This document shows, piece after piece, positions 1 through 64,000 of a stretch of 64,000 bases of DNA (position 1 is its first letter; the number at the start of each line of letters is the position of its first letter). The DNA is taken from IMG/VR virus record IMGVR_UViG_3300031555_004524, positions 96,001-160,000 of that record; one strand, written 5' to 3'. The DNA comes from a virus (Duplodnaviria; Caudoviricetes). The notes below the pieces were generated by a model that saw nothing but the letters and a program-made list of their open reading frames with translations, searched no databases and was not told the DNA's origin. The position numbers and the translations under genes were made by a program.

Positions 1-186
1 ATGAAGATAGTGATCATCTTCAACAATTAATATCGATTTACCATTATCTGCTAAGCCAATATCATAGAAGTTTCCATCATCAAAATGCACAAATGTTCCA
101 CATAATGGACCTTCCATTTTTAATTTACCAGAAGATAATTTAAAAACTTCCGTTCGTAATTCTCTCATAATTTTCATTTTTTCCAT
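1..186 (-). CDS. Hypothetical protein, partial (runs off the window start)
   Basis: AAGGAG RBS and ATG at 186; open frame MEKMKIMRELRTEVFKLSSG... to position 1. Confidence 0.65.
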   Translation of the reverse strand, partial: MEKMKIMRELRTEVFKLSSGKLKMEGPLCGTFVHFDDGNFYDIGLADNGKSILIVEDDHYLH

Positions 187-241
187 AATATATTTCTCCT
201 TTTCGCAATATATAATATAAGTTTTAAAAATAAATTTTAAG

Positions 242-505
242 TTATTTAGATATCATACCCAAACTAGCTAATAAAAATATTATAAGTATGGTTGCAATTT
301 CAATATACTTATCAATTTTAATCCATTTGTGATAATTATAAGTATTATACATTCCATAATATTTTCTCATAAATAATAAAACTAATGTGCAGGCTGATAT
401 CAATCCTATGATAATAAATAAAATAATTGAAATCATATTTTCATAAATAATTTCTTCCTTTCTCTCAAATAGTTTATTATATTCACTATAATAATATATT
501 ACCAA
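242..505 (-). CDS. Small membrane protein (2 TM); true start probably downstream of the listed one
   Basis: Two hydrophobic stretches; early promoter motif at 484-499 and AAGGAAG RBS inside the 5' end of the ORF. Confidence 0.6.
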   Translation of the reverse strand: MVIYYYSEYNKLFERKEEIIYENMISIILFIIIGLISACTLVLLFMRKYYGMYNTYNYHKWIKIDKYIEIATILIIFLLASLGMISK

Positions 506-570
506 TTTAATATAATTTTACAAAAAAAGAAAGATATCGAGTATTCCTATATCTTTCTTATTATGCAATA

Positions 571-1635
571 TCATGAAGTTTTGACTTTATATGTTTTTGG
601 GGCTGGATCTTTGATAAGTCTAGCTGGACCTTTCTTGTATGGATTAATGTATACAGTTTTTCCGTTTTTATAATGACGCATATGTCCAGATACACCCCAC
701 ACATCTATTCGTCTAAACATAATAACACCTTTATTTATTCGTATTTTGGAATTCTTCCCTTTTCTGATTTTAATAGCATCAATTATCACTTCTTTCCGTC
801 TACGCGATTCATTAGGATCTATACATTGTATTACTTCCATTTTATTATTTGGATCAGCATTATAAGATTTATATTTCAATCTCTGTTCCTCTAATAATAT
901 ATTTGTCGTAATTGTACCTCTTATTACTAATTCATAAATATATTCAACAATATTACAATCCTTATCGATACCTATACCACTACCGAGATTGTAACATTTG
1001 TTCTTTAATATACTAAATTCACTATTTTGATATTCATAAACCTTTTTATATAGTTCATATTCGGTATCAGTTAATATAGATTTTACATCACATGATGAAT
1101 TGAACCTATCAAAACCAGTTCTAGGACGCGACATTTCTATCTCAATATGATCATGATAATATTTATGCTGTATTATAAAATCTATAAGCTTAATAAACGT
1201 AGATGTATTTGAAATTAATTTATATGCATCAATTCTCAAAGTTAATATATGATTATTAATATCCAATCTTAATATTCTAAAATATGCATAAATGCTACCA
1301 GTTTTATCATATCCTTTAATAACACCCTTATTTATAAATGGTATATGATATTTAAAACTACTTATAGTGTCTATATTATGTATATATGCCATCTTAATAA
1401 GCTTAAACATTTCTTCACGATTAGCACCAATTTCAATGCGATCAATATCTTCTATTTCTTTAAAAGACATAAATTTTCCAGTAGATATTAACTCATTACA
1501 TAATTTGCTATATATCTCATTAATATCATCTGAAATTTTATCTTCATTAATATCTTTTTCAGACTTTATATCATCATCTACTGATGATTCTTCTTTGGCT
1601 AATTTTATTCGATTCATAATATTATATGTAACCAT
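571..1635 (-). CDS. Hypothetical phage protein with basic C-terminal VSGHMRHY...YKKG motif
   Basis: 354-aa ORF bounded by hairpins; C-terminal motif resembles the V.GH.R motif of many phage proteins. Confidence 0.7.
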   Translation of the reverse strand: MVTYNIMNRIKLAKEESSVDDDIKSEKDINEDKISDDINEIYSKLCNELISTGKFMSFKEIEDIDRIEIGANREEMFKLIKMAYIHNIDTISSFKYHIPFINKGVIKGYDKTGSIYAYFRILRLDINNHILTLRIDAYKLISNTSTFIKLIDFIIQHKYYHDHIEIEMSRPRTGFDRFNSSCDVKSILTDTEYELYKKVYEYQNSEFSILKNKCYNLGSGIGIDKDCNIVEYIYELVIRGTITTNILLEEQRLKYKSYNADPNNKMEVIQCIDPNESRRRKEVIIDAIKIRKGKNSKIRINKGVIMFRRIDVWGVSGHMRHYKNGKTVYINPYKKGPARLIKDPAPKTYKVKTS

Positions 1636-1703
1636 ACTACCCCTTTATAAATTATAAAAATAAGAGTATAGGAGAATATCCTATACTCTCATATTATTAA
1701 TTT

Positions 1704-2981
1704 TTATTCTACTACAGATTTATTTTCATCTTCAATATTCTTTAAGATAATACTCTGAAGTTTGGACTGATTAATTGGCACATTCTTTAAATCTACATCT
1801 GTAGATGGGTCATCTATGATAGACTGAAGAATCTGTTTAATTTTCTTATCTTCAAATCCGAATGATGCACACATATCATAAGCTCTCTGATAATAGATTC
1901 CCTTAACAGATACAGAACAGTCAAATCTACCTTCTCTGAGAAGTGCATCGTCTAGTCTATCTGGATAGTTTGTTGTAGCTACAAAGATAACATTTGTTGG
2001 AGATGAATTTGAATCTAAGAACTGAAGAAGTTTATTTAATCTAGCTTTCTCTTCTTTACTCATTTCTTCACCATCATTACGATTACCAACAATACAGTCA
2101 ATATCTTCTAATACAATCACATATCTAAAATCATCTGCATTGATCGTATCTGTAAACTCTGCAGTTTTTAATGTATCAAATGTGGACATATCTACAACCA
2201 TCATATTGCAGCTGCAATATGTAGCTATTGCTGTAGCTAAAGAAGTTTTACCTGTTCCTGGTTCTCCTTTTAATAAGATACCTGTTTTATAAATAAGATC
2301 TCGTTCTTTATATATTTCTTCATGTGATAAGAACTTATCAATATGCTCCGTAACAGTTTCTACAACGCCTGGTTCTAAGAAAATTGTTTCCATTCTACGA
2401 GTATTCATTCTAGATGCTACTGATCTGAAATTTTCATGCGAATCTTTTTCACCACCGCTAATTTTATAACATGTAAGATCAGCATTTTTCATCTGCATAA
2501 TTTTCTCTAACTGTCTGTAATATTTGTATGCATGTTTACCACAGATATAGATATAATAATTTGAATAGCTATTATATTCCTGATACCCACCATTAGTATG
2601 ATTACTCTTCATAAGAACTTCTTTATCAGACATCATCTTAGCAATCTGATTTCCTGTTCTAACGATCATAAATGTCTGTTTGTCTAATCCAATATATAAC
2701 TCCTTATTTTCGAGATATTCTCTCTTATCTCTAACTGTAATATGTTTATTGTAGTTTTTATCATATTTCTTAATGAATTCTAATATAGCCATATGTTTAT
2801 AATCAGGTAATGGACCTGTAGTTAATTCTACGCCAAAATGCGATTTAGCTGCAATTATTGATTTATCAATAAGATTGTCGATAAATCTATCGATTATTTT
2901 AAATGATCTAGTTTGTACACCAGATCTTGCTGCATCATATCCTCTGTTTAAAAAATTCATTTTGTTAATTGTGTTATTCAT
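1704..2981 (-). CDS. AAA+ ATPase (BCS1-like)
   Basis: Walker A GEPGTGKT, Walker B IVLEDID, ATTNYPDRLDDALLREGRFD second region of homology. Confidence 0.92.
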   Translation of the reverse strand: MNNTINKMNFLNRGYDAARSGVQTRSFKIIDRFIDNLIDKSIIAAKSHFGVELTTGPLPDYKHMAILEFIKKYDKNYNKHITVRDKREYLENKELYIGLDKQTFMIVRTGNQIAKMMSDKEVLMKSNHTNGGYQEYNSYSNYYIYICGKHAYKYYRQLEKIMQMKNADLTCYKISGGEKDSHENFRSVASRMNTRRMETIFLEPGVVETVTEHIDKFLSHEEIYKERDLIYKTGILLKGEPGTGKTSLATAIATYCSCNMMVVDMSTFDTLKTAEFTDTINADDFRYVIVLEDIDCIVGNRNDGEEMSKEEKARLNKLLQFLDSNSSPTNVIFVATTNYPDRLDDALLREGRFDCSVSVKGIYYQRAYDMCASFGFEDKKIKQILQSIIDDPSTDVDLKNVPINQSKLQSIILKNIEDENKSVVE

Positions 2982-3068
2982 TTTTGTACTCTCCTTTTTT
3001 AATTATAGTATAATATATAGAGAAGAGAACTTATCACAGTCCTCTTCTCATTTTTATAATATATCATT

Positions 3069-4091
3069 CTAGTCTACTTTATAAAATAAAAATTCTGGTA
3101 TATTAAATCCTGCGGCTCCTGGATGTCCACCTCCACCAAAACTTTCAGCAATTTTATTAACCTGTATGTCTTGATTAGCTGTATATAATGAGTACTTAAA
3201 TTTATCGCCAGTAAATCTAAATACACATAATATATCATACTCATTTATTTTATCCCCAAATAATAAAGATGAGAATGTAGAACTATTACAAGCCAATACA
3301 GAATACTGTTCATATCCAGGAATAGTACATTCAAATGCACTTTTCAATTCTATTCTATTTCTTTTTTCATCAAATGGTTTAACAGTCATACCTGTTGAAA
3401 GAATTCTATCAAGCAATTCATATCCACGATCAGTAGCTGTTTCTGAATAAATATATCTAATAGCATTCTGTATAAAGTCTTTAGAATCATATGATAAATT
3501 TAAACCAGTATGGAATATTTTTGTATGTTCGAAATTATGCTTCCAACAATCATAATCATCAATATACTTTAATACGATAGGAGTATTATCATAATAACTA
3601 TCAATAATATCTGCCAAGTGCTCGCCTGTTTTTATAATATCACTATTTGGCTTATTGGTCATAAAATTTTCTAATATGTACCAATATGATAACATTGCTC
3701 CGCAATATTTAGTTGAAATTGCACCTTCAATATTTCTCATCCATCTATTTTCTAAAATTTGTATAGTATCTACAGAAGATGCATGATGGTCAATCCATAT
3801 TAATCTACATTTTATATTATCTATCAAATGTTTAAAAAATGCAATATTTTCAATAGCTTTATTAGATAAGGAATAGTCTACGAAAATAACAATATCATTT
3901 TCAGTTATATTGTTTAATATAGATATTTTATCTAGCTGCATTTCGTAATTTAATTCTACACAATTAATATTCAGCATGCCAGAATATTTATACATTCTTG
4001 CTACTGTTCCGAAGTAATATTTAAATATACTTCCTGCCATAATCCCATCATCGTCATCATGATGACAAATATAAATATTTTTATCAATCAT
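3069..4091 (-). CDS. DHH/DHHA1 family phosphoesterase
   Basis: HHDDDDG, FVDYS, WIDHH and GGGGHPGAAGF motifs. Confidence 0.93.
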   Translation of the reverse strand: MIDKNIYICHHDDDDGIMAGSIFKYYFGTVARMYKYSGMLNINCVELNYEMQLDKISILNNITENDIVIFVDYSLSNKAIENIAFFKHLIDNIKCRLIWIDHHASSVDTIQILENRWMRNIEGAISTKYCGAMLSYWYILENFMTNKPNSDIIKTGEHLADIIDSYYDNTPIVLKYIDDYDCWKHNFEHTKIFHTGLNLSYDSKDFIQNAIRYIYSETATDRGYELLDRILSTGMTVKPFDEKRNRIELKSAFECTIPGYEQYSVLACNSSTFSSLLFGDKINEYDILCVFRFTGDKFKYSLYTANQDIQVNKIAESFGGGGHPGAAGFNIPEFLFYKVD

Positions 4092-4109
4092 TTACGTTAT
4101 ATCCTCCAT

Positions 4110-4520
4110 TTATTTTATATTTATAGTTTGTGCAACTATATCAAACGCTATTATTAAATTAATATGATATTTTTTATTATTATATTTTTGCAATGCATTG
4201 GGAATCACCAATGCCCGCAATACTGCTTCAACTTTAATATTATCAGTATTAATAAATTTTTGTAACAGTTTACCATTATCATTATCGTCAATGCTTACTT
4301 TGATTTTATCATCAAAAATTTCCAATATAGTGCAACACGTATTTGTCGGGTCTATATAAAAATAATTTGACGGGTCTCTTTTTTCTTCAAAGAATTCACA
4401 CTTAAATTGCCCATCTTTTAATAATCTTTGTATTCTCTCTCTTTCAATAGCACGTCTATATGAATCAAGTGTATAGTTAGCTTCTATTGCATTTTCATGT
4501 CGTTGAATATAGCATTCCAT
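4110..4520 (-). CDS. Hypothetical protein
   Basis: 136-aa ORF with GGAGG RBS. Confidence 0.7.
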   Translation of the reverse strand: MECYIQRHENAIEANYTLDSYRRAIERERIQRLLKDGQFKCEFFEEKRDPSNYFYIDPTNTCCTILEIFDDKIKVSIDDNDNGKLLQKFINTDNIKVEAVLRALVIPNALQKYNNKKYHINLIIAFDIVAQTINIK

Positions 4521-4574
4521 GACTACCTCCTCTTATATTATGTATTATATAGAAGTAAGTGTACTAATAAATAT

Positions 4575-4979
4575 TTAAATAATATCCCACTCTTCAGAAC
4601 TATTCATATACTCTTCTAATAATTTATCGTTTTTATTTATTCTCATCGTATCATCTATATTATATACACGTTTTGAAATATATTCCAATGAGAGATATCG
4701 TCCTTCTTCAGTATTTCTCTCTAATGGTGTAACATGTTCTAATGTATATAATGATACAACATATGCATTATTATTAGAATTCAAATCACAATCTTTATCT
4801 AAATATATATTTTTTAACACTTTTAGCATTTCACTAAAACTATAATATATTGATTTGTACGAATCTAGATGTATATTAAATTTATCTAGAGATGAATCTT
4901 CTATAGTATTAACTTTTCTTGAAATTGATTCTATATTATCACTAAATATAGAAATACGCATATCATACAAAAATGGCAT
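4575..4979 (-). CDS. Hypothetical protein
   Basis: 134-aa ORF with GAGGTG RBS. Confidence 0.7.
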   Translation of the reverse strand: MPFLYDMRISIFSDNIESISRKVNTIEDSSLDKFNIHLDSYKSIYYSFSEMLKVLKNIYLDKDCDLNSNNNAYVVSLYTLEHVTPLERNTEEGRYLSLEYISKRVYNIDDTMRINKNDKLLEEYMNSSEEWDII

Positions 4980-5067
4980 TTATATCACCTCAAAAAATAT
5001 CTTTATTATATTATTAAAACAATAAAAAATAAATAGATGGTATGTATAAATTACCATCTATTTATTT

Positions 5068-5352
5068 TTAATATCTTTTCCTTTGCATTCCAATTTTTCT
5101 TTTATTTTTAGTTACATAAGCTAACGTTCTACTTTTTCTAGTTGATATTGTATATATACTATCAGATTCATATTCAATATTACCACTAATACTATATACA
5201 GATCCATCTGAAAAGAATATATCCATTATACTATCTATAACTAATGTAGCATTTATGGGATGACTAATTTTAGTTAGTTCTCCAATATCCAATTCTTCAT
5301 ATGATTTATATTCCAATGTATTGGGGTTATATCTATTATTATCATACATCAT
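5068..5352 (-). CDS. Hypothetical protein
   Basis: 94-aa ORF in tightly packed operon. Confidence 0.6.
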   Translation of the reverse strand: MMYDNNRYNPNTLEYKSYEELDIGELTKISHPINATLVIDSIMDIFFSDGSVYSISGNIEYESDSIYTISTRKSRTLAYVTKNKRKIGMQRKRY

Positions 5353-5355
5353 AAA

Positions 5356-5628
5356 TCACCACACTTCTGCTATATTAGGTTGTATAATTGTATTGTCCAA
5401 ATCATTTATATCTAATATTCTGGAAACATAAATCCATTTTGATTTGGAAATAGCAATTGCATTATTAACAGTTGGTAATCGTTTATCTTCTATCTCAGTA
5501 TATGCATATACAAAACTTCCTATCCTAGTTGTTACTGAATCTATTGGTAATGTGCATCCCGAACATAAACCAATAAGTCTATAAGTTGTGAATGCTTTTA
5601 TCGGTTTAGCCATAACTATCACCCCCAT
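5356..5628 (-). CDS. Hypothetical protein
   Basis: 90-aa ORF; GGGGTG RBS favours the MAKP start. Confidence 0.6.
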   Translation of the reverse strand: MGVIVMAKPIKAFTTYRLIGLCSGCTLPIDSVTTRIGSFVYAYTEIEDKRLPTVNNAIAISKSKWIYVSRILDINDLDNTIIQPNIAEVW

Positions 5629-5722
5629 AATCGTCTAGATAATTGACGTATTCTTGATACAATCTTTATATCATGTAAATATTTTGGTACTATCATACTA
5701 TTATAATATACCATAACGACGT

Positions 5723-5911
5723 TTAATGTATTATATATAGGTAACGACTCATGTGATCTAAGAGATTCAGAATACATAATATCAGATTATCATTTATTGA
5801 AGGGGATTGATGTTTATCTCTATACGATATATCCAATATAGATAAATTAGATTTACTATAAGCTTTTATATTTCTAGTAACTACAATATTCATGTTTTTT
5901 ATTACCTCCAT
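5723..5911 (-). CDS. Hypothetical protein
   Basis: 62-aa ORF; GGAGGT RBS favours the second Met. Confidence 0.5.
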   Translation of the reverse strand: MEVIKNMNIVVTRNIKAYSKSNLSILDISYRDKHQSPSINDNLILCILNLLDHMSRYLYIIH

Positions 5912-6223
5912 CTAATACATACTTTGTACTGATATATTTGGCATGTAATTGCGCATAGAACGATTAAATATACTTTTATCTTTAGACATTTGAACTAAAT
6001 TTCCTCTCTCTAATTGCTGATAATATGATTCGATTCCAATATCAGGATACACAAAATCTTCAAAATATGGTACATCGGATGCTCCAGTATATGATACATA
6101 TTCTATACTACATCCAATACCATAAATACATTTTGAAAAAGGTTCTGCATGGGTTCGTCGCACACTCCCGCTAAACGAATACACCCATTTGCTAGCCCTA
6201 TCGATAGTTGTAAATTTTTGCAT
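5912..6223 (-). CDS. Hypothetical protein
   Basis: 103-aa ORF with AAAGGA RBS. Confidence 0.6.
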   Translation of the reverse strand: MQKFTTIDRASKWVYSFSGSVRRTHAEPFSKCIYGIGCSIEYVSYTGASDVPYFEDFVYPDIGIESYYQQLERGNLVQMSKDKSIFNRSMRNYMPNISVQSMY

Positions 6224-6235
6224 ATTGTTTCCTTT

Positions 6236-6514
6236 CTATATAGTTATATTTACACATGATCTAACACGCACCATAAAGACAATATTTATTTCAGATACTG
6301 GTTCAGTATAATATTCTATATCAAAAACTGCATCTTCATCATCGTTAATATGAATATATTCATCCATATTAACATGCTTATACGTATATTTATTAATAGG
6401 TTTTTCCAAATTCATCGCAGATATAGGATAACTTTCTATACAATTCACACACATATCTTTTATAATAGATGACGACTCGCATATATTTTTACCATCATAA
6501 GTACCTATGTTCAT
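6236..6514 (-). CDS. Hypothetical protein
   Basis: 92-aa ORF with AGGAGG RBS. Confidence 0.65.
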   Translation of the reverse strand: MNIGTYDGKNICESSSIIKDMCVNCIESYPISAMNLEKPINKYTYKHVNMDEYIHINDDEDAVFDIEYYTEPVSEINIVFMVRVRSCVNITI

Positions 6515-6589
6515 TATTTATCCTCCTACAATTTCATATATTGAGTACAATAAATCCCATATGGAATTTCTTCCATATGGGCAATTTAT

Positions 6590-8971
6590 CTATTTTATTG
6601 TGCATTTTACTATCATATCGCCTTTTGTAGATAAAATCTTTGATCCAGACGAGATACTTGATCCTCTTGGAATGTCTGATACTGGAATTTCAAATTTGTT
6701 CATCTTTGTAACAATATTAAGAATATTCTTATCATTTACTCCAAATATAGTTTTAATCTTATCTGTTTTTCCTAATTTAATTACAGATGATCCAGCCTTA
6801 TATCTATTAGATCTTTGCAATCCAGATATATTAAATCTATTAGCTTTACCTGATTCTGTCAATACAATTATATCTGTAGCATCTGGTAATATTACACTGA
6901 TACCATCTATAGTTTGACCTTCTTGCAACGCCATTGCTGATACTCCTATTGTATTTCTTCTATACTTAGGAATATCTTTCATATTAATTCTTAATGCTCT
7001 TCTATCACTATATATAATCACATCAAGATTATCATTCAATCCTAATACTTCCTTTACAGTATCACCAGGATTTAATTTTGTATATATTATTCCTGATGGT
7101 GGCACTGTAATAAAATCATTAAGATCCATTTTCTTGATACAGTTATTTGATGTAACCACTATAATATAGTGAGGTGATACCAATTTAGAAAAATCTTTCA
7201 ATATAGGTTCGTACATAACAGCCGCTATTTCAGAAGTTAATCCTTTTAATAGCATTCTTATATCTGCACCTGTAGTGTTTCTCTCCGTTATTGGTATTCT
7301 ATGAACTGGCAATTTAAATACCTTTCCTTGAGCAGAGAATAATAAAATATTTTCAGTATTCTCTACATTTAATACAAACTTTGGAGAATCTCCTCTGTAT
7401 GCACCAACTGGTTCATTCTGAGGCAATTTCTTAATATAGTTATTTTCTGTAACTACTATTGTAAAATTACCCTGTGGAATTGCTGATGTATCATTCATAC
7501 TAATAAGTTTGCACATTCTAGGTTTTCCATATTTCTTTTTGATAACTTCTAATTCTTCAATAATATCTTTAAGAATTAATTCATCATGAATAATATGATC
7601 TTCATGATATTTAATAATTTCTAATAACTTTTCTATTCTAGCTTTATATCTATTAAGGTTAGCAATAGATAATCTCTTAACTTTCTGCTCTATAATAAAT
7701 TTAGCTTGAACGTCAGTTATCTTAGCATGCTTAACAATATACTCAATAATAACACTATCATCTAAAGTATTTTGTTTAGTAATCATGTTAATAATTTCAT
7801 GAATATAACCAGACTCCATAACCTTAACATAAGCATCTAATTTATGGAATTCAGTTTTAGCATCCTGTTGCTCTATACAATGCATTCTAAATTTAGTTTT
7901 CTTTCGCTCTTCAATAAAGAATTCTAAATATGATTTATATGACATTCTTACAACTTCTGTATCTACCAAAACTTCAAAGTTTACAGTATACGTAGATTGT
8001 AATTGTGTATTTCTATATAATACATCTCTAACAAAATTAGGATCAGATCCAGGTTTCAAATAAATAAGACATCTCATATTTGAACCTTTTGAGTCTTCTT
8101 CTAATTTCACTACTTGTGGAAGTTTACCTTCTTTAACCATTTCTAATATACTATATTTAACACCACCTTTTTCTGGTGATCCTTTATCATAGTATACTCG
8201 TTCTGGTGTGGATTTAACAACAAGTCTATGTTTTCCTTTAGCATATTCCTCTATATCTATTATAGCTCTTGCTACATATTTTCCAGAACCTTTATTACAA
8301 ATAGATTTCCAGTTCGTATCTACAATCTCACAAGACATGCAATGATCTGGAACTAATACTACTTGAGATTTTGGATTCTTAATTAAATTTATAGTTGCAT
8401 CAATAACTTCAGCTAAATTATGTTTTGGAATATCTGTTCTCATACCAATTCCAATACCCCATGAACCATTAATAAGTAACCATGGGACTGCTACTGGAAA
8501 ACAATCAGGTTCTTTGGATCTGTTATTAAAAGTTGAAGACCAATCCACAACTGCTTTTGTTTTTCTCATATCAGATATGATACAATCCAATGCAAATTCT
8601 GATAGCATTATTTCAGTATATCGCATATGTGCTGCACCAGCACCCTGCATATTACCCATATTACTTTCTGAATATATTAATGGCTCCTTATATGACCACC
8701 ATTGAGACATTGGGGTGATGGCATCTGCTACGGCATCCGATGAATGAGGATGAGATCTACCTATTACGTCACCTACAACTTCAGCTGTTTTAACAAGCAT
8801 ATCAGAACATGGTTTTTGATTAAACATTGTATCTAATATACGTCGGTTTACACGTTTTAATCCATCTCTCGCATCAGGTGTTGTTCGTTTTCTATTTGCT
8901 TCTATAGAATACAATATAATATTATTTTTATATTGATCTCCTGCATCTTTTTGAATAATTATTTCGGACAT
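6590..8971 (-). CDS. gyrA: Type IIA DNA topoisomerase subunit A (GyrA/ParC family)
   Basis: PDARDGLK, HPH, catalytic AHMRYTE, LLINGSWGIGIGMRTDIPKHN, C-terminal beta-pinwheel repeats. Confidence 0.95.
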   Translation of the reverse strand: MSEIIIQKDAGDQYKNNIILYSIEANRKRTTPDARDGLKRVNRRILDTMFNQKPCSDMLVKTAEVVGDVIGRSHPHSSDAVADAITPMSQWWSYKEPLIYSESNMGNMQGAGAAHMRYTEIMLSEFALDCIISDMRKTKAVVDWSSTFNNRSKEPDCFPVAVPWLLINGSWGIGIGMRTDIPKHNLAEVIDATINLIKNPKSQVVLVPDHCMSCEIVDTNWKSICNKGSGKYVARAIIDIEEYAKGKHRLVVKSTPERVYYDKGSPEKGGVKYSILEMVKEGKLPQVVKLEEDSKGSNMRCLIYLKPGSDPNFVRDVLYRNTQLQSTYTVNFEVLVDTEVVRMSYKSYLEFFIEERKKTKFRMHCIEQQDAKTEFHKLDAYVKVMESGYIHEIINMITKQNTLDDSVIIEYIVKHAKITDVQAKFIIEQKVKRLSIANLNRYKARIEKLLEIIKYHEDHIIHDELILKDIIEELEVIKKKYGKPRMCKLISMNDTSAIPQGNFTIVVTENNYIKKLPQNEPVGAYRGDSPKFVLNVENTENILLFSAQGKVFKLPVHRIPITERNTTGADIRMLLKGLTSEIAAVMYEPILKDFSKLVSPHYIIVVTSNNCIKKMDLNDFITVPPSGIIYTKLNPGDTVKEVLGLNDNLDVIIYSDRRALRINMKDIPKYRRNTIGVSAMALQEGQTIDGISVILPDATDIIVLTESGKANRFNISGLQRSNRYKAGSSVIKLGKTDKIKTIFGVNDKNILNIVTKMNKFEIPVSDIPRGSSISSGSKILSTKGDMIVKCTIK

Positions 8972-9040
8972 AAACTTTAGTTCCTCCTTATATAATCTTA
9001 ATATTAAGTTAAAAGGTAATTAATACGCTACCTTTTTTAT

Positions 9041-9057
9041 CATAAGTATAATATATA
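9041..9057 (-). promoter_or_regulatory. Representative early-type phage promoter TATATATTAT-N4-RTG (16 copies)
   Basis: + strand CAY-N4-ATAATAT at 484, 9041, 11303, 11891, 15400, 17310, 22840, 23129, 33675, 39351, 43584, 43969, 44141, 47211, 52780, 60070; all at 5' ends of minus-strand units. Confidence 0.85.
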
Positions 9058-9072
9058 ATCAAGGAAAAAAAT

Positions 9073-9104
9073 AAAATAGAGTAGAAATTAATCTACTCTA
9101 TTTT
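9073..9104 (-). terminator. Intrinsic terminator closing array 1
   Basis: AAAATAGAGTAGA-N6-TCTACTCTATTTT inverted repeat followed by a T-run on the minus strand. Confidence 0.8.
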
Positions 9105-9108
9105 ATTT

Positions 9109-9439
9109 TAATTCATTTTCCAAAAATAACTATATTATCACATATAATTCATTTGTTATGATTAACTATATTTATTTGGTTAATTCATTTGTCGGTTTTA
9201 ACTATATTTTTAGCTTTAATTTATTTCATGTCAATAACTATATTAACTGACGTGATTCATTTATTGCAGGTAACTATATCAAATCGCATAATTCATTTAT
9301 CTGAAGTAACTATATTGCATTGCATAATTCATTTATCTTAAATAACTATATTGTGTATCATAATTCATTTATCTGAAATACTATATCTTCACTGGTAATT
9401 CTTTCCCCATTCTAACTATATTAGCATATATAAATCAAA
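9109..9439 (-). repeat. TIGR-like dual-repeat guide array 1 (9 units, 36-nt period)
   Basis: + strand units TAATTCATT-N9-TAACTATAT-N9 start at 9109, 9145, 9181, 9217, 9253, 9289, 9325, 9361, 9396 (closing degenerate repeat at 9431); the 9-mers between repeats vary. Confidence 0.93.
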
Positions 9440-9452
9440 ATATATAAAATAA

Positions 9453-9475
9453 AGGATAAGATATTATCTTATCCT
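9453..9475 (-). terminator. Hairpin/terminator between the Tas-like gene and array 1
   Basis: AGGATAAGAT-ATT-ATCTTATCCT followed by TTATTTT on the minus strand. Confidence 0.65.
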
Positions 9476-9490
9476 CTATAATATTATTAT

Positions 9491-19139: not shown

Positions 19140-19469
19140 ATGAATAATTTCGCAAGCTATCAATATGCTGAAATAGCAGTATGCTTGGAAGATGCTGTAA
19201 ATTCTAAATATGGTAAATTCTATATACCAGTATTAACTCCATTTTTGGACAATGCAGAACCTTATGATAAAGAAGATATATTTTCTATCAAAAATAATAT
19301 TATAAATATAAATGATATTAGAAACGATATAAAGACATGTACAGTTTCCAATTATATTGAATTGAAATTACCTTTTGGTAATGATAATATTAAAAAAGGT
19401 GATAAATTTTTAGTATCATTTATCGGAGGAGATCCTAATAAACCACAACTTATAAGGAGGTGTGATTAA
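19140..19469 (+). CDS. Putative baseplate/virion protein
   Basis: GGAGGG RBS; late-type promoter 19097-19108; C-terminal KGDKFLVSFIGGDPNKP resembles the gp5/GpV OB-fold motif. Confidence 0.55.
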   Translation: MNNFASYQYAEIAVCLEDAVNSKYGKFYIPVLTPFLDNAEPYDKEDIFSIKNNIININDIRNDIKTCTVSNYIELKLPFGNDNIKKGDKFLVSFIGGDPNKPQLIRRCD

Positions 19470-19948
19470 TGGCTACAAATACAACATTAGCTTTAGGGGG
19501 ATCAAATCTTCCTGAAAAAACTGTCACTATTGAAGAGTTTATAGAAATGGGAGCTGCAGATGAAATAACTTATCATAATTTCTCAATATTAGCAAAATTC
19601 GTAGATGAAAACTCTGAAATTCAATATGCAATAACCAATGTAATTTATGATTATATGGAAGATTTATTATCACGAGCAGTTACTTTAGAATTAAGCAATG
19701 ACGATTTTACTAAATATAAATACAAACCAAAATTGTTAGCGTACGATATATACAATACAACTGAATTATACTTCGTAATATTGGCATTGAACGGAATGTG
19801 TGATATAAAAGATTTTACAAAGAAAAAATTAAAAATGCTTTACTACGCAGATATGCAAGATTTACTAAATCAGATATATGCAGCAGAATCAGAGCATATA
19901 AAATATAATCGTAAACATTTAGATGATAAAAATAAATCAACATGGTAA
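19469..19948 (+). CDS. Baseplate wedge protein, T4 gp53/LysM-like
   Basis: YKPKLLAYDIYNTTELYFVILALN resembles the gp53 RP..IA...YG...YW.IL..N pattern. Confidence 0.7.
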   Translation: MATNTTLALGGSNLPEKTVTIEEFIEMGAADEITYHNFSILAKFVDENSEIQYAITNVIYDYMEDLLSRAVTLELSNDDFTKYKYKPKLLAYDIYNTTELYFVILALNGMCDIKDFTKKKLKMLYYADMQDLLNQIYAAESEHIKYNRKHLDDKNKSTW

Positions 19949-19988
19949 AAAAAAATAAGAGGTAAGCAATAAATGCTTACCTCTAAAT

Positions 19989-21833
19989 TTATGATATTTT
20001 TTGAAATAATCGTATAAGTGGTTTTTTCTCTTGCACCACTGGTTGTTGGTGCACTGGCATCTGAACAATATTTGATATTTGTTGTTCCATAGAAGGCTGC
20101 GGTGCGATTTCAAATTGATCTTTTTCCAACTCTTCAATACCAATATTATTCGATGAATATCTACCAATATGCCCACGCTGTATATTTTCAACAGCTTCTG
20201 CATATTGGAATACATTTGGTTCTTCTTGATATACCTCATGATTTGTAGCAGAATAACCACTAGTTTTAACTCTAGTACCTTCTGCAACTTGTTGTAATGA
20301 TGTGTCATAAAGACTATCTTTAAATACTGGAACTGGACTGTAAAAGTCTTCTAATAACTGCAGTCCATTTTCCATATTAAATGGTTGACATACATAATCA
20401 CGCAAAGTATATATACGTTTCTTAATAGTTTTAAACACCATATATTCTTTTCCACTGGCATCGGATTCTCTATTAAGAATACACGCTAAATCTACATTAT
20501 CGAGCATTAATAATGACTCCCCAACATTAGATTTTCCTAATAGTCTAGTCAAATCTGCTTTGGTTCTTCCTGGAGTATTATTATCAATAACTCTAGCTCC
20601 ATCTCTATTCAAATGAGATACAGTTAATACTGGAATATTTTTTAAAATTGCAAATGTTTTCAATTCATTTATTGTATCTCCAAGTTCCATTCTAACATCT
20701 GGCTGGCCACTTGCAGCTCTAATTCTTTTTACATGGTCCTGAATCATACATATACATTCATATCCCTCATCTTCTAAATCTTCTACTACAGTATATAAAT
20801 AACTTGTATCAACTGATCTGTTTGGTTTATATTTAATTATTATATCTATAGGATTTTCATCTGTTAAATATAATTCTCCATTTTTATGCATCATATTAAC
20901 TAATTCATCTACAGGATAATCTCTTAAATCTACTCCTGTTGACATTTTTACTAAACGATCAACTGTTTCTGAAACTGTATTTTCCATGGTTAAATATACA
21001 ATGCATGGTATTTTTGTAGGGTCCTTTGGTTTGAAGTTTCTATTATATTTCTTTATCTGATATGCAATGTTTAATAATGATAAACTTTTACCAACACCAG
21101 TAACCCCAAGAAATAAATAGCAACGTGTATTTTCAAATCCACCACCAGTAACTTGATTAACACCTTGCATTCCTGTTAATAATTTACGATAATCAGAATT
21201 TAATTCATTCTGGATATCTTGTAATTTTTCTTGAAGAATTCCATCACGTAAACTAAATGTCTCTGTTACTACTGATTCTGTTCTATTTTTACGAAACATT
21301 GTGTTTACTAATGCTATCCATTCTTCAACCTTTTTACCCAATGTAGTAATATCCGTAGAATCTGCAGCTAAAAATCTTGTTAATAAATCTATACCTTGAG
21401 CTGCTTCTTCGTATAAAAAAGTATGAGATAATGTATTAGATACAGTCGTATTTATCCAATCTATTTCTTCATTTGTTAGTCCTGTAAATGAACTAATATC
21501 TATCAAATCACTATCAATAAATCCACCATTGATATATTTAATGATAGTTATAGTTTTTGTCAATCCTTTTTCTAATCTAGCTTCTATTCCTTTTTTTATG
21601 AACAGAATTCTCTTATATTTTTCTTGATCTGAAATATATTTTTCCATATCCAATAATGCTATCAGATTTCTTAAATTCATATATGCAGATCTCTTTATAT
21701 ATCTATTTTCAGTTAATATAAATTCACACATGAGGTTCAATGTATGAATATCAAAATTCAATGGCAACTTGGTCTTATTTTTAACATAAGTTCTACCTTG
21801 TCCATATTTTTTATTTCTAGTTACTATATCCAT
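19989..21833 (-). CDS. Replicative DnaB-like (SF4) helicase
   Basis: GVTGVGKS, YLTMEN, IQDHV, VLTVSHLNR, VGES motifs. Confidence 0.9.
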   Translation of the reverse strand: MDIVTRNKKYGQGRTYVKNKTKLPLNFDIHTLNLMCEFILTENRYIKRSAYMNLRNLIALLDMEKYISDQEKYKRILFIKKGIEARLEKGLTKTITIIKYINGGFIDSDLIDISSFTGLTNEEIDWINTTVSNTLSHTFLYEEAAQGIDLLTRFLAADSTDITTLGKKVEEWIALVNTMFRKNRTESVVTETFSLRDGILQEKLQDIQNELNSDYRKLLTGMQGVNQVTGGGFENTRCYLFLGVTGVGKSLSLLNIAYQIKKYNRNFKPKDPTKIPCIVYLTMENTVSETVDRLVKMSTGVDLRDYPVDELVNMMHKNGELYLTDENPIDIIIKYKPNRSVDTSYLYTVVEDLEDEGYECICMIQDHVKRIRAASGQPDVRMELGDTINELKTFAILKNIPVLTVSHLNRDGARVIDNNTPGRTKADLTRLLGKSNVGESLLMLDNVDLACILNRESDASGKEYMVFKTIKKRIYTLRDYVCQPFNMENGLQLLEDFYSPVPVFKDSLYDTSLQQVAEGTRVKTSGYSATNHEVYQEEPNVFQYAEAVENIQRGHIGRYSSNNIGIEELEKDQFEIAPQPSMEQQISNIVQMPVHQQPVVQEKKPLIRLFQKIS

Positions 21834-21960
21834 TATATGTACCTTCTTATCATTTTATATAAATATCATTATAAGCATGTTTCATGCTAAATATATTTAT
21901 ACAAAAAATAAAATGCAAGGGAAGCTCCAAACTTCCCTTGCATGATACGAATAGAGGTAA

Positions 21961-22842
21961 TTACCATTCCAGGTCATACCAATCATATAAGTCTACTATT
22001 TCTCCATATGATTTATGCGCAAACATAATCATACTAGATACCAGCTGTAAATTCCAATCTACATTTCTTTCTTTATATTTTATTTTGACTTCACAGAAAC
22101 TAAGTGCTTCTCTAGTAGCTTTTGCAATTTTTGAAGCTAAATAATCACCGCATGCTTCTTTCTTATCAATAGTCATACAGCTTCCACTAGGTACAGATAT
22201 TTTTAAATACATAATATTATTAATATGATCAAATTTTGTATCTTCGATAAGTACCCCATATGCTAACATTGTTTTGGTTAATCTTGCATGGTCCTGAACA
22301 TACCTTTTTAACATCGGATGTGAATCTGCAGTTTCTTTAATCATTTCGATAGATTTTTTATACTCATCAGAAATATCAAATAAATCATCTAATAATACAT
22401 CTACAGATTTATCAGATATATCAATAGTTTTGTTTACTTTTTCCTCTTCAGATTTTTTAGTATTAAATTTTATAGATAGGTCTTGATGCTTTATATCTTT
22501 CAGATCCTCATCTACTTTATCTTTCGATGAAGCACCTATATATTGCAACCATGACCAATGTTTATCTAGATATATTCTATTAATATCATTAATATCATAT
22601 AGAGAGTAACCATTTGATAATAATGCATCACAAAATTTATCTCCCAATTTAGTTCCAGCCATATCAGAAACATCAGATGTTTTTGGTATGTATACTGTTA
22701 TGGTATCACCCATCACAACTTCAATACCATATTTTGCAAATTCAGCTGCAGTCTTCTCGATAATGTTACATTTTTGTGCACTTGATAAATTATTCATATT
22801 ATTTCTCCTTCTCTTTAAATGTATATGTATAGTATATTTCAT
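21961..22842 (-). CDS. Hypothetical protein (probable start 22797)
   Basis: AAGGAG RBS before MNNLS; the listed ATG is the RTG of an early promoter motif. Confidence 0.75.
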   Translation of the reverse strand: MKYTIHIHLKRRRNNMNNLSSAQKCNIIEKTAAEFAKYGIEVVMGDTITVYIPKTSDVSDMAGTKLGDKFCDALLSNGYSLYDINDINRIYLDKHWSWLQYIGASSKDKVDEDLKDIKHQDLSIKFNTKKSEEEKVNKTIDISDKSVDVLLDDLFDISDEYKKSIEMIKETADSHPMLKRYVQDHARLTKTMLAYGVLIEDTKFDHINNIMYLKISVPSGSCMTIDKKEACGDYLASKIAKATREALSFCEVKIKYKERNVDWNLQLVSSMIMFAHKSYGEIVDLYDWYDLEW

Positions 22843-22877
22843 TATAATAATATATTAATAAAACCAACAATTTTGAC

Positions 22878-23131
22878 AAAAATAAAGGATAGTGTTATTT
22901 ACACTATCCTTTATTTTGTTTTGATACAAATACTGGCTATATTTGTATCGTCCATCTTACACTTAACTTAAGTACTTTGCGAGAATGATGCGTATTATCT
23001 CGCTTTAACACCCATAAATGATTGAATGGCTAGTTCAACCATTATGGTAATGTTGTTATTAGGGTAAATTATCACCTCCAGGTATGAGAATATATGACGG
23101 TTTTTTAATATATTCCCATTCTTTTATTCAC
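22878..23131 (-). ncRNA. Candidate structured small RNA
   Basis: Early promoter 23129-23145, four hairpins, then a terminator at 22879-22917; no ORF with a well-spaced RBS. Confidence 0.5.
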
Positions 23132-23174
23132 TCTAATAATATATAATCTAAAAGATGCCCTTAAACTTCTATCT

Positions 23175-24317
23175 TTACTCTTTCATTAAAGCTATAATTT
23201 GATCTGCAGTTACAATAGTAGCATTTTCTTTTTCATTAATATATCTGGCTAATATTTCGAACTCTGAGAGATTATTATCTAATATATAATGATATTGTGT
23301 CAGTACTTCTGGAGCCACAACCTCTGCAACTTTCTTGGATCTCTTCATATGTAATTTTATACTATCATTATTCTGATAATATCGTCGTAAAACTTCCATA
23401 TTAGCAGATGGAATACTATCTGAAAACTCTATTCGAAGATGGTCAATGTTTTCTTTTTGCTTCAAATTATTTATATAATCTATAATATCTTTTGGGTCGT
23501 TCATTAATAAATGATCCACATTTACTGTATCGTATCTAAATGAATATACAGGTATCATATGAGAATAATGTTTTCTAGTATCTAAATCATATAGTACTAT
23601 CATAAAACCTTTCTCTTGTTCCTCTCCATATTTCCATCTCATAACAGATCCAGAATAATAAAAATATCCCCCATAACAACCACATATATGAATATGTCCA
23701 GCAACAATAGGGCCTTTACAATTACAAAAATCTCTCATGGTGAATAATCTAGCCCCATTAGATGGTATACCAGCACCATCTATTGTTCCGTGCAATACAC
23801 ATTGGTCATAGTATCCAGAATAAAATAAATATTCTTCATAGATAGAATCATCTAAATTATATAATTCTGGTATACAAAGAACTTTTGCTCCTTTTATGTA
23901 TTGAAAACAAATAGTTTCTACTATACGAAGATCAAATAATGGATCTTGTAAATAATGATAATATTGTTTTAATTGATCTGCATCGTGACCAGCTGTTCCG
24001 TATAATAAAACAACAGTAGCATTTTTCTGTATAGCAATATCTCTAATAGCAGAAAAAAACATATTCCCATACATAATTGCAGGATTATCTGCAGTGTATT
24101 TTCTATGATAAAAATCCCCATTAATAAATATAATATCTAAAAAAGGAAGTTTAATGAGTTCATCTAGAACTTGTTCTTTCAATATATTAAATTGTATTTT
24201 TGGATCTAAAGCACCAAAATGAATATCAGCAAGGTGCACCTCTACAAGTGAACCTCTCTTAATTTGTCTTTCTATATTATAAATATTTTTATTTATAGGC
24301 GTAAATAAAGGTATCAT
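23175..24317 (-). CDS. SbcD/Mre11-like metallophosphoesterase nuclease
   Basis: ADIHFG, NGDFYH, GTAGHD, LHG, AGHIH, YSGS...YGE motifs. Confidence 0.9.
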   Translation of the reverse strand: MIPLFTPINKNIYNIERQIKRGSLVEVHLADIHFGALDPKIQFNILKEQVLDELIKLPFLDIIFINGDFYHRKYTADNPAIMYGNMFFSAIRDIAIQKNATVVLLYGTAGHDADQLKQYYHYLQDPLFDLRIVETICFQYIKGAKVLCIPELYNLDDSIYEEYLFYSGYYDQCVLHGTIDGAGIPSNGARLFTMRDFCNCKGPIVAGHIHICGCYGGYFYYSGSVMRWKYGEEQEKGFMIVLYDLDTRKHYSHMIPVYSFRYDTVNVDHLLMNDPKDIIDYINNLKQKENIDHLRIEFSDSIPSANMEVLRRYYQNNDSIKLHMKRSKKVAEVVAPEVLTQYHYILDNNLSEFEILARYINEKENATIVTADQIIALMKE

Positions 24318-24424
24318 GATACGAATAATCTCCTCTATACATTAATCTTCTTAATTAGATATAGCTATAATGATTAAAATTCACATACAATATGACACTA
24401 GGTGAAGTGTACCTAGTGTCATAT

Positions 24425-24778
24425 TTATGGTATTAACGTACCATTTTTATCTAATTCTGGAATCTGAAACTTGTCAAATTCTAACACACCATCTTCTTTT
24501 AGTATAGGAAGTCCAGGCACTTTCACTGGAACTGCGTTTCCGTTACTATCAACTCCTAATAATTTACCATGATATTCACTAGAAAATTTTTTATCCATCT
24601 TATTTTTTAATTCTTCATGTGCTGCATGTATTCCTTCTTCATGTCTATTCATATCCTCGGCAGTGATAATACCATTATTTAATATATTTTCTTCTAAAGT
24701 AAGAGTCTTATCATAAGGATTGAATATCTGTTTATCATAAAATGATCTAGTAGACATATACTTGTAACCGCCTTTCAT
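24425..24778 (-). CDS. Putative tail fibre/baseplate-associated protein
   Basis: ITAEDMNRHEEGI resembles the BppU-type N-terminal motif; late promoter 24798-24809. Confidence 0.5.
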   Translation of the reverse strand: MKGGYKYMSTRSFYDKQIFNPYDKTLTLEENILNNGIITAEDMNRHEEGIHAAHEELKNKMDKKFSSEYHGKLLGVDSNGNAVPVKVPGLPILKEDGVLEFDKFQIPELDKNGTLIP

Positions 24779-24877
24779 TTAAAATGTATAACTATATTAA
24801 TATAATGTAATTTTTATTTTCAAAACTTTATACAAAAAAAAATAAAAAGAGTATAGGTATAAACCTATACTCTTTTA

Positions 24878-25402
24878 TTACATTATATTATGTTTCATAT
24901 ACCAATCTACAAATAATATCATTCTGCGACGTAATGCTTTACTAAATATGATATTATCCCATTCTTCAGATATCATATTATTATCATAATATTTTTCCCA
25001 TTTTAATTTATCATTATAATATATCATAGTTAGTATACCGTTATCAGTTATAGTGAAATCGCATATCATACTATCACCTAAAGTATTTTTTGTACGATAA
25101 TATAAATATATTCCTCCATTAGCATAACATGCTGTCAATATGTCACTTGTATTTGTATCATCATATATATCTGGAAGTTCGCATAATACTTTTAAATAAA
25201 AATCACAAAATTCTTGGTAATATTTTTTAAAAGAAGAATAATCATATCTATGCAGATAATATCTATAGATAAATACGCAGCATCTTGATATTTGAGATAT
25301 TATAGTGGATTTTATGTATATAGGAATCAAATTAATATCCCATATAAATACTATTATTTTTCTTAAACATTCTATTTTTCTATACATTTTACACACTCCC
25401 AT
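24878..25402 (-). CDS. Hypothetical protein
   Basis: 174-aa ORF; possible paralogue of next gene (EFCDFY vs DFHEFY). Confidence 0.6.
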   Translation of the reverse strand: MGVCKMYRKIECLRKIIVFIWDINLIPIYIKSTIISQISRCCVFIYRYYLHRYDYSSFKKYYQEFCDFYLKVLCELPDIYDDTNTSDILTACYANGGIYLYYRTKNTLGDSMICDFTITDNGILTMIYYNDKLKWEKYYDNNMISEEWDNIIFSKALRRRMILFVDWYMKHNIM

Positions 25403-25908
25403 TCAAATTTATAAGATTCCAAATATTTTTCTATAAAGTCTTTCATATAATAATATATAATAGACTCTATATTACCCACATACAAATTATTATCGTCTAC
25501 AGCAGAAATCATATACGTAGCCAATTTATCAATATCACATTCCATATATCCAAATTTATATATATCAACTTTGTATGTCATATTAATTTGAATATTATCA
25601 AATAACAAGCTTATGCAATTTGTATATAATGCCATTTGAAATCCATATTTGTCTTTATTGAATCCGCTTCTAGTAGCATCTGAATATGCTAATTTGTAAA
25701 ATTCGTGAAAATCAACAAAGAAATTATAAATATCTTTTATCTTATTTCTAGATAATTTGTGCTGATTAATTATAATATCAATCTTCTTTAATGATTTTTT
25801 TATATAGATTTTTATTAAAAAGTATTTTAATTTATTTGGTATATTTATTTTATCTAAATAAACTAATTTTTTTCTATCTTCTATAAATTGATCATATATT
25901 GTATTCAT
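25372..25908 (-). CDS. Hypothetical protein
   Basis: 178-aa ORF, AGGAG RBS. Confidence 0.65.
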   Translation of the reverse strand: MNTIYDQFIEDRKKLVYLDKINIPNKLKYFLIKIYIKKSLKKIDIIINQHKLSRNKIKDIYNFFVDFHEFYKLAYSDATRSGFNKDKYGFQMALYTNCISLLFDNIQINMTYKVDIYKFGYMECDIDKLATYMISAVDDNNLYVGNIESIIYYYMKDFIEKYLESYKFEWECVKCIEK

Positions 25909-25911
25909 AGT

Positions 25912-26481
25912 TCACTCCTGTCCTGTTATGATAGTATAATGACTTTTCGGATATAAATACGACATAGGAATGTAATATATTAATCTTTCATCATATATAT
26001 CATCACAACCACCATTATTTATAATATATAGATCATCTAATGAAATTTCTGTTGGAATTGTAGCTGTAACTATTGTAGTATCCATTCTAAATTGCGGTTG
26101 AACGTGCTTCATAGATGCTCTTATAGTTTGTATTAGAAATGTATCGTATCTAGGATCATCTTTCAATTTCAGTGGATAGTTAGCAGTGATCATTTTAGGT
26201 TTAATATCCGCTAATGTCAGACTAATAGTCTTATCTGCATCGTATGTATCATCTGTTATTTTGGCAGAATCTTTAATAGCATTTAATACTAAATCTGAAT
26301 AGTGTTTATGACCATTTTTAGTTAATATTTGTACACCTGTATCACATTTCGATGCCATATCTTTATTTCCAGGCATAAATAATATGAATTCTATTTTTCT
26401 ATTTTTATCCTGTTTTTGTTTTTCACGCTGCTCTTTTTCGAATTCGCATCTCATTTCTTCTGCAAGTTCTAAATCATTCAT
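25912..26481 (-). CDS. Hypothetical protein
   Basis: 189-aa ORF, GAGAGG RBS. Confidence 0.75.
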   Translation of the reverse strand: MNDLELAEEMRCEFEKEQREKQKQDKNRKIEFILFMPGNKDMASKCDTGVQILTKNGHKHYSDLVLNAIKDSAKITDDTYDADKTISLTLADIKPKMITANYPLKLKDDPRYDTFLIQTIRASMKHVQPQFRMDTTIVTATIPTEISLDDLYIINNGGCDDIYDERLIYYIPMSYLYPKSHYTIITGQE

Positions 26482-26484
26482 TTT

Positions 26485-27216
26485 TTATACCTCTCTTTTT
26501 GTGAATAATGTTTTGTATTGAAGTTCTATATTTATTCTATGATAATACGAAAATACTAAAGATAAAAAAGTAGCTTCGCATGAATTAATAAAATTAAGAT
26601 GATCTATATTGGAAAAATCTAATAAATATTCTTCAAAAAATACATTAGACTTGCTCAATTTTAATATAATGCATCCGTCTACTTCTATGCCGTATTCTGT
26701 TCTTAAAATATATCTGTATGATGATAACTGTAAGTAGTGTTTGTAACTAGTATGATTACTGGTTTTAAAATCTACTAAATACACTTTACCATTAATCTCG
26801 ATAAGTAAATCCAACGTGCCCCCAAAATAAGGACACGTTAACTCTTTCTCTTCAAATATAATTTTAAATTTGCACTTTAGGATTATTTTCCACCACTCCA
26901 AGAATGAATGAAATGCATTAAATACTTCAATTTGCAATTTGGTGTCATCTGGGAGTATATTATGTTGTATATAATCTTCAATACATTTATGACATAAAGA
27001 TCCTATATTACTTACATTTTCCATTACATTTTTATATTTTTGTCTTTTATATAACCCTATCGAATTTGCCCAAGTCATTAGATAATCTTCATGTAGCATT
27101 GCAGATAAAATTTCAGTTGTTCTTGGAACAGTAATTCCATTGTAAGAGTATTTCTCTGGAAGGAATTTTGAAACTGTATCTGTTATGTCTGTTGGTAATG
27201 AATTTAGTAAACTCAT
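26485..27216 (-). CDS. PD-(D/E)XK exonuclease-family protein
   Basis: VPRTTEIL, GSLCH, FGGTLDLL...LVDFKTS...YLQLSSY. Confidence 0.88.
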   Translation of the reverse strand: MSLLNSLPTDITDTVSKFLPEKYSYNGITVPRTTEILSAMLHEDYLMTWANSIGLYKRQKYKNVMENVSNIGSLCHKCIEDYIQHNILPDDTKLQIEVFNAFHSFLEWWKIILKCKFKIIFEEKELTCPYFGGTLDLLIEINGKVYLVDFKTSNHTSYKHYLQLSSYRYILRTEYGIEVDGCIILKLSKSNVFFEEYLLDFSNIDHLNFINSCEATFLSLVFSYYHRINIELQYKTLFTKREV

Positions 27217-27490
27217 TTATCCAATCCTCCTTGTTGTTAGATTTAAAAATAGTATTGCATAGTATACTATGATATATAGAATATAGTATGTCATCATCTA
27301 CAGGTGGATAGCTCATGCAGCTAAAGTTTTTATTTATATCAGTATTCATTAAAACAGAAACAGCTTTAATCACATTTGAGCTTAATTTTTCGTCTTGTCT
27401 TTTTATAAGCATATTAAAAACTTCAAATGGTGTAAGTTTAGTAGAATTTTCGAAAATTAATTTTTCTTTAAAAATACCATCAAAAGACAT
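27113..27490 (-). CDS. Hypothetical protein
   Basis: AAAGGAG RBS; 3' end overlaps the nuclease gene. Confidence 0.55.
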   Translation of the reverse strand: MSFDGIFKEKLIFENSTKLTPFEVFNMLIKRQDEKLSSNVIKAVSVLMNTDINKNFSCMSYPPVDDDILYSIYHSILCNTIFKSNNKEDWINEFTKFITNRHNRYSFKIPSREILLQWNYCSKNN

Positions 27491-27508
27491 TGTAGGCGTT
27501 CTCTCCTT

Positions 27509-28165
27509 TCATTGATATCTGTTAGGCATGAATCCATCTTTACGTTGATAAAGATATTCTATCAAATTATTAAAATTATTATCTAGTTTCATATATATGC
27601 TTTTTGTATACTCATGGCGGTATATACATTGTCCATGAGTCATAAATATATTCTTCATATCAACTTCAATTCCGCATTTAAAAATATCACTACGTCTCAA
27701 CATTGAACCCATGTGGTATTCATACACAGTGTATACTTTTCCATTTGATGAAAATGATTTATTGAAACTATCATCTATAACTATACCCTTACCAATAAGG
27801 CCCAATTCATCAAGAAAATCTGTAAAGTGGGATCTCATATAATAATCGCCTAAAGTTAACAATATGATTTTTATCTGCTGACCATTTTTATCATAATGAT
27901 TAATTCTTCTAATTAAAAATTCTAGATATCTAAATGCTTCTTTAAAATCCATACCATATTCTAATACTATGAAGAATTTCATTCTAGGCATCTTTCGATA
28001 TCTCTCTTTTTCACCATTTTTATTAATTCTAATATGCGATGAATTCATAGATGCATTCATGATTATATCTCTAAGATAAAAATAATCTTCTTTATTAAAT
28101 CCAATAAATAATTTTCTAATACTATCAATATTAATACAATTTGTAGGTTTGTTTGGTTTTCTCAT
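27509..28165 (-). CDS. Hypothetical protein
   Basis: 218-aa ORF, AAGGAG RBS. Confidence 0.7.
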   Translation of the reverse strand: MRKPNKPTNCINIDSIRKLFIGFNKEDYFYLRDIIMNASMNSSHIRINKNGEKERYRKMPRMKFFIVLEYGMDFKEAFRYLEFLIRRINHYDKNGQQIKIILLTLGDYYMRSHFTDFLDELGLIGKGIVIDDSFNKSFSSNGKVYTVYEYHMGSMLRRSDIFKCGIEVDMKNIFMTHGQCIYRHEYTKSIYMKLDNNFNNLIEYLYQRKDGFMPNRYQ

Positions 28166-28230
28166 AATTATTCTCCTTTTTTTTTGTATATTTTAAATAT
28201 AATATATGAGTATAATAACCATTACTAATA

Positions 28231-28488
28231 CTACATTTTATAATGAATGCAATAGCAGTGAGAAGATATATCCACATATCCAAAGATAAGTAATGTGCGT
28301 AATAATATTTCTGCATCTGACTCATTTTTACAATTTATTGTTATTGCACTTATATCTTTTATTCCATGTATATTATTTTCCATAAACTGATTATTTGGAA
28401 ATAAATCTACTTCTAATATATCATTATTCTTACCAATTATTCTAACACTAGAACATGATACCACCATTTTATCTAATCTAAGTCTCAT
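28231..28488 (-). CDS. Hypothetical protein
   Basis: 85-aa ORF, GAGGTG RBS. Confidence 0.6.
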   Translation of the reverse strand: MRLRLDKMVVSCSSVRIIGKNNDILEVDLFPNNQFMENNIHGIKDISAITINCKNESDAEILLRTLLIFGYVDISSHCYCIHYKM

Positions 28489-28581
28489 TCATATCACCTC
28501 ATTATATTTTTATTAATTAGAAGTTACCCCTATGATATTTTTATAAAATAATTGTAAAACCCCGTATTTTGGTGTATCCAC

Positions 28582-28593
28582 AACATACTAGTA
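28582..28593 (+). promoter_or_regulatory. Representative late-type phage promoter HACW-N6-TA
   Basis: On + at 19097, 28582, 50532, 62254; on - at 8999, 21870, 24798, 36327, 46768, 50458, 62223 and five times in 60229-60922; matches the AACA-N6-TA late promoter of phage AR9. Confidence 0.7.
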
Positions 28594-28623
28594 AATTTTA
28601 GAGTAATAGGAGGTATCCTAAAA

Positions 28624-29562
28624 ATGAATGTAAAAATGAAACGGTTATCCGATTCTTATATATATGGAATCGGAGAATATGAAAAGAATTTATTTAAATT
28701 TTTTATGCAATCTGAAATTATGGATAAAACTGACAAATCTTTTGATGACATTAGATATGAAGTAAAGAGAGGACAGCAATCTGTTTTATTAAAAACTTTT
28801 GATTCTGATAATGTAGTATTCCTGTATAATACAACTCCTCTACCTAGAGCATTAAAGGTATTTGCAGCTCAGGATATAAAAACTGGAGATAAAAAAATGA
28901 GGGTATTCGTCGATATGAGTGATGCTGTTGTAAAGAAAGATGGCAACTATGTTTTACGTCCAGGTTCTTTAGACAGAGTATTATCTTATTTAACTTCTGC
29001 CCTTGCTCATCTCATTTACTATGCTGATCCTTCTAGAATAGTAAATAATTCATCATTAACGGAACACGGAACAGAAGCTTTTGCTAAATTGTTTTCACAT
29101 ATTATCGATTTATTACGAATCGGAGCTGTTGATAAGTTAAGAGAAAAATGTTTATATCTAGGATCAGTATATTATCAGGTAAATATATTATGTAAAGATT
29201 TTTCTGATAGTGTAGAAAATAGAGCAAAGAAAATTTCTAGATTAAATAGCAGAGATATAGAAATGATTGAAGTTTATTTAGATACAGATACTTTTAAGGA
29301 TATTAATTCTTTTATCCAATCAGTGTCTAAAGTTATAAAAGCAGATGGATTAAAAGTTGATAACTTTATTGAAAAATGGATGACTACTTATGGACCTGGA
29401 ACTCAGTTTGCTGTTGAGCTGTTTCCATCTTTTTCAACGTTATTAACTAACGCTTATAACGGAGCATATTTAAATAATCAGAAACAGATAGAAAAAATAA
29501 CAGGACAGAGTATGGTAAATTATTCAGTTTCCTTACTTCGTCTGGGGAGTGATCTTGCATAA
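28624..29562 (+). CDS. Putative virion structural protein
   Basis: 312 aa, AGGAGG RBS, late promoter AACA-TACTAG-TA at 28582-28593. Confidence 0.55.
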   Translation: MNVKMKRLSDSYIYGIGEYEKNLFKFFMQSEIMDKTDKSFDDIRYEVKRGQQSVLLKTFDSDNVVFLYNTTPLPRALKVFAAQDIKTGDKKMRVFVDMSDAVVKKDGNYVLRPGSLDRVLSYLTSALAHLIYYADPSRIVNNSSLTEHGTEAFAKLFSHIIDLLRIGAVDKLREKCLYLGSVYYQVNILCKDFSDSVENRAKKISRLNSRDIEMIEVYLDTDTFKDINSFIQSVSKVIKADGLKVDNFIEKWMTTYGPGTQFAVELFPSFSTLLTNAYNGAYLNNQKQIEKITGQSMVNYSVSLLRLGSDLA

Positions 29563-40641: not shown

Positions 40642-40905
40642 TTATGCCATACTTCTTTTATTTTTGTTTCGTTCTTTTACTGCTTTAATAGCCGCATATT
40701 CTTGAGGTGTATAGCTACCTCTTCCTAATTTCATTAATGTATGAGCACTAATAATAGTATCTTTCTGATGACATACATCTGTATTAAATTTAGCATCATT
40801 TCTAGAAATATACATAACATTTCTAGGATTGAAAACTTCGTATGCGCGTCTATAAAACTCATCATTAGTGATCAAAAGTATGTTGAGTACGTCGCCATCG
40901 AAGTC
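40642..40905 (-). CDS. RNA polymerase beta' N-terminal subunit, exon 2
   Basis: Begins GAC TTC GAT GGC GAC = DFDGD, in frame with exon 1 after splicing. Confidence 0.92.
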   Translation of the reverse strand, partial: DFDGDVLNILLITNDEFYRRAYEVFNPRNVMYISRNDAKFNTDVCHQKDTIISAHTLMKLGRGSYTPQEYAAIKAVKERNKNKRSMA

Positions 40906-42269
40906 CGGACTTCCATGAGGTATTTTCTCAACCTCATGGTAATACATAGACTATATTTATATCCATTACCATTGAAACAAATCTTTAGGCATTGGGATAC
41001 TCTTATTTTGGATTTAAAGGGACTTATTGCTTGCAGCGCCCTTCCTATTTTCTAGGATCTACTTCTACTAATACCAATATTATATTTCTATAATATCAAT
41101 CTTTCGAATAGTCGTTGAACGTTTTATAAATTAGAAATATAAATGATAATTTTTATGTCCAGGCATAATAGGTAATGGTCTCTTTGCATTTGGATATGTT
41201 TTTCTTGCATCTGAGTATCCAGCTTTCTTAAAAATATCAATAACGAAAGACTTAAAATATCTACGTCTATTTTCGTTGACATTTAAAGCATTTGCTAGGT
41301 CATCATAATCAAAATTCGAAGATTCAGGTTGTGACATAATATAACATACATCATATGCCATTTCTTCTGGAAATCTGTAATCGCCTTGCATTCCTGGTAT
41401 ATTATATTCCATGGATATACTCATATATGCGCTACCATATTTTATATTCCGTATAATAGCACACATCTTATTTCTAGCAATCTGATCTTGTTTAGTATAA
41501 CCTAATTTATCGGCAATTTCTGGAGCTTCTAATCCATCTTTTATACATTGACAGATCAAATGTACTTGTTCATCCGTAATGTAACTTCTTGGATTGTCAG
41601 TTCCAATATATCCACATAATCCATTATCTAAAGCATGTCTAGTATTAGCTGATACAGTCAACCATTCTAAATTACCAATATAATTATTAGTTTTAACCCC
41701 ATCTTTATGATTAGGTATAAATCTAAATGATTCTTTTATTGGGCAGAATGACATTAGTACCAACTTATGAACTCCAGTAAATATAGTTTTACCATCTTCA
41801 GATATTGTAATGCTCACTCTATAGTATCCACCCTCATCTAGATAATATGACATCAATCTTTCATATCTTATTGAGTAGAGTCTACCATAATTGCTAATAT
41901 AATACCAAGGTAATACCCTTCCATCATAAAAGATAACTGGAGTGAAGTATTCACCTGGTAGCGATTCTACGTTTTTCATTACAGTTGGATAGAATAATCT
42001 TTGTAAGTTATCACTTTTTTCTGGTATTATCATTTTATCATCCCCTTTCATACTTATTTTTTCTAATTTACAAATTCGCTGCTGATTGGATATTTCGGCG
42101 ATTAAGACTTAGTGTTTCCACATATCCCATCTCGATAATTTTTTCTGATTTTCATCAGCATTCACGCTTACCTTTGCAAGTTACGTTGTAGCTTATCGAG
42201 CATTAATCCTTCCCAGCAATTAAAAGAGTTTTAACTCCTGTATTCCTACATGAGTGGCCAAGTTTGTTT
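40906..42269 (-). mobile_element. Group I self-splicing intron (1364 nt) carrying an HNH homing endonuclease
   Basis: 5' splice after U (GCGGCT/) with IGS GGCC giving the U-G pair; P AATTGCTGGGAA (~42210-42221), Q AATCAGCAG (42079-42087), R TCAACGACTA (41109-41118), S AATATAGTCT (~40948-40957); terminal G at 40906. Confidence 0.93.
41131..42051 (-). CDS. Intron-encoded HNH homing endonuclease (NUMOD4-type N-terminus; probable start 42033)
   Basis: YYISNYGR, VHKLV, NHKDGVKTNNYIGNLEW...N..HA; lies between the Q and R elements. Confidence 0.92.
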   Translation of the reverse strand: MKGDDKMIIPEKSDNLQRLFYPTVMKNVESLPGEYFTPVIFYDGRVLPWYYISNYGRLYSIRYERLMSYYLDEGGYYRVSITISEDGKTIFTGVHKLVLMSFCPIKESFRFIPNHKDGVKTNNYIGNLEWLTVSANTRHALDNGLCGYIGTDNPRSYITDEQVHLICQCIKDGLEAPEIADKLGYTKQDQIARNKMCAIIRNIKYGSAYMSISMEYNIPGMQGDYRFPEEMAYDVCYIMSQPESSNFDYDDLANALNVNENRRRYFKSFVIDIFKKAGYSDARKTYPNAKRPLPIMPGHKNYHLYF

Positions 42270-43553
42270 AGCCGCAAGCGGTGGTAAGATTTGTAATGGA
42301 ACTCCCATTACAAAACTATCTGATATTCCTACACAATACATTTGCATAATTCCACCATATGCAATAGTTGGATTTCGATTAATAATTATAGGAATTCCTC
42401 TTCCACTATGATCATTCTGAATTAATGATTCTATAATCTGTCGTATCATGATATTTTCTTCAATATATCCCTGATACCATAATTGATATGCATCAGAATA
42501 ACTTTTGTTATAAGTTTTCTGAATTATATTAACTATTCTCTGTTCTAATAATTTTACTAGACATTTATAAGGTAATTTAACCTCATCAATTCTAACTGAT
42601 AAATCAGCTGCAATAACACAACGAGATGAAAAGTTATATCGTCCACCTAAGAGTGAACGAACAATACCTTTTTTCTTCTTTAATACATCTTCTAAATTAG
42701 CATATAATTTATTAAATTTATTTTGTAAATCATATAATAATTCGAAATTTGATGTGGATTTAGCATTCATCTTTAATACACCATATTGATTTAATTTATT
42801 TACAATATTATTCATAATATTATAAAGACCATTGCTATCTTCATAATAGAAGTTTTTCTGATCTACATCAATAGGTCTAAGTAATACTGTAAATACAGGT
42901 ATTGATTGTGTAAATACTACATCTTTATTGTCTAGTATTTCATGATACTGCTCACGTTTCTTTTTGGTAGTTATTGATCTTGCGTAGAATTCAATAACTT
43001 CATCAAATCTTTCTTTAAATTCCATCATACCAATACCAGCAAATGGTTCATCTTTTGTCTTTGTTACCCCAGTATCAGTAACATGACCATCTTGATCTTT
43101 TTCTGCAGCATATGCTAAAATATGATCTAATCTTTCTTTTCCTAAGAAATTCTTGATTACTTTATACATATTTGGATGCATGATATAATGTGGATCTTTC
43201 AATACAATCCAACCAAAATATGCAAAATTATCATCTACATATTCTACTGGAGTTCCACAAATTGGACAGATGGTTTTATTGTTGATACGGAAATTTAAAT
43301 GTCCACATTTACAACGATATCTGTTTGCATATGGATTCATATCTCTTAATGTCTGACCAAATCTTGATGACCATAATCCATCATAATCTTTTAAGTCTTT
43401 CTTGATACCATGCGGTGGACCAATAACAAAACCGTTATCTATGGATAAATCCATAATACGTTCTTGGTCTAGATTAATTCTTTTTAATCTGGTTTCATAT
43501 TCGTAGTCTTCTGAGTACGGATATCTCAGAGTTACTTCAAATTCTCCTCCCAT
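42270..43553 (-). CDS. RNA polymerase beta' N-terminal subunit, exon 1 (probably non-virion RNAP)
   Basis: Zn site CKCG...CPICG, LLGGRYNFSSRCVI, INRNPTI, ends PPLAA; GGAGG RBS before ATG 43553; spliced product ~515 aa. Confidence 0.92.
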
Positions 43554-43692
43554 ATTTAATTTTACACCTCCTTGATTTTTGTTCATATAAATAATATATG
43601 ATTATTTGGCTGTTTGGGAAAAAGTAAAAAAATAAAGGATTGTTGATCATCCTTTATTTTTTAGGGAATACTAGATCTGCATAGATCTAGTA

Positions 43693-43803
43693 TTAATTTG
43701 ATTTAAATTTAATAGTTGATGATCTTTTTGATATTTCGAGCATCATCCTTCTCAGAATATACCACGCTTTTATGAATGCAATTCTAACAGCTTTTATATA
43801 CAT
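43693..43803 (-). CDS. Small basic hypothetical protein (36 aa; not in ORF track)
   Basis: AAGGAG RBS; MYIKAVRIAFIKAWYILRRMMLEISKRSSTIKFKSN. Confidence 0.4.
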   Translation of the reverse strand: MYIKAVRIAFIKAWYILRRMMLEISKRSSTIKFKSN

Positions 43804-43816
43804 CTCATATATCTCC

Positions 43817-43930
43817 TTATTTTAAAAATCTTTTTAATTTACCATCTTCAATTTTAATTGATGGGTTGTATTGTGAGCTGAGTCTGTGACATTCAGTTGA
43901 TTTATTTAAAGTATTTAAAGTGTGTAACAT
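43817..43930 (-). CDS. Small hypothetical protein (37 aa; not in ORF track)
   Basis: AAGGAG RBS, early promoter at 43969; MLHTLNTLNKSTECHRLSSQYNPSIKIEDGKLKRFLK. Confidence 0.5.
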   Translation of the reverse strand: MLHTLNTLNKSTECHRLSSQYNPSIKIEDGKLKRFLK

Positions 43931-44203
43931 TTTTTATCTCTCCTTTTTTAAATGTATCATATGTATTTCATAATAATAATATATCATTAATGATATCAAT
44001 ATTTACAATAATAATATTATTGTATCTTTAAAAATTTATTAAATTATTAGTAAAAAAATAAAGGACACGCTACCATCCTTTATTTTTTTATTTAAAATCC
44101 TCCCTTCTTTTTTATTTTTGTTGAATGTATTGTATGTATTTCATAATAATAATATATTACCAATAATAGTTATTTTTACAAAAAACAGAGTAGACTTTTT
44201 AGT

Positions 44204-44818
44204 CTACTCTGCACCTAAAATAGTATAATATATCCTACCAAATACTGAACGAACACAAGATTCCAGATTACCATTAATAAATCTATCAAGTTCGCATATA
44301 CCTGCTTTTTTTAAATTATCTTCAGAAAAATCAATTAAATCTTGTCTAAGTCTTCTATACATTTCTGCATAGTCTTTATTAGAATTTCGTTCTCTATTAA
44401 GAGCACGTAATGCTCGTACATATTCATCCGGAGTCTCGATATATATAGGGACCATAGTTTCAGTACCATAATATTCGCATAACTTTGTATAACTTTCAAG
44501 TGTACCAATACCAATATAATTATTAGACTCTAGATCAATAACATCTGATGAAGTAAAATATACCCATGGCCCATTAGATGTATTGTATGTTCTGCTTTCT
44601 AATATTTTACCTTTTTTATACATATCATTATACAATTTATCATTAACAAAATGATATTCTACACCATTTGTTTCTCCAGATCTCATAGGTCTAGTAGTAT
44701 ATATTATTATCGGTTTTATATTTATTTCCGATCTTTCTAATAAATCATCTAGAATAAGCTTATATATAGTGTCTTTCCCTGCTGATGATTTGCCCATAAT
44801 ATAAAAAATATAATTCAT
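44204..44818 (-). CDS. gmk: Guanylate kinase-like nucleoside monophosphate kinase
   Basis: GKSSAGKDT P-loop, YTTRPMRSGETNGVEYHFV. Confidence 0.9.
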   Translation of the reverse strand: MNYIFYIMGKSSAGKDTIYKLILDDLLERSEINIKPIIIYTTRPMRSGETNGVEYHFVNDKLYNDMYKKGKILESRTYNTSNGPWVYFTSSDVIDLESNNYIGIGTLESYTKLCEYYGTETMVPIYIETPDEYVRALRALNRERNSNKDYAEMYRRLRQDLIDFSEDNLKKAGICELDRFINGNLESCVRSVFGRIYYTILGAE

Positions 44819-44846
44819 ACATTATTTTTCTCCTTTCGTGTATTAA

Positions 44847-45425
44847 TTATATTTTCATATCTCCATATATTGCTACAATATCATGCATTGGAGTTTTAAA
44901 TGGAATAACGTCTAATATATCATCAAAATCATAATTGCGTCTAATAAGCATTTTTATATATATCTTTTCATCATCTCTATCTTTTCGATCATATTTATAG
45001 AAATTAGTATATATGAAAACTTCAGCTGGATTGGACCATTGTAAATTTTCCACAGTATGATTCATATTATTCCAATCTCTAACATGTACAAGATTTCTAT
45101 TATATTGAATATCTTTTTCTGTTTTTGGTAGAAATGTTATTGCCACTAATCTATTTAATGAATATTCTTTAATCTTTCCTTTATTAGAATAAAGAGCAAC
45201 TCGACCAATACGATTTCTATAACTTATCTCAATTATAGTATTTGATTTCTTATCAATAATTTTTCCAAGAGGACTAATACCATAACGACCTGGCATTATA
45301 TCTTCAATTTCAAGATCAACAATAATATTTCCATCTTTTTCAACATTAGATTCTAATTGATTGACCTTATTATTAAACATTGGAATCTTCTTTGTAAAAT
45401 TTTTGAAAAATCTTTTCATCTTCAT
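44847..45425 (-). CDS. Degenerate HNH-like protein
   Basis: YGISPLG, LNRLVAITF, VHVRDWNNMNHTVENLQW resemble NUMOD4-HNH with altered catalytic residues. Confidence 0.6.
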   Translation of the reverse strand: MKMKRFFKNFTKKIPMFNNKVNQLESNVEKDGNIIVDLEIEDIMPGRYGISPLGKIIDKKSNTIIEISYRNRIGRVALYSNKGKIKEYSLNRLVAITFLPKTEKDIQYNRNLVHVRDWNNMNHTVENLQWSNPAEVFIYTNFYKYDRKDRDDEKIYIKMLIRRNYDFDDILDVIPFKTPMHDIVAIYGDMKI

Positions 45426-45504
45426 ATTAATTTACCTCGATCAAATAAAATATTAATTAGATGTAAAAAATAAAAGGATATGTGTTCCCACATATCCTTT
45501 ATTA

Positions 45505-46743
45505 TTATTTTGTAATTCCAAATGCTTTATTAATATCCATAGTTGTCATTTTTTGTGTGCCATCATGGAAAGCTTTCATTGATCTATTTTTCATAGTAGA
45601 TGGCAAATTAGTAGAAGCTACTCCAATATTCTTTTCATTTCTATAATACTCCATATTACCAGCACAAGCATTACATATTCCTGTTTTAGATTCACACATT
45701 GATGAAAATCTCATTTTAACTGTTTTTCCTATGTATTTATTTTTATTAGAAGAATTTAATTCTACTAATCTATTTCCTTCCACCATATAGCAATACATCC
45801 ATTCACCAATATTATCATTAGTTAATGTAACTTTAATATATCTTTTTGTTCCACAATCAGAACCTTTAGTATCTAATGTTATATGCTGATATGCATATAA
45901 AAATAACTTTTCAAGATATCCACCGATTTCAGTTTTCTTTGCTCTAGAGAACGGACCTGCTGCTAATGAATTTGCAAATAATGAATATTCTTCAGGTTTA
46001 ATACCATCAATATAACTAGAAGTAGCAACTTTATATTTTTGTTTAGCTGAAGGGTCTGGATTTTTAATTGGACCTCTTATCACAAACATTTCTTTGAACT
46101 GATTATTTACACTTCCTCTAGCTCCAGAAAGAAACATATCCATAGATGGATCATCTCCCATGTATTCTTTTGCATATTCTATTAATTCTTTTTCCAATTT
46201 ACTTGCAACTACTACATCTCCAGCATCTAGTTCTTTCTTATATTTTTTAATTAATTCTTCTTTTTTCTTATTTATAGCTTTACTACAGGTTAACATTTTT
46301 TCAGTATATGCTGGGGATAATATACTTACATATGGCATAAACTTTTGTGTCTTCATCAAAAATCTATGCAAAATATCAACAGTAATTCTATCTTCCATTA
46401 AAGCATATGATAATAATTCAGTTATATCACTGAACACTTTACCGTCAATTGTTTTATTTATATATCCACCATCAATGAGATCAAACAATTCCTGCTCTAT
46501 AAAAAATTTATTAAATACATAAATACCTACAGTTGTAGTGAACTCTTTTTTATTCTTTCTATTTCCTTTACCATAGCTTCCAGGTGGTATTGTTATTTCA
46601 TCATAAGTCTGAAATCTTGTTTTTCCATCAAACTTACCAAAAGTCTCCATTATAAAAGTTGTTGTAATATCATCTTCACTTATATTTGCTATATATTGTA
46701 TATCTTCTTTTTTTGTTATCACTTTAGGTTTTCTTGAAGCCAT
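45505..46743 (-). CDS. RNA polymerase beta' middle/C-terminal subunit (probably virion RNAP)
   Basis: TTVG, SGARG, bridge helix KKTEIGGYLEK, DCGT, CESKTGICNAC Zn site, trigger-loop MKAFHDG; late promoter 46768-46779. Confidence 0.9.
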   Translation of the reverse strand: MASRKPKVITKKEDIQYIANISEDDITTTFIMETFGKFDGKTRFQTYDEITIPPGSYGKGNRKNKKEFTTTVGIYVFNKFFIEQELFDLIDGGYINKTIDGKVFSDITELLSYALMEDRITVDILHRFLMKTQKFMPYVSILSPAYTEKMLTCSKAINKKKEELIKKYKKELDAGDVVVASKLEKELIEYAKEYMGDDPSMDMFLSGARGSVNNQFKEMFVIRGPIKNPDPSAKQKYKVATSSYIDGIKPEEYSLFANSLAAGPFSRAKKTEIGGYLEKLFLYAYQHITLDTKGSDCGTKRYIKVTLTNDNIGEWMYCYMVEGNRLVELNSSNKNKYIGKTVKMRFSSMCESKTGICNACAGNMEYYRNEKNIGVASTNLPSTMKNRSMKAFHDGTQKMTTMDINKAFGITK

Positions 46744-46827
46744 ATTGAATTGCTCCTTTCAAAATATTATTAGTAAGTTGACAAAAAATAATCCTAGTGC
46801 TTTTTTACAGCACTAGGATTAATATTT

Positions 46828-47166
46828 TTAATTGAATCGATATGTTCTATCATTAATTGAAACGATGTAAGACTTGTATTCATAAATTTGATTGAGATAT
46901 TCCATGATATCTACTTCCTCGATATATAATATTTCTTTAGGACATTCAGGATTTGGACATTCATTTGCTCCCGCATTCATTGGATATCCACAATATGGAC
47001 AAACTCCTGGTCCTATAAAACGTTCTTCAAAGATTGTGTCGTTTTTTGGTACTCTTGTGTACTCCAGTTCAGCTACTAACTCGCCCTCTTCAATAGCTTG
47101 CACTCGTATATACTGAATATCTTCTATTCGGTATTGTACGATTCTTCCTCTTTGTTTTTCCATCAT
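46828..47166 (-). CDS. Zn-ribbon protein
   Basis: CPYCG...CPNPEC; early promoter at 47211. Confidence 0.75.
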   Translation of the reverse strand: MMEKQRGRIVQYRIEDIQYIRVQAIEEGELVAELEYTRVPKNDTIFEERFIGPGVCPYCGYPMNAGANECPNPECPKEILYIEEVDIMEYLNQIYEYKSYIVSINDRTYRFN

Positions 47167-47282
47167 ATTTGTCTCTCCTTTTTCTCATATAATGTATACT
47201 TATAGCGTATCATAACTATAATATACAACTGTTATATTTTATAGTTACTAAATCTGTACAAATATACATTTTTACTAATCTT

Positions 47283-48101
47283 CTAATAGAATATCTGATA
47301 AATAATATCGATACCTTTATCTTCTTCGATTAATGACTCTGTAGAAAAATTCAATTTTGTAAGTGGTCTAATATTCTGATATACAGTATAACCATTAATT
47401 ACCTTTGGCACTGCTGTTAATAATGAAATAGTATTAATTTTGGCATCATTAATACCAGTAGTAGCAATAAAGAATTCTCTACAATCTTCTGGTGTAATAG
47501 ATAGCTTAATTTCAACATATGATTCAACTCTCATTGAATTGTCTGACATATATATATTCTCATCGATAGGAGTACCATCGACATATTCCTGTTTGAAAAT
47601 AGGTGCCTGCTCAAAAGCTTTGAAATAATATGCAATTCTATCAGCAGCAGCAATTGTTTTTCTTCCAAAATATTTTTCTCGCAAATCAGCTGAAATATCT
47701 GCATTGGTTAACTGATATCTAAATGGAACAAGATCTTCTGCACTGATCCACTTAGTATAATCTACATCTAATTTCTGACTAACTTCTGGTCCGCATCCAC
47801 CAACACCTACTGCAAATAAATAAACATATGAATCTAAACGTTCTTCCGAATCTGTAATAGATGATATATTATCTAATCCTAATACTGAATTGTATGTAGG
47901 AGTTTTTACTGGAATGCTAATATCTTTAAAATGTTTCATTGCAGTAAAAGTTGAACCTGGTAATATAACTTTATTATCCTCTTCAAATAATAAAATGTCG
48001 GTACCATGAATATAAAATTTACCATGACCTCTTGCAATTCTATTAAAATTTGCATTGTCTTGCGACTTTGCTCCATCATATAATACTTTTTTAGTATTCA
48101 T
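47283..48101 (-). CDS. Putative baseplate/tail-associated virion protein
   Basis: 272 aa, co-transcribed with the 768-aa late gene; tail-collar-like FAVG.GG...I.L..A...K....L..I.Y pattern. Confidence 0.5.
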   Translation of the reverse strand: MNTKKVLYDGAKSQDNANFNRIARGHGKFYIHGTDILLFEEDNKVILPGSTFTAMKHFKDISIPVKTPTYNSVLGLDNISSITDSEERLDSYVYLFAVGVGGCGPEVSQKLDVDYTKWISAEDLVPFRYQLTNADISADLREKYFGRKTIAAADRIAYYFKAFEQAPIFKQEYVDGTPIDENIYMSDNSMRVESYVEIKLSITPEDCREFFIATTGINDAKINTISLLTAVPKVINGYTVYQNIRPLTKLNFSTESLIEEDKGIDIIYQIFY

Positions 48102-48121
48102 TGTTATTACCTCCTAAAAAT

Positions 48122-50428
48122 TTAATTTGTATATGAAATATGTATCACATCCTCAAGATATATTTTTTCTTTTGGTTTGAGGTGTACTAATAATTCATTT
48201 ATGTAATCATCAATCTGAACATGATCTACTTTATGAAGTAAATACTTGAACAGTATTCTGTCTATAATTGATATCCAGTTATCTACTCTATTGTCAAATT
48301 TGTACACAATATTCATATGAGTGAAATCAACTTTATAAGATTTAAAGAAATTTAATACTTTATATAAATATTGTCTTAGATAATCCATAGATACAGTAGG
48401 TATTCCATGGAAAATAAATCTAAATTCTTCTTCATCAAGATATATATAAATATTATCTACAATATAATTGATAATTTCTGAGCATTTATTTTTTCTATCA
48501 GACTCACTATCAATATTTTTGCAATCATAAATAATACTATATAGCGGACTATTTTTTTCAGATAAGAATTCTAAATATGTTTTTGGTTCATATCCGATAG
48601 ATCTAAAATAATCAAAATTTAATTGCGTTATCATTAATGAATCGAAGAGTTTCTTATATATATCATAAATATTCTTATCATTAGCAGTATACATCTGATC
48701 AACTAAGTGATTATAAATATTTTTATTATTTGTGTATATTTCTATTAATTGATCGAAGGTAAATACTCCATCTTTTGGGTTCTTAAATCCTGATATTCCT
48801 AATTCTTCTAATGTAAATTTCTTTTCTGCTACATATGAAGCTAAGTCATTCATGTCAGTTTCAAAATTAAACCCACAAACTGCTAATACTTGAATTGGAT
48901 TATATATGATATTATCTTTGATACCAAGATATGTATACATTAAAGAATATAACCCAATTAAACACTCGACGAGATTAAATTTATTAGTAGAACTTAATTC
49001 TGGAATGTCTAAATTTAATTCGTTCATATTTATATTACTATATAATATCATATTTATGAAATAACATAATTCCAACGTTAATTCTGTTAAAGAATAGGTT
49101 GTTTCCATACCAAGATATTTAGTAATAACCATATTGAATTCTCTTTCCAATATAGTATGTTTAACCTCTTCTGCAGTATAAGGCCCATTCCAATATACAT
49201 CATCTTTCACAAAATCATCATATGATACTATATTAAATGGATCTCGTATAGCTTCTTCTGCTATACCACCATCAAGTGGAACTTTTAAGAATTTAAGCTC
49301 ATAGTTAGCATCAACATTTTCAACCATTTGACCAGTTTTAGGATCTTCAAACATATCTTTTTGATATGACCCATCTTCGCGAATAACTGGATCTTTTAAA
49401 AGATAATATTGAAATAGTTCAACTTCATCAAATCCAAATAATGATGCTATATCTATTAGATTCTTATTACAAGATTTATACTTAATTAATCTATTAAGAT
49501 TTTTAACTAATCTCTTTTGATATTTTAATGGTATTTCAGGAAAATATTTTACTCCCTGAGACTCAAATACATATTGAATAGTTCTAAGGTCAAATAATTC
49601 TCGCTGAATAATATATTCTGGAGATAAGTTTATCATATCCACAAATGATTGTATAATAATCATACACATTACAAATTTATCATAATAATCTGATTCAAAT
49701 TTGTATGCTTCTGAATAGAAGGTTTGTAATAAAAATACTCGATTTATTTCTAATCTATCTTTAAATTTATTATAAACTTCTGTTGATTGACATGATGGTA
49801 AATATAACAACCCAAATTTAGCAGTTTTTCTAGCTAAATATGGATTTATTTTTTTCTCCCCAACATAATTCAAATATGTCTTATTTGGATAGGTAGCTTT
49901 TATTTCTTGCAATATATTCTTGGTTTCTAGTATATGAATTTCATCACTATCCATCTCATGAATATATTTATAATAATCAAAAGTCTCAATGCCAATTCTA
50001 GACATTTGATCGTAAGTTAAATGTATACCTTTATCCCCAAGAGGAGGTATACCATTAAGCATTCTATAATATTCATTCTGCTCTTCAAATTCTGCTAGAA
50101 AAGATTCTTCCTTATTCTTTAATATAGCAGATCTATATGAAGTCGGTATAAGTTTATTATTATTAGCATACATTTTTGCTGCTTCGCTACTAATACCTGG
50201 AACTTTTATAAGGTCCTTATATTCGAAATTCCATAATTCGAATCTATCTCTGCCCTCTACGATATCGGCATATCTATCAGCCATTTTTACACTATAAAGC
50301 GTTTCATGCTTATCTGCCTCGTCTTGATCTTTTAATATAATACCTTCAGTTATCATATTACGACACTGAAATACTATTTCATCGATTATCGGCACGTCTG
50401 TATAAATTCTCTGCGTTGTATCGACCAT
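48122..50428 (-). CDS. Putative baseplate wedge/virion structural protein
   Basis: 768 aa; LVKNLNRLIKYKS...IASLFG resembles wedge-protein motifs; late promoter 50458-50469. Confidence 0.55.
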   Translation of the reverse strand: MVDTTQRIYTDVPIIDEIVFQCRNMITEGIILKDQDEADKHETLYSVKMADRYADIVEGRDRFELWNFEYKDLIKVPGISSEAAKMYANNNKLIPTSYRSAILKNKEESFLAEFEEQNEYYRMLNGIPPLGDKGIHLTYDQMSRIGIETFDYYKYIHEMDSDEIHILETKNILQEIKATYPNKTYLNYVGEKKINPYLARKTAKFGLLYLPSCQSTEVYNKFKDRLEINRVFLLQTFYSEAYKFESDYYDKFVMCMIIIQSFVDMINLSPEYIIQRELFDLRTIQYVFESQGVKYFPEIPLKYQKRLVKNLNRLIKYKSCNKNLIDIASLFGFDEVELFQYYLLKDPVIREDGSYQKDMFEDPKTGQMVENVDANYELKFLKVPLDGGIAEEAIRDPFNIVSYDDFVKDDVYWNGPYTAEEVKHTILEREFNMVITKYLGMETTYSLTELTLELCYFINMILYSNINMNELNLDIPELSSTNKFNLVECLIGLYSLMYTYLGIKDNIIYNPIQVLAVCGFNFETDMNDLASYVAEKKFTLEELGISGFKNPKDGVFTFDQLIEIYTNNKNIYNHLVDQMYTANDKNIYDIYKKLFDSLMITQLNFDYFRSIGYEPKTYLEFLSEKNSPLYSIIYDCKNIDSESDRKNKCSEIINYIVDNIYIYLDEEEFRFIFHGIPTVSMDYLRQYLYKVLNFFKSYKVDFTHMNIVYKFDNRVDNWISIIDRILFKYLLHKVDHVQIDDYINELLVHLKPKEKIYLEDVIHISYTN

Positions 50429-50566
50429 CTAGATTCATTCCTTTCTCTAGAAATATTTATTAGAATGTGCACAAAAACAAAAATATACAACAATAATTCA
50501 ATTATATAGCTAGATTCAATATAATAGGGGAAACATAGCAGTAACTTAAAAAGGAAGTGATAATAT

Positions 50567-51277
50567 ATGAATGATAATATAGCAGATGTACGAATGTCTT
50601 ATGAAATGGAAGGAAATCCAACATTACATTCTCCAAATACACCATTCGAACAACCTTTTTTATCAGATAGAGATACATTTATGGATGTGGATGAATATAA
50701 AGCTTTTGTGGAAAATTGTATTTCCAGATTTAGACATAGTGTTACATATAAAAATTATAAGCATTACTTGTATGATATAGGATTAAACAGATGCCAATTA
50801 TTAGGTAATATTACAAGTGATATGAAAGTGGCAATAGAAATGCATCATAATTTCTTAAATATTTTTGATATTACTGTATTAATAACTGAGCATATGATAA
50901 ATACTATAGGTTATTGTACAACTTTCGACGTAGTTCAAGCATTAAAAGAAGAGCATAAGAATAATAATATTCCAATAGTTATGCTTTCTAAAACAGCTCA
51001 TCAATTATATCACAATTCAAACGGAGAATTATTTATGCCAGCGAGAATGTGCTTTGGATTCTGGTATGAATTACTTAGAAAATATAATAGAGGTATAACT
51101 ATAAATATAGCACAAAAAGTTGTAAATTTCTTACGCAAAAGCGTTGAATATGAACAGAAATATTTACCAGATGAGGATATGACTAGAAAGTTATTAGAAG
51201 TAAGAGAACAAGTAGAAGGGTGGAATCAATATAATGAATATGCAGATATTATGCGGATTAATGGTGTTATATACTAG
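50567..51277 (+). CDS. HNH-like fold protein, paralogue of 61359-62195
   Basis: C...IEMHH...VMLSKTAHQLYH; late promoter 50532-50543. Confidence 0.6.
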   Translation: MNDNIADVRMSYEMEGNPTLHSPNTPFEQPFLSDRDTFMDVDEYKAFVENCISRFRHSVTYKNYKHYLYDIGLNRCQLLGNITSDMKVAIEMHHNFLNIFDITVLITEHMINTIGYCTTFDVVQALKEEHKNNNIPIVMLSKTAHQLYHNSNGELFMPARMCFGFWYELLRKYNRGITINIAQKVVNFLRKSVEYEQKYLPDEDMTRKLLEVREQVEGWNQYNEYADIMRINGVIY

Positions 51278-51674
51278 TGCAACTATAATTGGTTTGTTCT
51301 TAATCGCTTATGAATTAAGAATAAAAAATAAAGAATCTCAAGAAAGACGTTTATTGGATGAACGTCAATTGCTATATACTATGCATATAGATAATAACGA
51401 TATGGATATATTAGATCAACTTATTATGGATAGTGTAACAGACTATAGAATTTTAAATATAGATTATGATCCACAGTTTTATATGAATAGCAATGAAGAA
51501 CAAAAAATGCTTAAAACTGTATTGGAAGATGTATTAACAAAATTATCTCCAATCATATTAGAAAGATTATCTTTATTATATAATAAAGATAAATTAGAAG
51601 ATATAATATTTAAAAAAGTCAGTATGGCAATATTATCTTGTAAGGTAGAGATAAATGGTAATTTTAAAGAATAA
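51234..51674 (+). CDS. Hypothetical protein with N-terminal TM helix
   Basis: 146-aa ORF. Confidence 0.65.
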   Translation: MNMQILCGLMVLYTSATIIGLFLIAYELRIKNKESQERRLLDERQLLYTMHIDNNDMDILDQLIMDSVTDYRILNIDYDPQFYMNSNEEQKMLKTVLEDVLTKLSPIILERLSLLYNKDKLEDIIFKKVSMAILSCKVEINGNFKE

Positions 51675-51719
51675 AAAGGAGGAGTAGAGCAAAATAGCTC
51701 TACTCCTATATATTTTATT

Positions 51720-52568
51720 TTAAATTGCAATTGGAATATTCTTAATTTGTGGTCCAGCTTCATAATTATCCAGTCTTACATCATCTGGTGTAAAGTCATA
51801 AAAATCTTTAATCTCAGGATTCAGCCAAAGTGTTGGCGCTGGAAGGGGCTCTCTACTGATTAATTCTTCAATTAAAGGAATATGTCTATCATATATATGA
51901 GCATCTGCTATTACATGCACAAACTCTCCAACTTGCATATCACATACTTGTGCTATCATATGTAACAATATTGCATATTGACATACATTCCAATTGTTAG
52001 CTGCAAGTACATCCTGTGAACGTTGATTTAAAATTCCATTTAATATAAGTTTATCACAATCTTTTTCTTTTGTTACATTGAATGTCATACTATATGCACA
52101 TGGATAAAGATTCATTTCATGAAGATCTTGATGTACATAGATATTTGTCATAATGCGACGACTATAAGGATTATTTTTGAGATCATATATAACTCTATCT
52201 ACTTGATCCATCATTCCTTCTTTATACTGATGCTTAATTCCAAGCTGATATCCATACGCTTTTCCAATAGAACCGTTTTCATCAGCCCAACTGTCCCAAA
52301 TATGTGGTTTTAAATCATGAATATTATTAGATTTCTTTTGCCAAATCCAAAGAATTTCATCAGTACAACTTTTTATACCAGTTTTTCTTAAAGTTAATGC
52401 TGGAAATTCTTTTCGTAAATCATAACGATTAACAACTCCAAATTTCTTAATAGTATAAGCTGGTGTTCCGTCTTCCCATTTTGGGCGCACCTTTTCACCT
52501 TCAGTGCTTGTGCCATTATCAATAATATCTCGACACATATTTATGAATACTTGATCTGCGTAACTCAT
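51720..52568 (-). CDS. thyA: Thymidylate synthase
   Basis: SRR, LYPCAY, NQRSQD, NWN..QY, DAHIYDRH. Confidence 0.97.
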   Translation of the reverse strand: MSYADQVFINMCRDIIDNGTSTEGEKVRPKWEDGTPAYTIKKFGVVNRYDLRKEFPALTLRKTGIKSCTDEILWIWQKKSNNIHDLKPHIWDSWADENGSIGKAYGYQLGIKHQYKEGMMDQVDRVIYDLKNNPYSRRIMTNIYVHQDLHEMNLYPCAYSMTFNVTKEKDCDKLILNGILNQRSQDVLAANNWNVCQYAILLHMIAQVCDMQVGEFVHVIADAHIYDRHIPLIEELISREPLPAPTLWLNPEIKDFYDFTPDDVRLDNYEAGPQIKNIPIAI

Positions 52569-52619
52569 AGTATTTCCTCCTTTTACTATATTAATTATAT
52601 ATTTTTATCTATATAAAAA

Positions 52620-52782
52620 ATAAAAAAATAAATTGATATATAGTAGAGAGTTTAATAAGGGGAGATTATTAAACTCTCTACATATAACGATACACTTGCA
52701 ATAACTGGGAGTATTATAGTTAGTTATTGCTATATATGATAAAACCAAATAATATAAGAAGGAGAGCATCTTATATTATCAC
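52620..52782 (-). ncRNA. Candidate small RNA or thyA leader with three hairpins bearing C/U-rich loops
   Basis: Early promoter 52780-52796; hairpins ~52749-52779, ~52698-52730, ~52644-52680; long U-tail. Confidence 0.55.
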
Positions 52783-52829
52783 ATTTATAATATATAACCA
52801 AAAATACGATTATTATCAATTATATCAAT

Positions 52830-53087
52830 TTAAAATTTTCGTTTAAAAATTACCCAATCATGCATAAAATCTACATCAGCTAATAATTCTTTTACCAAAT
52901 ATGCTTCGTGAATAGATTCGTATCCAGTCGCATGATTAAAATTTTTAGCTAAAGGTATTTCATCCATATAATTATCGTTTATAGATATATCTAGTATATC
53001 CTTATTTCCAGAATAATATACAAACCTACATCCATATTTTCTATTATTTTTATATTTTTTCCTACCTATAATATAATCTGTAGCCAT
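52830..53087 (-). CDS. Hypothetical protein
   Basis: 85-aa ORF, AGGAGG RBS. Confidence 0.7.
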   Translation of the reverse strand: MATDYIIGRKKYKNNRKYGCRFVYYSGNKDILDISINDNYMDEIPLAKNFNHATGYESIHEAYLVKELLADVDFMHDWVIFKRKF

Positions 53088-53094
53088 ATTATAT

Positions 53095-53916
53095 TTACCT
53101 CCTGGATTGAAAATATATATTGGATATATATTGAAACATCATTCTTATAATATTTAAATTGTAATTTATATCTATCATCTTTTTCGATTCTTTGTCATCT
53201 AGAACTGCCCATATTTTATATTCACTATTTTTTATAGAAAACATAGAATATGAATTAAATTCCCTATAATATCCAGAATCCAATTCTAATGATACATAAT
53301 CCATATTAAACGTTATTATAGCACCAAGTGCTGATTCTACTCTACCAGATTCTACTTCATAGAATATATATTTAATAAAATCAGATAAATATTCTTCATG
53401 AATCTTATAAGAATCACCTAATCCTTTTACAACATATTGCTCTATCTTATTTATTCTATCATAATGATAAAAACATTCAACATTATTACCCAATCCAGTA
53501 AATAGCATATATGATGTATATACATGCTTTTCAATAAATTTAATAAACCCAAAATCAGTATATTGTAATGCTCTTCCAATAATAAATACAGCATCATTTT
53601 TTATACAAAGTATTTCATGATCTTGAATATTATTTGCTTCAAATAATTGTTTCTTTGCTTCAACAATACCTTGTTTCAATGCTTTATCTATTTTTTCATC
53701 TTTCTGTAACATGCCAATTTCAACTTGTCGTACTTCTCTTGGGGCTACTAATAATCTATTATATAGTTTCTCCGATATTAACCCTTTAGAATATAATATA
53801 CTTATATTTGCTTTCTGTATATCATATTCTCTAATAAAATTATTAAAAATATATGGGATCTGAGAGTGATAATTCACTCTCTCCCATAAGTATTGTTGCT
53901 TTTGCATATATAACAA
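53095..53916 (-). CDS. Small family-B DNA polymerase palm-like protein
   Basis: IREYDIQKANISIL (motif A-like) and LCIKNDAVFII (motif C-like). Confidence 0.5.
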   Translation of the reverse strand: MLYMQKQQYLWERVNYHSQIPYIFNNFIREYDIQKANISILYSKGLISEKLYNRLLVAPREVRQVEIGMLQKDEKIDKALKQGIVEAKKQLFEANNIQDHEILCIKNDAVFIIGRALQYTDFGFIKFIEKHVYTSYMLFTGLGNNVECFYHYDRINKIEQYVVKGLGDSYKIHEEYLSDFIKYIFYEVESGRVESALGAIITFNMDYVSLELDSGYYREFNSYSMFSIKNSEYKIWAVLDDKESKKMIDINYNLNIIRMMFQYISNIYFQSRR

Positions 53917-53919
53917 CCT

Positions 53920-54462
53920 CTATCCAATTTGCATTTTTGTAACTAAATATGCATATCTAGCATTATCTGAATCCAAAAAAGATAATCCTTGAATGGAGAA
54001 TGATCCTTTTTCGTTTTCAGATAATGAACTAAGTGGCATTATATCTTCAGGTTCATTAATAATTATACAATTATATCCATATCTATTATAAATAAGATTG
54101 CTTAATAAATCAAATATTAACGAATCTGGTTTTGTTAAAATAACCACATCTTCCCCATTATATAATAATGTAATTATTTGCATTATTGTTAAAAATAACC
54201 CATCGTTATAAATGATATAATCTTCAAAAGCTTTTTCTTGATGAGAATATTCCAGACGAACAATTTCGTCTGGAATATCTATATTTAACTTATTACTAGT
54301 TATACCTAATGGAGTAATCATGCCTACTATATTGCTATTATTATCAAGCTCAAACACGTTTATATTAGGATAATTATATCGTGTCCAATATAAACAATCT
54401 GCTGGTTCGAAAATAAGCATTATATTATACCTCCATCTTTGTAAATAATGGCATCTGTACAC
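53920..54462 (-). CDS. Hypothetical protein (probable start 54420), paralogue of next gene
   Basis: GGAGG RBS before MLIFEP; IITLLYNGEDVVIL...LIYNRYG. Confidence 0.65.
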   Translation of the reverse strand: MYRCHYLQRWRYNIMLIFEPADCLYWTRYNYPNINVFELDNNSNIVGMITPLGITSNKLNIDIPDEIVRLEYSHQEKAFEDYIIYNDGLFLTIMQIITLLYNGEDVVILTKPDSLIFDLLSNLIYNRYGYNCIIINEPEDIMPLSSLSENEKGSFSIQGLSFLDSDNARYAYLVTKMQIG

Positions 54463-55087
54463 CTTGATTTCTGCAGCTTAATAATTTATCTTTATAATCT
54501 CCAACAAGTTTAACAAATGTCATATCATCTACATTAACAGGAATATGCCATTTTTCGCATAACTCCTGTCTTAATCTTCCAATTGTTACTGGGTCTAATG
54601 TGTCTACAATCATTACATAATCAACACCATTAATTATATTATATGCATATAATAACTGAGCATTGAACATGTCATATCCTTCATCATATCCAGCTGCTGT
54701 ACTTGTAGTTTCAACAGATATACCAAAGTTGTATAAGAAATGATCCAATAAAATATCAGAATATCCAAATTCTAATACATCTTTTGGGAAATATAATACA
54801 ATATTTGCTCCCATATATAAAGACCCAATAATAGATGCAAACATTTCATTTGCAGCTTTTTGTCTAAGTGTATGTTTATATGCTCCAGCAAAATCTTTCT
54901 GTCTGCCATCAACAAACATTCCCAATTCAGCATAACTTGGAACTAATGATGCTGCTTTACAGAATCTAATTCCATGAGGATCAGTATCCATAGGATCACC
55001 CATATAGATAGCCTGAGCCCCCTGTTTGATGAAACTATATACAACTTCAATATTTGAAGTTGCATGAATTTTTCCTTTAATAATCAT
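54425..55087 (-). CDS. Hypothetical protein
   Basis: 220 aa, GGGAGG RBS; IIGSLYMGANIVLY...FLYNFG. Confidence 0.75.
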   Translation of the reverse strand: MIIKGKIHATSNIEVVYSFIKQGAQAIYMGDPMDTDPHGIRFCKAASLVPSYAELGMFVDGRQKDFAGAYKHTLRQKAANEMFASIIGSLYMGANIVLYFPKDVLEFGYSDILLDHFLYNFGISVETTSTAAGYDEGYDMFNAQLLYAYNIINGVDYVMIVDTLDPVTIGRLRQELCEKWHIPVNVDDMTFVKLVGDYKDKLLSCRNQGVQMPLFTKMEV

Positions 55088-55113
55088 AATATAAACCTCC
55101 CTATTATATATTT

Positions 55114-56454
55114 TTAATATCCTGAAATTGTTCCATTGATATTGATTGTTTCATGTTTAACTTCTTCATCTCTACCACTTACAACAATCTTATCAATAAT
55201 TTCAACTTCTGGTTCTGACTTATTACATTTGCAGTTTCCATCACATTTTCCATCACATTCGCATTGATGATCTTTTGTAACTTCAACTGCGTTTGAATCA
55301 ACTACATTTCCTTCATAATAGTATGGTTCTGCAACTGGAATATCTGCAGGTTCTACTACTTCTGCAACTACTTCATCCTGGACAGGTTCATTTTTAGAAT
55401 ACATAGTTTTATTTAACCCATTTCCATATTCAGAAGAAGGTCTACTATTCTGATTAACTGGTGAATATATATTAACTTCAACTTTATGTTTCTTAGGCTC
55501 TTCCTTTACAATAGTATCTAAAGAATCAGCTTTCTCTTTTATCGGATCTTCAATACTAATCTTCGGAAGCTTGCGTTTCTTTTCTTCTCTAATAGGTTTT
55601 GTTGGTAATACATCTGAAGCGTTTGTTGTTTTAATAACTTTAACTACTTCATTACCCTGATAAATTTCAATTCTCATACCTTTACCTCCTCTTTTTTGTA
55701 TGATTATATCTTTAGTCTCTTCCAATTTTTGTAATTCTTGTGCAATATATCTAGCACCACATTTGGTACATATTAGATGGTTAAAACCTGCGTCATAATC
55801 TATTTCCCCTCCACATATGTGTCTATCAGAAATTTTCTTTTGACAAAATATTTTATTTCCATCTAATTCATATACGTATGGAAAATCTAGAAATACTACA
55901 CCAAATCCTTCTCTCACTCCAACATTTTGGAAGAATCTTGTACCTATATCATCCATAACATATTTACCTATAATCTTTGTATTGATTACATCAAATACAT
56001 CAGATGCAATATAAGCATATTCTTCTAATGTTTGAACTGGATTTACTCTTTCAAATAAACCTACAGTTCCACATGGACTAACTTCAAAACATTTTGTAAC
56101 AAAAGGAGCTAATAAAAATTGATTATAATATTCTCTTGGGGAGTCTTTCAAACCAACTCTATCTAATGCTACTTTTATTACAATTCTAGTATCTTCTAAA
56201 TGTTTATATACAACTCTGTTAGTACCAGAAGCCAATTTCTTAAATCCTCTTGGTACTAATATATCGTTAATTAGTTGATACTTTAACTTTGGTTTTGATG
56301 TATATTTTATACTTAATGCAATATTATTAAGTTGCTGTATGTCTTGAGGTGTAAGATATGTTAATAATGGTCTTGCTGATAATGCATCAAAAGAAAAATC
56401 TAATGGATTCATATCTTTTGTATATAGCATATCTAGCACAGTAATTCTTGCCAT
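55114..56454 (-). CDS. Protein-kinase-like protein with Zn ribbon and disordered tail
   Basis: LASGTNRVVY (Gly loop), IVIKVA, helix-C E, DDIG....N, FLDF; C...CGG...CTKCG. Confidence 0.65.
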   Translation of the reverse strand: MARITVLDMLYTKDMNPLDFSFDALSARPLLTYLTPQDIQQLNNIALSIKYTSKPKLKYQLINDILVPRGFKKLASGTNRVVYKHLEDTRIVIKVALDRVGLKDSPREYYNQFLLAPFVTKCFEVSPCGTVGLFERVNPVQTLEEYAYIASDVFDVINTKIIGKYVMDDIGTRFFQNVGVREGFGVVFLDFPYVYELDGNKIFCQKKISDRHICGGEIDYDAGFNHLICTKCGARYIAQELQKLEETKDIIIQKRGGKGMRIEIYQGNEVVKVIKTTNASDVLPTKPIREEKKRKLPKISIEDPIKEKADSLDTIVKEEPKKHKVEVNIYSPVNQNSRPSSEYGNGLNKTMYSKNEPVQDEVVAEVVEPADIPVAEPYYYEGNVVDSNAVEVTKDHQCECDGKCDGNCKCNKSEPEVEIIDKIVVSGRDEEVKHETININGTISGY

Positions 56455-56466
56455 ATATTACACCTC

Positions 56467-57288
56467 CTATAATCTTACAGGATTACTATCCACAATAGCT
56501 TTAATAAATTGAGCTCGTCTTTCTTCATATTCATTTTTCAGCTTTTGTGGTAATGATATTTCTAAGTCATCTACAGTTACCATTGGATTAAATATTGGAT
56601 TTGTGTTATTATTTAGATTATGCATACTAATTAATTCAGCAAAGCTTTCATGATTATATAATCTACCTATATTTCTGCTCTGCGATTCATATTTTGCTTT
56701 AACAACCATTTCCATATATCTATCAGTAGCTATACCTTCCAAGAATTCTATTAGTGATTCATTTTTACTTTGATTTGATTCACTATTTGCAGTTTGTGCT
56801 AATTGATAATAATATTGTTCTCTTTGCACTTGCTGCACTTCATTTAAATAAGATAATCGTTCCATATTCATATCATGCATTTCTCTTTTATAAATCTTCT
56901 GCATATTCTCCAATGAATATTGACTATCTAGAGTTTCTTGATCAACGATACCATTATTAAAATAAAATTCAGACGCTCTCACTAATCTTTTTCTAAGATT
57001 GATACCGCTGTTATATTCTCTTTTTCTCCTTTCTTCCTCTTCTTCTTGCATTCGTCTAATCTCTAATGGATCATACGATACATACCCATAACCATATCCA
57101 AAATTATATCCTCCGCTATATCCAGCACCACCAATAGGGACAGCATTTTGATATGCTGTCCCGTAATATGGCTGTGTATATTGTTGAGGTGAGTAACTCT
57201 GCTGTTGTTGTAATAGGTATGGATTTGTTATTCCTTGATTATATTGCATGGAATTTATCCTCCTTCTATTATATAATATACTATTCAA
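56467..57288 (-). CDS. Hypothetical protein with Q/Y/G-rich N-terminus (probable start 57249)
   Basis: AAGGAGG RBS before MQYNQ. Confidence 0.75.
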   Translation of the reverse strand: MNSILYNRRRINSMQYNQGITNPYLLQQQQSYSPQQYTQPYYGTAYQNAVPIGGAGYSGGYNFGYGYGYVSYDPLEIRRMQEEEEERRKREYNSGINLRKRLVRASEFYFNNGIVDQETLDSQYSLENMQKIYKREMHDMNMERLSYLNEVQQVQREQYYYQLAQTANSESNQSKNESLIEFLEGIATDRYMEMVVKAKYESQSRNIGRLYNHESFAELISMHNLNNNTNPIFNPMVTVDDLEISLPQKLKNEYEERRAQFIKAIVDSNPVRL

Positions 57289-57312
57289 AAATATATTCTA
57301 TAATACAAGATT

Positions 57313-58266
57313 TTAATAACCTTCTTCTACATTAAAGAATTCATCATCATAATTATTAGGTCTAGAATTAACATATGATCTAAGAGATTTTTGATCTACA
57401 AATATAGGAATAATTTTAGTCAATATTTCATCTATAGTATGAGATATTGCATCATGTAATGAAGTAAGACAATCATTTACTATAGTTGTCATTATTTTCT
57501 CAACAGTTTCATATCCGATAATACCAATCATATTACATAATTTAATATGAATATTATCATATAATATAACAATTACTTTATTTGGAATTTCTATATGATA
57601 TCTTGTATATGTTTCAACCACATTATCCATACTTGAATTTTCTGGTATATTATATGCGTCTACTTCTCTATATACAGTCTGATATATAACTTGATATATA
57701 GATGAATTTGAACCTGATACGTTATATGAATCCTTTACAATATTACTAAGAAGATTTTGTGATAATGTAATCGTATCAAATTCTGGAAATTCTTTCTTAA
57801 TAATTTCAAACATGTAAGACATATAAGCTGTAATAAGATCCAGAACAATAGTAGCAATATATCCTCTAAATGTCTGATCATTAATATATACTTCTGCATT
57901 TATTTCATTTTTAAAAGTATGCTCAGATATAATACCAGTTCTAACCAAATCTAATAAGTCATAAATATAATTTTTACTAAAATCTCCTTTCTGAATTAAT
58001 AGATGATCATATACTGATAATGATTTACTATCACCAAATTCAATAACATTTTTATTTTTAGTAATACCTACTGGCTCATAATAAAACTCTTTATCACTTT
58101 TTGTAATTTTAGTCATATCAGTATTAGGTGTTATTGGAGTTGGAATAATTTCCTGCAAGGGTTCTAATTTTTTAAACAATTTAATCAATGCTTTAGAAGG
58201 TTTAGCAACTTCTTTTTCATTTTCCACTAAAACTGGGTATTCCTTTTTCATTTCTTTTTTCTTCAT
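57313..58266 (-). CDS. Hypothetical protein
   Basis: 317-aa ORF, GAGG RBS. Confidence 0.75.
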   Translation of the reverse strand: MKKKEMKKEYPVLVENEKEVAKPSKALIKLFKKLEPLQEIIPTPITPNTDMTKITKSDKEFYYEPVGITKNKNVIEFGDSKSLSVYDHLLIQKGDFSKNYIYDLLDLVRTGIISEHTFKNEINAEVYINDQTFRGYIATIVLDLITAYMSYMFEIIKKEFPEFDTITLSQNLLSNIVKDSYNVSGSNSSIYQVIYQTVYREVDAYNIPENSSMDNVVETYTRYHIEIPNKVIVILYDNIHIKLCNMIGIIGYETVEKIMTTIVNDCLTSLHDAISHTIDEILTKIIPIFVDQKSLRSYVNSRPNNYDDEFFNVEEGY

Positions 58267-58332
58267 TTTTCTCTACCTCACTTTTATCCTTTTATTTTTA
58301 TTTTATGGTTATAGTGCTGTTTAATGTTTAAA

Positions 58333-58737
58333 TCATATCTTATAAATTCCAGCTTCAATATTTTGTGTAAATATATGAATTAAATTATATAATTGATCAA
58401 ATTTGAATATTTTATTTCTAATAAATGCAAATTTAGCATATTTTTTCGGATGGTATATAATTTTATTATATATAAATTTACATAAAATATATTTAGAACC
58501 TGTTGTGGTTATATTATACAATATTCCCACAGGGACACTATCTACAATTTTTGCCAATTCAGGTTTATCATCATCTGCAGAGGTGCCACATAATTTATCA
58601 CAAAGGTAATCTTTTAATAATTCTTTTATATAAATTATACGCTGATAATTAGTACAATCGCTAAATGTATCAGAATTTACAATAATTGTGCGTTCTGATT
58701 CTGAACTTATTATTTCAATTCTACACATAACTATCAA
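58333..58737 (-). CDS. Hypothetical protein
   Basis: 134-aa ORF, AAGGAG RBS. Confidence 0.6.
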   Translation of the reverse strand: MIVMCRIEIISSESERTIIVNSDTFSDCTNYQRIIYIKELLKDYLCDKLCGTSADDDKPELAKIVDSVPVGILYNITTTGSKYILCKFIYNKIIYHPKKYAKFAFIRNKIFKFDQLYNLIHIFTQNIEAGIYKI

Positions 58738-59411
58738 CTCCTTCCTATTAATTTAAAATATTTTTCAAAATCAATATTATCTGAATATACAGATTTGAAT
58801 AAATAATCCCGTTTACAATCCAATGCAACTTTTTTACCTATTAATAGCTGATCTCTTGTAAATCGGTCTATATCACTATTACATTTCATAAGAAACATAG
58901 CAAAAGCCATATCTAAATTAATATGATTATCTCGCTGAAAATCATTCATAAATTTTTGAACATGGCGTTTATTATTACAATCTTTATGTCCATCTACATG
59001 GTAAAATCTAACGTTAATATTATAATACGTTATAATCTTTATACAATCTAAAAATATAGATTGATTGGCAACTTCCATTCCCGATGATGAATACATTTTT
59101 CCACTGCGTACATTTTTTATCCAATTTTTAATCCAATCATTTAATCCATTTACTGTAATTAATGAATCTGAAAATATATTTATATTTTTAACCTGTGGAA
59201 AATTTGCTGCATATAATAATGCCATTTTTATAGCATATACTTCTCCTTCATTATTAGTAGAATTTAATAAGCATTTAGATAAAGCATGACATGGTTCATT
59301 TCCATAATATGCTATATATCCAGGTGCAGAAAATATTCCATCTACTGAAGCATCTGTAAATATATTCAAAGTATCATAGGTAAATACCATACTTTTTTCT
59401 AATATTGGCAT
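58734..59411 (-). CDS. rnhA: Ribonuclease HI
   Basis: IFTDAS, TNNEGE, IFSDS, W...W, VANQ, HVDGH. Confidence 0.92.
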   Translation of the reverse strand: MPILEKSMVFTYDTLNIFTDASVDGIFSAPGYIAYYGNEPCHALSKCLLNSTNNEGEVYAIKMALLYAANFPQVKNINIFSDSLITVNGLNDWIKNWIKNVRSGKMYSSSGMEVANQSIFLDCIKIITYYNINVRFYHVDGHKDCNNKRHVQKFMNDFQRDNHINLDMAFAMFLMKCNSDIDRFTRDQLLIGKKVALDCKRDYLFKSVYSDNIDFEKYFKLIGRS

Positions 59412-59482
59412 ATAATCCTCCTTTTTATGATAAAATATCCAGGTATACTTTAAGTATACCTGGATAATATTTATTTATTACT

Positions 59483-60016
59483 TTAATATGTAATTTCTTC
59501 CCATCCGAATCTAGAAACTATTGTATCATCTGGTAAAGCTTTTGGTGAGAATGCAGTATATGAGAGTTCAATACCTTCATATTCATCTCTATTATCTCTT
59601 CTAATTTTTAATGTCCATCCAAACTGGAACCCTTTATCTGTTTTAACTACACATCTATTTGATGATACCTGAATGGACCAAAATGGATTTTCTCCACCAA
59701 TTTTCATTTCTGGAACATTCTGTGTGAATTGATTAATGATCATATTTTTGCAGTCATCTGCAGTTAACTGATCAAATTCAAGCCCAAATGATTCATAATC
59801 AAAAAACTGTTTAATTTCTGGACAAAGATTGTATAAATCTGTTAAGATATAATCCATATATACATTTCCTGAATTATCCATTTCGATATCTACAATATTT
59901 TTTCTGAATGTAGTTGGTTTGAATCTTTCCACTTTCTGAGGTTTTTTATTATATTTTTTACCTCCATCATTATTTCTTGTTCTGTTTTTAAATTCTTTCA
60001 TTGATTTTGTTGACAT
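59483..60016 (-). CDS. Hypothetical protein
   Basis: 177 aa, AAGGAG RBS, early promoter 60070. Confidence 0.75.
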   Translation of the reverse strand: MSTKSMKEFKNRTRNNDGGKKYNKKPQKVERFKPTTFRKNIVDIEMDNSGNVYMDYILTDLYNLCPEIKQFFDYESFGLEFDQLTADDCKNMIINQFTQNVPEMKIGGENPFWSIQVSSNRCVVKTDKGFQFGWTLKIRRDNRDEYEGIELSYTAFSPKALPDDTIVSRFGWEEITY

Positions 60017-60098
60017 AATGCGTTGCTCTCCTTTTAGACTATAGAATTATTTTATTATTAAGATATTATCATAAAAATAATATATAACTAAAACACAA

Positions 60099-60922
60099 AA
60101 TAACCAGGATAGAAATTAATCTATCCTGGTTATTGTATATAATAATATGAAGGATTATACCAATATCAAACATGGAATATATGATATCAGAAGGCAATAA
60201 TTTTTGATGTTTGATATATGCAGCTTCATAATATTATGTTGTATAAAATAATTGGAGATGTCCCTCTAGTAATAAAGTACTAGAGGGTTACAGTCATGAA
60301 AAAAAAATCATTTTTACTACCTACATATATAATTTGAAGTTATACCATGTAAATACTATCCGTCCTACTATAATGTTATTATATTTATTAAAAAATATTT
60401 TGTTAGGAAGTCACCTCTAGCAAAATATATGCTAGAGGTAAAACAAAAGGTATTGGGTCATAAAATGATAAAAAAGATATACAAAAATGATAGAAATCGG
60501 CGAGTGAGCGTCGATAATAATCATTCTAATTAATTGTTTATAATAGTGTAATAAAATACATGAGAAATCCCAGTAGTATTACACTACTGGGAAACTCATT
60601 AATCAAGGAAATTCTGCCAAAATTAAAACTGATTAACATGAAGATTTTAAAAAATGTCATTTTCAGGAGAAATAAAAATGATACTCTTTGCTATTTTATA
60701 AATCCATCTTACATATTATAGCTAGTAATAGTATATATCATACTATACTTATATTATTGTTACATATAATGTAATTTTTTACAAAAATAATCCCTAGTGG
60801 GCACGCAACCACTAGGGATTATTTGTTGTTTCCGTTGCACGCGTTATGGCAACAATCATGGAATTTTTAAATGATTAAATACACAAAAGAGAGGATTCAA
60901 AAATGAACCCTACTATATTGTT
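60099..60922 (-). ncRNA. Cluster of five candidate late small RNAs (tandem promoter-terminator cassettes)
   Basis: AACA-N6-TA at 60911-60922, 60750-60761, 60527-60538, 60366-60377, 60229-60240, each followed by a GC-rich hairpin (60786-60823, 60560-60599, 60413-60439, 60262-60287, 60099-60134); no ORF of 60 aa or more. Confidence 0.65.
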
Positions 60923-60948
60923 ATTTGTTTAAAATTATATAAAGTTTT

Positions 60949-61329
60949 TTATTTTCGAGCTACTTTATATTTTTCTGATAATGCAGCAATATCTACTTTA
61001 TGTATGCATGATTCATCTACAACAATAACAATTTCATCTTCTTCAAAAATACCATAATGCTCAATAACGTTATCAATAGCTTCTTCTATTGATATTATTT
61101 TTTGATCATTAATATATTTTTCTAAATTGTTAGAGTATTCAATTAAACATGGGGAATATTCATCTTCTCTATGAATATCTACTTTATCTACTGTATATCC
61201 CATAATCTGTTCTTGGTATTCAGTAATTTTTTCTAATTCATTAAATGCTATATGGTTTTTTGTTAATCCACGAATACCTAAACCATAATTAGCATCTGAT
61301 TCTAATAAAAAATTTATTGTGTTTGACAT
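60949..61329 (-). CDS. Hypothetical protein
   Basis: 126 aa, AAGGAGG RBS. Confidence 0.75.
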   Translation of the reverse strand: MSNTINFLLESDANYGLGIRGLTKNHIAFNELEKITEYQEQIMGYTVDKVDIHREDEYSPCLIEYSNNLEKYINDQKIISIEEAIDNVIEHYGIFEEDEIVIVVDESCIHKVDIAALSEKYKVARK

Positions 61330-61358
61330 GGCTAGTCAACCTCCTTTCTTCATTTATT

Positions 61359-62195
61359 CTAATGTTTATTTTTGTACTCATTAGAGGACTTTTCAGGTAG
61401 AGAAGCATATGATTTCTGTTTTAATTCAGAAATTCTTCTACATAGGACAGTCTCTATATCTTGCATTGTAGGTAAATTGTATAGGCCTCCCCCTGAGTCT
61501 CCAGGAAGCTGAATGGCTAATGGATTCATTTCTAATATAGAAAGCTCATACTTTTCATCAAACGTTAAAGTACGTTGTTTCATCTTTTCAATTTTATCCA
61601 TTACTTCCATAGGTATCCATTCTCCATACATTTCTATGAATCCTTCATAGTTACCCATCACTTTATCTAACGGAATAAATAGGTATTGTTGGTGAACTAA
61701 TTCGTGCACTGTTTCTGCTAATGGTATTATTCCTACTAATAAATAGTAATGAATATACATTACTTCTTTAGCTACTAATTCAACTTCAATACTTTCATGA
61801 TAGAATAATCTCTTTTCTATTACGGTAACTACTATATCATGTAGAGTAAAAGGAGAATGATGTAATTCTATTCTAATTTTGAAAGTATCTGTATTAGTAA
61901 CATTTTTTAAAAATGCACATTTATCCATACTCATATTTTCTCTTAAATAGTTCACAAATCGACGATATTCCCTAGAGCTCCGTATTACTCGTTTAATATC
62001 TTCGACATATTTTTTATAATCTTTTTCTTCATATATATCATAATCCTGCGTGTCATACTCAGGAAGATTATTTAATACTATTATATCGTTATAATACGTA
62101 TTATTTTGTAATTGATTGTTTTTGGGAATTTCAGGTAGATATGATTTACTATCTTCGATTTTAGTAAATAACCTGACAAGATTTTTATCACTCAA
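61359..62195 (-). CDS. HNH-like fold protein, paralogue of 50567-51277
   Basis: C...IELHH...IPLAETVHELVH; TTG start with GGAGGG RBS; late promoter 62223-62234. Confidence 0.65.
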   Translation of the reverse strand: MSDKNLVRLFTKIEDSKSYLPEIPKNNQLQNNTYYNDIIVLNNLPEYDTQDYDIYEEKDYKKYVEDIKRVIRSSREYRRFVNYLRENMSMDKCAFLKNVTNTDTFKIRIELHHSPFTLHDIVVTVIEKRLFYHESIEVELVAKEVMYIHYYLLVGIIPLAETVHELVHQQYLFIPLDKVMGNYEGFIEMYGEWIPMEVMDKIEKMKQRTLTFDEKYELSILEMNPLAIQLPGDSGGGLYNLPTMQDIETVLCRRISELKQKSYASLPEKSSNEYKNKH

Positions 62196-62290
62196 TATAT
62201 TGTTCCCTCCTATTTAATTAATTATCGATTTGTTGATTTTATAATATTTGGATAACTTCATAATAAGATATTAAAAAGAGAGGTATTTTT

Positions 62291-63037
62291 ATGAAATTAA
62301 AAGATGATAAAACTACATATAGACCATATAATCGTAAATTTAAAGATCATAAATTAGAATGTATAGATAATATGGGAAATGGATCAAAATATTTATTTAG
62401 TGGAACTATAACTGGAGATACTGAAAATATAAGTGTGATGCTAACAAGTGGATATCCAGATTTTGGTGATGAATATACTAATAATTTTATCATATCTATT
62501 GATGATTTATTTAAATTGAAAGATATGATCATTTCAATAGAAGAAGAATATAATGATTATTTAACTTGTATATGTAATATAAATGATTGTTATACTGAAT
62601 TGCATAATTATATAAAATATGGTATAGTTGATCATATTGTATTGGAAAAATTGGATGGTTCTTATCCTAATTATCATGAAGAATTATATACAATATTTAA
62701 AATTACTCCTAAATTTATACCTGATTTATCTTCTAAAGATATAGATATTACTGTAAATATTGGATTTAATTTTATAGACTGTTTTCATATAATTCCAACT
62801 GATAAAAGTATAGGTGAATTTTTACGTAAAATAGTTGGAGAAGATGGTGGAGATATTAATATAAAATTTATAAATTATGATATATCTAAAGAAGCAGAAA
62901 AATATAAACAAAGAATGTTAAAAGAGTTAGATGAATATAATTCACACAAAAGAAGAATACCTACAGCAGAAGAAAGAAAAGAAATGGAAAAAATGTTACA
63001 TGATATGAGAAAAAAGACAAATAATAACCCAGTATAG
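62291..63037 (+). CDS. Hypothetical protein
   Basis: 248 aa, GAGAGG RBS, late-type promoter 62254-62265. Confidence 0.7.
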   Translation: MKLKDDKTTYRPYNRKFKDHKLECIDNMGNGSKYLFSGTITGDTENISVMLTSGYPDFGDEYTNNFIISIDDLFKLKDMIISIEEEYNDYLTCICNINDCYTELHNYIKYGIVDHIVLEKLDGSYPNYHEELYTIFKITPKFIPDLSSKDIDITVNIGFNFIDCFHIIPTDKSIGEFLRKIVGEDGGDINIKFINYDISKEAEKYKQRMLKELDEYNSHKRRIPTAEERKEMEKMLHDMRKKTNNNPV

Positions 63038-63060
63038 TATTTTACTATACTGGGTTAATT

Positions 63061-63978
63061 TTATTCAAATTCTTCTTCAGATATTATTTCATCTATTTCA
63101 TCATAATAATCATCAGATTCAATATAATCATCTTCGTAGTATGAATTTTCTATATTTGAAGAATTATTATGATAATTTGAACCATCAAAATATTTATTAT
63201 AATTTTCATATATATTATATCCAGAAGTTCTAAATAAATTAAAATATCCTATTGTGTCATTATCTTTCATATGTATATTCATAGCCCAATTCCAAATATT
63301 ATCATAACTACAATGATACATACAATCATCTAATCTCATAGTCAATAATATTACACTTCCTGATATTGGATGATATATATAATTTGGTAAATTTTTTAAT
63401 TCTAAATAAGAACTATATGAATATAGCATTGTAATTGTTGATAAGTTCATTATTTCTATAATATTATCTTGTATTATTTCTCGTGGTATTTCTAGTAAAT
63501 TTTCAAATACAAATTCCATATGATCAAATTCTAAAATAGTTAAAACTGATGTTTCATGGTTATATCGTTTTAATGCTGTTTTATAATCTTTATATGGAGA
63601 TATATTTTTAATATATTTATCAGTTGCATCATAAAAATTATAATTATTTTCTATTGCAAAATCATTTTCTGATAATAAATTATATCTGATTAATAAATCC
63701 CAACCATCTGATGGTAAAGTAGTAATTAAATCAAATATTCTTGGTATAATATTATTGTCTGAATTTCTATATTTCAATATCAAATTTTCATAATCTATTA
63801 TTCTTCCAGATATATATAATCTAGTTGTATTGTATTGATCTAATATGGTCATATATCTAAAATTAATATTTGTTGATTTTAAGAATGAGATATGATTATG
63901 TACATATTCTCCATTTTCTAATGTAAATTCCATTACAATATTAGAAAATAATCTGCATAATTCACTAGTATCATACAT
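63061..63978 (-). CDS. Hypothetical protein with acidic tail
   Basis: 305-aa ORF converging on a hairpin at ~63024-63057. Confidence 0.65.
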   Translation of the reverse strand: MYDTSELCRLFSNIVMEFTLENGEYVHNHISFLKSTNINFRYMTILDQYNTTRLYISGRIIDYENLILKYRNSDNNIIPRIFDLITTLPSDGWDLLIRYNLLSENDFAIENNYNFYDATDKYIKNISPYKDYKTALKRYNHETSVLTILEFDHMEFVFENLLEIPREIIQDNIIEIMNLSTITMLYSYSSYLELKNLPNYIYHPISGSVILLTMRLDDCMYHCSYDNIWNWAMNIHMKDNDTIGYFNLFRTSGYNIYENYNKYFDGSNYHNNSSNIENSYYEDDYIESDDYYDEIDEIISEEEFE

Positions 63979-64000
63979 AGTATATCTATTTGTATATATA

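Follow-up and report, generated by a model that had tools for sequence, protein, structure and literature searches.

The window analysed here is a 64,000-nt stretch of the genome of a gut jumbo phage, a single 248,162-bp virus record of 29% G+C that is complete by CheckV. A tasA-like gene on the minus strand (9491..11245) encodes P0001, a protein of 584 aa with a coiled coil and a Nop domain, and is the only tas gene in the phage genome. On the same strand lie a gyrA-like topoisomerase II subunit gene (6590..8971), whose place downstream of tas is conserved among related jumbo phages, and a gyrB-like topoisomerase II subunit gene (11957..14374), conserved as the upstream neighbour of tas. Between tas and the gyrA-like gene, at 9109..9439 (minus strand), is an array of nine edge repeats AAUGAAUUA and nine loop repeats AUAUAGUUA, hereafter array 1. 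Such arrays belong to the TIGR-Tas systems, which were described in 2025 (Faure et al. 2025, PMC12045711).

The gyrB-like/tas/gyrA-like order (window 6590-14374) recurs in several related jumbo phages (L082, L083, L166, L167 and L169), and L166 has an intein in its gyrA gene. At L167/L168 and L169, no array adjoins the tas gene between gyrB and gyrA. The DNA fetched for the loci with R-type or S-type Tas (L102, L167/L168 and L169/L170) contained no array, and these loci therefore add nothing to the K/R comparison made below. A search of window 8900-12100 against Rfam matched zero families.

A dual-repeat array next to tas

Array 1 comprises eight complete edge-spacer A-loop-spacer B units. On the minus strand, nine copies of AATGAATTA, some in the variant forms AAAGAATTA, AATAAATTA and AATGAATCA, alternate with nine copies of ATATAGTTA, one of which has a 1-nt deletion. 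The period is 36, and the spacers are variable in sequence and 9 nt long, save one of 8 nt. The whole 9-mers are almost invariant: the middle base of box C is U in 17 of 18 copies, and all eight of eight loops compared are identical. A purine precedes each repeat, being A in 14 and G in 3 of the 17 spacers. The combined repeat pattern, allowing up to two mismatches, has 11 matches in the window where shuffles predict 0.26, and none of 100 shuffles reached that number. Contigs from four faecal DNA runs cover the array with zero differences and so say nothing about spacer turnover. Dual-repeat TIGR-Tas loci are defined by two different repeats of 8-12 nt in alternation, spacers about 9 nt long, units of about 36 nt and a neighbouring gene for a Nop-domain Tas protein (here 9491-11245), and window 9109-9439 is confirmed as a genuine dual-repeat TIGR array. 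The core of the first-pass annotation, which had described AU-rich dual repeats ending in UUA on the minus strand, has thus held up.

Within window 9325-9404, three successive units of array 1 have near-identical spacer B sequences (UUUCAGAUA, UUUAAGAUA and CUUCAGAUA), and spacer A of each of these units opens with UG. The likeness of the B spacers suggests either array growth via unit duplication followed by divergence, or related targets.

The Tas protein

The identity of P0001 required a family profile and a fold search, since Pfam gave only a sub-threshold IS110 match and a single-sequence PDB search gave E ~0.1. A profile of 23 P0001 homologues matched TaTasR (9MTY, E 7e-21), TasH (4e-9) and IS621 (6e-5). 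The AlphaFold model (pLDDT 85) aligned by VIA-align with TasH 9vzx_B (Z 18.6, 225 aa, rmsd 3.0), TasR 9mty_B (Z 17.4, 194 aa, rmsd 2.3) and IS621 (Z 12.4), the best unrelated chain scoring Z 7.5. Foldseek returned E-values >0.001 for the same model, which we attribute to a large insertion: residues ~55-171 and 431-564 form the coiled-coil and Nop parts, divided by a helical insertion at 172-430. The signature motifs found in the Tas proteins that Faure et al. list in their Table S1 (PMC12045711) also occur in P0001. A tblastn search of GenBank phages gave zero matches. The P0001 family comprises 1,945 representative clusters at 50% identity; the first-pass annotation had expected searches based on canonical repeats to miss this family, but the protein is readily found by sequence.

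HNH and RuvC domains are absent from P0001, which has no Pfam nuclease match; the Tas-aligned part begins at residue 54-58, and residues 1-54 are modelled as low-confidence helices. Lacking a nuclease domain, the protein falls into the TasA class rather than TasH or TasR, and on its predicted structure P0001 is a Tas fold protein of this class. P0001 comes from an uninterrupted tas reading frame and retains the invariant Nop residues. It also retains the processing dyad Y546/H553 in the C-terminal Nop loop, its members seven residues apart, which is the spacing of Y289/H296 in SpTasH. The insertion (~260 aa, residues 172-430; window 9958-10732) is all-helical, occupies the wedge position and is modelled at pLDDT 90; compared with PDB structures, its best match reached Z 3.9, with none above. 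Insertions of 150-260 aa at the wedge position are common to the jumbo-phage clade.

Strand and flanking signals

According to Faure et al. (PMC12045711), a TIGR array runs in the same direction as tas, opens with an edge repeat that is truncated and closes with another edge repeat, after which comes a rho-independent terminator. Array 1 has this layout when read in the tas orientation. Its 5' start is a truncated edge-like UGAUUUA near 9430-9436, and its 3' end is a full edge repeat (9109-9117) directly followed by a rho-independent terminator at 9068..9109 (minus strand; 18-bp stem and T-run), which is identical in the relative L081. A terminator-like hairpin on the same strand (9449..9479) separates the tas stop codon from the array. 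A more remote array in the window (array 3, below) likewise closes with an edge repeat directly followed by a minus-strand hairpin terminator with a T-run, at ~33358-33392.

The first-pass annotation had itself named transcription from the plus strand as grounds for abandoning its reading; the repeats would then be UAAUUCAUU and UAACUAUAU, and choosing the wrong strand would have produced the UUA grammar. In favour, the 9068-9109 terminator has a bidirectional shape, and array 1 contains several plus-strand promoter-like matches, though not above shuffles. However, the genes flanking array 1 are all on the minus strand, and the T-run and the edge-then-terminator layout suit that strand only. 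Furthermore, 144 of the 175 Tas-relative loci that we fetched carry dual-repeat arrays of period 34-38 with GA..CCA-type repeats on the tas strand, of which a plus-strand reading would be the reverse complement; the window edge repeat aligns base for base with the canonical AGCGAGCCA on the minus strand only. Co-orientation, terminator layout and the grammar of the relatives leave plus-strand transcription with next to no credence, and comparison of these sequences supports reading the arrays from the minus strand.

No promoter was identified for array 1, and the minus strand has no AR9-type AACA-N6-TA motif upstream of any of the arrays. A minus-strand terminator hairpin follows the gyrB-like gene (11920..11953), and a sigma-70-like promoter match (11939-11911, 10/12) overlaps its promoter-distal side, just upstream of a second array. 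The region 11366-11418, between this second array and the start of tas, holds an exact copy of the AR9-type late-promoter motif (AACA-N6-TA) on the plus strand, antisense to the tas leader; a strong hairpin with a plus-strand T-run comes no more than 10 nt after the motif.

Further arrays in the phage genome

Upstream of tas is array 2 (approximately 11432..11902, minus strand), in which ~12 edge-like and ~11 loop-like repeats recur in degenerate form every 36-37 nt; its edges have the form ..UGAAUUA and its loops end in (G/A)UUA. Array 3 (approximately 33392..33627, minus strand) shares the grammar of arrays 1 and 2 in its ~6 edge and ~6 loop repeats and is remote, ~22 kb from tas. Both are more degenerate than array 1 and irregularly spaced, and could be decaying.

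Two extra arrays lie outside the window, at G000:C1:12740-13090 (~10 units) and C1:15437-15640 (~6 units). They are on the genome plus strand, which corresponds to the window's minus orientation, have the xUUA grammar and are each closed by a hairpin terminator; they sit ~180-185 kb from the genome's sole tas gene. Other period-36 signals at G000:C1:29.5-37.7 kb (29528-29806, 33723-34954 and 37494-37656) were rejected as arrays, being collagen-like G-X-Y coding repeats, probably of fibre genes.

Repeat grammar

To our knowledge, every characterised TIGR guide has CC in its box C, and its box D contains a G. In the window, both repeats have UUA as box C, and box D is AA for edges and AU for loops; the letters CCA or CCN and UG or AG are thus replaced at conserved positions. 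Faure et al. (PMC12045711) allow box motifs to diverge if edge and loop covary. The two window repeats do so, as a symmetric dimer would lead one to expect, both ending in UUA and sharing A1, A2, A6, U8, U9 and A10 of their 10-mers, with only the second base of box D set apart (A in the edge, U in the loop).

For the comparison we number the repeats as 10-mers, the common edge form being G1-A2-G3-C4-G5-A6-G7-C8-C9-A10 and the common loop GAGAGAACCA, and count covariation over 67 cleanly parsed relative arrays. Edge pair 3-8 is G-C in 51 of these, A-U in 8 and U-A in 6. Pair 4-7 is C-G in 44, U-A in 19 and U-G in 3, although 4-7 complementarity was the rule for calling edge against loop and this pair is therefore no independent test. 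G1, A2, G5, C9 and A10 are each retained in at least 62 of the 67 arrays. The window edge 10-mer AAAUGAAUUA preserves both pairs, as A3-U8 and U4-A7, and retains the G5-A6 cleavage dinucleotide and A10; its unpaired changes are G1 to A and C9 to U. In the 9-mer numbering of AAUGAAUUA, A2-U7 and U3-A6 can pair and G4|A5 is kept. Hence AAUGAAUUA is a transition-recoded AGCGAGCCA, in which both G-C pairs have become A-U with GA and the terminal A retained, and only the middle base of box C (C to U) has changed without a partner. We also considered a G1-C9 pairing, by which G to A would accompany C to U, and dropped it, as relatives combine A1 with C9.

The loop is more aberrant than the edge. Its 10-mer AAUAUAGUUA has U-U at 3-8 and no G5, and its conserved part is (G)UUA. 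Thus AUAUAGUUA lacks a Watson-Crick box C/D pair; a standard pair there is also missing from 13 of the 67 related loops, and G occupies position 5 in 65 of 67. Recognition of the window loop may be different in ways that are not understood.

These comparisons refine several points of the first-pass annotation. It had called the terminal TTA the best conserved element of all three arrays in the window. For the loops this is sound, the penultimate T being present in 25 of 25 copies over the three arrays with a drifting 5' part. The edges behave otherwise: the first T of TTA is present in 27 of 27, but the internal GA is at least as well kept (26/27 and 27/27) and four of the 27 end in TCA. Likewise, its rule that TIGR repeats typically begin with UG and end in CCA applies to TasR (PMC12045711), whereas characterised TasA and TasH arrays use AG. 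The proposed exchange of CCA for UUA stands for both repeat types and is a trait of the lineage; the accompanying loss of a leading UG does not, as the ancestor was of the TasA-type form (G)AG....CCA and not UG....CCA. The box D change from G to A is the compensatory partner of the box C change from C to U, and so what appeared as a lost UG is really AG to AA.

Distribution among relatives

The comparison of box C covered 117 non-redundant loci with arrays. In 102 of the 117, both repeats have C as the middle base of box C. Having U there in both is confined to a single jumbo-phage clade, which shares the gyrB-tas-gyrA synteny and includes the window (AAAUGAAUUA / AAUAUAGUUA, period 36), apart from L172/L173, which have K at position 523 of Tas (see below) and no gyrB or gyrA gene in the fetched flanks. 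L081, whose Tas is 74% identical to P0001, has the same xUUA repeats as the window and the identical terminator with zero shared spacers. L082-L085 and L174 (46% identity) have AAAUGAAUUA / AAUAUNCUA at period 35, and L166 (40% identity) has AAA(A/U)GA(A/U)UUA / AAAAUAUA at period 34. Its occurrence in relatives at 74%, 46% and 40% identity with different spacers supports the UUA box C as a lineage trait, as judged from the loci compared.

Sister jumbo lineages (L087, L007 and L035/L039/L053) still end in UCA. Together with L001-L003, these IMG/VR and metagenome TIGR-TasA loci resemble the window system in their A+T-rich jumbo-phage context, large insertion, repeats that start with AA and periods of 35-36 nt; they differ in their UCA box C (AAAAGAUUCA and AAUAUAUCA) and in having K523, P545 and A484. 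Elsewhere, UUA in the edge repeat only has arisen at least twice (L076/L077; L137/L147). Very long, partly degenerate arrays lie downstream of tas at L082:4657-7317 (~2.6 kb) and L172:2579-4555 (~1.9 kb); the repeats of the latter end in UUU or UUA.

Among the sampled loci, the window system has the most divergent repeat code. Over the 117 loci, repeat GC tracks flanking GC (Spearman rho 0.78, p 6e-25, not corrected for phylogeny), making A+T pressure the likely driver; the AU-rich grammar is likely best explained by genome A+T pressure on the repeats.

Residues that may read the repeats

Three core positions of Tas, K523, P545 and A484, are 100% conserved in the 102 C-type loci and altered in the U-type clade. 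K523 is changed to R in 5 of 6 members, P545 to I or Y in 6 of 6 and A484 to V or I in 5 of 6; P0001 itself has K523R, P545I and A484V. Position 523 aligns without gaps with K310 of PlTasA and with K267 of SpTasH. In PlTasA, R306 and K310 contact the box C nucleobases (10.64898/2026.08.11.744272), and in SpTasH, K267 adjoins H268, which is needed for processing (PMC13421893). Position 545 directly precedes the catalytic Tyr. The first-pass annotation had proposed a co-evolved RNA-binding pocket. A change at the position of a lysine that contacts box C, along with P545I and A484V, fits that proposal, but the changes are confined to one clade, and so count as one evolutionary event, and have exceptions. 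On these alignments pocket co-evolution is suggestive only; some adjustment of the Tas RNA-binding surface (K523R, P545I, A484V) probably accompanied the change from C to U.

In its stronger form, which the first-pass annotation also put forward, the proposal makes this an orthogonal, recoded system, in which the TasA pocket of the clade would require UUA/AA and reject CCA/AG guides and canonical Tas proteins would reject UUA. Such exclusivity would agree with the confinement of U in both repeat types, L172/L173 aside, to one clade among 117 loci, with the replacement of residues that are otherwise fully conserved, and with the placement of 523 at the base-contacting lysine and of 545 beside the catalytic Tyr. 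Against this, all the changes amount to one phylogenetic event, and the pairing of residue and base is loose. L166 combines U-type repeats with K at 523, the window phage itself has UCA in 4 of 27 edges, and UUA edges occur together with ACA/CCA loops alongside K-type proteins in two other clades (L076/L077, L137 and L147). Moreover, the native SpTIGR array holds one unit with the edge AGCGAGUUA and the loop AAACAAUCA (Table S1, PMC12045711), so that UUA/UCA variants are a minority inside a characterised array. These exceptions suggest that either C or U is tolerated in the middle of box C, and we consider strict orthogonality unlikely, and less likely than a shifted or relaxed preference.

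In the fuller version, the guide-protein interface of the gyrB-tas-gyrA clade would be re-specified: a TasA that carries R523, I545, V484 and the 260-aa wedge insertion would read UUA/AA, and the guides would be orthogonal to canonical CCA/AG systems. We regard this as a doubtful though not negligible prospect. If it were true, two TIGR systems could coexist in one cell without cross-loading, and the clade would offer a second independent scaffold for multiplexed TIGR tools.

Discussion

Taken together, the window probably holds a functional dual-repeat TIGR-TasA system of an A+T-rich gut jumbo phage. Our model builds on the arrays, grammar, strand, Tas fold, lineage distribution and compensatory edge changes described above; for transcription, TasA binding, processing and targeting, it draws on homology with SpTasH, TaTasR and FpTasA.

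A close match in architecture is FpTIGR-TasA from Flavonifractor plautii (PMC12045711), which likewise has a nuclease-free Tas of coiled coil and Nop domain with a Y/H loop, two alternating repeats of 9-10 nt, 9-nt spacers, a ~36-nt period and arrays that flank the gene. Its repeats AGUGUACC and AGUAACCC have AG at box D and CCN at box C, whereas the window has AA/AU and UUA; furthermore, the window system has the 260-aa wedge insertion in P0001, and its arrays are dispersed up to ~185 kb from tas. SpTIGR-TasH of Salicola phage CGphi29 (PDB 9W03/9W04/9VZX; PMC13421893) is the best structural match (Z 18.6) and is also phage-borne. Its dyad Y289/H296 corresponds to Y546/H553, and, as in array 1, the last base of its spacers before box D is a conserved purine (N8A). 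Conversely, TasH has an N-terminal HNH nuclease that P0001 lacks, its repeats are AAGCGAGCCA and AAGACAACCA, and its K267 corresponds to R523 in P0001. In TaTIGR-TasR (9MTY), the edge likewise consists of box D, two pairs around a G|A cleavage site and box C, and the TaTasR Nop domain is homologous to that of P0001 (E 7e-21, Z 17.4); the system differs in having a RuvC nuclease and the repeats UGCGAGCCA and UGAAACCCA.

By analogy with these systems, the arrays (three in the window and two elsewhere in the genome) would be transcribed from the minus strand, and a TasA dimer would bind each unit via the repeat ends, namely box C UUA and box D AA (edge) or AU (loop). The Y546/H553 loop would then cut the edge repeat at G|A, giving 36-nt tigRNAs of the form AAUUA-spacerA-AUAUAGUUA-spacerB-AAUG, whose two 9-nt spacers would pair with opposite strands of an 18-bp DNA site. 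Because TasA has no nuclease, it would bind or block this site rather than cut it. Certain nuclease-free TasA proteins have been shown to repress transcription (10.64898/2026.09.09.750476), and by analogy the P0001 system most likely guides binding to DNA that it does not cleave, with host or competing-element DNA as its putative targets. In this lineage, A+T pressure would have turned every G-C pair of the canonical edge AGCGAGCCA into A-U, giving AAUGAAUUA, and in the U-type clade the middle C of box C would also have become U in both repeat types.

Spacer pairs (A with the reverse complement of B, and other arrangements) had no match with up to one mismatch in the phage genome or any of the fetched loci, and at up to 2-3 mismatches the matches equalled shuffled controls (4 vs 3; 0.8 per 18-mer). 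Could the arrays then be a decaying relic, the mutational debris of a former canonical TIGR array that yields no working guides? Besides the zero targets found in the DNA searched, the degeneracy and irregular spacing of arrays 2 and 3 point that way, as does a loop without the canonical pair and without G at position 5. Debris of this kind is hard to reconcile with an array 1 that is nearly invariant in its box C middle base and its loops, with edge changes that are compensatory, with a grammar that persists to 40% protein identity despite complete turnover of spacers, or with an intact tas frame in which the Y/H dyad and the invariant Nop residues are present. We judge decay improbable and retain the reading of a working TIGR-TasA system.

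The recoding in this lineage defines which repeat positions are truly needed. Its survivors are only A2, the GA cleavage site of the edge and the terminal A, and the supposedly fixed middle C has been replaced. On the protein side, it provides three candidate specificity residues in Tas that are open to mutation. It also bears on how such systems are found: array searches that key on CCA and UG/AG motifs may miss some of the arrays of A+T-rich phages, and TIGRFinder placed arrays at only about one third of 20,096 tas loci. The published view that the Nop domain of dual-repeat Tas proteins stays plain is at odds with the insertion in P0001, and the clade, with its 260-aa insertion and periods of 34-38 nt, is a counter-example both to that plain domain and to a uniform 36-nt guide. 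Indeed, the locus and its relatives show how far the repeat code of a TIGR-Tas system moves while its architecture stays.

Follow-up and report, generated by a model that had tools for sequence, protein, structure and literature searches.

The 64,000-nt stretch of DNA analysed here (the window) comes from a giant phage that has not been cultured and is a relative of Bacillus phage AR9; the proteins encoded near the locus under study have homologues in the AR9/PBS1 group. The locus is a gap of ~830 bp, among the largest in the genome that lack ORFs, and its downstream edge is formed by an early promoter that matches the consensus obtained from 36 gene-proximal early sites (Table 1). A preliminary description of the gap as lacking long ORFs was confirmed, with zero ORFs of at least 60 aa found between its promoter motifs and hairpins. 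The five exact minus-strand AACA-N6-TA motifs that it listed (P1 to P5) were all recovered, with last bases at 60911, 60750, 60527, 60366, and 60229, and the strong hairpin placed ~105-190 nt past each of them was present 105-183 nt downstream in all five cases. A terminator scan of positions 59000-62000 returned six sites versus 0.5 expected. As had also been noted, the bodies of the five units (U1 to U5) are unrelated; no repeats are common to them, and similarity among the promoters is limited to P1 and P4 (94% over 17 nt).

Other parts of the earlier account required correction. U-rich tails had been ascribed to every hairpin, but they were found only at U1 and U5 and, in weaker form, at U2; the sequences that follow the hairpins of U3 (CTTCCTAA) and U4 (ACATCTCC) hold two to three T in eight positions, unlike most gene terminators of this phage. 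An internal stem that had been quoted does exist, as judged by both pairing and folding. The bodies as a whole were nevertheless not found to be structured; with the terminators removed, they fold at the level of shuffled sequences (z -0.7 to -1.5).

Table 1. Features of the ORF-free gap and its borders, in window coordinates; start positions are predicted.
Feature	Position	Strand	Remarks
Conserved 126-aa gene	60949..61329	-	Anchors the locus in all relatives; own late promoter at 61355-61366
P1, late promoter AACAATATAGTA	60911..60922	-	Predicted start A 60911; exact motif; near-identical to P4
U1, ~129 nt	60783..60911	-	5' stem-loop 60892-60911; terminator hairpin 60785-60824 with T tail
U1 mirror-of-start-site element	60899-60906; 60889-60895	-	UCAUUUUU (first position) and UCCUCUC (second position)
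P2, late promoter AACAATAATATA	60750..60761	-	Predicted start A 60750; exact motif
U2, ~190 nt	60560..60750	-	5' stem-loop; terminator hairpin 60568-60592, tail TTTCTCAT
U2 internal hairpin	~60649-60689	-	Loop UUUCUCC at 60666-60672
P3, late promoter AACAATTAATTA	60527..60538	-	Predicted start A 60527; exact motif
U3, ~120 nt	60403..60527	-	Hairpin 60411-60441 without U tail
U3 hydrophobic 30-codon ORF	60432-60524	-	Begins 3 nt past predicted start
P4, late promoter AACATTATAGTA	60366..60377	-	Predicted start A 60366; exact motif; sequence copy of P1
U4, ~105-120 nt	60248..60366	-	Hairpin 60262-60287, then ACATCTCC; no U tail
P5 AACATAATATTA, doubtful promoter	60229..60240	-	Exact core motif; matrix score 0.4
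U5 body	60092..60229	-	Long internal stem 60163-60180 / 60200-60217
U5 canonical terminator with T tail	60099-60134	-	
Early promoter TATATTATTTTTATG of 177-aa gene 59483-60016	60070..60084	-	Downstream edge of the array; exact early-consensus match

Late promoters and the quality of the five units

The mapped late consensus of AR9 is AACA-(6N)-TA/G, with the start site at its last base (PMC5312081). In the present genome, 85 of the 328 AACA-N6-T(A/G) sites fall within the non-coding 9.7% of the sequence (an enrichment of ~2.7-fold), and these are mostly located 15-70 nt upstream of an ORF on the same strand. Judged by this placement and by the AR9 consensus, the motif behaves as the late, non-virion RNA polymerase (RNAP) promoter of this phage, in agreement with the class assigned to it by the preliminary description. 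Beta-like and beta'-like RNAP pieces are encoded at several loci, two of them Rpb2_6-like and one Rpb1_2-like.

Across the window, AACA-N6-TA is rarer than expected from shuffled sequences (55 observed versus 89 expected), so that one strand of an 830-nt stretch would contain ~0.36 sites on average. The density of promoters in intergenic DNA of this phage is ~1.8 per kb per strand, and five in 830 nt thus represent a mild excess only; the unusual feature of the array is the absence of genes between its promoters. The opposite strand was also considered. No AACA-N6-TA was found on the plus strand of the array, and the ribosome-site-like sequences on that strand precede ORFs of just 7, 9, and 13 codons; plus-strand genes were consequently rejected. 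The UCAUUUUU and CU-rich sequences of U1 and U2 may also be read as leftover plus-strand ribosome sites in front of the 7- and 9-codon ORFs.

A scoring matrix built from 54 gene-proximal late promoters gave values of 11.6 +/- 3.6 for such promoters and 5.8 +/- 3.7 for chance sites inside genes. By this measure P2 (12.9) and P4 (10.1) are gene-like and P1 (8.2) and P3 (7.5) intermediate, while the score of P5 is lower than that of every gene-proximal late promoter, which renders a fifth independent unit doubtful. An early-type promoter for U5 was considered in its place and rejected, as the sequence fits the early consensus poorly.

The units are therefore unequal in quality, and their description as five independent units held only in part. 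U1 and U2 are good candidates on the basis of their sequences, each combining a credible promoter, a 5' stem-loop, a T-tailed terminator (borderline in U2, with five T in eight positions), and an element that mirrors a ribosome site. Their folds are more stable than those of shuffled sequences (z -4.66 and -4.13, respectively), that of U1 being driven by its hairpins. The 5' hairpin of U1 is itself followed by a T tail and may alternatively serve as the terminator of the 126-aa gene; it could also stop transcripts from P1 after ~30 nt. With U3 and U4, initiation would occur at credible promoters, but the lack of U tails suggests that transcription may run on to the strong terminator of U5. Given that P5 is chance-like, nested read-through RNAs that end at this terminator are equally likely. 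U5 would probably lack a promoter of its own, and its fold (z -6.49) owes most to its terminator.

No 5' stem-loop was obtained on folding U4. Among the ORF-less late units of this genome as a class, a stem-loop beginning at nt 1-3 was found in six of 12, compared to 11% of 56 late mRNA leaders. Units of three relatives (L005, L023, and L027) likewise carry a 5'-terminal stem-loop, as does the transcript from the start mapped at 207979 in AR9.

Turnover of the locus among relatives

Searches for close relatives in IMG/VR, metagenomes, and protein collections returned only identical contigs or lineages at 36-54% amino acid identity, and at this distance the unit bodies could not be aligned. An ORF-free gap was nonetheless present after the homologue of the 126-aa gene in every relative found (519, 412, 322, 220, and 160 nt), the overall range at this spot being 160-930 nt. 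The gene downstream of the gap varies by lineage; it encodes a 177-aa protein here and a 116-aa protein in L023, and elsewhere the RNase H gene follows directly, with L027, L030, and L032 having a structured leader immediately before it. The early-promoter region at the downstream edge is 85% conserved over 39 nt with L023 and L024.

Despite the divergence of the bodies, counterparts of P1 and P3 were recognized in relatives where the identity of the flanking protein is no more than 36-42%. In L005, a promoter matching P1 occupies the same place, just past the stop codon of the 121-aa homologue, and in the distant relative L027 the 14 nt of P3 followed by AATGATT recur before the RNase H gene. 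L023 has the layout of the array, in that its ORF-less units, of which one has an early and two have late promoters, precede an early gene. Comparison of L023 with its sister contig L024 revealed a compensatory change from G-C to A-T in the terminator of one unit and an indel of 109 nt that corresponds to exactly one promoter-plus-hairpin cassette, with T tails on either side. Breaks were observed in further contigs. L015, which represents a sister strain, does not differ from the window until the upstream edge of P3 is reached, beyond which it carries other DNA; this novel head has zero matches in IMG/VR. L013 and L014, both from one sample, break at 60619-60623 with a divergent end of 5 nt.

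With moderate confidence, the ~830-bp gap is proposed to be a rapidly evolving locus that encodes late non-coding RNAs. In AR9-like jumbo phages, this locus would follow the conserved gene for a protein of 120-126 aa, close to the RNase H gene, and the non-virion RNAP of the phage would transcribe its short units late in infection from the AACA-N6-TA promoters. The most likely products of U1 and U2 would be discrete RNAs (~130 and ~190 nt, respectively) that have a protective 5' stem-loop and an intrinsic terminator. Units would be acquired, lost, and exchanged through recombination at the promoter/terminator junctions.

The same observations could be explained as scars of gene shuffling, the main rival to this proposal, in which the terminator-plus-promoter junctions served as recombination linkers and the bodies are leftovers of swapped-out ORFan genes whose RNAs have no function in trans. 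A precedent is provided by the PeSL cassettes of T4-type phages, composite promoter/stem-loop modules that are concentrated in hypervariable regions (Arbiol et al., 2010; PMC2839356). Consistent with this view, L015 diverges at the edge of P3 with an ORF preceded by GGGAGG and ATG that enters U3, the L023/L024 indel comprises a whole cassette with T-tail repeats at its junctions, L013 and L014 break within the array, and both the length of the gap and the gene downstream differ in every lineage; in addition, the promoter density of the array is near that of ordinary intergenic DNA and its bodies have no excess structure. However, a decayed gene would be expected to leave a ribosome site and an ATG 20-60 nt past the start, and most units lack this combination, U4 alone retaining a weak version. 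The excess of 5'-terminal stem-loops and the compensatory hairpin change point to selection on the RNAs, and P1 and P3 are retained even between lineages that are very distant. Gene-shuffling scars are considered rather unlikely. RNA genes may also be the cargo of a hyperplastic region, which makes the scar reading compatible with a locus of late RNA genes. The array resembles PeSLs in its promoter-plus-hairpin composites and in the position of indel and replacement junctions at cassettes, as with the 109-nt indel and the P3 edge of L015. PeSLs, on the other hand, have early sigma-70 promoters, are similar to one another over ~100 bp, and border ORFan genes (PMC2839356), whereas the array has late phage-RNAP promoters and ORF-less units, and only promoter cores of 12-17 nt are alike; it is an analogue of the PeSLs and not a member.

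Coding, regulatory, and replicative alternatives

The units might instead be genes for micro-proteins, transcribed as leaderless or near-leaderless mRNAs for tiny hydrophobic peptides of 30 aa (U3), 24 aa (U5), and 40 aa (U2). The small ORFs do exist, that of U5 starting with the predicted +1 base itself, and T-rich strands encode helices rich in Phe, Leu, and Ile. In L015, moreover, an in-frame extension through P3 brings the ORF of U3 to 54 codons; this version has a strong ribosome site (GGGAGG) and a basic N-terminus. A conserved protein was not recognized in this 54-aa product, for which exhaustive searches found no homologue and only a marginal match to a PHROG family was obtained (phrog_3772, E = 0.037). 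As present in the window, none of the small ORFs has a credible ribosome site or a significant PHROG match, whereas the late genes of this phage normally have leaders of 15-70 nt and strong ribosome sites. The ORF of U2 passes through the terminator of its own unit to end inside P3, P5 is poor as a promoter for that of U5, and hydrophobic-looking ORFs arise by chance on a T-rich strand. The transcribed strand of the array is of this kind, with C (12-20%) at or near the level of G (12-18%), a composition unlike that of sense coding DNA in this phage (A 39%, G 18%, C 12%). Micro-protein genes are therefore regarded as improbable.

Known classes of RNA were not recognized either: all matches to Rfam covariance models were far below the gathering scores, ARAGORN gave no tRNA or tmRNA match, tRNAs being absent from both the window and the whole genome, and the region has no DNA similarity to sequenced phages.

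Still less probable is an array that functions exclusively in cis. It might be a structured leader with several promoters, by which late read-through reaches the early genes for the 177-aa protein and RNase H, or a bank of terminators that insulates the late from the early block. The hairpins of U3 and U4 without U tails, the structured leader directly before RNase H in three of the relatives, and the 5' UTRs of up to 491 nt reported for AR9 would accord with such an element. A single terminator would, however, suffice for insulation, and read-through would have to pass the 15-bp, G+C-cored hairpin and T tract of U5, which directly precede the early promoter of the 177-aa gene itself. Finally, an origin or priming site at which promoter-driven R-loops form in AT-rich ORF-free DNA beside RNase H, as at the origins of T4 and T7, is highly improbable notwithstanding the size of the gap, its several promoters, and the conserved linkage to RNase H, because the promoters are of the late class, the array contains no iterons or repeats, and GC skew tracks gene orientation without a turning point at the array.

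Complementarity to translation start regions and comparison with known RNAs

In U1 and U2, UCAUUUUU is followed by a CU-rich stretch, and the two together mirror the consensus ribosome-binding region of the phage (AGGAG, an A-rich spacer, and AAAAAUGA), and the CU-rich part of U2 is predicted to be placed in a hairpin loop. When compared with 240 gene start regions, U1 gave a mean complementarity of -13.97 versus -11.36 +/- 0.37 for its shuffles; relative to dinucleotide shuffles, the means correspond to z values of approximately -7 for U1 and -3.4 for U2. The top five start regions for U2 scored -23.3 versus -19.4 +/- 0.9 for shuffles. With both units, the predicted duplexes are located on the UCAUUUUU and CU-rich segments. 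Searches of the entire genome were in keeping with these values: the best match of U1 falls in the start region of gene 25912-26481, in antisense orientation, and several matches to segment 68-91 of U2 are antisense to gene starts. Best antisense matches within 30 nt of gene starts, windows that make up ~6% of the genome, include many for U2 and U3 and the top one for U1. Anti-SD 4-mers are mildly enriched (11 found versus 4.7 expected, p ~0.02); the loop UUUCUCC of U2 is exposed, while the motif of U1 is partly in a stem and its mirror element as a whole is mostly buried in the 5' hairpin.

U3, U4, and U5 showed no excess of start-region complementarity over shuffles. The idea that the mirror signal characterizes ORF-less late units in general was also evaluated and rejected, the signal being present in U1, U2, and the unit starting at 64401, marginal in two, and absent from 11. 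Its absence from U3-U5 and from most other ORF-less units, in this genome and in relatives, indicates that it is not a trait of the class. Early genes were not preferred over late genes as targets.

Silencing at ribosome sites is proposed tentatively, as a possibility for U1 and U2 only: by their sequences, these RNAs may pair with the start regions of phage or host messages and thereby block the loading of ribosomes. A broader proposal, that AR9-like jumbo phages maintain a dedicated, cassette-shuffled locus of late sRNAs with integron-like gain and loss, in which RNAs of the U1/U2 type broadly silence the translation of early phage or host messages late in infection, is viewed as unlikely. 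T4 RegB cleaves early mRNAs at ribosome sites, and a silencing locus of this kind, if real, would be its RNA-based counterpart.

Functional parallels are offered by the CU-rich, SD-binding sRNAs of the Bacillota, including LhrC1-5 of Listeria, RsaE/RoxS, and the streptococcal csRNAs, each of which has its own promoter and terminator and some of which are arranged in tandem. Sibling copies of one sequence on bacterial chromosomes, sRNAs of the LhrC type bind the ribosome-binding regions of validated targets through CU-rich motifs in loops or single strands. The array has in common with them short units, each with a predicted promoter and a hairpin, and a candidate CU-rich motif; it differs in that the units are mutually unrelated, phage-encoded, and predicted to be read by a phage RNAP, the motif occurs in only two of the five, and the targets are predicted. 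Small stable RNAs of T4 (species 1 and 2, rnaC/rnaD) are clustered with RNA genes in the tRNA region and processed from one precursor. The neighborhood of the array similarly holds a tRNA-Asn in AR9 and Staphylococcus phage S6, but the present phage lacks any tRNA and each unit has its own (predicted) promoter.

To our knowledge, phage-encoded small RNAs comprise scattered cases only, and we know of none with a defined role in the AR9/PBS1 group, where the two unusual RNA polymerases have been well studied and post-transcriptional control has not. If the units are expressed, the non-virion polymerase would transcribe a set of RNA genes besides the late protein genes, and one conserved genomic spot would act as a nursery for such RNAs, at least some of which may act at ribosome-binding sites to shut down translation.

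The statement that no equivalent has been described in this phage group was too strong. In the Yersinia phage phiR1-37, a dU-DNA jumbo phage from the same broad group as the present one, the ~300-nt ORF-free intergenic sRNA misc_4 was detected by RNA-seq (Leskinen et al., 2016; PMC4848604); misc_4 stands alone, maps to a different locus, has not been placed in a promoter class, and would not be expected to resemble the array in sequence. More pertinent is the late start site at 207979 of AR9, between g242 and g243, which was mapped experimentally (Lavysh et al., 2017; PMC5312081, Table S3) and to which the present analysis draws attention as an overlooked ORF-free late transcript start. Like the array, the unit it defines has the same late consensus, lies at the syntenic position downstream of the phrog_12252 homologue and near RNase H, is free of ORFs, and begins with a 5' stem-loop; it differs as a single unit of ~490 nt in place of a row of short units, and has no sequence similarity to the window. 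Since AR9 can be grown and manipulated, the proposal of a late RNA locus is testable in a laboratory phage. Start 207979 was listed under 'tRNA', yet the tRNA-Asn is found 925 nt farther along and follows a separate promoter, and DNA matches to the ORF-free unit are confined to the PBS1 group, at 99% identity.

Candidate late units of the array

To judge from its proteins, the source belongs with the AR9-like jumbo phages and encodes multisubunit RNA polymerases of its own, since the proteins flanking the array (the ORF-free gap of about 830 bp at 60099-60922) have homologues, 30-40% identical, in Bacillus phages AR9 and PBS1, Staphylococcus jumbo phages, Listeria phage LPJP1 and Yersinia phage phiR1-37, and the genome holds two beta-like and one beta'-like RNAP loci. 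The window corresponds to the reverse strand of 142434-206433 in the 248,162-bp IMG/VR virus record; G+C is 25-30%.

AACA-(6N)-TA/G is found at 94 late start sites mapped in AR9, where transcription begins at its last base (PMC5312081). All five exact minus-strand AACA-N6-TA sites reported in the preliminary description were confirmed in the array (P1 to P5; Table). The window has fewer copies of the motif than expected (55 vs 89 ± 9), so that chance would give about 0.36 sites per 830 nt of one strand. In the genome, 85 of 328 AACA-N6-T(A/G) sites fall within non-coding DNA, which amounts to 9.7% of the total, and most of these precede a same-strand ORF by 15-70 nt. With a matrix trained on 54 gene-proximal sites and scored leave-one-out, gene-proximal late promoters scored 11.6 ± 3.6 and chance sites within genes 5.8 ± 3.7. 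P1 and P4 are 94% alike over 17 nt, no other pair being similar, and the unit bodies share no repeats, as had been claimed.

A hairpin of 10-20 bp was found 105-183 nt past each promoter, and terminator-like sites are twelve-fold above expectation in 59000-62000. The U-rich tail ascribed to every unit was absent from two: the hairpins of U3 and U4 (units are numbered as their promoters) are followed by CTTCCTAA and ACATCTCC, respectively, with no U tract; of the first 8 nt behind this phage's gene terminators, 5 or more are T in most cases. Complete units fold more stably than shuffles (z -3.5 to -6.5) because of these terminal hairpins; the bodies alone reach only -0.7 to -1.5. A stem-loop starting at nt 1-3 occurs in six of 12 ORF-less late units of this genome, including U1 and U2, vs 11% of late mRNA leaders (n=56), and also in units of relatives L005, L023 and L027 and at the mapped AR9 start site 207979. 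Such 5'-terminal stem-loops protect Bacillota RNAs from 5'-end-dependent decay.

We favour, with some reserve, the reading that the stretch holds a series of non-coding, polymerase-specific late transcription units, at a locus whose content changes fast but whose position is conserved. Of the five independent small-RNA units originally proposed, U1 and U2 stand as good candidates; U3 and U4 are plausible units whose hairpins may be read through, and U5, in view of the score of P5, is probably a shared 3' end and not a fifth gene. Single phage sRNAs have been described, e.g. misc_4 of phiR1-37 (PMC4848604), and a syntenic late transcript of AR9 is tabulated in the literature; elements of this kind are thus already known, and what is new is their probable arrangement as a tandem series of mutually unrelated units that the non-virion polymerase would transcribe.

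Promoters, ORF-less units and syntenic gaps (window coordinate system; promoters P1-P5 by last base)
Feature	Position	Strand	Observation
P1	60911	-	matrix score 8.2
P2	60750	-	matrix score 12.9
P3	60527	-	matrix score 7.5
P4	60366	-	matrix score 10.1
P5	60229	-	matrix score 0.4; poor extended context
Late promoter, 126-aa gene	61355-61366	-
Early promoter examples	484, 3049, 9041, 11303, 22840, 43969, 44142, 60070	-	consensus match
Further ORF-less late-promoter-to-hairpin units, in window	11377	+
	23043	-
The same, past window end	64401, 177370, 193416, 195426	-
	199014	+
Gap, L023 / L024			protein identity 52%; 519 / 412 nt; then 116-aa gene
Gap, L005			protein identity 42%; 322 nt; then RNase H
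Gap, L030 / L032			protein identity 39-41%; ~220 nt; L032 RNase H confirmed, L030 253-aa gene
Gap, L027			protein identity 36%; 160 nt; then RNase H

Complementarity to ribosome start regions

The units were compared with 240 start regions (-20 to +10), using dinucleotide shuffles as control. The mean duplex energy of U1 was -13.97 (shuffles -11.36 ± 0.37) and the top-five energy of U2 -23.3 (shuffles -19.4 ± 0.9); by both measures, U3-U5 did not differ from their shuffles. The signal stems from UCAUUUUU and the stretch that comes next, UCCUCUC in U1 and UUUCUCC in U2, the latter in a 7-nt loop of the predicted fold; in reverse complement, these segments give the phage's consensus start region (G-rich -14 to -10, A-rich spacer, AUG). 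Genome-wide, the windows within 30 nt of gene starts, about 6% of the total sequence, contain many of the strongest antisense hits for U2 and U3 as well as the best hit for U1. Pairing of U1 and U2 RNAs with start regions, blocking translation, would be the best available mechanism for these two units, and we propose it tentatively. Against it, predicted targets showed no preference for early over late genes, anti-Shine-Dalgarno 4-mers are only mildly enriched (11 vs 4.7), the U1 element is mostly buried in a hairpin that may also serve as terminator for the 126-aa gene, and the trait is absent from the L023 and L005 units. Both sequences can also be read as leftover plus-strand ribosome sites ahead of 7- and 9-codon ORFs. 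Among the seven further ORF-less units, which are scattered through the genome, only that at 64401 has the trait clearly (z about -7); its terminator and tail (GGGATATCTCATG) resemble those of U2.

Conserved position and turnover

Homologues of the 126-aa gene were found in four other lineages, each followed by an ORF-free gap (Table). L023 repeats the layout of the window: a gene terminator comes first, then three ORF-less units, one with an early and two with late promoters, then an early promoter and a lineage-specific gene. In L005, a P1 counterpart immediately past the stop codon heads a predicted RNA of some 215 nt, which opens with a 5' stem-loop and is closed by a long stem. The 560-bp gap past g242 of AR9 (a phrog_12252 homologue) contains the mapped late start site 207979, tabulated under 'tRNA' (Table S3, PMC5312081); tRNA-Asn lies 925 nt beyond, with its own strong late start site 208874. 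In Staphylococcus phage S6, the neighbourhood likewise includes tRNA-Asn and an ORF-free stretch with multiple hairpins; no tRNA gene was found across the 248-kb genome studied here. Comparison of these gaps indicates that the position is a conserved home for RNA genes, with lineage-specific content.

The 490 nt that site 207979 heads are unannotated, free of ORFs and relatively G+C-rich, and include several CU-rich stretches (AR9 207967-208468; L007:5611-6112); tRNA-Asn proper is at L007:6548-6621, its start site being very strong. Directly past tRNA-Asn in S6 (L021:5900-6100, minus) is an unannotated tRNA-like sequence with acceptor- and T-arm-like pairings but no ARAGORN call, followed by at least three more hairpins in ORF-free DNA. 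In three lineages whose flanking protein is only 36-41% identical to the window's, a conserved GACUUCUUUCA box stands 8-10 nt ahead of a G+C-rich hairpin (L027:4440-4500, L030:1930-1975, L032:1245-1295), in the leader of whichever gene comes next (RNase H for L027 and L032); the box may be a cis-regulatory element.

Contigs of the window's own species from several samples end within the array, and a pair from a single sample breaks off at 60619-60623, one of them having a divergent tip. This turnover is like that of PeSL promoter/stem-loop cassettes, which mediate modular shuffling in T4-type phages (PMC2839356). L023 and L024, which encode an identical 123-aa protein, differ by a 109-nt indel (L023:4575-4690 vs L024:4575-4590) comprising exactly one late promoter and hairpin with T tails at both ends; their unit bodies are identical and two terminator stems carry compensatory changes. 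The predicted RNA of this mini-cassette is about 50 nt and its flanking T-rich tails are similar; in a second unit's terminator the compensatory change is G-C to A-T, the loop being TTTC vs GAAA. Another contig of the species (L009:1-600) is identical to the window up to 62029 and unrelated beyond, so that another mosaic junction lies 1 kb upstream of the array; there, genes of 106, 111 and 191 aa replace the N-terminal part of a 278-aa gene.

Coding capacity and boundaries

That micro-peptides are the products appears improbable. No ORF of at least 60 aa lies between promoters and hairpins, no credible ribosome-binding site was found for any ORF in the array, and none of eight small ORFs had a significant PHROG match. 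The transcribed strand is rich in T (36-44%) and has C (12-20%) roughly on a par with G (12-18%); sense strands of phage genes have A 39%, G 18% and C 12%. Metagenome contig L015, a variant of the same phage, matches the window at every base from 60539 down and differs in its first 105 nt, where GGGAGG-ATG opens a 54-codon frame that crosses P3 into the 30-codon hydrophobic ORF of U3. This ORF is regarded as a strain-specific ORFan or chance fusion, because searches of 5.8 billion clustered proteins and of 1.84 billion representatives found no homologue of its product and because P3 and the first U3 bases recur, non-coding, upstream of the RNase H gene in the distant relative L027. With this ORF overlapping it, U3 cannot be called cleanly non-coding. 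The predicted product is basic at its N-terminus and hydrophobic at its C-terminus; the 105 nt (within L015:1-213), absent from this genome, include a probable early promoter end and a perfect 16-nt palindrome, CATATGGATCCATATG.

The array could also consist of shuffling scars with no function in trans, an alternative we hold to be unlikely though the strongest of those considered. A cis-acting leader or insulator is rated a little below micro-peptides, and a replication origin, for which no skew signal was found, is highly improbable. The array lies between a late gene (126 aa) and an early gene (177 aa), and an exact early-consensus copy at 60070-60084 serves as promoter for the latter, so the array is not required for that purpose. 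The early consensus, derived from 36 gene-proximal sites across the genome, differs from the late one and reads TATATTAT-N4-RTGA; this consensus (WTWRTATATTAT-N4-RTGA) is akin to the AAATATATATTAT-N6-G of AR9.
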